DNA from: Octopus vulgaris
Lineage: Eukaryota
Direction of reading: 5' to 3'
Assembly: GCA_951406725.2 (NCBI GenBank)
Contig: OX597831.1
Coordinates: 81,282,001 to 81,346,000 of the forward strand
DNA: 64,000 nt
Both the position numbers and the translations under genes were made by a program. Positions within the stretch are counted from its first letter, which is position 1. Every line of letters begins with the position of its first letter. Shown here piece by piece: positions 1-64,000 of this stretch. The notes beneath the pieces were generated by a model. The model searched no databases and was not told where the DNA came from. It saw only the letters and a program-made list of their open reading frames with translations.

Positions 1-401
1 AATAGTTAAGCTTCGTGCAATGTCCATACTCGATAACGAGGGGTCAGCCATAATGTATGTATGTATGTACATAATTTTATTTCATCATCACCACACATCT
101 AACAATTCCTGCAGCTACTTAATAAGCCTCGATATTTCACGACTCCACTGGTACATAGACGGCTCTAATATTCACATACCTACCTTATATTTCGGTATAT
201 TGGCTCATAATCAACGTAGCCTTCCATAGCAACGCCGTACATTATGCACGCTATATTAAATAACGCATTTGCCTTGTTTAATAAGTTTTTCACGCCTTAA
301 AAAAGGCACATGCTTATCATACATTATCTGTGGTTTGCATTTATAAATGGACAATACATATATATTTGCGTGTTTGTGTTTATCTATGTATATTTATGCA
401 T

Positions 402-402
402 G

Positions 403-495
<93 letters not shown>

Positions 496-496
496 G

Positions 497-567
<71 letters not shown>

Positions 568-595
568 GTCTGTCTGTCTGTTTGTCTGTCTCTTG

Positions 596-634
<39 letters not shown>
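402..634. repeat. Compound microsatellite (TCTA)n/(TCTG)n/(TA)n
   Basis: Directly visible; it explains the YLSI/IY ORFs at 310-718. Confidence 0.97.
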
Positions 635-637
<3 letters not shown>

Positions 638-1030
638 GCGAGAAGGAAATGGAGAACGAACGACAAAACAGAAGTTGCGCTAGTAAGCCATTATTTAATT
701 AGTAATAAAGGTGAATGAGTGAGAATGAAATTGTTTACGATCGTTTCTGTTTACCATGGTGAGGAAAATATACAGAAATGATCGTAAACACCTTCACTCT
801 CACTCTCTCACCTTTATTAATTAATTAACGGCTTACTAGCGCAAAAGACACACTTCTGTTTCTTGTTTGTCCTCCATTTTCTCCTCGCCTATATTAAACT
901 ATGGTTACCCGCTAAATTACCTGCTGCCGTATAACTTTTACCAAGGAATGTAACCACTGAGGTAATTACCAGAAGTGCCTTTGGATGTATCTATCCCTTA
1001 GAGGCTTTAAAATACCAACACCTCTAACTT
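632..1030 (+). mobile_element. Short foldback element between (TA)n tracts, Penelope-like pLTR relic
   Basis: Imperfect inverted arms ~632-750 and ~772-893. The left arm carries GAAACGATCGTA on the minus strand and the right arm a decayed hammerhead (..GGTGA..GAAATGATCGTA). (TA)n lies on both flanks. Confidence 0.6.
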
Positions 1031-1033
1031 ATA

Positions 1034-1582
<549 letters not shown>

Positions 1583-1599
1583 TGTATATATATATATGT

Positions 1600-2134
1600 A
1601 TATAAGTAGTGTACATTTAAACACAAAGAGAAATTACCTATAACAGGCAATTTCTACACGCTAGGAGACAGTCAAAACGACCGAAGACCACAAACTTTAA
1701 GCAGTTTCAAAGGGAATGAAAAAATAAAAACTTTTACCTTGTTTTTACGGTTATACATATAGGTTTTGGATGATTTTAGTAAATAAAATAATTTACTAGG
1801 CAAGTCTTCATCAGTAACTGAGCCATACAAGACTAACCTATAATTATGAGACTAATAGCACGTGTCTCATCCTGATATGTTATATTTTTTTCAAAATCCA
1901 CCACGCAAGCGCACTTTCAGTCAGCAGAAAATGAAAAATGCGGAAACGAACTTTGAAAAGCTAATACCGATACTTAGATATATATACAGAGGGTAGTAAA
2001 ACTTTTACAAATTTCACTACCAGTGGCCTAGCATGTATAAAAAGTCAATAGACGACATATTATTCAATATAAAGTAGTGAACATTTAAACACAAAGAGAA
2101 ATTTATCTATAACAGGCAATTTCTACTGGCTAAG
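1600..2134 (-). mobile_element. Short element with ~65-bp direct terminal repeats and a decayed hammerhead
   Basis: Direct repeats 1600-1663 and 2068-2134 (..acatttaaacacaaagagaaatt..tataacaggcaatttctac..); lies between (TA)n tracts. Confidence 0.55.
1750..1818 (-). ncRNA. Degenerate type I hammerhead motif
   Basis: Minus strand: GUUA-CUGAUGA-[hairpin UAGUAAAU/AUUUACUA]-CC-AAAA (GAAA mutated)-CCUAUAUG-UA-UAAC. Confidence 0.55.
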
Positions 2135-2139
2135 TATTG

Positions 2140-2207
<68 letters not shown>

Positions 2208-2296
2208 AAATATATAAATTACAAAGTGGGACAAGAACGCAAAAACACACAACGGAGACGACACAAAAAAACAGACGGGTCACTCGAAGCCTCTAA

Positions 2297-2369
2297 TCTT
2301 CAGTCGGGAACCGGATCATCTTAGTAATTTCGGCTGTTTAATCTCGATATTACTCCGACCCGGCCAGCC
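2297..2369 (-). ncRNA. Rearranged hammerhead-like RNA motif (copy 1)
   Basis: GGCUG-g-CCGGGUC-gg-AGUAAU-A-UCGAGA-uuaaa-CAGCC-GAA-AUUACU-aagau-GAUCCGG-u-UCCCGA-CUGAAGA. Confidence 0.65.
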
Positions 2370-3056
2370 CCAAGGAAAAACCAAGCCACAGGCATTGGAT
2401 TTCTTGGAAAGAGGGTCGAATGTATACGGAACAAAGACAGGATGCCACACGAATATAAATACAAGAAACAAAAATATATATAAAAAACACGAAGGTGGAC
2501 AGTACAAGGACAGGAGCGTCTTACGACTTTAGACAATTTTTAACTTATCTTGGCTGGCGTATATGAAAAAAGCCTTCAACGGCAAAAACGAAAACAACGT
2601 GAGCGTGGCCGCGGTCAGGCCGAAATGACCAGTTTGAACGCGGTCACGGGAGAGCACGGAAGAAAGAGAAAGAAAAAAGAAAGGCAGGGAGCAAGGAATC
2701 AAAGAGAGAGGGAAAGAAAGGGACGAAGGCACCAGGGGAGAGAGAGAGAGAGAAGGGAGTAATAAGAGAGGGGAGAAGAAACAGGATTGGCACAGCAATA
2801 GAAATAACGGTGCAAATAAGGTGGGGGAAGAATCAGAGGCAAGAAAAGAGAAAGACACATACTATAGAGAGAGAGTGTGTAAAGACGTCGTACAAGGTAA
2901 AAATGTGTAGTATACATAGGAGATAGGGGTACGTAACGCCGCAATAATATATGTATAGAAATTAAATATAAAATATAAATTACAAAGTGGGACAAGAACG
3001 CAAAAACACACAAGGAGACGACACAAAAAAACAGACGGGTCACTCGAAGCCTCTAA

Positions 3057-3129
3057 TCTTCAGTCGGGAACCGGATCATCTTAGTAATTTCGGCTGTTTA
3101 ATCTCGATATTACTCCGACCCGGCCAGCC
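3057..3129 (-). ncRNA. Rearranged hammerhead-like RNA motif (copy 2)
   Basis: Same sequence as 2297-2369, in the second terminal repeat. Confidence 0.65.
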
Positions 3130-3170
3130 CCAAGGAAAAACCAAGCCACAGGCATTGGATTTCTTGGAAA

Positions 3171-5425
<2,255 letters not shown>

Positions 5426-6017
5426 TGTATGTATATGCATGTATATAATCTGACTATGGTGGTAATGTGGATAATGAAATTGATTAGGAAGAGGAAGAGT
5501 ATTGCAGAAGGGGAGGCTTTTGGAATGGATATGAAAGAATTGTGAAGTTCTCGTGGGAACCAGCGTTGTGCCACAGTGTTCGTATTCATTAAAACCATAT
5601 ATGGACATTCAATAACAACAAAAACAGTGCCAAGAACAATACGGACTCGACGACGAAGGAAGAAGAAGAAGAAGAAGAAGAAGAAGAAGAAGAAGAAGAA
5701 GAAGAAGAAGAAGAAGCTATCAGGAGGTTAAAAAGAAAAACAAAGGAATGAAAGTTGGTCTGTCCAAAGTAGCAGGAAGCAGGCTGGTTATGGAATCTGT
5801 AAATTCCTGTTTATCGTTATAATTATTATTTTTTTCTTTTTTTACCAAAGATGTTGAACATTATCAGTGGATAAGATCAGATGTTACGGTCAGTTTGTAT
5901 CGCAGTCAAATGACAGCTCCCTTGTATATCTCCTTATATATCCCCATCTACATCGTCGCTTTTATATACATCAGAGCAGTCATACACACACACAAACACA
6001 CAAACACACACACACAA

Positions 6018-6096
<79 letters not shown>

Positions 6097-6527
6097 AACA
6101 CACACATATATATGTATACCTATTTTTATATATTATACACGAGTGAGGGTGCCCCATATGACCGTTCAGCCTGCAAGAAATAGCACACTTTAATTAAAAA
6201 AAAAAACATGGAGACATTGTATGATGTATTCCAAAGTAGATTCTTCCCGAAAAAGAAACGGGATAGTCATGAAACCTATACTATTCGAGCCAACATGGGG
6301 CCAAAGCGCACCACCCTGACCCCTCCACTATACCACATCTCCTACGCTACACTTCCAACACTACAACACCACTCCAGTAAACAACAATATTACCACACCA
6401 CCTACACTACCCTACTACTATACTCGATCATTTTACTATCATTGTTGTTGCTGCTGTTATCGTCATAATTGAACAAGTTGTAAACATTCTGAATGTTGTT
6501 GACATACACTGACACATACACATATAA

Positions 6528-6562
<35 letters not shown>

Positions 6563-6642
6563 CATATATATATGTATATATAATATATATATATATATAT
6601 AAATATATATACATATATATATATATATATATGCATATATAT

Positions 6643-6935
6643 AAAGACGAAACAAAAGTGGAACACGAACGTATCTGGCGACAACAAAAACATCCGGACA
6701 ATTAAACGATAAAAAAAGGACAGGTAAAATCAATGATAGCTTTCTATCGTCAGTCGAGTTTCAGATCGTCGTTACAGTTTCGGCCGGTTACACTCGTGAC
6801 TACTCCAATCTGGCGGGCCTCAAGAAAATCTAAGATAAGAACACTAGATTCTTGGGAAGAAAGCAGGCGAATGTAAACGAAAAGAAGGACGAAAAATGCA
6901 GAATTACAAGTACAAATAACAGGACATTAACAACA
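6643..6935 (-). mobile_element. Diverged copy of the 2202-2530 retrozyme-like unit
   Basis: Colinear similarity (acaaaagtgggaacacgaacg..., ..ctagattcttgggaagaaagc..gaatgtaaacga); left end at (TA)n. Confidence 0.6.
6747..6819 (-). ncRNA. Rearranged hammerhead-like RNA motif (copy 3, diverged)
   Basis: GGCC-cgc-CAGAUUG-ga-GUAGU-C-ACGAGU-guaacc-GGCC-GAA-ACUGU-aacga-CGAUCUG-aa-ACUCGA-CUGACGA, with compensatory changes relative to copy 1. Confidence 0.65.
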
Positions 6936-6937
6936 CA

Positions 6938-7001
<64 letters not shown>

Positions 7002-9486
7002 ACACACACACATGTATGTATGTATGTATGTATGTATACAGACTTATATACATACAAACGCTTCGCGTTGCTCCACTCTCAGCTAGCAAATGTGAGTAAT
7101 CCTTCAGTAGGTCAACGTTCCGTGCAGGGGGAATATATACATCACAGAAGCCCGAAAACCGACCTTATAAGCCTATGATTCGGGAAGGAACATTCATTGT
7201 TTTTTTTTTGTTTTTTTTTTTCATAATGATAAATACCCGGATAGAAAGATTGATAAATAACGAAGAAAAGATACAGTCGTAAATAGATTCATACATAGAT
7301 TGATAAATCGATCGACAAATAAATAGATAGATAAGAGTATAGTTAAACACAAATATCGATAGATAGATTATGTGTAACGGAGGCAGAAGGCTATGCGTTT
7401 CATGGGTGGGTACAATTTATTAAATCAATGTCAATATCGAAGAAAATCGATTTTGAATTTGGTGGGGTGAGGAGACATAACTAGAAACTACGTTTTCTCT
7501 GATATTTTGCTAATTCTTTCACCCTGCCCAATCTCACACCACAACACCCTAGAATAAAACGTATTGATTTCAAATATCAATACAAGGTAACTTAGTTTAG
7601 AGGTGATTACGTTTTGTTCACAGATCGATATTTTTTTTCCCGATGATGGAATGACGAAAAGTCTATCAAAATACAAACAAACGTAAAGCTATTTCTTTGT
7701 TGCTTCTACGACTTTTATCAGTTCTACTAATTTCACTACTTCTGCTACTCCTATTAGTTCTACCACTTCTACCATTTTTACCAATTCCACCACTGCTCCT
7801 CCTACCAATTATTCTACTGATTCTCTTACTTCTACTAATTATTCTCACAGTTCTATCAATTCTAATTCCTCCACCATTTTTGCTGCCAAATTCTGCCGCT
7901 TTCGTCACGTTTACAAATTCTACCATTTCTACCAGTTATCTTCCAGTTCCTTCTTATCTCTACCAATGATTCCACTAGTTCTCCCAAATTTCCCAGAATT
8001 ACGCCGAACCTAAGAGGGGGTCTTTATGAGGTCATTTAATCTACTAAAAATATCAGCCGAATATCCCTCTAATCACAGCCTACCGTCTGAGAAAAGAAGG
8101 TCTGTTCAACCAGGGCTGACCTAAAATCAAAAACAAGAATTATTCTAACAGATAACATAGAGAAGAAAATGATCCGGGTGTTGATTATGTCGTTGCTTAG
8201 CCACAGATTAGACCTGCTGCAGTAAACCTATGGCAATCCAACCTTTTGTCTGATACAGTGTAACGCTGTATCGAGAAAAACATTAGAAAACGAGACTTTG
8301 TTTTAAACGGAAAATCGATTTAAAGCAATTTACGGATATTTTACGATTTCTCTTGCAATACTTTTTCGCTCCTGAATGTTCTCTGTCCATTGGAGGATTC
8401 TGAGATCGATAAATGAAATACCAGTAACCTATTGGTTCGATACGTTCTCTCAATTTTAGCTTAGATATTGATATTTAGTTCTCTTAAAGCCATGAGTCCA
8501 AATTTCGGTGAAAGTGGTCTTTATTTCCTTTCTAGGGTCAATAAAATAAAATGCCACTGTTGTTGATTTGCCTTAGATCAGCCCCGATTGAACTGACTTA
8601 TAATCAAAAGTCGCTTCAACCGCGACCACCTCGCTTTATTACGAGCATCTTACACTATTTGTTGAGTAGGGGATGATTTGAGGGAATTTGGCTGCTATTT
8701 TTCATCAGGTCGAAATACAAAGTAAAGGCACCCATAGTGGTCCAAGTCAAACGCCATTGCGGCTGCTACTGCTGCGGCTACTGCTGCTACTACTGCTGCT
8801 ACTACTGCTGCCGTATTTTAACAGTGTCATTCAACACAATGGGCACAAGTTGGTGAACCGTCCGCCACATATGGACGGCTCCAAACAGGACAGACAGACA
8901 GACAGACAGACAGACAGATGATGTCGGGTCCCTGTTCCATCAGCGATGTCAGCAGGCTGCCATTCGACACAGCTGGTTGATGTTGTCTACTGGTGCAGGG
9001 CTGGTCCCTGCTCTCCTCACTTTTCTCTAACTCTATGTCGTCACAAATACACACACACACACATGCGCACGCGCACGCGCACACACCCATTTCTCACCCA
9101 CCCCTGGCTTGTCTGTCAATTTGCCTGTTCTCGTGTTATCCCCATTGCAGTTACACATACACAAACACACACGCAAGCGTACACGCAAACACACCCATAT
9201 ACATACATGTATATGAATGTATATGTATGCATATATGTATATGTATAAACATATATATATACATGTTTGTATGTATATATATACATACATATATGTGCCT
9301 GTGTGTGTATGTGTGAGTGTGTGTGTGTGTGCGTGTGTGTGTGTGTGGTTATACATTGATGTTATCGTGTTTTGCGATCAACAATTCTGACGATGGAGTC
9401 TGTCCATCGCTCCCAGTGTATACAACCATAGACTTCACTTCCGTTCGACCAATCGTTAATGGCCATGTCACACACACACACACACA

Positions 9487-9487
<1 letters not shown>

Positions 9488-9551
<64 letters not shown>

Positions 9552-9864
9552 TCGCCTACACTATTGCCAGCATACCACCACTACCCAAGCGCCAAACTAT
9601 CTTCACCTACATCCATCTACAGAAGAGCAATCAGTTTTGAACCAAATACCAAACTCGTCAAAAACCATTTTCACCACCGCAACCGCCGCCACCACCACCA
9701 CCACCACCACCGCCACCGTCGACACCACCATCACCATCACCACTACCACTGCCTCCGCCGTCGCCTCCACCACAACTACCAACAATAGCAATGCCATCAA
9801 CAACTTCACCACCATTATCAGCACCCTCTATCATCATCATCATCATCAGCAGCAGCACCCCTCA

Positions 9865-9936
<72 letters not shown>

Positions 9937-9952
9937 GCCACTACTACTACTG
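9488..9952. repeat. (CTA)n/(CCA)n/(CAT)n trinucleotide repeat cluster
   Basis: Directly visible; source of the poly-T/H/L ORFs. Confidence 0.95.
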
Positions 9953-11484
9953 TCATCACCTTCAAGATGTCGTTTGTCAGCAGAGCCGTCATTATGGCAT
10001 TAAAGTCCTCCATCCCGGGCCAATGCTGTGGGCCCTATAAATATTTATTGATAGCCAGACATAGATTGGAATCGTGTTCCTAAACCCGTCAAGTCCCCGG
10101 TCAACAGCCCAGTGTACCTATGCATATAGATGGCACTAGTTGTTACAAGAAACAGTAGAAAGAGGATCAGATCTTTACATCTGTTGGAGCCAAGATGTAT
10201 ACCACGTGATCAGGGGTGTATTTCATTGGTGGCTGTCGGTGGCAAACGCCAGGAAGGTTCGTGTGTTGTTGCAGGACTTATGTCTGCCTTCTGCCTTTCA
10301 CGTAATTAGTAAAGAGCTCAATCAAAGAGTGTTCACATTATAGCGCCACCTGTCCTTCACTAATTCTGTACAGACACGACAGAAAAAGAAAAATGGATTC
10401 CAGCCATGCACAGCTCCAACACAAAAGACAGAACATTCACGCCTGATAGTGGTGCTCCAGCAGGGCCGTAATTATCCTGACAAAAACAAATTTAAGAATA
10501 AAAGGGAAAAGGGACTACAACGTTGTAGCTGCGAAGCAGTTGTTTATAGTGAACGCGCCATCACTTCCAGTACCACCACAACTGGCACCAATACCATTTC
10601 TACACCACCACCGCCACCACTACCAGCATTACCATTCCTAGCAATGCTACGACCGGTTGTTGTTTATTTATATTATTTCCTTCTTTTGTACGCAAACTAT
10701 TTTGCGCCACATCACACCCATGACTTACTCAATAGGCCCAGACTTTCAAATGAATGGTCTGACGGAAAATATTTTGGAGAAAAAAGAAAACTATAGACAA
10801 ACAATAACCGGTGACCGTGTTGATATGTGTTGGTGGTTTTAGTTTCTTTTTTTTTTTCGTGTTTATTTGTGTTTTTAAACATGACTTTCCATGGTTTTAG
10901 ATAAAAATTCTTGAATAACAAATTCAAAATCGAAGATTTCCACACATTTACTGCTGTGATTTCTAAAACAGCCTCGCGGGCCAAGAACCACCGCAAGAAA
11001 CGCAACGTGGCCGCTCGTCTTGCTAAATATAGAAGCCAAATCTCCCACAAATCACAACCAGCGTCCATAAAAACAGCCCCATTTGTTAATGTGGCCCAGA
11101 GTGTTCAGGTTGTGTCTTAGACAAGGCAGGATGGTCATTGTTGGAATCATCTTGATAGAGTTGCCGGTGATGGTGCCACTTTTCGGGCTGATTGTTGCAT
11201 CAGTGCCGACGGCGGATCTAATAGCTTTTTGTTGTTGTTGTTGCTGCTGTTGATGATGTCGATGGTGGCGGTGTTGTCATTCATTATGATTATAAAGGCG
11301 ATGATGGTGGTGGTGGTGGTGTGAGAATGGTATCGTTGGTGTAGTGATGTGGTGTTTGATTGAGGTGGTTTAGGTTCTAGTGGTAGTGGTGGTTCTGGTA
11401 CTGGAAGTGTTGTTGTATGGAGACGGTGGCGGTGGTTTTGGTGGACGTGGGGCAAGTAACAAAGGCAGTTGTGAATAAGGTGAC

Positions 11485-11770
11485 AGCGGTGATGGCGGTG
11501 GTGGTGGTGATGGCGGTGGTGGTGTTGATGGTGGTGGTGGTGATGGTGGTGGTGGTGGTGATGGTGGTAGTGATGGTGGTGGTGGTGGTGGTGGTGATGG
11601 TGGTAGTGATGGTGGTGGTGGTGGTGGTGGTGGTGGTGGTGGTGGTGGTGGTGATGGTGGTGGTGGTGGTGATGGTGGTGATGGTTGTGGTGGTGGTGAT
11701 GCTTATGATGATGATGGCGGTGATGGTAATTGTGGACAATGTGGAGTAGAGGAGGAGGAGGAGGAGGGGT
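11485..11770. repeat. (GGT)n/(GAT)n trinucleotide repeat
   Basis: Directly visible. Confidence 0.95.
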
Positions 11771-11917
11771 GTGGTGGTGTTGGCGATGGCGGACAATGAT
11801 GAGACGATGGAGGCGGATGGCGTAATTGTAAAAGGGACCATCATGGCTGGATTGGATTCTGGCTTTATGTCAATATTGACTTAGAATCAATGAAAGAAGC
11901 GGAACGATCCGGGGCTG

Positions 11918-11949
<32 letters not shown>

Positions 11950-12057
11950 AGTGGACGTGTGTGCACGTGTATACATGTGTGTATATCTGTCTATATATGT
12001 ATGTATAGAGATATATGTATATGTGTATGTGCGTATATACATATGCATATATATATA

Positions 12058-12092
<35 letters not shown>

Positions 12093-12107
12093 GTATATAT
12101 GTGTGTG

Positions 12108-12317
12108 TGTATGTAATTTGTGCATACATGTTTATATAGTTGATATACATATGTGTATATTTGTGTGTGTGGGTATATATATATATATATATATATATAT
12201 ACAAGCAATCGTATGCACACATGCACACACGCAGATGCATACATATATATATCCACGCACACAAATATACACATATGTATATCAACTATATAAACATGTA
12301 TGCACAAATTACATACA
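12108..12317. repeat. Local inverted duplication of low-complexity sequence
   Basis: 12108-12180 is the reverse complement of ~12245-12317. Confidence 0.85.
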
Positions 12318-12432
12318 TACATACACACACACACACACCTATATATATGCTTGCGTGTATGTATATGTATATGCATGTACATAAATATATATCTCTTTGT
12401 ATGTGTCTGCAAATGTGTGTAGCAGCAGCGGT

Positions 12433-12464
<32 letters not shown>

Positions 12465-12846
12465 TAGTAGTAGTAATAGTAGTAGTAGTAGGGTAACTAC
12501 GGCTAAATACGTCCTTAACGGTCGGTAATCAGGGGAAGAAAGGTGGTGGAGGGTGTGGGTGGAGGGTGGAGGGTGTGGGTGGAGGGTGGGGTGCGTGGGT
12601 CGTGAGTAGAGGGGAGAGGTTTAAAAGACAACAAAACGCAAAAATCAGCGAAAAAAATTGTACGTTTTCCGGGAGTGGTGGTGCGAGGATAAATAGGGGG
12701 CAGCTCTTGCTTCGTCCCCCGCCCTTGCTCACACTCACACTTACACTCGTACTTACACTCAACAAACACCACACAACCTTCCTCTCGTTTGCCACCCACC
12801 CCAAACACATTACCACCACCGTTACCACCTCGCTCTCCACCTTTTT

Positions 12847-12910
<64 letters not shown>

Positions 12911-12925
12911 CATCACCACCACCAT

Positions 12926-12979
<54 letters not shown>

Positions 12980-12985
12980 CACCAT

Positions 12986-13049
<64 letters not shown>

Positions 13050-13230
13050 GCTACCGCTGCTGCTGCTACTGCTGCGGCTGCTACTGCTACTATTACCATC
13101 ACCCACCCATCCCACACTCGAGGGATGAATTCAAAATCGAAATCTTCCATTAGTCTCCACGCTACTCGGTTTGTGATGGTGGTGGTGGTGGTGGTGGTGG
13201 TGGTGGTGGTGGTGGTGATGGTGGTGGTTA
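12847..13230. repeat. (CTA)n/(CCA)n and (GGT)n repeats
   Basis: Directly visible. Confidence 0.95.
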
Positions 13231-15428
13231 GACTTAGAGGCAGGGTGAAATGATGAAGTGGGGGTGGTGTCTGTCAGTGGGTGAGGGATGAAGTGGGGGT
13301 GTCGAGGATAGTGGTGGAGGTGGTAGTGGTGGAGAGAAAAGTGTAATTAACTTTGTTATATCGAGTAGCAAGCATTTTTGATTAGTTTAAGACGCTGTTT
13401 GGCGGCGGCGGCGGCAGTGGTAGTCGTATTAAAAGAAATGGTTGTGTAGTAGTAGTAGTAGTAGTAGTAGTGATATATTTGGTGATGGTGGGTGGAGTCG
13501 GTAGAGGTGATGGTGCTGGCCTTGGCGATGGTGGTGGTGGCGGTGATAGCGGTGTTGGTGTTGTCATCGTTGGTAGCAGTGGTAGTATGTTGTGAGTTGT
13601 AGCAATGTTGCTGTTGCTGTTGTTGTAGTGGTGACAGGAATGAAGCTATAGTTTTGTTAGAGTCGTCGGTGGCGGCGGCGATGCTGGTGATGACGTCAGT
13701 TTATTCTGTACGGTGGGGCTTTAGTGGTGTTGGGGATAATGCACTTAATAAAATACCAGTGATATAAGGGGGGAGAGAGAACCGACTGGGTAGGGATGGG
13801 GGTGGAGGTCGGGATAAGTATACCCGAGTACGGAGTACAAACTGTATCCTTATCCTCATTGCCTTTCTCCCCTCCACTAAAATCGATAAATTATATTTCA
13901 GTTATTCGGTGCTGATCGAACTGGCGTAAGATCGAATTCTTCTCTCGACGTCTCTTTCTATGGACATAGCTCTGTGTTCCTTCAGGTCAGGGGTTCTCAA
14001 CCGCCTTCTATACAACCCCTGAAGGTCTTTATACAATTTTTGAGGGTCAACGCAAGCAGAATAGTAAACTGGGGACCCACAGCATTATTTCTCGGGTCCA
14101 TGAAAAATCTTCTCACTTTAGAGGTATTTATTGTAGGGAACAGGGTCCTTTCTCTAATGTTTTGTATACTTCAATATGTTTCCCGCCACTGAAACCTGTT
14201 CCCTGAGAGAGTTTCTATTGCAAACCTTCACAAGAGAATGTGTGAAAAGCAAAATCTGTGAAAGAAGTCTACATAAATCTAAATTATAAATACCGAATGG
14301 CCAAGGGGTTCCAGCAGAATAAGAAAGTAATCAAAAGGATAAAAAAAGAATGGCTCAGAGTCGTTTTGTTGAACCCACTTCATTATAAATATGCCGTCAC
14401 TATCTCACTGGTTTTGAGTTCTTTATTTTACAACTTGGCCACACCACCACCACCGCCACCACCACCACCACCACCACCACCACCACCGTTACCAACGCAA
14501 CATCACCGCCACGTATAGTTAAGTAGACCCTGCTCGCTCAACCGACTTTAAATCATACCGCTCCCACCGTCTTAAAAGACGGTTAGAGCACGCGAGGTAA
14601 TAGTGATACAGTCCCTAGATGCGCCTAAACAGACGGGATGGTCGCGGGTGGAATATTTTGGATTATAAGTTTGCTAGATGAGGGTTGACAACAGCAGGCT
14701 AAACAGTAACAACTACAGCAATAACAGCATCGTCTCTCAAGAATTGCACCACCAACAGAAAACTGCCATAACAACACCATTATCCCGCCGCCACCACTTT
14801 CCCCACCAACACTACTATCAATACTATCATCACAACCTTCCCTCCTCACGACAGGACTACCGCAACAACCTATCGCCCACACTAACGCTACTAACATAAA
14901 ACCATCAACTACCACTACGATACTGTCACCAATACTGACACTGCTAGTCCTTTTCTCATGCTACAACAAGCAACACACCGGCGTTCGCTATTCTCCCTCT
15001 TCTGCTTCTCCTGTTATTCATTATAACTCTTCTCTTTAATCTGGCAAACTGTGGATTATGCTGCTGAAGACTGGTCACGTTTCATGCAATTAATTAATTT
15101 TCATCAATTTTTTTAACAGAAACTTCGACATATTGGAGAATACAAAGACTTTCATTCTTAGAATCTGAAGAAGTTGCTGCGAGAGGTGTTGCCCGTCGTC
15201 GTCTCAAATGACCAATAAAGACGGGCAAGTTAGAGGTAGAAGGCCTTATCAAATGTATATGTTTTCGATCGTCTTACTCCGAGCCAGAGGCCTTTGGGAG
15301 TTGCATAAATAACCAAAGGTCGCTAGCAACGGCAACCACGACAACAAGAGCAAGAACAACAACAAATACTATTTCATCGCAACAAGAACCAAGCCATCAG
15401 CGCCATCAGCATCATCAGCAACAACAGT

Positions 15429-15760
15429 GGAGGTGCAATGGCCCAATGGTTAGGGCAGCGGACTCGCGGTCGGAGGATTGCGGTTTCGATTCTCAGACCG
15501 GGCCTTCCGTGTGTTTATTGAGCGAAAACACCTAAAGCTCCACGAGGCTCCGGCAGGGGGTGGTGGCGACCCCTGTTGAACTCTTTCGCTCCAACTTTCT
15601 CTCAGTCTTTCTTCCTGTTTCTTGTCCCCCGACTTCCTACGTAACCGCCGAGCCTGGATGCGCATTCATCCATCCGTCGATGTTCTCGGTGTCGGGGGTT
15701 GACTTGCTTTCTCTTCTGCGGGTCTTACGAATAGCAAAGGACCATGTTTCGGACTTCTCC
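15429..15760 (+). mobile_element. tRNA-derived SINE (family C)
   Basis: tRNA-like head GGAGGTGCAATGGCCCAATGGTTAGGGCAGCGGACTCGCGGTC with a B-box-like GGTTTCGATTC. Confidence 0.75.
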
Positions 15761-16100
15761 CATCAGCAACAGCAACAATAACCACATCGTCCTAAAGAAC
15801 AACAACAACAACAACAATAGCAAGAACATTGCTATGACTCATTGTTGTTTACTTCCAATCGTCCTTACATCACCCGACCCCCCACCCCTTCCATGTCTAC
15901 GTGTTTCGAAATAAAGACAAAACAAAAATGTAAATAAATATAACCAGGTAAATGAAATGCAAAGAATTTTAAAAACTGATATTTGGACGAGGTCAAGATT
16001 AAACCATGTTAAGTCAATTTCTGGTCTTATCTTCACGCATTCCATCATGGCTTTCTTTATACATAGAGTTGTTGTTGTTGTTGTTCTTGCTGCTGTCGTA

Positions 16101-16134
<34 letters not shown>

Positions 16135-16250
16135 TGACAGGTGTATTTTCAAGGTTTCATGTTATCAGCGTTATTCTTCATCACACTGCCATTGTATACT
16201 CACACAAACACTCGCTCACACATTCATACGTTCTCACATATATACATTAA

Positions 16251-16481
16251 GGCGGCGAGCTGGCAGAAACGTTAGCACGCCGGGAGAAATGCGCAGCCGT
16301 ATTTCGTCTGCCGTTACGTTATGAGTTCAAATTCCGCCGAAGGTCCATTTTGCCTTTCATCCTTTCGGGGTCGATTAAATAAGTACCAATTACGCACTGG
16401 AGTCGATATAATTGACTTAATCCGTTTGTCTGTCCTTGTTTGTTCCCTCTGTGTTTAGCCCCTTGTGGGCAGGAAAGAAAT
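16251..16481 (+). mobile_element. tRNA-derived SINE (family A)
   Basis: GGCGGCGAGCTGGCAGAA head, B box GAGTTCAAATTCC and body TTTGCCTTTCATCCTTTCGGGGTCGAT. Further decayed copies occur across the window. Confidence 0.85.
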
Positions 16482-16879
16482 ATATATACATGCTCACTCA
16501 CATTCACACACGCAGTATGTACATATGAGTACAGTGCGGAGAAGTGTAAGGTGTACACTTCTCATACATGTGTGTGTGTGTGTGTGTGTGTGTGCATGTG
16601 TGGGTGTACGCACAAACGTACACGTTATTGGTAGAAACAAAATAACACAACACCTTCTCGCAGATTCACGATTAACAAGATGTGGATTACGTAAACTTCT
16701 TGACGACATTTACGACAATAAACACCAACTGAGTGATTCTGCGTGTGCATGCGCATGTGTGTGCAGATGCATCTCGGTTTACACGGCAGTTAGGTCAAAG
16801 GGCAAATCGAAACCCTATAAACGGAGGGATAACAACGGTAACACATACAATTACCAAATCCCGACATACTTTTCCCTCT

Positions 16880-17052
16880 CTCCGTTTTCTTTTTTTATTT
16901 TCTCTCCTTTTTTTCCTTCTCATCCCTTTCTGTCGAAGAGCATAGGATCGAAACGTCAAAGACTTTTCCAATATTCCGGAGTGTTAAACTATCACACCTG
17001 CTAGTTGCTCCTTCACCTGTCTTCGTCTTTTGCTTTCTGTAAATTTAAACTG

Positions 17053-17060
<8 letters not shown>
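16880..17060 (+). mobile_element. Short hammerhead-bearing (TA)n-anchored element, family H1
   Basis: Motif 16926-16961: CUUU-CUGUCGA-A-GAGC auag GAUC-GAAA-CG-UC-AAAG. The 3' end runs into (TA)n. Homologous to the copies at 39781, 41510, 42215 and 49172. Confidence 0.7.
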
Positions 17061-17093
<33 letters not shown>

Positions 17094-17806
17094 CGTTTTT
17101 GGATTTGGTTTGCAAGATTCTTTATATGAGTTCGTGTGTTGAAGCATATTCTGTTGTGTCTGGGGAGAGTCATTCTCTTTTAGTGCCTTATTATTTAACA
17201 CACTCACCGGTAAAATTCCCACTTATTTCTTATTTTTATTTTCTAAAATTTTCGTTGCGTCTTGCAACCTTCACGCATTCCATCATGGCTTTCTTTATAC
17301 ATAGAGTTGTTGTTGTTGTTCTTGCATACATATTCAAAATAGAGTGAAAAAACTACAGAAGACTTGTGTTACATGGTTAAAGAATATATTTAAATCGTTA
17401 TCTTTATGAAATTTTGTGTATAGTGACATTATTTTTGGAGAAATAACCGGTTTTATATATTTTCTTTTCATATTTCTCAAATTTCTTTACCGATATTGTG
17501 TCATCTCTTCGCTACGATGTGAAGTAGAAGAGTTCCTAACAGGGGGAGATAATTAGGGATTGTTTCAGTATAAGGGAGATAATCAAAAATGTGGTAATGA
17601 TTAGGTTTCATTAATTTATCCTGATTTGGTTTAGAAAGTTCTGCTTTATATTTTTCAATGAGGTAAGTTTCCTTATTTAAAAATGCTAGAAATGGTTAAG
17701 TTTAGGCTTATATTTTTCAATGAAGTAGGTTTTCTTTATTTAATCTAACTTGTATTTGTGTTCGAAAAGCAACTGCTACCACAATTTGTAATCTTTTCAT
17801 TTTATC

Positions 17807-17842
<36 letters not shown>

Positions 17843-18458
17843 AACCTTCTTAAGAAAGTAACCAAATGTTGAAATATGTTTTAATATTGTAATGAAGTAA
17901 ATGTGTTGAAGAGATGCAAAATAAACTTAATAAGAAACTGATGTGTTCAACTGGAATAACTGGAATAACGGTATTTAATGGTGAACAGAGAGGCCATCGC
18001 GACTGTACGCATCTGGTATGTTAAAGACATTAGCACTCAGATGTGTCGAATGTATTTGTCGTTGTGCTGTGGCCTTCGGTGACACGTGTTCATATTCTGT
18101 AGACATTTACATAAATACATGCTAACATACCTACACACACACACACACACACATGTATACATAAGTATATAAATGCATATATATACATATATATATATAT
18201 GCATATATAATGTATATATATATGTATATATAATAATATATATATATATATATATATAACGCTTAAATAGAACCTGAAAGATTGCTTCTGAGATACATGG
18301 CGTATTTTATAAATATGTCTGATCAAGTATTATAATAGCGTGAAACTATTAGTAGCTCTTTCAGTTGCGTATTTAAATAGGTATTTATCTTTCCCTGGAT
18401 GGAAGACATTTTTTGTTGATTCTACCTCCACTGGGTCTACAAACTACACACACACACA

Positions 18459-18514
<56 letters not shown>

Positions 18515-19305
18515 GACACAAAGGATTCCCGCCTCCGCCGTGAATAGGAATTAATCTTCTCTTCACTCCTTTGTGCCACATGGGCTCAATTCCACCCCCT
18601 CTTCATCTGACACCCCTCCTCACCTCTCTTCATCTCACACATACTTCCTCCCTTCATTCCGACACGCCTTCTCCCTTCATAGATGCCCCTTCCATCCACC
18701 CCACCCCTACACATCCCAATCACACCACCACACCATACCCCTACACATCCCACTCCCCTATACCCCACCCCAACTCCCACATTCTCACCCCAAATCCACA
18801 CCCCACCCTCACACCACACACATAATGCCACACCACACCACACCACCACACCACATCACACTACACCGCACACACTAGCACTGACCACTTCCCAGCATCC
18901 ACAAACCCACACGTTACAGACGCACACACCCACACTTCAAAGTCACCGCCCCTATCCACACGCACACACTAACTCTCATAGACACACGCACGAGCACCTT
19001 TGTTTTGGGATCACCAATACTTTATTATCTCCCTTTCTTCCTATCTCTCCTGTTTAACTACCTTCGTCCGGGCAGCTGCCATGATAGACCACTGGCTCCT
19101 ATTTGTTGCTTATACACATGTCTGTGTCTTTTTTCCTGTAAATTTCAACTATATATATATATATGTATATGTACATACATGCTTGTGTGTATGAATGTAT
19201 GTATGTATGTATGTATGTATGTATGTATGTATGTATGTATGTATCTATCTATCTATCTATCTATCTACATGAATCTATGTTGATTCACCAGAAGTGTTAA
19301 ATTAT

Positions 19306-19389
<84 letters not shown>

Positions 19390-19414
19390 GTATGTATTTA
19401 TGTGTGTGTGTGTG

Positions 19415-19620
19415 TTCTTTTATTCTTTTTCTTGTTTCAGTCATTTCACTGCTGCAATGCGGAAGCACCACCTTTGGTCGAACAAATCGACCCCAGTACT
19501 ATATTTATTGTACCGCTAAGTTACGGGGACGTAAACACACCAACATCGGTGGTCAAGCGATGGTGGGGAGACAAACACAGACACGCACATACACACACAA
19601 ACACACACACACACACACAG

Positions 19621-19668
<48 letters not shown>

Positions 19669-19809
19669 GCGACGGGATTCTTTCATTTTCCGTCAACTAA
19701 ATCAACTTACGAGTCTCTGGTCGGCCCGAGAACATAGTAGAAGACTCTTACTCAAGGTGCCACGCAGTAGGACTGAACCCGGAAGCTTCATACCACACAG
19801 CCCCTCCTA
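19415..19809 (-). mobile_element. tRNA-derived SINE (family B, internal microsatellite)
   Basis: Reverse complement of the 53911-54305 family (ttgtttcagtcattt..., ccgctaagttacggggacgtaaacacacc, caaggtgccacgcagt.ggactgaacccggaa). Confidence 0.85.
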
Positions 19810-20154
19810 TATGTGTGTATAAATAATCGTTTAAATGTCTACCAGAGCATGACTGGTCCTGTTTTATCGATTTAGAAAAAGAAGATTAAAGAAAAAAAAG
19901 AACCAAATACGTCTGTTTGAAGAAAGGATATAAGTGACGAAACTAAATCCCATAATAATTAACAATATTTAATCCAACACTCAACGTTTTCAACCATACT
20001 TCACTCCCTCCACCACCCTCCCCTAACCCCTGATCAATATAATGTTAAAAGTATTGATTTCTAAATGAGGCTTAATGCTTCGAATATTGAAAGGAAATTG
20101 CAATCGTTTTATTTATCGTTACGATTGGTTCTCTGTTGTAATATTAATTTCAAA

Positions 20155-20337
20155 TTTTGGCACAAGGCCAGAAATTTTGAGGGAAGGTGGGCTCAGTATA
20201 TTACTTTGACCCCAGTACTTGGGTGTACTTATTTTATCGATCCCGAAGGATGAAATGCAAAGTCAACCTCGGTGGAGCTCAGTACGTGAAGACGGACGAA
20301 AAACTGGGTGTGCTAACAATTCTGACAGCTCACGGCC

Positions 20338-20338
<1 letters not shown>
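20155..20338 (-). mobile_element. SINE family A, decayed
   Basis: ggcacaaggccag..tttgaggg..tacttattttatcgatcccgaaggatgaaa.gcaaagtcaacctcgg. Confidence 0.7.
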
Positions 20339-20415
<77 letters not shown>

Positions 20416-20440
20416 TTTCTTATAGTTTCAATAATAATAA

Positions 20441-23400
20441 TAAAGGAAAAATAACATGTGGTGCATGGTGAGGCTGTCAAAATAAAAACACACACGAAGA
20501 TTACAAAATCTCAGTTTATGAGAAACATAAGTTTTCATGGAAACTCTAATGAACAGAGTAAATGAGGTTGGACCTTTAAGGGAAGGTCTTCGCTCGGAAG
20601 TGGTTCAGCACAAATACACACACACCTCAGGTATGATTCTAAGACAGCGTAAGTATATAATAGAGTAAGGAGACTGAACTAGACACGTGAAGAGAACAGG
20701 GTAGTGATGCATTGCTACTTGGAAACGTACGGGGTTACAGGAAACGTACGTTAGCACTTTGGGTAGATTAAAGTGGATGTTTGAAGTAACAGAGCAGAGA
20801 CAGTGAACCAGACGAATGCAATTAGGAGAAATAGGTGGATGACAGAATTGGAGGGAAAGAAATCACAAGAGAAATGAAAACGAGGGAGCAGGAAGTAGAA
20901 GAGTCGAACAACATATGTGATACAGTTCAAACAAAAGAAGAGGCTAGAAGCACTACGAACAGAGAAGGGGAAGTTGATACCAGCGAATTAAGTGAGGAAG
21001 ATCAGAAGATTTTAGAGGAGTTGCAGGAAGAAAAATATTACCGGTATTAAAAGATGTCAATAGAAGGAAGTTACTAGATTCTGTTATCAATAGGATAGAT
21101 ACTAAAAATATAGGTGACACTAACTTATTGATCTATGCAGGAGGGTTAGTAGTTACTGGAAGATTAGGTATTCCGCAAAGAAAAAATAGGAAGGAGCAAA
21201 TGTGGGGGAAGGAGATTAGAAAATAATGTGAAGACTTTAAGACAAGATCTGAGTAAAATAAAAACCCAGAAACACAAAAGTTAAATCTCTTGAGAAAAAG
21301 TATTTAATTAAAGAGAAAGGATTTGGGAAAGTCATTGAAGAGGTGAAACAACGTATCATAGCAATATCAAGTAAGCATTCCAGATATCAGAAAATAACAG
21401 AGAAGTATCAACAGAACAGATTACTTGAGACAGATCAGAGGAGATTTTATAACCAAATAAATAGTGTATAAGGAAGTACTAAAGGTTAGAAGCCTAATGC
21501 AGAAGAAGCTAGAAAGTTCTGGAGTAATATTTGGGATAAACCAGGTAATCATAATGGAGATGCAGCATGGTTAAAGAAAGTGAGGGAAGAAGTAGTGAGT
21601 GAGAAGCAACCAGATCTAAGACTAACTTATGCATTAATAAGTAAAATGTTATGGAAAATGCCGAATTGGAAAGGCCCAATACCAGATTTAGTTCAAAGGT
21701 ACTTGTTAGAGAAATTTAGAAGCTTACATGGGAGGCTGAGGGAACAACTTCAAGATTGCCTTAATGGAGGAATGATATCAGATTGGATGACTAGAGGGAA
21801 AATAGTAGTCCTTATGAAAGACAAAACAAGTGCAATAAAGCACGTAGTTATAGACTAATCACTTGCTTACCATTGGAGTGGAAATTGCTCTCAGAAAGTA
21901 TTTACGTGCAACCTGACAGCCTTAATTTACTACCAGAAGAACAGATAAGTTGTAGAACGAAGGATAGAGGTACGCACGATCTATATTACATAGACAAAGC
22001 AGCTCTAAAAGAAGTGAAATCTAGAAGGAAAAGTTTAACAATAGATAAGAAAGCCTATGACATGATTGCACCCCATGGATAAGTGAAAGTTTGAGTATGT
22101 TCAGTATAGCAGACAACATAAGAGAATTAATAAGCTATAGCATGAAGAAATGGAAAGCGGATCTCTTCTCAGGTGACACACTTTTAAGCAAAGTTAATAT
22201 CAAGACAGGAATTTTCCAAGAAGTCTCGTTGTATCCTTCAAAATTTGCTTTTACATTTAATCCTCCTCAGGTTAGCGTAAGAAAGAAGAAGGCAGCATAT
22301 CCGTTTAGAGATAATAGAGGAACAATTAACCATTTGCCCTACATGGATGATCAGAAGTTTTTTAGTAAGAAAAGTAAAAAGATAGATTACTTAATACAGA
22401 CTGCAAGACTTTTCAGCAAAGATATAGGCATGGAATTTGGCAGAGATAAGTGCGCAATATTAGTCATAAAAAGGGACAAGGTGTCAGCAGTGAAGCAATC
22501 CAGTGAAGGAACCCATTGAAAGAAGGAGTTATAAGTATCTAGGAGTATTAGAATATGAGAGAGCACCAATTGCAGAAATGAAAACGAAAATTGAGAAGGA
22601 GTACATCAGAAGGGTGAGGAAGCAAATGAAGTCAAAGCTAAATGGTCCGAATCTAGGGAAGGCTGTAAATACTTGGGCACTATCATTACTTAGATACTCA
22701 GCAGCTTTTGTAGATTGGACAAAAACTAAATTAGAGACAGAAGAACTAGGAAGGAATTCAATATGAATGGAGGACTCCACCCAAGGACAGGAGTAGCAAG
22801 ATTATACCTACCTAGAAAGTAAGGTGGGAGAGGTTTAATATCAGTAGAAGACGGCATGGAGTTAGCTACAACAGATATAGCCTCCTGTGTAGGTAATGGT
22901 AGAGAAAGTTTATTAAGAGCTGCTAGAGTAACAGTAGGACATAGAGAAACCCAAAAGCCAAATGAAGTTAAAAACCAAAAAAAAAAAAAAGAAAATAAAT
23001 ATCTGACTGGCAAAAGATTCCCAAAGGTAGTTGCTGGAAATTGTAAAAGGGAGACATGATTATAGTTGCAGAAAGGAAGGCTGACAAGGGAGACAGCAAG
23101 TTTGTTAGTAGCAACATAGGATCAAGCATTGAAGACTAATTGGATAAAAGCCAAGAAAGTTAAAAACCGGGTAAATATCCAATGTAGGTTATGTAAATCA
23201 AAAGCGGTGTTACTCATGTAGTAAGTGAATGTAGCATGCTGGCTGGGAAAGAAACAAGAAAAGAGATGACGATCTGCGGAGAGCAATGCATTGGGAGTTA
23301 TGTAGAAAGCTAGGATTTGACCAATAAAGGATACGAACACAAAAACCAGTAAAGTACTCGAAAGTAAGAAATATAAGATGTTGTGGGACTTTAACATTCA

Positions 23401-23823
23401 GACTGACAGCGTAATAGAAGCTAGAAGGCCCTTGTTGGTAGAAGTAGACAAAGAGAATAGAAAGTGCCAGATGATTGACTTTACTGTCCTAAATGATGAA
23501 AAAAATGAATATGAGAGATATAGAAAAATAGTAAAGTACTAGGACCTAGCTATTGAATTACAGAGACTATGGAAAGTGCAGGTAAAATGTATCCCAGTAG
23601 TTATAGGTGCATTGGGAACTATCCCTAAAGATCTGAACCGATGGATAAAGGAAACAGGCAGAAAACCCAGTTTAGTACAGCTGCATAAATCAGTGTTATT
23701 AGGGGCAGCTGTGATATTTAGGAGGGTTCTTGGCATCTAAGGCCACGTATTGTAGCCCGATGTTAGGCATTTTTCTTTCCCAACAGTTTAATCTGTTGAG
23801 TGTATATAAAATCATAATAATAA
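20441..23823 (+). mobile_element. R4/Dong-type RLE non-LTR retrotransposon, near full length, decayed
   Basis: RT motifs in broken frames: MPNWKGP, LLPEEQ, KKAYD, GIFQ, NHLPYMDD, IGMEFG.DKC, YKYLG, LYLPRK.GGRGL. These are followed by a CRLC zinc knuckle, an RLE-like K..KY.DL and IPVVIGALG. (TAA)n lies at the 5' flank and a short TAA tail at the 3' end. The 5' boundary is approximate. Confidence 0.88.
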
Positions 23824-24027
23824 CTATTCTTTCTATTTTTTTCGAGTTTTTTTTAAAGCAATTTCGAATTACATCGACCTCAGTGCCAGACTAGTACTTT
23901 ATCTCATTACCCCAGAAGGATGAAATGGCAATTTGACAGCGGTGTGAGTTGAACTCAACACATACATTAACGGAAGAAATACCTCAAGCCTTTTTCCGAC
24001 GCTCTAACCTTTATATTTACCGCCCTG

Positions 24028-24091
<64 letters not shown>

Positions 24092-24673
24092 TAATAATAA
24101 TAATAACAACAACAACAATAATAATTGGGATGGGGAAAGCAAGAAATCAAAACAAACCCACAAATATAACAACAGCAAAAGAGAACACAAAGAAATAACT
24201 GTGACACCGCTGGACAATAGAAATACCAAGGTTTTGACAAGCCCAGCTTTTTATCAAAATTTCCTTGTTTATGTTCCTACCAGACACCGATCAGAACCAT
24301 TAATCTCAGCTTAGGTATTGTTCAGAATCATAACACTGAAAGGGATCATCATAGCAGCGCCTCTTCGTAAGAGCGTGTCTTGTTTTGTCTACCATCGTGA
24401 TTTTGTTGACGATGTGTTGGTGCTATGTGGTGATATGTGCAGTTAAGGTTCCATTCAAAACGTTTTCACCGACAAATGGAGATTATTTTTATGCCATTGT
24501 GTTAGAAAGACTCTCCAAGAATGCTATTATTAATTGATAATGCTTTTATAACATATCATTGAACCCTCTTTTTTGCTTTCGCAGGTTTCTTTTATTATAT
24601 ATATGTGTGTGTATTTATTTATATATATTTATTTATATATATATATATATTTATACATATATATGTATGTATG

Positions 24674-24728
<55 letters not shown>

Positions 24729-24750
24729 CATATACATATTTATTTATTTA

Positions 24751-24803
<53 letters not shown>

Positions 24804-24922
24804 GCCTACACGCACACACACCTCTACGTTCAGTTTATTTACTTAGTCATACGGGCAGACTTAACAGTTGTATTAATTACGAGCATGTGTGCGGATCAAC
24901 TGCAAAAAATGAGGATGTTATC

Positions 24923-24960
<38 letters not shown>

Positions 24961-24984
24961 TAATAATAACAACAATAATAAAGA

Positions 24985-25192
24985 TCCTTTCTATTACAGG
25001 CACAAGGCCAGCAATTGCGTGGGAGTGGGTAAGTCGATTACATCGACCCAAGTATTTAACTGGTACTTATTTTATCGATCTAGAGAAGATGAAACGCAAA
25101 GACAACCTCGGTGGAATTTCAACTGAGAATGTGAAGACAGATAATATGGCACAAAGTATATCTCCCAGCGCGCTAACGATTCTGCCAGCTCT
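24985..25192 (-). mobile_element. SINE family A, decayed
   Basis: Same body as 16251 in reverse; ends ..gctaacgattctgccagct. Confidence 0.75.
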
Positions 25193-25211
25193 TCGTTTCT
25201 TTCCCGAACGA

Positions 25212-25580
25212 CCGGCACAAAGGATTTGATTCTAGCGATCAAATGCATGCTCCACATATTGTGGCTCACTCTCGCTCCATGGTCACTCAGATCGATGAAC
25301 ATGGAATTGCACCTAGAAAGTTACCCTCCCAGGCACAAGTCCAGGCAAGGTTGTTTTATGGAAGGCCAGCAGTCGCCCATGCATAACAACCTCCCCTCTC
25401 CACACCGCTGATGTTATCCAAGGGAAAGGCAAAGGGGCCGAAACAGCTTGGCACGAGCTGAGTCAACTGGAGCAACATGAAATAAAGTGTCTTGCTCGCG
25501 AACACAACATGCAGCCACGTCCGGAAATCAAACTCACAACCTCACGATCGACGCTCCAACCACTGAGCCATGCGCCTTCA
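25212..25580 (-). mobile_element. tRNA-derived SINE (family D)
   Basis: Minus-strand head TGAAGGCGCATGGCTCAGTGGTTGGAGCGTCG..GTGAGTTTGATTTCC, followed by ..GCAAGACACTTTATTTCA. Confidence 0.7.
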
Positions 25581-25590
25581 CTACAGTACA

Positions 25591-25644
<54 letters not shown>

Positions 25645-25657
25645 CAAGTAGAAAGAT

Positions 25658-25782
25658 AAATTTTATTCAACGCGTTGATACTGAACAGTATATAGTTAAA
25701 GGATAAAATCTTTTTTTTTTCTTAACGCAGAAAAGGATTTTATCCTTTTTACTGTTCAGTATCAACGCGTTGAATAAAATTT
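25658..25782. repeat. ~125-bp foldback next to (TA)n
   Basis: aaattttattcaacgcgttgatactgaacagta..aaaggataaaatc pairs with gattttatccttt..tactgttcagtatcaacgcgttgaataaaattt. Confidence 0.85.
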
Positions 25783-25855
25783 CAACGCTTACAATACATT
25801 TCAACGCTTCGAAAACAAAAATGTTTGCTTACATACGACGTAATACACACACACA

Positions 25856-25904
<49 letters not shown>

Positions 25905-26209
25905 TAAAGATATATACATATTGACAGATATTTTGTTGGATGTCCGTTGACTACTCAGGAGTTGCTCCATCCTTTGACGGGTCTTATTTCTCATTCAGCA
26001 GGGTGTCCAACAACACCCTCCTCACCAAGCAAGCCGGGTAGTGTTGCCAGTTTAGTCACCGATGACCCAACCATGCGACAGGTTGTACAGGATTACATGT
26101 TACCATCAGCACTGAAGAGCAACCTGATTTCTTGATACAGAAATACACCTGCAAATTCAGAGGGCAGCAAAAGCATTTGGTGGCTTGGAGTCGCGTTTGG
26201 TGCCAGCGC

Positions 26210-27020
26210 CATATAAATGAGAATACAAAGCTGGCTCTTTACAAATCATTTATCTTACCATCCCTGCTGTATTCTTGTGAAACATGGACTTGATATGAAA
26301 GGTATTTTAAATTGTTAAAACCATTCCACCAAAAATGCCTTCATCGCATTTTAAACATTAAATGAAGTTCTTTTACTCCAAACAGACGTCCTTGCATCTG
26401 CAGGTATTATCCCAATTAAAGCTATGATTTTGAGAAACCAAATGAGATGGTGTGGCCATATTGTTCGAAGGGCCGATGAACGCATGCCCAAACAGCTGTT
26501 TTATGGTGAACTTGCAGATGGGAAACGCTATCGGCGTAAACCGGAAAAAAGAAAAATGGTTTAAAGACGGCGTAAGGACTACTATGAACTCACTTGGAAT
26601 GGGTTCAGAGGACATAGAAATTCTTGCTTCGGATCGAGCTGGATGGTGAACCAAAGTGAGGAGTGGAGTGAAAGCGTTTGAAAAACCCATGATAAGCCAT
26701 GCAAAACTCAAGAGATATTTAAAGAAGAATGTTACGATCGAGAAGGTGAATCGCAATGACCTTTTTTGTGACAGACCATGCCCTTCTTTTGCTGGGCTCA
26801 AATCTCATCTGCGAATCCATGGAAAACGAACCTCCACCAACTATTCTGCCTTTATGTCTGTGCACATCTCTGAATGCAGTGTATGTCATAAGGTCTGCAA
26901 ATCTAACGGAAGCCTCAAAAGACATTTTAAGATCCCCAAAGATCAGAACTTATCTGCAGCTCTTGGTGGTCCAAATTGGATGTGCAACCTATGTGGGTGT
27001 CTTTTCAGAAGATTGCTTCG
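26210..27020 (+). mobile_element. RTE-clade LINE 3' fragment with C-terminal C2H2 zinc fingers, decayed
   Basis: LLYSCETWT, FHQKCL.RIL, QMRWCGHIVR, RMPKQLFYGEL, then CDRPC..FAGLKSHLRIH and CSVCHKVC..NGSLKRH. Confidence 0.8.
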
Positions 27021-27251
27021 GGTTCTGTTCAAACCCCGCCGAAGCCAGCATTCCTGTTCACGCTTTCGAGGTCAATGATGAAGCAAAGTGAATTACTGGG
27101 GGTCGATGTAATCGACTTGCATCCTCTCCCCGAAAGTGCTGGCCTACAGGAGACAGATTGATTATTTTAAACATTTTTACTCGACGTAAATCTTCCAATT
27201 CCTCCCTTTTCGTCCTCTTCAATGCGATCATTATCATTATCACATAAAGAA

Positions 27252-27450
27252 AGGCGGTGAGCTGGTAGAATGGTTGGCGGCATTTTGTCCGTCTTTATGT
27301 TCTGAGTTCAAGTTCCGCCGAAGTCCACATTGCCTTTCATCTTCTCGAGGTCGATAAATTAAGTACCAATGGAACACTGGGGTCGATGTCAACTACTTGG
27401 CACCCCACCCCACCCCATCACAATTTCAGGCCTTGTGCCTTCAGTAGAAA
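27252..27450 (+). mobile_element. SINE family A
   Basis: aggcggtgagctggtagaa..ctgagttcaagttccgccgaagtccac.ttgcctttcatc..gtcgataaattaagtacc. Confidence 0.8.
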
Positions 27451-28332
27451 TGATTATTATCATATAAAGAAGACGAAGAAGAAGAAGAAGAAGAAGAAGA
27501 AGAAGAAGAAGAGAAAGTATAGCTTGTCCAACAGAAAAGGAAAGAAAAAGTAAGAAGTAGTAAATAAATATAAAAAATAAAACAACAGTTGTAGTCAATA
27601 CAGTCAGGTTTCGACCTTAATATATACACACGCCTAAAATACATACTTAGCCATGACACTATATATACATACGTCCATATATGTGTGTGTGTATGTATAT
27701 ATATCTTTTACTTTTCTTTTATATATGTAACAGTTTGTGATATATAAATGTTTGTTTATCCATGTATATGTTTGTTTATGTATGTATATATGTATATGTG
27801 TGTGTCTATTTATATAAAGCAATTCGAAATAACATCAACACTATATATTGAAACGGCAGACAAGTTGTCGTCTGCCACTGTAGACGGTCAAATAGCTTTT
27901 ATTGTAACTCAATGTTTTGATTTGACGAACAGACAGACTGATGAAATGTTTGGCCGCCAACGATCGATGTAAACCATCACAACACAACTACAATCATAAC
28001 ACTATCTACTGACATCACAGCCTGACATTTCCACCATTGCCACCACCGCAATCAGCCACCGGCCGACTTTCTACGTGGTCACCCTGTTTGCTAGAAAGAG
28101 TAGGCATGATCCCCCCGCTCGTCTCGCACCTTATTGTTTTAAAAAGGTAAGGAGAAACTGACAGATTTAACTGTTTGCTTAAGAAGATCGCTTCGCAGGC
28201 ATGTAGTACTGGGCTCAGTTCCACTGAGTGGTACCTTGGGCAAGTATCTTGTTTATTGTCCCGGACTGACCAATGATTTGCGAGTGAATTTGATTCACGG
28301 AAACTGCGAGGACCCCTCATGTGTGTGTGTGT

Positions 28333-28370
<38 letters not shown>

Positions 28371-29773
28371 CTTTGCTCTTAAGGCAGCTGGATTTGGGTC
28401 GATCTTGGGTTAAACAATAACAGCAGTAAATAAGGGTCTCTAACTTTAACTCTGTATAACGAATCATTAAGAAAGAAATGACATCGACCCGAATATATAA
28501 CTGGTATTTATTTTATCGACCAGCAAAACTTATGGAAAGCCGATCTTAGAAGGTTTTTGAACGCCGAACGTTGATGAATGTAACAACATCACAAAACATT
28601 TGTTTGGTACTCCATCGGTTCTGGCATCAAATTTATTGTTTAATTACAGCGATGATTTCTAACAAGCACTCATATATTTGTGATTGGGTGCTGGGTAGGC
28701 TCAGCTCACTCGATTTTGCATTCAGCAAATGACAGACGCTTATTTCATTTACATTGGTGCGATTTGAACTGAGAACGCAAAATAACGTGGATGTATATAT
28801 TACAAGACATTTCACCTGCCACCCTGCCGACTTTGCTACTCGCCACTCACCACCAATACTCATTACGATCACCACTCGCAGTCCATGCTTATCATTACCA
28901 TCATCAGTGGCGGTGGTGGAGATGGTAATGAATCAGCAGACCGTAACAAATGACAAAAACAATCTCCACTTACAACATTAGTATGCGATGGTGGAAGGAG
29001 ATTATTGAAAATATGAGAACATTTTAACAAATCAGTTATTAATTGCTATACACTTCCTCAACAACTCACGCTGCATTTTACAGGCATTGTAGTCTATGTT
29101 AGTGAGATAAGTACTATATTAATTATTGCCAAAGCAATTATATGAATATATAAACAAATATACAACAATTATATAACAAGTATCTATAATATGACGAAGA
29201 TCTAAGGGTTTTAACTTAAAGCCAAAATAATGATGTCACATCAGTCAAAGTAATGTCATTACATTACTATTATTTCTGTAAAGGATAAGCCGTGCATTGC
29301 TTATAATATGTTCCACAATAAACATTTACCTGGGCAACACATCCAGTCTGGGTATAGAGCAGTGGAAGCGATAACATTTGCCAGGGAGAAAATTACACAA
29401 ACAAGCGTTGTACATATGTTACGCAGAGTAATTTCAAATTAAGAAAAAATATATATAAAATGGCAAGAAAAACAGCCACAAATATTGTAAAAATCTAAAA
29501 CACACAGAGATTATTTAGTGTTAATTTTGAAATAAAAGATGTTGGGGCTTAAACATTCAAGATGTGAATAACAGCCATTATTTAAGGTTATAAAGTACAG
29601 CCATATTGTTGCCATATTTTTCCATGTATCGCTCGATCAGGTTGAAAGTAACCATTTTAATACGTTCGTCATATGTATGTATAATTATATACGTATGTAT
29701 GCATAGGAATATACAAACATACATACATATATAGATGTAGATACAGATAAACTTACCAATTCGTGCCCACCTA

Positions 29774-29808
<35 letters not shown>

Positions 29809-29946
29809 CGTGCGCGCGCGCGTATGTGCCTATGTATATCTCTCTCTATATATATGTCTTATATACGTTCATATATGCATATATATATATATATGTGTGT
29901 GTGCATATATATATACATACATATATACATACATACATACACACAC

Positions 29947-30001
<55 letters not shown>

Positions 30002-30081
30002 TACATATACATACACATTCACGCTTACACACGCATGATACATTTGTGATTAGAGATATGAACGTAATTAACATGTGTATG

Positions 30082-30178
<97 letters not shown>

Positions 30179-32174
30179 GAGCACGTATACACGCACACAT
30201 ATATTTCTATCTAACAATTTATCTATCCATCTGTATATTTAAAATGTGTGTGTGTGTGTATGCAAATATCAGCATATTTTTTTATGTATGCAAATATAGT
30301 TTTACCTTACTATGTTCTCCATTATTTAGTGAAAGTCGTCAGCGTTTGTATCATGTGTGCGTTTATGTTTCTGTGCATGTGTGTATATGTTTGTATGTTT
30401 GAATATATAAATGTGTGTGGGTGTGTTTGTACGTAAGCATCTGAACTGAAATGGTGTTTCTCTTAACACTCCAGCATGTAATTAAAATACGTCAATAGAT
30501 TTTATTATAAACACATGGAGATATTATGTAACCGTTTAAAAGTTCGGAAATACAGAAATATATATGTTACGTTGCGTCGATTAGGTGTGAAGAGGGCTAA
30601 GTCGCACGTTTCGGGCAATTGTTTTTCTTCAGTGAAACGGATAGCTAGATAGCTAGATAGATAGGCAGACAGATAGAGAAAGACGGATAGAGATAGATAG
30701 ATAGATAAAGAGAGAGAGAGAGAGAGTGTGTGTGTGTGTGTATGTATGTATGTGTGTATAAAAGACAATATTATAACCAAAGAAAGCCCACCACATTACA
30801 TTTTTCACCGCTTTCTTTTCCCCATCGCTTTTATACGAGTACATTATTAACTCGTGTACTCTACTCCTGTTCTTTCTCACTCGAAAGACGAGTCTCGGAT
30901 TTTCCCTTCTTCACAGCAAATCACTTCACTGGATTTTTTTCGACAAATCTTCATGATTAACTTTTGCCCACAGAGACTCCACCATTCGCTTCTTTAACTT
31001 CCCGCTTTGACCTTCTGCACAAATACATAGTTGTCTTAAAATGCCGCCCGGTTAAACATCCCCGGTTGGTCATTCGGTGTCTTTAGTCGTGTCAGCTTTA
31101 TTATAGTCCTTCAGCCTAGACCTCCGCTCTTATGATAATTTCCTTTCTCCTTACTGTTAATTCCTGGAGCCCTGAAAGTTGTGGTGAGTTATGTCCTTCC
31201 GCTTCTGACAAAGCTTTACAACGTCCACTGTTGACGATGAACTTCGTAATCAGCGAATGAAACGGTTTTAGTTCTCGTCCGCGTTTCTTTTCACCTGGAT
31301 GGTCATGCCTCAGAAAACGAAGCATCAATATCGCAACAACTTATTTCTGCACTTCCTTAGAAATTGTTGGTTTGATCTGCTAAAAATTACAATCAAGTCT
31401 CCGTCTAATCACACCCTGCCATCTTAAGAACAGAAGGACATTACCATATGTAGTACAAGATAGACTAGGTACGAAAAGACAGGATGGTCATGGTTGGATT
31501 ACCTTTGATCAATGGTCTGCTCGATCAAGATCATCGTAGGATTAAATAGCAAGTGTATTTTTTCTATTCTGGTATCACCGAAAACTGAGTCTTCGGAGTC
31601 AAGTCAATCCACGCCCGTGACATTAAAGTGTTTGGATCCTCCAATCCAGGCTCTCCATTAAACTACGGTTTTATCTTTGATCGTAAATAAGACAAATTTT
31701 GTATCCTGGCACAATTTAGAAGCGGGACACTGCAAGTGAAAGTCGTTAACTGTAAAGCGAGCTATTTCTCTAGAACTAGTTATATACAAAAGCAATTCCT
31801 TACCAACATCAATTTCCTTTTTAGGTTCACCTTAAGGCGATGCTGAAGCATCTGGAAGCAGAGCTGTGCATGTGGCGCTGCTATCATTGTTTAGATCCAG
31901 AAAGAGAAACTGCTGGTTACCTCTGCTGGATAATGAAATATCAGCTAGTCTGGTAGGGTTTCGGTTGTTAAAAGCCATGTTGCATACAATTATGTGATAC
32001 CCATTTACAAACTATGCTGACTGGTCTGTTGAGAATCAAATATTTTGGCCATGGAATCGGATAATAACTTAGCGGTGACGCAGTACAACTTGATTAGTTT
32101 TCATCTGGTTTCTTCGACTGTTTATCATCCACCAATTTACATTTCATATTCTCATCAACAACCGTTTAAATTTA

Positions 32175-33611
32175 CACTGAACCGCAAAAGATTTTTCAGG
32201 TGTCATTTTTATATGGAAATTCATTTCGGGGATGTAAGTGTAAATATTCCAAGGCCTACTGGTTTACGGCTGAGACCCAAATTGCGGCTAACCTTTTAAC
32301 GAGACGCCAAAATGCAGCTGCGTTGAATGTCGTGGGTGTCAGTCGTAAACAGTTGTCATCGAAACCGAAATGCATGTGCATTTCGTGGAGGTTATGGGTA
32401 TAAAAATCAACGCGACCCGCGTTCTTGGCATTTGTAATTTGGATGCATCAGGTATGACCCGATTGTCAGCAGCGCAGAGAGAACAAGCTATCGGCCAATT
32501 GCAAGCAGGGCAGCGCGCCCTGATTGTTGCGAATGCTTCTAATGTCCATGTCAGCACCATCTATCGCCTGCAACAGCGACACAACAACACCAGCAGCACT
32601 GCAGACCGTGCCCACAGAAGGCGCCCCCGGGTAACCACACCCAGGTAGGACCGCTTCATCCACCTGCAACACCTCCGTAATTGCTTCAGACTGGCCAGCG
32701 TGAGAGCTTCGCGAGACCATTGGCACTGGACAGCGACCCATCAGCGACGACACAGTACGACGTCGACTGGCCGCCAACGTCGTCCTGCTCGAGGGCCTGT
32801 CTTCACCGCCCGCCACCATGAGGCACGACTACAGTGCGCTACACAGCACCGAGTCGTCTCTGGCGAGAGCTGGTACTGAGTTTCCACCTAGGGTGGCAGA
32901 GTGAGGGTGTGGTGAAGGAAGGGGAGAGCTACAGAGACGCATGTGTCATGGAGCGAGACGCGTGGGCTGGCCAAAGCATCATGGCTTAGGATGCTATAGG
33001 CCTGAATCAGAGAATAGGGTCCCATGTGTTCCAAGATGTTGGTGCAAGCAGAGGGAATGACATCACATACGTTGACCAGATCGTGCCCTTCTTCGCGCGT
33101 CACCATAGCCATGTGTTCCAGCAGGACAATGTTCCCTCCCACACGGCTGGGTTCACCATGGACTTTCTGCGTCAGCACAACATCAGAACCACGTCGTAGC
33201 CGGGTCTCAGCCCGGATTTGAAACCAATTGAACACTTGTGGGATGAAATCCAGAGACGGCTGAACCAGGGGGTCCCAAGGCCAACAACTCATGTGGAACT
33301 GAAGGCAGCTTTCCTCAGGGTGTGGACATAGGGGCCAATGGCTTTTGTGAACCGTCTCATGCACTCCATGTACCGACGGTGTATGGCTGTTTTGAACACC
33401 CAGGGAGGGCATACACGGTATTGAACATTGCGCCCTACAATCTCGATGTGCTGGATCCGCCCACAACCAGAACACATGACAACGACCCATAGACTGTCGC
33501 CAAAGTGCATCCAAGAAATTGACTTTATCAAAGTTATCAAGATTTATCTCTGACATAATCAAAACATATTTCACAGTCACACACGTCACGCGTTTCATCT
33601 GTGGTTCGGTG
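32175..33611 (+). mobile_element. Tc1-family DNA transposon, decayed
   Basis: Left end TA|CACTGAACCGCAAAAGA and an imperfect inverted right end ..TCTGTGGTTCGGTG; ~1.44 kb; contains a broken transposase. Confidence 0.85.
32454..33424 (+). pseudogene. Tc1-like transposase pseudogene
   Basis: MTRLSAAQREQAIGQLQAG (HTH), RPRVTTPR*DRFI, FQQDN, SPDLKPIEHLWDEI and terminal GGHTRY*, with stops and frameshifts. Confidence 0.85.
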
Positions 33612-34197
33612 GAAGTCTCAACCGCCTCAACATTACATAATCACTCTTATACACATTTTCTAATGTAAAAACAAGGACAAGTATTTGAATGTTGTGTCGT
33701 TGGGAAGTCGAGAAGTCCTTATACATAGAAAACACATAACAATAATTATATTTCAATATATTTTCATTGATATAGTATTTGCTTGATATTGCTACTAATT
33801 TTTCCACACAATTAACTGGAGAACATTTCTTAAATATAACAGCGGTGCATCAGCATGGCCGCAGCTCTGAGCTGAAACTATAGAATTAGAAAAAAAGGAT
33901 AAGAAAATCGTCTTGTTTTACTGTTTTTAGAATAGAATAGAAAAAAGAAGTCTTAAAAAAGAGAGCTGTCCCGTCGTCATCACAGCCGTGGCTACCCGCA
34001 GAAATAACAAATAAATGAATGACAATAATTTTGTTCTGGTGAAACACTCACAATGGCTCTTCTTCACCTGTTTTGTCAGTTAAACTGTCAACAGATATCG
34101 AAACCGCCATTTTGTGAAGTTTTGATTGATGATGTAAGGTAGCATCTGTGTATGCACGTGGGACGGGCGTGGGGGAAGGGTCCAAGTTAGCGTCTGC

Positions 34198-34231
<34 letters not shown>

Positions 34232-34780
34232 GTCACGAATGCGACAACGCCATCTAACGTAACAACCTCCACCGTGTTCGCCTCACTGACTTTTCATAAT
34301 TAAACAATCCAGCAACAAAAGATCCGAACCACTGTTAACTATTTCAGCGCAATGTTCACAGGAAAACGTTGACAAATAATTATAAAACTCAACAACTCTT
34401 CCTGGGCCCCCAATTTTAACCTCTTTCTCTTCTATTAAATCCCGTCTCTCTCGCTTTTCCCTCTCTCTTCCCCCTCTCTCTTAGCGACGAAATATTTCCC
34501 TTTGTTGTTTTTTTTCCATTTCTATATTTTTTTCTTTGTCATTTGGAGATATTTCTATCGTACTTTTTTTTGTACTTCTTTTGTACTTTTGGTAAGATGA
34601 TATTTTAAAGAAATGTTTTACCGACAAATATTTTTCTCAACGACATATCAAACCGACTTGCTATTTAAAACAAGCCACGTTTTAACCTACTTCCCTCCCC
34701 CCCTCTCTCTCTCCCTCTCTCTCTCTATCTATCTTTCTATCTATCATCTCTCTATCTATCTATCTATCTATCTGTGCCCC

Positions 34781-34826
<46 letters not shown>

Positions 34827-34861
34827 AAGTATGTATGTATGTATGTATTTGTGTATGTATG

Positions 34862-34927
<66 letters not shown>

Positions 34928-35039
34928 GCTACCTAGCTAGCTAGCTATGTATGTATGTATGTATGTATGTATGTATGTATGTATGTATGTATGTATGTGT
35001 GTATGTATGATTCTATATATTTATCTATCTGTCTGTCTA

Positions 35040-35076
<37 letters not shown>

Positions 35077-35081
35077 CTATC

Positions 35082-35116
<35 letters not shown>

Positions 35117-35695
35117 ATGTGTGTGTGTGTGTGTGTGCACTAAATTATATATATATACACATATATATATATTCGTACATGAACATATATAAAGGGCATG
35201 TAGTATGATTGTATGTTTGTACGTACGCATACACACACACATACACATATATATATATATACATTATATACACACGACCACCCTTTCACCTTCTCCCCGT
35301 CTCACAATGAACTCCCCCCCTCAACGTCTCCCTCCCCCGACCCCACCCAACGTGTTCTCCCTCTCTCCTTCTCCTCCTTCTGTGTCCAATAACAGACCTG
35401 TTTAGCGATGCATTACCACTAAAGACCGGATCTGTAGAACTGCCAGTCCGCTTGGCTCATCAGAACGTAACCAAAGCGACTATAATTACGGCAATCTGTC
35501 TCATTAGGCTGGCGCGCTTTCATTTTTGCTTTTTTTTTTGTTTTTGTTTGCCTTCCAACGGGGAGACAACTCCTCGTCCTTCAAGCATCAACTTCCTTCG
35601 ACGTGCTGCACCTTCTGAATATATAGTTACACACACACACACACACACACTATATATGTGGTATGTATAAACATATATGAATTATATAAACGTGT

Positions 35696-35736
<41 letters not shown>

Positions 35737-35987
35737 ATGTATATGTATGTAAAGAGAGAGAGAGAGAGAGAAATATAAACAGACATAGTGACAGGTAACC
35801 ACAATGACACTTTAGCACACACACACGCACACCCCTTTCACACATAATTAGAGGTATACACATACATAGAACAGTGTGTTCCTATACGCACGCTTACATA
35901 AAGACATGCGTTTGCTGCGGTGCACATTTATACGACAGAACTGCACGTAGACCTATAAAGGCAGACAAAATGATGATAATAATGATA

Positions 35988-36562
35988 ATCCTTTCTACTA
36001 AAGGCACAAGGTTTGAAGTGATGGGGGAGGGGACTAGTCGATCACATCGACCTCGTGATTCACTGGTACCGAACTTTCCCATCCCGAAAGGATGAAGGCA
36101 GTACAAGGCAGATTAGGCAGGATGGTCATGGCTGTACTGTTTTGATCAATGGTTTGCTCGATCAAGACAACCATCGGGTTAAATAACAAGAACAACTACA
36201 ACTACAACAAAATAGTTCCCTGTATCTTGGAATCAATATTAAGGCGGTTGGCTGACAGAATCATTAAAATGTCGGCAGAGTCGACCTGGGCGGAATTTGA
36301 AACCAGAACGTAAATACGGACGAAAAACCGCTAAGCATTTTGCCCGACGTCCTACCGATTCTGCCAGCTCACCTGGCACAAACCCAGCAATTTTTGGGGA
36401 AAGTCCAAGTTGATTAAAACGACCCCAAAGTTCAACTGGGTTATGGACCTCGAAAGGATTAAAGGCAAAGTCAGACTCGATGGAATTAGATCTCAAAACG
36501 TAAAAACGGAAGAAATACCGCTAACCATTTTGGCTTCATGCTAATGATTACGTCAGCTTCAC
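35988..36562 (-). mobile_element. Cluster of SINE family A fragments
   Basis: Partial bodies and heads at ~35988-36095, 36280-36375 and 36376-36562, plus a short plus-strand head at 36242-36280. Confidence 0.6.
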
Positions 36563-36567
36563 CATTG

Positions 36568-36625
<58 letters not shown>

Positions 36626-37008
36626 TATTATTATTATTATTATTATTATTGTTATTATTATTATTTTGTCCAGAGGAACCCATGCTCTTGCTTCGATATC
36701 CCATAATTCCACATCACATCCGTCAACAATACTACTGAGAAACGTATGAAGGCCACACGGCCATACCTTTCCAGATAAATTGTACCAGTGGGCAAAGCCA
36801 AAATGGTAGCCATTTTGTTGTAAAGTCCAAAACACGTTCACGGTGAACCACAAAGGTGAGACTGAGCTTCGTGCTTTCATGAAAGGTAGCAATCTCACAG
36901 AATCTAATTTCCACCAGTTTTATCAATCCGAACCAAGGAGACCCTTGGAATCACTAATATGCTCCCAAAAATGGCATTAACATCCCGAAATGCATTTACA
37001 TCTCTCTT

Positions 37009-37040
<32 letters not shown>

Positions 37041-37502
37041 ATGTCTGTGTGTCTACAATCAATATGGTGGCCATTTGCAATCTATTGAGAAACACTTCCG
37101 TTGTAATCACCTCTCTTCTCCTCCCAAACATTTCTGCTCAATCGCTGTCTCTTTCTCCTTCCCTTTCTCTCTATCTTTCTCCTTCCGTTCCCTCCCCCAG
37201 TTAACAATTGAACCCCCTCTCTTTTTCTCTCTTTTTGTGTTTTATTAGCTTGTGTTTTGTTTTTCGATGTTTTCCTTCTATCCATCGCTCAAACCTTTTT
37301 CTCTTTCAGTGCAAATTAACTCATTAAACAACGACCGTTATTACACCAATGACGACATCAACAGCCTCAGTTTCGTAAAAAAAAAAAAAGCAGTGGTGGT
37401 AGCGGAGGGAGGGAAATTACAGCAAACAAAGGAACAGCCAAAAACAAAAACGACGAAAAGTATAAAATAAATATGAATAAAAACAAACATCGACATCATT
37501 AA

Positions 37503-37540
37503 AGAAGAAGAAGAAGAAGAAGAAGAAGAAGAAGAAGAAG

Positions 37541-37621
<81 letters not shown>

Positions 37622-37625
37622 GAAG

Positions 37626-37645
<20 letters not shown>
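37503..37645. repeat. (GAA)n microsatellite
   Basis: Directly visible. Confidence 0.97.
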
Positions 37646-37656
<11 letters not shown>

Positions 37657-37943
37657 AACAACAACAACAACGACGACAATGGCAACAAAGGTATCAGATT
37701 TTATTTCCGGTGCCGTCTTCTCTTCAACGCTGTGTTTGGCAGCGGTTGACAACGTTTTATTCCTAATTGCCAGAGTCAGCGCTCATTCCTGCTCTTTTGC
37801 TCGATCTACGTACGGAATAACGGTTTCGAATCTGGGACGTGGCCATAACCGATCTTCAAAAAGATTGCATTTAATATTACCCCAAAAAAGAATAGAATGA
37901 CAGAAGCAATATACAAAAGCTACAGTTGGAATTATGAGAGAGG

Positions 37944-37974
<31 letters not shown>

Positions 37975-38250
37975 CGGAAGGAGAGTTGGTGGTGCAGAAG
38001 AGTTTATGCGTGTGCTTATAATGATGTTAATTTAAAATGTAGAACATACTGCCCCCTTCTATAAGAGAACGCTCTGCGTTTTCTAGAATAGAGATTTATT
38101 TTGGGGAAACGGCAGATTGAAAGTGTCATAGAGGTCACTGGTCTCATCCTGAGTCAAGGTTTTCTCAGAATGGTCAGAGAATTCTTGGCTCGAAGTGAAA
38201 TCGCTGGTCACTATGAGACATTTAATCATTCTAGATCACACGTATATGCC

Positions 38251-38303
<53 letters not shown>

Positions 38304-38328
38304 ATATATATATATTCGTGTGTGTGTA

Positions 38329-38625
<297 letters not shown>

Positions 38626-38714
38626 ATATATATTCTTCGAATATATATACACATATACACATATATGCATATATATGTATATGTATATAAGTAAGTATGT
38701 ATATTTAGATAGGC

Positions 38715-38803
<89 letters not shown>

Positions 38804-38914
38804 AATTAAGGACTGCACACGAAAAGTGGACAGTCAACATGCTAGATATAGACGTCAAATCGCCATTCTCCACAAAAAGTTTATGTTCTCAGGGCAAGAC
38901 TGCTAGGTAGTCTG

Positions 38915-38951
<37 letters not shown>

Positions 38952-39218
38952 GTATGTATATATACAGATATATCTTTGTGTTCATATAAACAACATATAT
39001 GTAGATGAATTGATAGACATGTTTGGGAATATATATAATGTGAATATACATGCACACACACACACACACACATACACACGTGTATGCATACACACGCACA
39101 CACACAGAGAAAGTCAGGAAGAAAAAGAAACAAGGGGAATGCATTAGATAGATAAATAGATAGGCAGATAAACAGAGAGTGTGGGAGTGACAGATAAAGA
39201 GAGAGAGAGAGAGTGAGT

Positions 39219-39266
<48 letters not shown>

Positions 39267-39657
39267 AGAGTTGTTCAATTCCGCCATTTAATAGACACAT
39301 TCGATAGGAAACGGCGAGTTACGGGCGAACAACGTTCAGTTGTCGGTTACGGCTTCCTGGTCGCGGGCTGTCTCCGCAGTCGAGGGCACATGCTAAATTA
39401 ATCGAGTCACACACGCAGTCGGACAATTGCTGCGATAAATCAAACCACCAACACCAACACCACCACCATCATTTCTTATACATTTTAATGCAAGTACACA
39501 CAGACAGACATGGAAATGAAATAGAGATATACACACGATTACACATTCAAGAATGAGTGACAAATCATTTTGCTCAGAATCACAAACTACATACACTGCA
39601 CACATGCACGCAGAAGCAAATACATACACACGTAAATATATATATATATATAGTATG

Positions 39658-39714
<57 letters not shown>

Positions 39715-39780
39715 TTATATATATACATACATATATTACATATATATATATATATGTGTGTGTGTGTATATATATATATA

Positions 39781-39989
39781 TAGGGAAAGTTTACGAAAAA
39801 AACAAAAGACGAAGACAGGTGGTGTACAAAACAAACAGGTGTATTAGTATAACGCTGAGGAATAGAGAAGTCCTTTACGTTTCGAGCCTACGCTCTTCTA
39901 CAGAAAAGACAGAAAAAACAAGGAGAGAAAAAATGTGTGTAGTGGCTAACGATCTATCATGGCAACTGACTGCCAGACAGAAGGGTCAC

Positions 39990-39995
<6 letters not shown>
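39781..39995 (-). mobile_element. Hammerhead-bearing element, family H1
   Basis: Motif 39871-39908 on the minus strand: UUUU-CUGUAGA-A-GAGC guag GCUC-GAAA-CG-UA-AAGG. (TA)n on both sides. Confidence 0.7.
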
Positions 39996-40035
<40 letters not shown>

Positions 40036-40060
40036 TGCATATATATGTAAACGTACTCTC

Positions 40061-40113
<53 letters not shown>

Positions 40114-40144
40114 ACACACACACACACACAGACATATATATATA

Positions 40145-41060
40145 TTGGGCTGGCCAAAAAGTCTGTTCAGTTTTTGTCAACACTAAACTTCAGGCACTCT
40201 GAGAAGTAGCTACCTTCTGCCTGTCTCTTACACATGCATACTTGATACTTCAGTATAGTCTGAAGCGAACTTGCGATGAGGCAGATTGTATCTCGGGTGC
40301 TTAGGATTACCCTGAGAAAATGCCTCATGCTTTATATTTAAATAAAAAGGCAAGACATGCACTGTTTACAAAGAATATGCTTTAAGGGAACTTGTGTACT
40401 AGGATGGATTTCAAGATTTCTATCGGGAAATTTATCGGTCCTTGATTTGGTCGGCCAAGTGAGAAAATAACAGCGACGAAATCAGGGTGTTAGTGGACAC
40501 CAGCCCCCGTTTTACGAATAGGATGATCGCAGATATTCTCCAAGTATTCAAATAATGTTGAAAATCACCTGCGTTAACTTTGTTATGTCAGCAATTGAAT
40601 GCATTACCATGTACGATTCGTTGCAGGAACGCGAAGAAATCGATTCTGTTTTATAGTAAATTGTGATAGAGGACGAACACTTGATCCTCTATAACAATGT
40701 GAAAGGTAAACGACGCCGGGGCAAGCGCAGCGAACCACCACAAACAACCTCCAATACAGGATTTCACCCGAAGTAGTTTAGGCATTCAATTTGGTGAGAT
40801 TAGAAGGGTGTTGTTTTTCATAAGCGTCTTTCCATGGTCAGGACCATCAATTCGGACGTGTACTCTGACCAGATAAACAAATAAAATGCGGGGATTCAAC
40901 GGAAGCAACCAGCACTTGCTATTTGTAAGGGCATTGTCTTTGATTATGACAATGCCAGACCGCACACTTCTTTACAATTGCACAAGGAGCTATTGGAGTT
41001 TGCTTGGCTACTTTTGCCGTACACTCCATATTCGGCCGACCTGCCACCTTCAGGCTTCAT
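40145..41060 (+). mobile_element. mariner-family transposon, truncated and decayed
   Basis: TA|TTGGGCTGGCCAAAAAGTCTGTTCAGTTTTT TIR. Transposase relics: EDEHLILYNN, TINSDVY, DNARPH, PYSADLPPS. No right TIR seen. Confidence 0.82.
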
Positions 41061-41388
41061 TCAGTATATATGTTTCCTGTCCGTCTTGGCATCATCCATG
41101 TGTCTGGAATTTTATTGTCGTCTGATGCGTTCTAGTGTTCTAGTTCCATTTTTGGGATTTATATATATATATATATATATGGGTTTATCAATATGTGTTG
41201 CAAGATTCCTGATGTGAAATCGTGCGTTGAAACAGACATTGTGGTATTTTCAAAAATAAAAACACGCACTATATATTTGTTTTTCACTCGTCTATTAATA
41301 AACGAGCGAAGAACAAATATATCATACTTGTCTTTATTGGGCAAAAAAAATGTGACCATACCGAAATACAATGCACACACGAACGCAC

Positions 41389-41458
<70 letters not shown>

Positions 41459-41509
41459 GTATATATATGAACATGTGAAACTGTTAATCACCACCTGTTT
41501 TTTGTTCAC

Positions 41510-41680
41510 ACACACTCTCTCCCCCTCTTTCTCTCTCTCCCTCTCTCCCTCTCATCCCTTTCTGTTGAAGAGCGTAGGCTCGAAACATCAAAGACTTTTC
41601 CATATTTTTCCCACCATCAAACACCTGTTTACTGTTTCCTCACCTGCCGCTGTCTTTTGTTTTCTCTAAATTTGAATTTT
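41510..41680 (+). mobile_element. Hammerhead-bearing element, family H1
   Basis: Motif 41558-41593: CUUU-CUGUUGA-A-GAGC guag GCUC-GAAA-CA-UC-AAAG. The 3' end runs into (TA)n. Confidence 0.7.
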
Positions 41681-41758
41681 ATATATATATATATATATAT
41701 ATGTTAGAAATATTGAATTTCTAAATGTCTCAGAGAGACATAAGCGGTGGTGGAGCGA

Positions 41759-42074
41759 TATAGTGGTCGTATGCTGTCAACTCAATGTGACAGTCCCGTA
41801 AGGGAATTACGCCACCGCCATTTAGCCCTAGGAAACATCGACGTCTCCTGTCGGCTTTGACACAATTTCTGTGTCCTTATATTTTCAAAGGGGAGGCAAT
41901 CACCCCAGCAAGCCGGGGTCCCAACTGGCGGGGATGAATGCCTCCCCTTTGCAAATATAAGGACACAGAAAATGTGTCAAAGCCGACAGGAGACGTCGAT
42001 GTTTCCTAGGGCTAAATGGCGGTGGTGTAATTCCCTTACGGGACTGTCACATTGAGTTGGCGGTATACAACCAC

Positions 42075-42078
<4 letters not shown>
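41759..42078. mobile_element. ~320-bp near-perfect foldback element
   Basis: Arms 41759-41906 and 41930-42078, loop ~23 nt. The right end abuts (TA)n. Shares catttagccc.agg.aacatc with the 1097 element. Confidence 0.8.
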
Positions 42079-42115
<37 letters not shown>

Positions 42116-42214
42116 ATATAAGTATACATATATATGTGTGTGTGTGAGTGTGTGTGTATATATGTATATGTGCGTATGTGTGTACATATATAAGTATATA
42201 TATATATATATATA

Positions 42215-42395
42215 TATAACGGGATGGTTAAAGAAAATAAACAAAAGACAAAGGCAGGTGGAGTACAAACAAACAAATGTATTAGTATGGCGCTCAGGAG
42301 TAGAAATAGAAAAAGTATTTTACGTTTCGAGCCTACGCTCTTCGACAGAAAGATACACAGAAAAAAACAAGGAGAGAAAAAAATGCGTTCTGATC
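42215..42395 (-). mobile_element. Hammerhead-bearing element, family H1
   Basis: Motif 42316-42353 on the minus strand: CUUU-CUGUCGA-A-GAGC guag GCUC-GAAA-CG-UA-AAA. Confidence 0.7.
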
Positions 42396-42409
42396 ATATA
42401 TATATATAG

Positions 42410-42465
<56 letters not shown>

Positions 42466-42744
42466 TGTGCATGAGCCTACAGACTGATAAGACTGGAGAT
42501 TATGTAGGTTTTCGGGGAGTTTAAGCGGATGAGAGTAAAATATAGCTCCCCACCCCACGTCATCTTGAAAAGGATGCCCAAATGAACGGAGCAATGAAAA
42601 ACGCAATGTCTCGTTTAGCTCAAAACGTTACACTCCGTCCGGGAATAGAACCCATCGTCTAAGTACTGGAACAGCCTAGGTATGCGCACTCCCACACATC
42701 CCCACGCATGCATACATACATGTACATAGTGTTATAAATATTGC

Positions 42745-42860
<116 letters not shown>

Positions 42861-43224
42861 TATATAATATATATATAATATATATGAATCTGTATACATA
42901 TATATATATAAATACATAAAAGTATGTCTATATTCATATCTATCTATCTATAAAACATATAAATAGGTACATATATATATTTATATATATATATATACAT
43001 ACATATGTGTGTGAGTGCGCGTATCTAAATATTAAACATATATTGTATTTTACACATATATTACACATACACATTAAGCATACATACATGGACGTATATC
43101 TGCATATGTGTATATACGTATATATATACACACACACACACATACATACAAAATTATATATATATATATATATATTATTCATATATCATAGACATACAAT
43201 ATAAATGCATACACATACACACAG

Positions 43225-43266
<42 letters not shown>

Positions 43267-43647
43267 TCACACACACACACACATTCATTCATACACCCAA
43301 TCGGACCTGCTGCTGTGCTGCTGTTCTTTTCACTCTGCATAATAGACACAACTTTATAAAAACTGACATTTTTATGCCTCCATATAAATCACCGTAGGCT
43401 GTTTTATAGCTATTAATTATTGACATGTATGCATATGTTTGTGTATATACACTGCCTGGCAAGGGTATACAGAAAGCAGGAAGAAGGGTCTCAACTGATT
43501 AGAAAATGTTCAACCTCTTGTTGATTTTCATTTGAGTTGTAAGCAGTGCTTTTTTTAATATTTCTGCTGAGGGTGTGTGTGGGCGGACATACATACACAC
43601 AAACATACACACATAAACATATATTATAAAACAAAATTTGGACATAG

Positions 43648-44657
<1,010 letters not shown>

Positions 44658-44663
44658 CAATAC

Positions 44664-44707
<44 letters not shown>

Positions 44708-44709
<2 letters not shown>

Positions 44710-45115
44710 TTACTCTTTTTACTCTTTTACTTGTTTCAGTCATTTGACTGCGGCCATGCTAGAGCACCGCCTTTAATCGAACAACTCGACCCCGAGGACT
44801 TATTCTTTTGTAAGCCCAGTACTTATTCTATCGGTCTCTTTTGCCGAACCGCTAAGTAACGAGGACATAAACACACCAGCATCGGTTGTCAAGCAATGCT
44901 AGGGGGACAACCACAACACACAAACACACACACGCATATATACACATATATACGTCGGGCTTCTTTCAGTTTCCGTCTTCCAAATCCACTCACAAGGCTT
45001 TGGTCTGCCCAAGGCTATAGTAGAAGACACTTGTCCAAGGTGCCACGCAGTGGGACTGAACCCGGAACCATGTGGTTGGTAAACAAGCTACTTACCACAC
45101 AGCCAGTCCTGCGCC
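44708..45115 (-). mobile_element. SINE family B, well preserved
   Basis: Full reverse-complement copy ending ..cttaccacacagccagtcctgcgcc. Confidence 0.88.
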
Positions 45116-45499
45116 ATATATAGTACATATATATGTGCATATATATGCAACTATGGGAGAGAATCCACTATGTGGACGCTCTTACGCTAGATATAGATCC
45201 ACAAAGGGACTCAACCACTAAGGATTGTTCTCAAGAAATAATTCAGCATACCAAGAACGTAAGCGAGCAGGACAAATGAAAAATAACGAAAATATAGATT
45301 AACCCCATGCAATTGTTTCACCGTTAATAAATTATGTAATTTTACTTACATAAATATCCTCGGATCAACGGTGGAGTACGTCATAAAATATAATTTGTCG
45401 CACTTCACGCTATATATTATCACGAGGTCAGAGACACGAGCAGTTCGGCCGATTATATTCACAGTTATATTCAAATGCCCTCGTCCCAAAGCGCCAAAT

Positions 45500-46442
45500 T
45501 GCAGGAAATAAATACTGCATAAGTCATTCACTGCAGTAGTTTACGCCGGTTTATTTGCCGACGATGTCAAACTGGTCGCTCCTCGCAGTGATATAGATGA
45601 TCTTCGTCGATGCCTCCACCAAGTTTGGAGATGGTCAAACGAATGGGACCTGTGTCTGAACGTGTCAAAGTGCTGTCATCTGCCTGTTGGCTCCTTTCCT
45701 GCAACTCAACTTGATTTCGAGCCGGGTCGTCTGCTGCTGGAGAAGACCGACCAAGTAAAGGATCTGGGTATCTTGGTGGATTCTTCCTCTCGCCTTCGGC
45801 CCAATGCGTCCATGCTGCCAACTAAGCACGCGGAGTTCTGTTTTTGATTCGACGGTCATTCGGAATGCTCACAGCAGCCATATTCCTACCGCTCTATGTC
45901 ACGCTGGTGAGACCCATATTGGAGTACGGGATTCAAACCTCTTCTCCTTATCTCCTCAAAGACATACATAATCTCGAAAGAGTCCAGAAGCTGGCTACCC
46001 GCATGGTTCTTGGTCTCAAGCATTTGTCTTATGACGAAATTCTGAAGACGCTCGACTTTTATTCTCTCGAAAAACGACGACGACGTGGTGATCTCATTCT
46101 CGCTCACAACATCATAAGCAGAAAGTGTAACCTCTCGAAAGAGCTGTTCTTCACTCCTGCTCCAGAGCGTGGGCTGCGGGGTCACTTCGAAAAGCTCTAT
46201 CTACGACGATTTCATCTCAATCGAAGGAGAGGGGCTTTCTCCGTCCGGGGTGCTGATCCGTGGAATAAGCTGCCGGACGAGATAGTGAAGATGCCGACGT
46301 CCGTTCGGTTCAAAGTCTCTCTTGACCTCAAATGGCCTGAACTCTTTGTATGACCACCCTCCCTGTACATAATTCCCTGTCCCCCTACATGGCCTTGCTT
46401 TTTGAGCCAATAAAAATTGAATTGAATTGAATTGAATTGAAT

Positions 46443-46446
<4 letters not shown>
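45500..46446 (+). mobile_element. CR1-clade LINE 3' fragment
   Basis: FADDVKL, LNVSKC, KDLGILVD, LYVTLVRPILEY, LERVQKLATRM, RRRRGDLI, RGH, WNKLP; 3' tail (AATTG)n at ~46415-46446. Confidence 0.9.
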
Positions 46447-46487
<41 letters not shown>

Positions 46488-46490
46488 ACT

Positions 46491-46765
46491 GATATCCAAT
46501 CTACAGTGGAGAAGGCTAGCCACTGGATTTGGTTAAAAAGAGACGATGAGCGATGGCTAGAAGTATATTGAGTTCTTCATAACCAGCTGATCTAGCAAGC
46601 GGGGCCTCATATCAGTGAGCGGGGCCGGTGCGCATCGATGCCGTCGAGAGGTAGGCCCTGAAACGGCGCGCATTCTCTCCTGATGACCCCATACACTTGC
46701 TAGCTTCCGATATACGGAGCTTTTAACTAGTAGCACTTGCATGTGCAAGTTGTTTGCAAGACATC
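46491..46765 (+). mobile_element. 3' end of an RLE-type non-LTR element (HERO-like)
   Basis: ORF terminus DIQSTVEKASHWIWLKRDDERWLEVY* (46491-46571) resembles HERO C-termini as I recall them. It is followed by a GC-rich structured 3' UTR. Confidence 0.6.
46621..46686 (+). ncRNA. Rearranged hammerhead-like RNA motif (compact copy in LINE 3' UTR)
   Basis: GGGGCC-g-GUGCGC-aucgau-GCCGU-C-GAGAGG-ua-GGCCCU-GAA-ACGGC-GCGCAU-UCUCUC-CUGAUGA; all four stems pair fully. Confidence 0.75.
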
Positions 46766-47312
46766 TATATACACATATATTTACATATAGATACACTACG
46801 CCTGCTTACTCGAAAACATTCTGATAATCTCCACCTCTCCCTCTGATTTTTCTTATACACACACAAACATTCCTAGATAAACATGTGTGTATGCGTCTAT
46901 ATACACTCGCGCTCACACACTCATGCATATACATATGACTTTATGAATTGCGTATTAAAATATGCATATACGCATGTATGTATGTTTGTACGTGTGTGTG
47001 GGTATGTATATATGTATCTCTCTCTGTCTCTCTCTGTCTGTCTCTCCCTCTCTCTATATATTGATATATATACGTATATATATGTGTATATATATATATA
47101 TATGAAAGAGAAATTGCTGTATAAATCTAGGTTAATGTCGCCCAATTATTTTATTGCTCTCTGCTGCTACCACTCCTCCGTTTCTTGCGGTGTTCAGTCC
47201 TGTTGCTTGACATTTCTTGTCGTCTTATTTTGATTTTGTCACCTTAATTGAGCTGAATTAAGGTAGACTGCTAACAGATTCAAACACCGGCCCAAACACC
47301 TCCACCGCATAT

Positions 47313-47360
<48 letters not shown>

Positions 47361-47810
47361 GGAGAAAAGGTAGAAAATACGAGTGGGGTAGCAAGAGAGA
47401 AGACTAGAAAGATAACTACATGCAACCTGGTTCCACCCGACCTTACACCACACCACAAACACCAAATACAAACCCTTCTCTTTTATCACAATCCCAACAA
47501 TTTACATACATTCTGACATATTATACCTCAACCTTATCTTCAACAGTCAAACGGTCGATTTGCAATCAACTCAGTATATAAGAGGCTGTCGCCGTCTTAG
47601 AGAACAAAAAGGAATGCAGTGAAGCCGAATTAACATGGATTTGAACCGAGATCCTCTGGATCCGATCAGTGTAAAGATTCTGTTCTTTTCTTTGGCTTAA
47701 ATGAATGCATTGTGTTCTAGCTTCTCGCAGTCAGAACTGCACTGAACCACCAATCAGCTGGCTGTTTGTTTTTGTTTCACCAATCATCGCGCGTCTATAT
47801 ATATACTGTT

Positions 47811-47849
<39 letters not shown>

Positions 47850-47929
47850 GCATATACATATATGTGTGTATGTATGTATGTATGTATGTATGTATGTATG
47901 TATGTATATACACACACACATATATAGTT

Positions 47930-48475
47930 ACAAAATCAAAATAAACAACATGATATCAGGAGGTGATTCAGTACGACCGTTTCAAGCGTCTCCATTTCAT
48001 TGAACAATGCAATCATTATATCAATTTAAATGCAGTGCTATCTTCAGCTGCATAAATAAATAGGATTTTTTAATCAGTTAGATGCATTAATATAATTTTA
48101 CTCAAATTCTCTAATAGAGCGAGAAGAGGGAGAAAGTCCATGTTGCTATTAATGTGACTCAGAATATACGACCCGAATCACATTAATAGCAACATTGACT
48201 TTCTCCCTCTTCTCGCTCTATTAGAGAATTTGAGTAAAATTATATTAATGCGTCCAACTGATTAAAAAATTATATTTATTTATGCAGCTGAGGATAGCCC
48301 TGCATTTAAATTGATGTAATGATTGCATTGGTCAGTTGAATGGAGCTGCTTGAAGCAGTCGTACTGCATCACCGTTTGATATCCTGTTGCTTATTCACCT
48401 TACTTTGAGTTGTACGAATACTACCGCACTAACTTGGTGCTTCAACTTAAGTATCCAATTCAACTGAATCTCAAT
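47930..48475. mobile_element. ~450-bp foldback, family H2, with a hammerhead in each arm
   Basis: Arms ~47940-48160 and 48175-48396. Hammerheads at 47966-48053 (minus: CUGAAGA..GAAACGGUCGUA) and 48282-48369 (plus: CUGAGGA..GAAGCAGUCGUA). Confidence 0.8.
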
Positions 48476-48793
48476 CATATATATGTATATACATATATAT
48501 ACATATGTATGTATATACATTTATATGTATATATATTTATACTTATATATATATAAGTATAAATATATATATATATATATACAGGCAGACAAATAGATAG
48601 ATAGGATAGTTGTTCTAAGGTGGAGGATATATAACCATTGTTCCCCAGTATATTACATATTTACTTTTATTCTGTTATTTATCACAACACACGTAAATGT
48701 CTTTTCACTTCCTTGATAAAGAGCCTGTGGTCTGAATTATCAAGCATCATCCTTTCCTCCATGAAACCATATTTAATCTGTCAAACTTCCTCC

Positions 48794-48835
48794 TATGGAG
48801 AAACCATGGGCAGTTTTGCCCATGGTTTCTCCATA
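48794..48835. repeat. Perfect 19-bp stem hairpin
   Basis: tatggagaaaccatgggca-gttt-tgcccatggtttctccata. Confidence 0.9.
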
Positions 48836-49081
48836 ACCAACAACATCCAGAGGTTTTCAGTGCCTTTAAGATGATGGTGAGGAGAGAGAGAGAGATGTCG
48901 CTATGCGGAGAGGGATCTGGTCGAAATGCTTACAACAGAAATAAATCCATTAAATGCGCTCAAGCACCAGAAGATGGCTTATCGCAGGGTGTCCAATCAT
49001 GTCTATCACCCCAAAACGAAAGAAGCACCCCTCCCCACGAACGGCTTCCACAGTTTCTGCGTACTTCATACATACATACAT

Positions 49082-49171
<90 letters not shown>

Positions 49172-49175
<4 letters not shown>

Positions 49176-49365
49176 GAGAATTCACGAAAAAAATAAAAGA
49201 CGAGGACAGGTGGTGTAGAAAAGAAACAGATGTATTAGTTTAACGCTCGGGAATTGAAAGTCTTTAACGTTTCGAGCCTACGCTCTTCCGCAGAAAGGAA
49301 CACAGAAATAAACAAGGGAAGAAAATAAAGTATGTCTAGTGGGTAGCGATCTATCATGGTGACAC
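49172..49365 (-). mobile_element. Hammerhead-bearing element, family H1
   Basis: Motif 49261-49298 on the minus strand: CUUU-CUGCGGA-A-GAGC guag GCUC-GAAA-CG-UU-AAAG. Left end at (TA)n. Confidence 0.7.
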
Positions 49366-49665
49366 ACATATATGTATGTATATATAAGTATGTATGTATG
49401 TATGTATGTATGTATGTATGTATGTATGTATGTATGTATATGTGTGTTGAGTGTAAGTGTGTGTATTCATTCGAGCATGTGTGTGTGTGTGTGTCAGTGT
49501 GTGCCCGCGCGTGTGAATATGTAGATTTTCACTAAAAATCCTTCAGAGTGAAAAATCTAATATCCAACACTTTTCAAATCATGGAAACTGATCACTTTGT
49601 TAGCAAATTATACACATACGCTGATTACTATTAATTATGTTTGTGCATATAACTATATGTATATG

Positions 49666-49721
<56 letters not shown>

Positions 49722-50003
49722 TGTGTGTATATATATATATATGCATACATATTAAACGGAATATAGCCCACTTGGAGCACTACAACGGCAATCTGTATTT
49801 TATTTGCGGGTATTGTTAACAATAGCAATCTCAAAATAAAGCAGTGTATTTTATAGACACAAACACAGACACACACACATATATATATATATGTATATGT
49901 CTATGTATATATATATCTATATTTATACATACATATATATGTATATATATATGTATATATATGTGTATATATATATATATTATATATATATATATATACA
50001 TAC

Positions 50004-50096
<93 letters not shown>

Positions 50097-50263
50097 ATAT
50101 ATATATATTATATATTTTTTTTTTTTTAAATTTTATTTTATTTTCTATTTTTTACTTGTTTCAGTCATTAGACTGTGGTCATGCTGGGGCACCACCTTAT
50201 ATATATATAAACACACAAATACATGTACCTATATATTTACGTGTATGCGCTGTTTGTATGTCA

Positions 50264-52092
50264 TCTATATATATAAAACTGAGAATGTGTGTCTGTCTGT
50301 CTATTTGTCTGTCTGTCTGTCTGTGTGAATCCCTAAAACTTGAGAACTACACAACCAATTTCATTCAAATTGTACACCTGCTTACTTCGGGTCCATGTAA
50401 TGTCATGGCCCCCCAACAAACCCTGTTTAGCTTCTTGCCTAGGGCGAGCCCACAGCAATATCATATCTTCTCCCCTATTTCTGTATTACGTGTTAAAAGT
50501 GAAACAAAAACATCTCTCTATTGTAATGTCAGATAATTTCACTTTAATAACGAAACTATTAAAGTCAACTATTAAGAGGGATGAACCATTTACAGCGGAC
50601 ATCCATTTTGTTAGAAGATCCGCTATGGTCTTATATGCTACACCACTGGTTTTTAATTCATATTAGAATGGAACCGATATATCGGTTCCATTCTAACAAA
50701 AACTGTCTGATGAACGGCAACGAGAAACTCAGAGTAACAGATTTTGTTGAATTTTCTGCTGCTTTAAATAAAGTATATATATATATATATATATACACCC
50801 TAATGGAGGCCTTAACTCCCAAATTTTAGTAATTTCTTTTATGACCCAAAACTAGGTCAAAAGTACTGAATGGATCTTTATGAAATTTGGAAATTATATT
50901 CTATGCATAAGGGCCATAACCCCCATGACAATTCATATATTTTTGCTGTTGATGAAATTTTAACCATAGATATTAGACACAAATGAAGTAATATTTATAA
51001 AATTTCATCATCTTACAAGTTAGAAAGACCCACAATTTTGTCCTTTTTTCTAAGCAAAAACGAATACAGTTGTGCTCTTGGAAGCTGTAGGGTTACCCGA
51101 GCATAAAAGATGAGCATTATTCGTAATTCAATGGTACAACAGTGTAAGAGTTTGCTTTGACATACACTTACATTGTGATTTCTGAAATGTGGTGCATAAA
51201 TTGTCAAGTAAATTAGAGGCATCTTTGCCTCCACTGATTCAGTTGCAAAGTGTTGAGTAAAGTTATTTGATTGCAGACCTCTTTTCAGTCTTTTTATTAT
51301 CACTGGGTCACACATTGTCCCCAGATGGTAACATTGATTTCAAGTCCTTCTCAGATGAGTGACTGGTTATTCAAAGACATTTATAGATTTTAAATTTATT
51401 CTGTCCAGTTACGTATCAGTATAGTGGTCATTTGCAAACTCCAGGGGTGACACTTTCATTTCTTCTTAGCCCTCACGTCACACCGTTGTTAATGTTTATT
51501 TCAGTTGGGTCATGCCCTTCCAATTGCTATACATTCGTAATGCATCTTACGGCTGTGCCTGTCACCTTGATGGTGAGGAATCCTACATTGGGAGAGGTAA
51601 CGACTAGGGTAGGGTAGCAGACTGCTTATTGTGATCATTCGTCTTTTGGTTTCCTGTAGCTTTGCTCTCTTTTACAAACCCAGTGAACATATATTTCCTA
51701 TTTCAAAGAAATTCAAACAATAGATATAAGACCCAAGTTAAAAAGATTCTCAACAATTCAACTTCTCTGGTTGACATTAAGATGCCCACCCCCAACAGGG
51801 GCGTTAACTCTCACACTTTAGAGCTCCATGACCTTCATTTTTCAGGAGCAAAATCTTTTTAACATGTTCAATAAGACTGGAATTTTGGAATATGCGCATA
51901 AAATTCAGTAGTATGGGATACATGTGACACGATTACAATTTTTGTTAGGGTGTGTAAAGAGGGAAATAACCCTCATCTGCAATTTTGATGAAATTCGAAA
52001 CATAGATATTCCAGTTCATTACAGAAAATATAACAGAAAAGTCTAATTCTTCAATTGAATGTAACACGGGCAACGCCGGGTATCTCTGCTAG
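50264..52092 (+). mobile_element. Non-autonomous Helitron
   Basis: 5' A|TCTATATATATAAAACTGAGAATGTGTGTCTGTC. 3' sub-terminal GC hairpin CGGGCAACGCCG followed by CTAG|T, i.e. insertion into an AT site. That both ends belong to one copy is inferred. Confidence 0.72.
50697..50748 (+). ncRNA. Type I hammerhead motif
   Basis: CUGU-CUGAUGA-ACGgcaaCGA-GAAA-CUC a GAG-UA-ACAG. Stem I extends via AACAAAA/UUUUGUU; the stem II closing pair is mismatched. Confidence 0.75.
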
Positions 52093-52594
52093 TTATACAT
52101 AAATCCAATGTTTGTCTAGGAATCCTCAGTAAATGGCAGAACTAATTAAAAAGGAGTTCTCTAGAGGCTCTCTTTACTACATTAAATATTTCACATTTTT
52201 CACAAACGTTTATTCGCACACGAACAACAATCAGCATTTAGTGAGAGTTGCTCTTGTTGTTCTTGTTGTTGTTATCGTTGTTGCTACTGTTTAGTTAACC
52301 CAAATATACATTATCGACATTCGGCATTCATTCCGTGACCACCCCGCCGTTTTAGGATATTTGGTTCTACATTCTCTAGCTCGTGCTTCCAATCTTGAAG
52401 TCAGCCGGGTGCAATTTGAGGGGCATTTGGCTGATATTTCTATCTGGTGGTGTCACAGATCAGACCTTCCCGCATATGTTAAAAGCGAAAATTCTTTTTC
52501 GTTATTCGACCCACCCACCCCGTTGCAAGATTACCCTCTATGCTGTGACCCTCCTCTATTCATTAAAATTAATTAATATCTTTCCTAATTATAT

Positions 52595-53087
<493 letters not shown>

Positions 53088-53114
53088 TTGATATGAGTGA
53101 AGGCCTTTATTTAC

Positions 53115-53145
<31 letters not shown>

Positions 53146-53551
53146 CTTATTTATTTATTATGGATGTGATCTATAATGAAATCATTTGTTATTTAATATG
53201 TATCTACAAAAGAAATAACGGAAAGAGCTGCATTAGATCGACGTGTTTCTGAAAGATATTAACGAAGTCGGTGACGTCAGACAGTTCTTTGTGGGAATCA
53301 AAACTAGTTCGGTGTAGAAACCACCACCAAAGACTACAACATAAACCACACAACACACACTGCACGCAGTCACCACCCAAAACTAGAACACATCCTACCT
53401 GAACAAAATTCTTAATTAAATTACAACAAGCAATAAAAAACAAACAAACAAATCATCGTCCGCTCCACCCTCGACGGCAAACTAGTTTGAACTTACAATC
53501 AGTTTTCTACTCCACTGTGTTACATACACCACATGGGCGCAGACGAGCACA

Positions 53552-53589
<38 letters not shown>

Positions 53590-53910
53590 TGTGAATAGTT
53601 GAACACTAATAAATTGTCATTAACGATACGTAAGATATTTACTTGTGTTAGAGCTGTGTCTTCCAACAAATACATACACCGACCATAAACTATCCTTGTA
53701 TGATGTTAGCATTTGTCATCTGGTCAAAGGAATTCGGTATTTCACGCAACATTTATTTTGTTTCTATTCGTAATTTATTGTCGTTTGTATATTTTCATTT
53801 TATAAATCTGTTTTTAAAATTTTATTACTTTTTTTGTATATATTTTTATTATATTGTATTTTTATATTATATTTTATCATATTATAGTATATTTTTATCA
53901 TATTATTGTA

Positions 53911-54305
53911 AGCGTAGGAGTGGCTGTGTGGTAAGTATCTTGCTTACGAACCACATGGTTCCAGGTTCAGTCCCACTGCGTGGCACCTTGGGCAAGTGTA
54001 TTCTACTATAGCCTCGGGGCGACCAAAACCTTGTGAGTGGATTAGGTAGACGTAAACTGAAAGAAGCCCGTCGTATATATATATGTATGTGTCTGTGTGT
54101 GTGTGTGTATGTATGTGTGTGTAAAAGTCTGTGTACCCCCAGCATCGCTTGACAACCAATGCTAGTGTGTTTGCTTCCCCGTAACTTAGCGGTTCGGCAA
54201 AAGAGACCGATAGGACTAGGCTTACAAAGAAATAAGTCCTGGGGTCGATTTGCTCGACTAAAGGCGGTGCTCCATCATGGCCACAGTCAAATGACTGAAA
54301 CAAGT
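53911..54305 (+). mobile_element. SINE family B
   Basis: GCGTAGGAGTGGCTGTGTGGTAAG..GGTTCAGTCCC (A/B-box-like), internal (TG)n, tail ..GACTGAAACAAGT. Confidence 0.88.
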
Positions 54306-54489
54306 ATGAGTGAGAGTATTTATTTGTTTCATAAAACATTGTTTTTCTGTGCATTTTTAGAATTCCGTTCACGTCGAGGCACTCATTTAATGTCTGTCCA
54401 AAGCAGACGAACTCATTCATCGCTTCCTTCCACTTTTCGGCTTCCACTTTTCACACCGCTTATGTCTTATTTTTATGCAGTCTATTACG

Positions 54490-55345
54490 AGGTCTGAGGA
54501 GCTGGCAGACCTCGTCACCCGCCCCACATCACCATTGCCGAAACAGAACTGAAGTCGGTACAGCAGTTCACTTATCTTGGATGTACAATCTCTTCAGATG
54601 CATGCATCAACAAAGAAATTGGCAACAGACTTGCAAAGGTAAACAAAGCATTTGGCAGACTATGTGGGACAACAAGCATCTTAAGACAAACGCAAAAGTC
54701 AGCGTCTTCCGGGTCGTCGTTTTCACGATGCTCCTATATGGCTCCGAGTCCTGGGTCCCCTACCGCTGTCATCCAAGGTTCCTTGAACATTTTAATCAAT
54801 GTTGCCTCAGTATTTTCCTCAATATTTACCGGAGTGACTATTTCATCAACGCTGAGGTCCTCGAGCGAGCAAAGATCAGCAGCCTGGAAGCCATTTTACT
54901 TGAGACACGACTACGTTGGGCAGGACACGTTGACAGGATGAAAGACCACCGCCTACCCAAGATCATCATGCACGGTGAAATCACCACTGGCCACCGCAAC
55001 AGGGGCATCAAAGAAGCGTTACAAGGACTGCCTGGAGCAGTTCCTTAGCGTTTGTGACATTGATTATCGTGAGTGTTCCACTCTAACAGCTGACCGTGTT
55101 GCTTGATGCCATACCATCAGCGATGTTGTTTCCTTCTTTGAGATCGCTCGCAGTGCCACTCTTGAAGACAAACGCCAGAGGCGAAAAAATAATGCAGTTG
55201 CATCATCAGACCCTGCACAACCATACCCCTGTCATCACTGAAATCGGTTATGTCGATCCCACATCGGCCTTATCAGCCACGAACGAGTGTACAGACGAAC
55301 GAGTGTACAGCCTTCTTAATCTTCGTCAGCGAAGCAATGCCAAGA
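54490..55345 (+). mobile_element. RTE-clade LINE 3' fragment
   Basis: FTYLGCTIS, EIGNRLAK..KAFGRL, LLYGSESW, RLRWAGHVDRM, RLPKIIMHGE and a terminal zinc-finger relic CRSHIGLISH. Confidence 0.88.
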
Positions 55346-55587
55346 GATTACAAGATCTATTGTTGAACTCTGTCGTTCTTGAACTGGAGACTTATTCGGA
55401 AGAGCAAAGTGGAAGACATTTTGCCGCTATTAAAATGTGTTTAAAACACAGAGGAGCAAGAGCCTACATGCCAATCTCTTCAATACTATCGTCCGACCTA
55501 CATTTTTGTATGCAAGTGAATTGTAGACTTGTTGGAAGAAGGAAGAACAGAGGGTCGGGGAAAGATCTGTGTTTAGAATATCATTGC

Positions 55588-55661
<74 letters not shown>

Positions 55662-56554
55662 GAACGAGGTAAATAATGTGATTGAGGAATACCATAAGCA
55701 CAATTTTCTCTGAGCCAGATTATACTACAAGACTCAAAGACAGCAATTGTACCCCTAAAAGAAATCGGAAGGAACTACTTGTAAGACCTAAACATTTATG
55801 GGTAAGGGACATAATCAAACAGCTGCAACCCAAATAAAAGGGAAGGTGCAATCTAAGGAGGGGCTGAGTCGCAATTTGACCAGCGATCTATATGGACATG
55901 TAATCGACAGTCCGGTCGATGATAAGGGCAACTTCTTAATCCCATGTAACCAGATTGGTTGTTGACACTGTTTAGCCCCAGGTCAGTTATGATGAAGTAA
56001 TTCTAAAGGATTTTATCAAGCCGTTCTATCCATGACCCACCCAACTTATTTCTGTCATAAAGTGTATGTAAGACTTTATGCAAAATGGTAGGGAGCAGTT
56101 TCAAAGGAATTTAAGTGTTATTTCTAGCGCATCCGATAGCCAGCTAGTGGTTCTTTCACAATCTATACAGCTATTTACTTCAAAATAAACTTTTTCCCTA
56201 AAACTGTATTATTTTCTTTACATTTTCCGTCACACATCATAATTTCTGAACATTGATCTCAAAGTTTCCTTAATCTTTTATCATTCAACTTTTATAGTTT
56301 CTGCTATTGATAAACAAGGTGTGTCTAACAAAAGCTTAGGGCTGGCAACAGATTGCACAATAAGGCTACAAGAATCAGAAACGTTCAAACGCACAAAATT
56401 GTTTATTATACATACGTGCGTGAGTCAATGAACTTATTTACACTTTCTTTCGAGGATATGTAAATAAATGCGTTTGGCATCATGCGCATGAACGCGCACA
56501 CACACATAAATACTTTCGCACACACACATATGTATACTTACGTACATACACTCG

Positions 56555-56641
<87 letters not shown>

Positions 56642-57116
56642 GCATATATATATATATGCATACATACATATGCATACATAAATATATACATACATAAATA
56701 CATACGTACACATATACATATATACATACATGCATATGCATGTATATAATTTCTACTCTCTACTTTCTTATTCATGCAAACAAGTTTGTTTAATATGATC
56801 TGAAATGCTTTAACATAAAATGCATTTCGAAGCATACATTTTAATTGTGCCTCCTGTGAAGTTGGTTCATCCCGGACAGTTTGACAGCAGGAGATCTCGT
56901 TTTGTTGTAAAGACATGTTCACTCAATCAGTGTAGGTCACTCGAATATTTCGGAAGGATATTAAAGAGCTGCCGGGCTTAAATCCCAAAATATTGCAATA
57001 CTTGTATACTCTGTATACTAAAGACAAGATTAGGACATTTGGCAATGGTGCACTGTTCTGATATTAGTATAACTTTCAACGCTAAAGTTTGGGACAAGTT
57101 CCTCCAGGATCTTTCA

Positions 57117-57393
57117 GGTGTAGGTATGGTTGTGTGGTTGTTCCGGGTTCAGTCCTATTGTGTCAGAAACGTCACAAACGCTAAGGAACTGCTCCAGGCA
57201 GTCCTTGTACCGCTTCTTTGATGCCCCTGTTGCAGTGGCCAGTGGTGATCTCACCGTGCATGATGATCTTGGGTGGGCGGTGGTCTTTCATCCTGTCAAC
57301 GTGTCCTGCCCAACGTAGTCGTGTCTCAAGTAAAATGGCTTCCAGGCTGCTGATCTTCTACTATAGCGTGGTGTGTGTGTGTGTTTGTGTGTA

Positions 57394-57439
<46 letters not shown>

Positions 57440-57705
57440 TGTATGTGTGTTGTGTGTGTGTTTGTGTGTGTTTGTGTGTGTATGTTTGTGTGTGTGTGTG
57501 TATGTGTGTGTGTGTGTGTATGTGTGTGTGTGTGTGTGTGCGTGTGTATTTGGTCTGTTTACGTCTCCGTAACTTAGCGGTCCGGCAAAAGAAACCGGCT
57601 GAATAAGTATCGGGTTTAAAAAGTAAATAAGTAGTGGGGAGAAATCCTTCAAGGCAGTGCCCCAGCATAGCCGCAGTCCAATGCCTGAAATAAGTAAAAA
57701 GTAAA
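57117..57705 (+). mobile_element. SINE family B disrupted by an inverted RTE fragment (57171-57357)
   Basis: SINE head ..ttccgggttcagtcc.. lies before the insert and tcttctactatagc.. after it. The insert is the reverse complement of 54872-55058. Confidence 0.8.
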
Positions 57706-57900
57706 ATGCAAAAGAAATATATTGTGACAAATGTTTCCCGCCTTCGTTCCCGGAAGTAGCTTCGGTGGATTGCTTCGAGTTCCGCCATTAAATACTCTAC
57801 AATTATTGCTTCTACGCACAGGCAAAACGCGTGAAGTCGTCGCCAGAAAATTCTTCAGTTGCGAAACTACGGGGATTTGAATTCATCTTGATTATAAATT

Positions 57901-58106
57901 CTTTTACTTGTATCAGTCATTTTGACTGCGGCAATGCTGGAACAGGGCTTTAGATAGAAATCGACCTTAGGGCTTATTCTTTGTAAGCCTAGTACATTGA
58001 TCGGTTATTTGATCGGTCCCTTTTGCTGAATCACTAAGTTACAGGGACGTAAAGACACCAACATCGATTGGCAAGCGATAGTGGGAGGACAAACACACAC
58101 ATACAC

Positions 58107-58163
<57 letters not shown>

Positions 58164-58350
58164 TATATATATGTATATATATGTATATGTATATGTAAAT
58201 GTATATATGCGACGGGCTTCCGTCCACCAAGTCCATCCACAAGGGCTTTAGTTGGCCCAAGGTTATAGTAGAAGACACTTGCCCAAGGTACCACGCAATG
58301 GAACTGACCCCGGAATATGTGGTTGGGAAGCAAGCTTCTTGCCACTCAGC
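57901..58350 (-). mobile_element. SINE family B
   Basis: Reverse-complement copy with internal (TA)n. Confidence 0.82.
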
Positions 58351-58355
58351 TAATA

Positions 58356-58395
<40 letters not shown>

Positions 58396-58463
58396 CGTGT
58401 GCGTGTATATATATATAATTAAGAGTAAAATCACTTTAATGATTTTATGAAGTGGTCAGCGTG

Positions 58464-58547
<84 letters not shown>

Positions 58548-59280
58548 GTGTGTGTGTGTACTCATTCTCGTCAGCTGACCTAATGATATTGCGACACCTT
58601 GTAAGAAATTCAAACTTGTCATTACCAAGAGATCCAGCTGTATATCTACCTTGACTTCTTATGTCATTTCTGAGAATGATCGTAATTACATCGTTATGCA
58701 ATAAATGCAACGAGAGCACAATGGCCGGTGTGTCCCGTCTTGTATAACTTTATAGAAAGCAAACTTGCGGGACAGAAGCATTTTACTACAATTCCCACTC
58801 ACCTTCTAAAACTCGAACACACGTAGACGTGGGTGTGCATATACATTACACACACACACACACACACATGCAGATGCACACACACGCACATGCACACGCA
58901 TATATGTATGCATTTATGTATATATGAATACATGCCTGTTTCTGTGTGTATGTGAATTTGTCTGTTCAACAGAGTTTATAGTTTAGATATATTCGCTTTG
59001 AATAAAGCGTCAGGTGAAACTTGTCCCTGTCAACTCAAATCACAAACACAAACACACACGCCTGTGTGTATTTGTGTATTCGTGCGTGTATATGCGACGT
59101 GTGTGTGTAAGTGTGTTTATGCGTGTGTGGTTGTGTGTGCGTGCGCGAGTGATTGATAAGTGTAAGAAACGAAAGCAAGTACGTAAGTAATGGTATCAAG
59201 GACAAAGTGATAATAGAAAAAACCCCAGAAAGAACGAGAAAAAAGAAAATGGCAATAATAATAATAGTAATAATAATAAC

Positions 59281-59317
<37 letters not shown>

Positions 59318-59353
59318 TTAATAATAATAATAATAATGATGATGATGATGATG

Positions 59354-59414
<61 letters not shown>

Positions 59415-59897
59415 TAATAATCATAGTAATAATGAGCAACAAAAAGAGCGTAAGAAATGTTGAACTGTTTAGTAAAAGCAATTTGAAGAGATGAAGCTGT
59501 TGTGTTGAGTAGATTGTACCGAATGATTGAGTGCAAGTGACATGTTTATAAGTGGAGGTGGGGAGGTGGTGAAGCGTGAGTGTGAGTGGAAACTTGACAA
59601 CTATTTTAACATAATTACATCCAACTTTTATAACTATTTTGAAATGAAAACGCTGCTATTGTAGCTGTTGCTGTTATTGTTGTTGAGGCACAGGTCAGCC
59701 ATGTTAGAACATGGCTTTTGATCATGTCTTTTTCTTTCCAGCTCTGACCATCTGATTGTCGTCATTGCTTCAACTCAGGTCAGCCGTACTTGATCAGGTC
59801 TGCATATAATCAAAGACCTTCCGGGCTATGGCCATCCCATATTTTATATGCCAGGGATAATCATGCTCCAATATACCTCTTTCTCACTCCCTCTCTC

Positions 59898-59967
<70 letters not shown>

Positions 59968-59969
<2 letters not shown>

Positions 59970-61648
59970 ATAGTGTCGAGTCAAAGGCACATCGACCTGG
60001 TCGGCGAGACACTAAAAGAATACGAAGCCGTAACGGGAGCAAAAATTAACCGGGAAAAGTTAGTGGGCTTGCGGCTCGGCACCTGGAGAAGCAAGCCCAT
60101 GCCGTTCACCAGCATCTCCATCGTGGGACACTGGACCGACGAACCGGTTAAATTGCTCGGAGTCTGGTTCGGTCCGGACCTCCAAATGGGGTAGAACTGG
60201 GGCGAAATAACGACTAGGGTGGGTACTCTCACCCAGCAATGGGCTGAGAGGAAGCTATCCCTAAAAGGTCGGGCGGAGGTGGCGAACGCGTACATCGCAT
60301 CCGTCATCGAGTAGTGCCTGACCGTCGTGCCTTGTCCCGACCCTACCATCACCAAACTGGAACGCATACTCTTCCGCTTCCTGTGGAAGGGAAGCGTTCC
60401 GATGGTTAGGCGATCCAAATGCTGTCAACACCCGCTAAATGGAGGGCTAGGCATGCCGTGGTTGATGATGCGCAGACATGCGCTGAGACTGCGACATCTC
60501 CGGCGCTTCATAGACGATGGTGAACAGGTGTGGCCGCCTTTTGTACGACGCGCTTTCCCGCAGCTCGTCTCCTTGGCCGAACTACAATCGTGGATCAAAC
60601 AGAGACCGAGGCTAGGCGAATGGCACCGCGAGTGTCGCGTTGCTCTCAAGCAACTCTGCCGTCCGGGATCAAACTTGTGCGACTCTATCACAACAAAGCA
60701 TTCTATAGAGGATTAATGGAGGGGAGGTGCGACGACGTTCTCGGGCAGAATCTGGGCGTCGACGAGAGACACCTGACCCGCCTGTTCAGGACAACTTTCG
60801 GGCCGGGACCTATGGACATTCACCAAAGATCTCTGGCCTGGCAGTGCTATCGAGAAGCATTAACTGTTCGGGATAAGGTCTACAGGCACGGCTCGAGACA
60901 CACTGGACCGACCTGCCCGAGATGCGGTCAGAGCGACGAAACCGTTCTGCACGCACTCGTGCAGTGTCCATCCATTTCGGACCTGTGGACTTATGCCGAA
61001 CGGCTGCTGTCACGTGTGGTACGAGTCCGCCTGTCGGTCGAGTCTATCGTGGAAATTGCACCCCTCTCCCTCAACCGGGAAGGCAAGGCAGTCTTCATTG
61101 TACTGGTGGCTATGGTGAAAGAATGTATGTGGTGGACTCGAGCGAAAGGATTAGAGACAAACACTTACCTCTATGGCCAATCGGTCATGAACTTTTTTAA
61201 GTACCACTTGAAAAGGAAGGTGAGAATGGAAAGGCAAGTTTTGTCTCGTGAAAGATTCAAAAAAGATGGGTGAATGTTGCAAAGATGGTGCGTGCGAGTA
61301 ACGAAACAATTTTGAGCATGATCCTGTAGATCGTAAAAAAGAAAGAAAGAGAGCATTTTTGACCTCATGTGTTTATTTCCTCCCTGACTGGGGTTCCCGT
61401 GGTCTTTTCTGTAGGCTTTTCTCCCCACGGATGAACCTAATCTTGTTTGTTACTTTGGAAAAAAAAATTTCCTTCTGTGATACATGATCCCTTTTGATCG
61501 TTCTTTTTTTTCTTCTGATCCTTTTTGATCGAAATTTTAGATTTGTTTCCTTTTTTTCTTTCTTTTTCCTTTTCCATCACCGAAAAGAAAAGCTCTACAT
61601 TTGTAATTGTTCCCTCTGTGTCCAGCCCTGAGTGGCCAATAAAGAAAG
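59968..61648 (+). mobile_element. Tx1/L1-clade LINE, 5'-truncated, inside (TCTA)n
   Basis: YEAVTGAKINREK, VKLLGVWF, LSLKGRAEVAN, FLWKG, GGLGMP and CCHC CPRCGQSDETVLHALVQC. The T-rich 3' UTR ends AATAAAGAAAG. Confidence 0.88.
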
Positions 61649-61650
61649 TT

Positions 61651-61655
61651 ATCTG

Positions 61656-61741
<86 letters not shown>

Positions 61742-61762
61742 CATCCATCCATCCATCCATCC

Positions 61763-61824
<62 letters not shown>

Positions 61825-61860
61825 TTATTTATTTATTTATTTATCTATCTATCTGTCTGT
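61651..61860. repeat. (TCTA)n/(TCCA)n microsatellite
   Basis: Directly visible. Confidence 0.97.
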
Positions 61861-62144
61861 TTGTCTATCTGTTTCTCTCTCTCTCGCTCTCGCTCTCTCT
61901 CTCTCTCTCACTACACACACACACACACACATATATTTATATATATAAATGGATGAATGAATTATCCTTTGTTTACCGTTAACATGGAAAATTCAATAAA
62001 CAGTTACCAATGTAGCAAAATTCACGCAAGTAACACGGATGTAGCGACCTATTCAAAGGTAGAAACTGTGGGTTAATGTGCGGTAATTTGTGTAGTATAA
62101 GTAAATAAATGGAGTTGAACGCAGATGCTATTCAAATTCTTTTA

Positions 62145-62227
62145 CTTTCGACATATGTTTCGAAGACAACATTGGTGTTATTCCAAAGGCATAATCGGTG
62201 TAAAATGCAATCTTCTCATTAGGAAAG
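62145..62227 (-). ncRNA. Type I hammerhead motif with long stem II (G5A) within a ~320-bp element between TA repeats
   Basis: CUUUC-CUAAUGA-GAAGA...UCUUC-GAAA-CAUAUG-UC-GAAAG. Confidence 0.75.
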
Positions 62228-62263
62228 AAAGAGAACCTATCTCAGCAACAAGACATTATAACA

Positions 62264-62352
<89 letters not shown>

Positions 62353-63084
62353 CATATCCTTGGTTTGCAGGATGTGATGTGGGGAGGTTCGTGTAGAGTT
62401 TTTTAAAACAGTTAGTCGACCCGACCGCATAGAAGTTTCTTCATCGGTTTTTAACATTTTTCGTTTACATCCTCACCAGATCATCCAACTTTCTCACCTG
62501 ACTACTGAACTTTTCCAGGTAAATCTATTATTATTATTCCTCATTACCTGGCAGATTTAAGTTAGACTAATTTAATTGAACTAATGATAAAATAGCTTTT
62601 AAAAATACTTTTACGATTTGATAACGGTTAATATCTGCTTTTAGAAGTTTAGAAAATGGTAAATGTCTGCTGGCAAATAGTTGTTGCTGCTGCAGCTACT
62701 GTTGTTGTTCTTGCTGTTTACTCCAGAGAAGTCTTGACTAAACAGAGCTATGTTAAAAGATATTCCATCCATGCCCATCCAGCTTATTGTATACCTTCTT
62801 CAATCTGTACTTTCTGTTTTTAAGACAATACGATGGAATATGAAGAATATTTGACAGCTATTTCAAGCATGTCAAAGGACTAAGTGGTAGCTCCAGCATA
62901 GCCGTGTTTTTGTCTTCGATAGTATGTCTGTATTTGTGTGATTTAGTAAAGAGATATGACTGAAACCCTTCACATCATTCCTTGGAATCTGCTTTAATAT
63001 TTTGAACTGATTAACCATCATAAAACATTGAAAATTTTATCGGCAAAACCTACTTCCACCCCACTCCCAGTGTCTACCACTTAG

Positions 63085-63325
<241 letters not shown>

Positions 63326-63564
63326 TAGTTCTATAAACTAATTTCCCACCATTTCACTTATCTGTTGAAATAAAACAGTTTACTCCAGCAAGAAAGATAT
63401 TCACATGTCTCACTCACAGAATCTGATGGTCCGCGAGAAAAGAATGTCCTTTTTCTATGAGGCACTCACTTTGACTATGAGAATTTGAGGTCAGAAATGT
63501 GGATCAATTGAATACAAATGATCAATTGTCAGTGACACAGATGTATTAATAATTCTAATTTTTG

Positions 63565-63755
63565 ACAGCGGTTTTCTGGGGAGAGGAATTGCCGATTGCA
63601 ACGATTCCAGTGTTCCACTGGTACTTAGTTTATCGACCTCGAATGGATGAAAAACAATATCGATCTCTATGGCATTTGAACTCAGAACATAAAGCCGGAA
63701 GAAATGCTGCTAAGCAATTTTTCCGGCGTGCTAAGGAACCTGCTAGCTCGCCTCC
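63565..63755 (-). mobile_element. SINE family A, decayed
   Basis: actggtacttagtttatcgacc..gatgaaa..atttgaactcagaac..gctaagca..ctgctagctcgcc. Confidence 0.7.
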
Positions 63756-64000
63756 TTCAGTACAATAATAACAAATATAAAATGATAATTATGTTGATTT
63801 GTTTTTCGATCTTATGTCAATGAAAAGAGAATCGTCCTGCAAGAAATTTTTTTCGTAATTGGAAAGAAAAAAAAACTTTTTGGATATTTATTTGACTAAA
63901 TTTTCTCTCTCTATTTTTTCTTTTATCACAATGTTCAATATAAAAATAATCCTTTTTATTAACATTGAAAGAAGGTCAGAAAATTTGAGGAGAGATCACA

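Follow-up and report, generated by a model that had tools for sequence, protein, structure and literature searches.

The hammerhead ribozyme has been described as an assembly of three blocks, S, G and C, each of which was assumed to be uninterruptible, and full-length constructs of the permuted types SGC and CSG were shown to cleave in vitro at rates of 0.004–0.13 per min (Eckert et al., 2023, PMC10085705). The published SGC examples came from metatranscriptomes and those of CSG from two environmental DNA sequences, and the same text notes that the bridging helix joins stem III by a link so short that it is hard to fit on the crystal structure (PMC10085705). The canonical type I hammerheads of Penelope-like elements and of animal retrozymes lie in pseudo-LTRs and in non-autonomous tandem derivatives; their blocks follow the circular order C-G-S, the stems meet in a three-way junction and the core is free of pseudoknots (PMC4209133; bioRxiv 10.64898/2026.07.22.740005). 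For a Poseidon element it is reported that cleavage needed the protein of the element and was not required for insertion in vitro, and that no RNA ends were seen at the hammerhead site (PMC11167929). Naiads prefer (TA)n, form partial tandems and were reported to be without canonical hammerheads; only 'core' and 'half core' hammerhead matches are listed for them, which are left unexplained (Craig et al., 2021, PMC8557442), and the retrozyme preprint, in its accessible portion, names Naiads only as a clade (bioRxiv 10.64898/2026.07.22.740005). One further element bears on what follows, the standard k-turn, which consists of a 3-nt bulge followed by G-A and A-G pairs (PMC4382518).

Order of the parts in the window copies

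The window analysed here is a 64,000-nt stretch of the Octopus vulgaris genome that is rich in microsatellites, with broken retrotransposon frames and no long genes. It holds three copies of one retroelement tail, A1, A2 and B (Table 1), and in all of them every base of the hammerhead core is present. A1 and A2 (A, where they are treated as one) form a partial tandem, like a pseudo-LTR; B is homologous to A with an E value of about 1e-12 and is covered by 273 and 379 contigs of two public runs at no less than 80% likeness. The (TA)n target, the 5′ truncation and the partial tandem are Naiad-like traits that are not exclusive to Naiads (member C, described below, also adjoins (TA)n). No remnant of a Naiad protein, i.e., an ORF with GIY-YIG, CxC and DKA, was found in the window, so that we only infer the Naiad membership of A and B, in all likelihood Naiad-type insertions that were truncated or are non-autonomous, with B a decayed copy. 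A 2.1-kb stretch of 16% G+C at 3176–5248, bounded by terminal inverted repeats of 47 nt and internally duplicated over ~740 nt, starts at the point where copy A1 is truncated.

Read 5′ to 3′, the parts of the motif follow the order Y5′-Z-II5′-X5′-III3′/UH/I5′-II3′/GAAA/III5′-X3′-I3′/CUGAnGA-Y3′. The blocks come as S-G-C, a non-circular arrangement, and the circular orders CGS, GSC and SCG of types I, II and III are not found in the window motif. Published type SGC has the 5′ strand of stem II 0–2 nt after CUGAnGA; a strand in that place would form at most one pair in A, B and C, and in B the first 12 nt downstream of A9 hold no contiguous stem II partner. In the window copies this 5′ strand of stem II lies directly before the 5′ strand of helix X, as at the 3′ end of SGC-1, and since it is absent after CUGAnGA and present upstream of X, the cycle of types SGC and CSG appears to be opened between A9 and G10.1. 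It is quite probable that the motif is a hammerhead ribozyme in the 3′ UTR or pseudo-LTR of a retroelement, with its cycle opened at this point. HDV-like, twister-sister and pistol folds were considered for A and B by eye and dropped, since the full hammerhead core fits. The whole window gave no Rfam match at gathering scores, with only microsatellite noise near B.

With type SGC (HRIMA-1) and type CSG the motif has in common the cyclic order S-G-C, the core, the bridging helix and a short link between this helix and stem III; there, too, the bridging helix comes after the 5′ strand of stem II and before the 3′ strand of stem I. Unlike in those types, block C is split at A9/G10.1, the chain passes in and out through helix Y with hairpin Z, X and stem III are connected by both strands (here as a predicted k-turn) and the motif is located in animal genomic retroelements. 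The circular order, three-way junction and pseudoknot-free core of canonical type I hammerheads likewise set these apart from the motif, although their location in pseudo-LTRs is shared. The point of opening may tolerate insertions, which fits the single extra base that occurs there in SGC-1 and in the consensus Naiad_Asuum. A viroid hammerhead reportedly carries an extra A at the same spot, and hammerheads with additional helices are said to have been described by Weinberg and colleagues in 2015. A break between A9 and G10.1 was found in no published hammerhead, and neither the split-core form nor permuted hammerheads in Naiads are described in the literature searched, subscription papers being mostly outside it; a word search of the accessible supplement of Eckert et al. 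gave no Acropora entry (PMC10085705).

Table 1. Positions within the window of the retroelement copies, of member C and of their predicted parts.
Feature	Position	Strand	Details
Copy B	6643–6935	−	Retroelement tail of ~290 nt, 5′-truncated; 3′ end (TA)n, 5′ end (CA)n; motif 6819–6747
B, candidate helix Y and hairpin Z	6737–6846	−	Y ~6846–6838 with 6745–6737; Z just 5′ of G10.1
B, stem II 5′ strand	6815–6819	−	G10.1 = 6819; upstream of all other parts; partner 6786–6782
B, helix X 5′ strand	6806–6813	−	Bridges stem I and stem II; partner 6768–6761
B, predicted k-turn, X to stem III	6769–6805	−	Bulge 6773–6771; G1b/A2b 6770/6769; A1n/G2n 6804/6805
B, block S	6792–6803	−	Stem III 3′ strand 6803–6799, GUC triplet 6800–6798, stem I 5′ strand 6797–6792
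B, predicted cut	between 6798 and 6797	−	Inside block S
B, block G	6774–6786	−	Stem II 3′ strand, GAAA (6781–6778), stem III 5′ strand
B, stem I 3′ strand and core	6747–6759	−	Stem I 6759–6754, CUGAnGA 6753–6747; no stem II after
Copy A2	2217–2410	−	Architecture as B; motif 2369–2297; G10.1 2369, AUA triplet, core 2303–2297
A2, predicted cut	2348/2347	−	A2 3′ end adjoins (TA)n
Copy A1	2978–3170	−	99.5% identical to A2; 760 nt upstream of A2; motif 3129–3057; predicted cut 3108/3107
Member C	46592–46703	+	Strict match, all stems perfect; sequence unrelated to A/B, order identical
C, helix Y	46601–46604/46687–46690 plus 46592–46599/46696–46703	+	Two-strand fold
C, hairpin Z	46606–46619	+	In two-strand fold
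C, core	G10.1 46621; GAAA 46660; CUGAnGA core 46680–46686	+	
C, predicted cut	46645/46646	+	After GUC
Retrotransposon gene end	46482–46571	+	Last 29 codons and stop; 50 nt upstream of C; inserted after (TA)n

Pairing, variation and a third member

The preliminary description of B, in which compensatory changes relative to A were seen in all four stems, quoted strings that are all present on the minus strand, and GAAA and CUGAnGA are kept with GUC as the triplet of B, just as it stated. The motifs of A and B align without gaps, with 49 of 73 positions identical, and in that register the change from A to B includes one two-sided replacement in stem II (U-A to C-G), one in stem III (A-U to G-C, next to two one-sided changes), one in stem I (A-U to U-A, with one pair gained) and one in helix X, that is accompanied by three one-sided changes and one broken pair. 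Each stem therefore does covary, but the extent was overstated: the helix X strings (CCGGGUC/GAUCCGG and CAGAUUG/CGAUCUG) had been compared one register off, which inflated the covariation of this helix, and three A pairs that are broken in B had been omitted, i.e., 6815/6786 (stem II pair 5), 6813/6761 (the outer X pair) and 6797/6754 (pair 1.1–2.1 beside the predicted cut site). With one two-sided change per stem and three broken pairs, two copies alone are thin evidence. A plain folding program, which cannot form pseudoknots, gave unremarkable energies (z −0.19 for B, −1.55 for A and +1.07 for the third member).

In the letters of B itself stem II has four of five pairs and helix X seven of eight, both becoming complete with the majority contig letters at 6815 and 6761, respectively, and pair 1.1–2.1, which is A/A in B, is U-A in 95% of contig depth. 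In A and C, 5–6 pairs form in each of the three stems that adjoin the core, and likewise in B once the majority letters are taken; the core CUGAnGA, the GAAA and a UH triplet are present in A (AUA), B (GUC) and C (GUC). Helix Y and hairpin Z are clear in member C. In A and B helix Y has defects (7 and 8 pairs, respectively; in B with one mismatch and −5.6 kcal/mol), and hairpin Z is weak and unconvincing in both. The joint between X and stem III is in A and B a standard k-turn by sequence, with the 3b-3n position U-G in A, which is favourable, and C-G in B, which by the published rule would fold poorly in ions alone (PMC4382518). It differs from the standard k-turns of that work in being predicted from sequence alone, as the hinge of a ribozyme.

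The related contigs offer further copies, and the preliminary description had named the frequent breaking of pairs in such copies as the outcome that would speak against the fold. The contig variants over B were examined in 40 of 103 variant rows, including 23 stem rows, with the letters taken unlinked. Counted by row the picture is mixed, 11 of the 23 stem rows keeping and 12 breaking a pair; counted by frequency it favours the fold, because all seven stem variants that reach at least 25% in both runs keep or restore pairing, and the pair-breaking ones stay at or below 21% with one exception (31% and 18%). Five majority changes in stems, at 6761, 6797, 6815, 6774 and 6802, all improve pairing: the first three restore the three broken pairs of B and the other two turn wobble pairs into G-C pairs. 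Some of the breaking letters correspond to the alternative pair found in A, as far as unlinked letters can tell. Among the 40 rows none falls on CUGAnGA, on GAAA or on the four G/A positions of the k-turn, U16.1 varies in 4–5% of contigs, and the third bulge base of the k-turn (6771), with three variant letters, is the most variable position in the contigs. Such a pattern would be expected of copies that decay from a well-paired master.

A structure descriptor was written for the split-core order, with 100 shuffled windows as control, and member C, which had no part in the writing, was found blind. The shuffled windows gave 4 strict matches (0.04 per window), 16 with one mismatch and 1 compact match with one mismatch; the real window gave one strict match (46621–46686, in member C), the three A and B copies at one mismatch and one loose A+T-rich match at 4747–4903, that was counted as chance. 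The frame upstream of C matches the extreme C-terminus of the proteins P0041 and P0042 with 83% over 56% of the query (E 0.004–0.007), with shorter matches down to 3e-7. These proteins carry RVT_1, a weak zf-RVT and a nuclease-like C-terminal part, and by these sequence matches the host of member C is a non-LTR element of another class, not a Penelope-like element; its clade we take to be HERO.

Hammerheads with intact block C were not found in the window at the scan thresholds. Below those thresholds, inspection by eye showed minimal motifs resembling type I hammerheads, such as canonical Penelope-like elements carry, at 43701 (−), 44259 (−), 48047 (−), 50707 (+) and 30632 (−), the one at 48047 lying inside a 456-nt inverted repeat. 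The frames at 21490–22763, 45512–46350, 54335–55045, 59748–61270 and 32349–32645 comprise broken retrotransposon frames, with RVT_1 below cut-off in two and zf-RVT above cut-off in one, and a frame that by appearance is presumably the start of a Tc1-type transposase. The end of a retrotransposon fragment is present as a 190-nt inverted duplication, at 54872–55061 and 57168–57357, with 97% identity.

Related tails in Naiad consensi and metagenomes

The tails of published Naiad consensi were surveyed by eye over the last 420–600 nt of 53 of the 54 sequences (Naiad-1_Movir excluded), as given in File S5 of PMC8557442. In the portion surveyed the split-core order occurs in 11 of the 53 tails (Bfor, 3_Chem, Amil, Aacu, Anas, 2_Movir, Plae, EuTe, Obim, Ovul and Esco), with different stems, in eight sequence groups and five phyla; blemishes comprise one mismatch in stem II of Esco, one each in stems I and II of Aacu and a two-pair stem I in Bfor. 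Six of the eight groups have no stem II partner after A9 in these tails. Helices Y and Z were seen by eye in seven of the eight, less clearly in the Octopus pair, in whose two consensi the joint of X and stem III has the k-turn sequence, as in A and B; in Naiad_EuTe this hinge is 1 nt, which is hard to fit in a monomer. The same survey found type CSG with block C intact in six nematode consensi (1_Nbra, 2_Nbra, 3_Nbra, Hcon, Hpol and Asuum) and type SGC with a short insertion in Naiad_Smim, with Sdum, Ptep and 4_Dst as doubtful SGC; the remaining 32 consensi had none of the three forms in the part surveyed. The layout of the nematode Naiads recurs in both CSG examples published from environmental DNA, which might come from such elements. 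In the tails of bivalve, hemichordate, fish and two Clytia Naiads, within the stretch surveyed, two other conserved structured motifs stand in place of the hammerhead. One of them looks, by eye, like the pistol ribozyme and the other like twister-sister. Naiads share with the window copies the (TA)n targets, the 5′ truncation, the partial tandems and, in the 11 tails, the RNA architecture; the window family differs in having no sequence match to the surveyed consensi and no reading frame in the window.

A metagenome scan, with a pattern that fixed only the core, three stem III pairs and three stem II bases, gave at least 119 loci. Among the matches listed, 41 were candidate loci, from which L036, L108, L116 and L136 were excluded from the alignment as unrelated, and the 37 kept, truncated ones included, form one family near the Acropora Naiad consensus. 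Of the 37, 13 satisfy the descriptor strictly and 25 with one mismatch; of the 99 other pattern matches none and four do so, respectively, and those four (L026, L058, L071 and L130) were rejected, having only the three stem III pairs that the pattern forces. Over 47 pairs, Y and Z included, 90.4% of 1603 cells pair, against 28–45% in slid versions, over which the structure has an advantage because it was derived from the same 37 loci; Y pairs in 90% and Z in 87% of cells. The 37 loci are essentially two subfamilies from three assemblies; their covariation score lies above all 500 shuffles, and the number of two-sided pairs (6) is not above them (194 of 500). The subfamilies differ by three two-sided changes, in Y, X and stem I; stem II has no two-sided change within the 37 loci, and one distal pair of stem III is broken in 24 of 36. 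At L037 a frame for a Naiad-type reverse transcriptase ends 326 nt before the motif; this frame shares 65% identity over 80 aa with P0023, whose N-terminal GIY-YIG, CxC and DKA are marks of Naiads according to PMC8557442. In viral contigs a family-specific pattern matched four times, each within one related, apparently protein-coding stretch without the stems, which was set down to chance; none of the 17 matches of the general pattern there passes the strict descriptor, and a search of the viral contigs with a Naiad protein gave no locus.

Proposed fold, rival readings and meaning

The order of the parts and their pairing potential are conserved across unrelated families. The real, rearranged hammerhead fold put forward in the preliminary description is thus upheld on wider evidence than two copies with about four two-sided changes could offer, and with components that it did not include, namely helices Y and Z, the k-turn, member C and the host elements. 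Judged from the sequences, the motif is a real and conserved RNA structure that in intact copies is probably active as a ribozyme. In the proposed fold, stems I–III would rebuild the normal core, with the cut predicted after H17, and helix X would replace the contact between loop I and loop II. Through the k-turn (here) or a bulge of 5–7 nt (in most others) X, which adjoins stem III at its far end, would bend back within one molecule and reach the distal ends of stems I and II, which is described as hard to fit in PMC10085705. Y would stack on Z and stem II on the core, so as to form, with stem II and the sheared G-A pairs, a four-way junction that may hold the unlinked A9 beside G10.1. In a partial tandem, cutting of a read-through transcript by the upstream copy would set the 5′ end of the element RNA, at a rate low enough that uncut 3′ copies could still be the template; by analogy with other Penelope-like elements, A1 to A2 would yield a 760-nt unit.

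The same core could also be assembled as a domain-swapped dimer, with blocks S and G from one molecule or tandem copy and the 3′ strand of stem I, CUGAnGA and the 5′ strand of stem II from another, X and stem III making a straight bridge. X and III indeed form one long hairpin in the minimum-energy fold, the short link between bridging helix and stem III was flagged as hard to fit (PMC10085705), the hinge of Naiad_EuTe is 1 nt, A is found as a tandem pair, and Penelope-type hammerheads cleave as dimers according to the title of a cited work. This reading is nonetheless unlikely, given that the standard k-turn sequence sits exactly at the hinge in A and B and, by eye, in the two Octopus consensi, that most other families have a 5–7 nt bulge there and that B and C are single copies. 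Very unlikely is an ordinary type SGC with an insertion of 5–6 nt after A9 and the downstream strand as stem II, for which A has a 4-pair match 5 nt after A9, with a similar one in a loose-end consensus from related contigs, and which Naiad_Smim resembles by eye; B and C form at most one pair at any offset of 0–12 nt, six Naiad groups are without the downstream partner, and the upstream strand pairs in all families in the place it has in SGC-1.

A reading that accepts the structure and denies the cut takes the motif as a non-cutting RNA descended from a hammerhead and kept as a binding or priming signal for the reverse transcriptase. The insertions retain the whole motif and extend about 130–155 nt past the predicted cut, so that the RNA that was copied was circular or had not been cut at this site, and the Poseidon insertion in vitro had no need of cleavage (PMC11167929); on the other side, unrelated families and two retroelement classes retain all the catalytic bases and the UH triplet, for which a purely structural signal would have no use, and this alternative is quite unlikely. 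An uncut or circular copied RNA also fits a slow or protein-dependent ribozyme. That two diverged repeats merely carry look-alike motifs by chance is hardly credible and is largely refuted: the unremarkable folding z-scores, the four two-sided changes between A and B and the lack of an Rfam match would agree with it, against which stand the shuffle control, the blind third member, the majority letters, the 37 loci and the published consensi. It is fairly likely that the motif represents a further natural hammerhead topology, in which a four-way junction closes the opening at A9/G10.1 and the cephalopod-type families have a k-turn as hinge, and that it is active and widespread in Naiads of five phyla and was also acquired by a non-LTR retrotransposon of another class.

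If the motif cuts, it breaks the published rule of three unbreakable blocks and, with it, that of only six possible orders. The k-turn or bulge would be a natural answer to the geometry problem of types SGC and CSG, A9/G10.1 would become a new point for splitting or switching a hammerhead, and these claims are testable on RNAs of ~110 nt. Non-circular permutations would no longer be limited to a few environmental sequences but extend to animal genomes, in which covariation is available from hundreds of copies. If true, Naiads would be the main natural home of non-circularly permuted hammerheads, with the split form, CSG in six nematode families and SGC in spiders, and the view of Naiads as elements without hammerheads would be overturned.

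Follow-up and report, generated by a model that had tools for sequence, protein, structure and literature searches.

The closest described relatives of the RNA motif analyzed here are the type-SGC (HRIMA-1) and type-CSG hammerheads, which resemble it in their core bases, in a short linker between stems I and II and in an extra I-II helix (PMC10085705). Both block orders self-cleave in vitro. As far as the available text of that report goes, these RNAs come from metatranscriptomes and metagenomes with no known eukaryote, type CSG having been reported from two metagenome sequences only, whereas the hosts of the present motif are animal retrotransposons. In both described types block C is intact, while in the motif its chain is interrupted at the A9-G10.1 step, and two helices, P0 and Pb, bridge the gap. 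The S-G-C block order, common to the motif and type SGC (PMC10085705), is thus already known; the split core with its four-way junction is new.

Two further systems are comparable. Hammerheads found in PLEs and in non-LTR retrozymes likewise lie in the terminal repeats of partial tandems, and the literature on Penelope elements and on retrozymes puts forward a model in which the RNA is cut, circularized and copied for more than one unit (PMC4209133, PMC7761336). Those ribozymes are of type I, often minimal and dimeric, whereas the motif is a pseudoknotted monomeric form, and its host differs from theirs in being a LINE that encodes an R2-like RT together with an endonuclease of the restriction-like kind. 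R2 and other LINEs carry HDV-like ribozymes, which are also self-cleaving RNAs of non-LTR retrotransposons but belong to another class and sit at the 5' end (PMC7761336), while the motif is located in a 3' UTR and its cleavage is predicted. We found no description of the split-core form, or of a hammerhead in such LINE tails, in the open-access literature, and the available parts of PMC3088659, PMC11300833 and bioRxiv 10.64898/2026.07.22.740005 contain neither.

The window, i.e. the whole 64,000-nt stretch of Octopus vulgaris DNA that was analyzed, contains the motif in a truncated LINE copy of a family designated F1. The relevant features are as follows.

46485-46764, plus strand: F1 LINE copy identified by DNA search, 5'-truncated, 280 nt, comprising the last 28 codons and the entire 3' UTR
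46485-46571, plus strand: C-terminal end of the ORF (28 codons) with the stop codon at 46569-71
46592-46604, plus strand: 5' strand of P0, made of an 8-bp outer part (46592-99, pairing with 46696-703) and GGGG (46601-04, pairing with CCCC at 46687-90)
46605-46620, plus strand: hairpin Pb, the four-way junction arm adjoining P0 and stem II; its final base is mutated here
46621-46626, plus strand: 5' strand of stem II (IIa), G10.1 first, separated from CUGAUGA and pairing with IIb at 46654-59
46628-46633, plus strand: 5' strand of helix X, pairing with 46668-73, the counterpart of the stem I-II interaction in types SGC and CSG (PMC10085705)
46640-46651, plus strand: block S, with the stem III 5' strand (46640-44), GUC, C17 (C46645) and a stem I strand (46646-51)
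46654-46667, plus strand: block G, with the stem II 3' strand (46654-59), GAAA (46660-63) and the stem III 3' strand (46663-67)
46674-46690, plus strand: stem I partner (46674-79), CUGAUGA (46680-86) and the P0 strand CCCC (46687-90) in place of stem II
46696-46764, plus strand: outer P0 strand followed by the tail, whose fixed 3' end lies about 119 nt past the predicted cut

An initial annotation, made from the letters of the window, had described a compact 66-nt motif, and all of its named segments were recovered in their places within 46621-46686. The closure of GGGG on CCCC, which it had offered as a possibility, is present as part of P0; hairpin Pb and the outer 8-bp helix are additions to that description. 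The site is on the sense strand, with IIa beginning 49 nt past the stop codon, in agreement with the proposed distance of about 50 nt. The associated ORF, called HERO-like, does end upstream of the motif, but what the window retains of it is just the last 28 codons of a 5'-truncated copy. The full F1 unit is 3,737 nt long and carries a single ORF of 1,091 aa with an RVT_1 domain, for which the closest solved structures are R2 proteins. This ORF combines an N-terminal zinc finger, an RT, a C-terminal CCHC and a PD-(D/E)xK-like endonuclease, as expected for an R2-group RLE LINE (zinc finger and nuclease motifs were identified by eye). We provisionally refer to F1 as HERO-type, a label taken over from the initial annotation. 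DNA search returned 2,282 F1 candidates in the 2.8-Gb genome, and the core pattern gave 1,171 genome matches versus 18 for a reversed control. The copy number of F1 in the genome is at least 1,171. The longer ORF at 45826-46353 is part of another LINE rather than of the F1 copy: immediately upstream of the latter there is a plus-strand LINE fragment unlike F1 (45530-46445) that terminates in (AATTG)n and presumably represents a CR1/L2-like C-terminus.

All hammerhead core bases are present in the motif (CUGANGA, GAAA and UH), the blocks follow each other in the order S-G-C, and stems I, II and III flank the core and covary. What departs from a hammerhead is the strand after CUGAUGA. Instead of running directly (0-2 nt) into stem II, it forms 0-3 of four possible pairs in the 18 aligned rows, and the stem II partner is found at the 5' end of the motif. 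The link from A9 to G10.1 is interrupted, and P0 and Pb occupy its place: P0 begins at the base right after A9, Pb takes up exactly the stretch that separates P0 from stem II, and not a single unpaired base is left where core, P0, Pb and stem II meet. Helix X, 4-10 bp long, is present in all 18 rows. Standard hammerhead types I-III and intact SGC are excluded because stem II is absent after CUGAUGA; the intact block C that type SGC has at its 3' end is missing as well. Rfam hammerhead families gave no matches at the gathering threshold in seven loci, and an Rfam scan of the window returned no relevant match among the matches listed (150 of 236). We infer that the A9-G12 pair has stem II stacked beneath it and that P0 stacks on Pb; in such a perfect four-way junction the core would regain its normal form. 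The motif would behave like a type-SGC/CSG hammerhead, yet lacks the uninterrupted core of both. That it adopts a hammerhead-type fold with a split core is practically certain; that it is catalytic, i.e. self-cleaves as hammerheads do, is likely.

The window copy is decayed in comparison with most copies, as position 46620 is mutated, breaking the base of Pb, and 46659 yields a G-U at 10.1-11.1. Its predicted cut lies directly 3' of C46645. Nested folding recovers P0 and stem III in most copies and stems I and II in none, and the folding z-score of the window copy (-0.58) is expected for pseudoknots, yet lends no support to the fold. The third pair of stem I (46648/46677) is G-C in 18/18 rows with variable adjacent pairs and is possibly a tertiary contact.

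Conservation was examined in 64 metagenome loci encoding related proteins. A strict descriptor matched 13 of the 64, compared with no match in 11.4 Mb of dinucleotide shuffles; every match was on the sense strand just 3' of the ORF, and 12 of the 13 had the junction. The absence of shuffle matches, together with the reversed control in the genome, excludes a chance origin. Tails were scored against the motif in those 45 of the 64 loci whose sequence extends to the end of the ORF (19 being left out), with a threshold of at least 19/23, which was attained by 21 sense tails and by none of the 45 antisense ones; among tails at least 300 nt long the count was 15/34. Loss of the motif from homologous LINE 3' UTRs, named in advance as grounds for abandoning the idea, was not what these tails showed. 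The remaining 24 of 45 tails, which scored below 19/23, include short tails, decayed-looking copies and one entire divergent branch on the tree, a label that requires at least three changes. In the tails of three loci (L131, L137 and L145) we noticed by eye a tRNA-like sequence, located 3' of the stop codon and 5' of the motif.

Given the core, the P0/Pb junction was found in 8/8 cells in 11/11 loci (shuffle p 0.001-0.015 each), the loci being partly related. Helices were compared in 18 distinct rows, hand-anchored and partly related (three own families and 15 loci). In these rows, picked by a descriptor that requires stems I, II and III to pair, 400 of 414 cells were paired and two-sided changes occurred at 20 of the 23 pairs; own strands paired at 0.96-0.98 and swapped strands at 0.49-0.70. 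Among core positions, N7 is filled by all four bases and position 17 by C, A or U but never G, while 10.1-11.1 is G-C in 17/18 rows and U16.1-A15.1 is found in 18/18.

Three further copies in the window with the same segment order, noted already in the initial annotation, were confirmed on the minus strand, with cores at 6753, 3063 and 2303. They belong to two non-coding repeat families, F2 and F3, with 2,189 and 1,297 genome candidates, respectively.

3049-3153, minus strand: copy of F2, a non-coding partial-tandem repeat family; a second copy is at about 2289-2393
6739-6842, minus strand: copy of the F3 repeat family, decayed, same architecture

Within F2 and F3, copies have up to about 1 kb of sequence in common, arranged in partial tandems; no shared ORF, such as the RT and GIY-YIG ORF expected of a PLE, occurs among the output listed. 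Seven loci (L274, L275, L277, L280, L288, L289 and L290) are internally deleted LINE derivatives of about 1.1-1.4 kb that retain both ends and the run-on junction described below, i.e. non-autonomous forms resembling retrozymes, and such derivatives may be the origin of F2 and F3. The region between the F2 and F3 copies (3200-5300) is very AT-rich, and a segment of about 700 nt is duplicated within it.

The same architecture also occurs in Naiads, which are Penelope-like elements. The available text of PMC8557442 (Craig et al. 2021) states that no canonical hammerhead was found in them and flags only "HHR_core" and "HHR_half_core" strings. By eye, we recognized the split form with its junction in at least 7 of 54 Naiad consensus 3' ends, including three from Acropora and two from Octopus, and an intact type-CSG hammerhead in at least 5 of the 54, these being nematode entries. 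The total of at least 12/54 refers to the places viewed for three core strings (60/62, 23/23 and 30/43). Circularly permuting type CSG, with the opening placed at A9-G10.1, gives the split form. The proposal of an RNA module shared between unrelated retroelements is therefore supported in a wider form than originally put, as it extends to related LINEs in other hosts and to Naiads.

Copy ends bear on how the motif might be used. The 3' ends of F1 copies cluster about 119 nt beyond the predicted cut and none is at the cut among the 100 matches listed; the suggested role in 3'-end processing at this site is not supported. In a sample of 90 copies the 5' ends scatter, with one within 5 nt of the cut and none exactly at it, and about 99% of copies are continuous through the site. 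Among 30 loci that hold the element start (two pairs of which have common flanks), 25 cross one invariant junction from 3' end to 5' end; the other five are truncated before the junction, and none starts at it. The shortest run-on past the junction is 6 nt and the longest exceeds 1,400 nt, with a median of about 240 nt. The same arrangement, with an ORF start downstream of the tail, is seen in two loci from other hosts (L131 and L132).

Some copies begin at the first base after the cut, namely 3-4 of 100 among the copies listed. Among truncations in positions -11 to 0, 5 of 13 fall exactly there (12 positions; binomial p 0.003), where one of the 13 was taken from the listed matches and the comparison was designed after cases had been seen, two of the five starts having prompted it; on fresh contigs only, the figure is 3/9 (p about 0.03, by hand). 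No starts were found in +4 to +14 in 30 loci (30 of 34). Copies that start at the cut correspond to the predicted 119-nt 3' product and make up less than 1% of 854. The equivalent comparison for F2 gave by eye three clean starts among about eight in the 100 of 153 matches listed, swamped by a subfamily variant. Two contigs beginning at 46647 were rejected as RNA ends, since they reflect places where the assembly graph breaks, 30 nt ahead of the variant at 46677, and A-to-G differences in these contigs were rejected as editing, being genomic variants (46702 in 38 of 87 copies; also X15 and X16).

A fold with catalytic bases and genomic copies that run from end to start together make RNA cutting and rejoining into a circle likely. 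We therefore favor, with some reservation, a reading in which this conserved split hammerhead-type RNA cuts after C46645 and the ends of the unit RNA are joined again, yielding a circular template for the element's RT, although the unit-length circle taken by itself stands at an even chance. As in the model put forward for PLEs and retrozymes, a partial-tandem transcript would be cut at both motif copies, and the two ends, held by the motif's own helices, would then be ligated by the ribozyme or by a host ligase. The RT would prime at an internal position, about 119 nt beyond the cut, and could complete one round of the circle; copies starting at the cut would stem from the occasional nick that is left unsealed. 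We count the SGC/CSG-order precedent and the excess of cut-site starts in favor of this reading.

That slight excess, and likewise the 5'-end ribozymes known in R2 and other LINEs (PMC7761336), would also fit an active hammerhead that only frees the element RNA from an upstream transcript, the 5' end being made by the upstream motif of a partial tandem, the template staying linear and run-on stemming from uncut tandems or from an RT jump from 5' end to 3' end. Run-on lengths are indeed similar to those of fresh 3' truncations, which is compatible with a template jump and counts against the circle. On the other hand, long copies show no accumulation at -119, where the upstream motif would be cut (0 of 25), and most extend past it, the junction length is constant in all crossing copies whereas solo 3' ends vary, and the downstream motif would remove the priming tail; we consider this explanation unlikely. 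LINE proteins bind their RNA at the place that the motif occupies. This location, as well as the continuity of nearly all copies across the cut site, agrees with a non-catalytic fold, derived from a hammerhead or mimicking one, kept as a binding platform for the element protein at priming. Such a role is improbable given that none of the catalytic letters is lost while the helices change in sequence, both among elements whose proteins are about 33-60% identical and in the unrelated Naiads, and that intact type-CSG hammerheads take the same place in nematode Naiads. Cleavage in trans, suggested in the initial annotation, received no support. Dimeric or trans action of the motif, in which two molecules or copies would each contribute strands, has parallels in the minimal PLE hammerheads that function as dimers (PMC4209133) and would make use of the two motifs in each partial tandem; however, every helix is complete in cis, the long stem III included, and a second molecule cannot supply the A9-G10.1 link (at most three of four pairs in 18 rows), which P0 and Pb do. 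We regard it as very improbable.

The cut-and-rejoin reading has its own difficulties. The split core violates the rule of an uninterrupted CUGANGA plus stem II given in the available text of PMC10085705. As reported in the accessible part of PMC3705267, a viroid hammerhead tolerates an additional base between A9 and G10.1, but C or G inserted there is detrimental. The read-through of nearly all copies, the lack of 5' ends exactly at the site in the sample of 90 and the 24 of 45 related tails with low scores also weigh against it.

More tentatively still, and at slightly less than an even chance, we suggest that a clade of R2-like LINEs and the Naiads share an undescribed hammerhead topology, circularize their mRNA and use rolling reverse transcription, which would leave these LINEs without a fixed 5' end. 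If true, a seventh wiring would be added to the six thought possible for hammerheads, the core strand of which could then be opened, and it would be explained why descriptor searches overlooked ribozymes in Naiads. These would also be the first non-circular hammerhead permutations in animal genomes. An RNA of 110 nt would then suffice to test the long-standing circle model of partial-tandem retrotransposons, and the test could be made in a LINE that is a relative of R2, the family used for gene insertion.

Elsewhere in the window there are near-perfect long inverted repeats at 47940-48395 and 41758-42079, with spacers of 14 and 2 nt, respectively.
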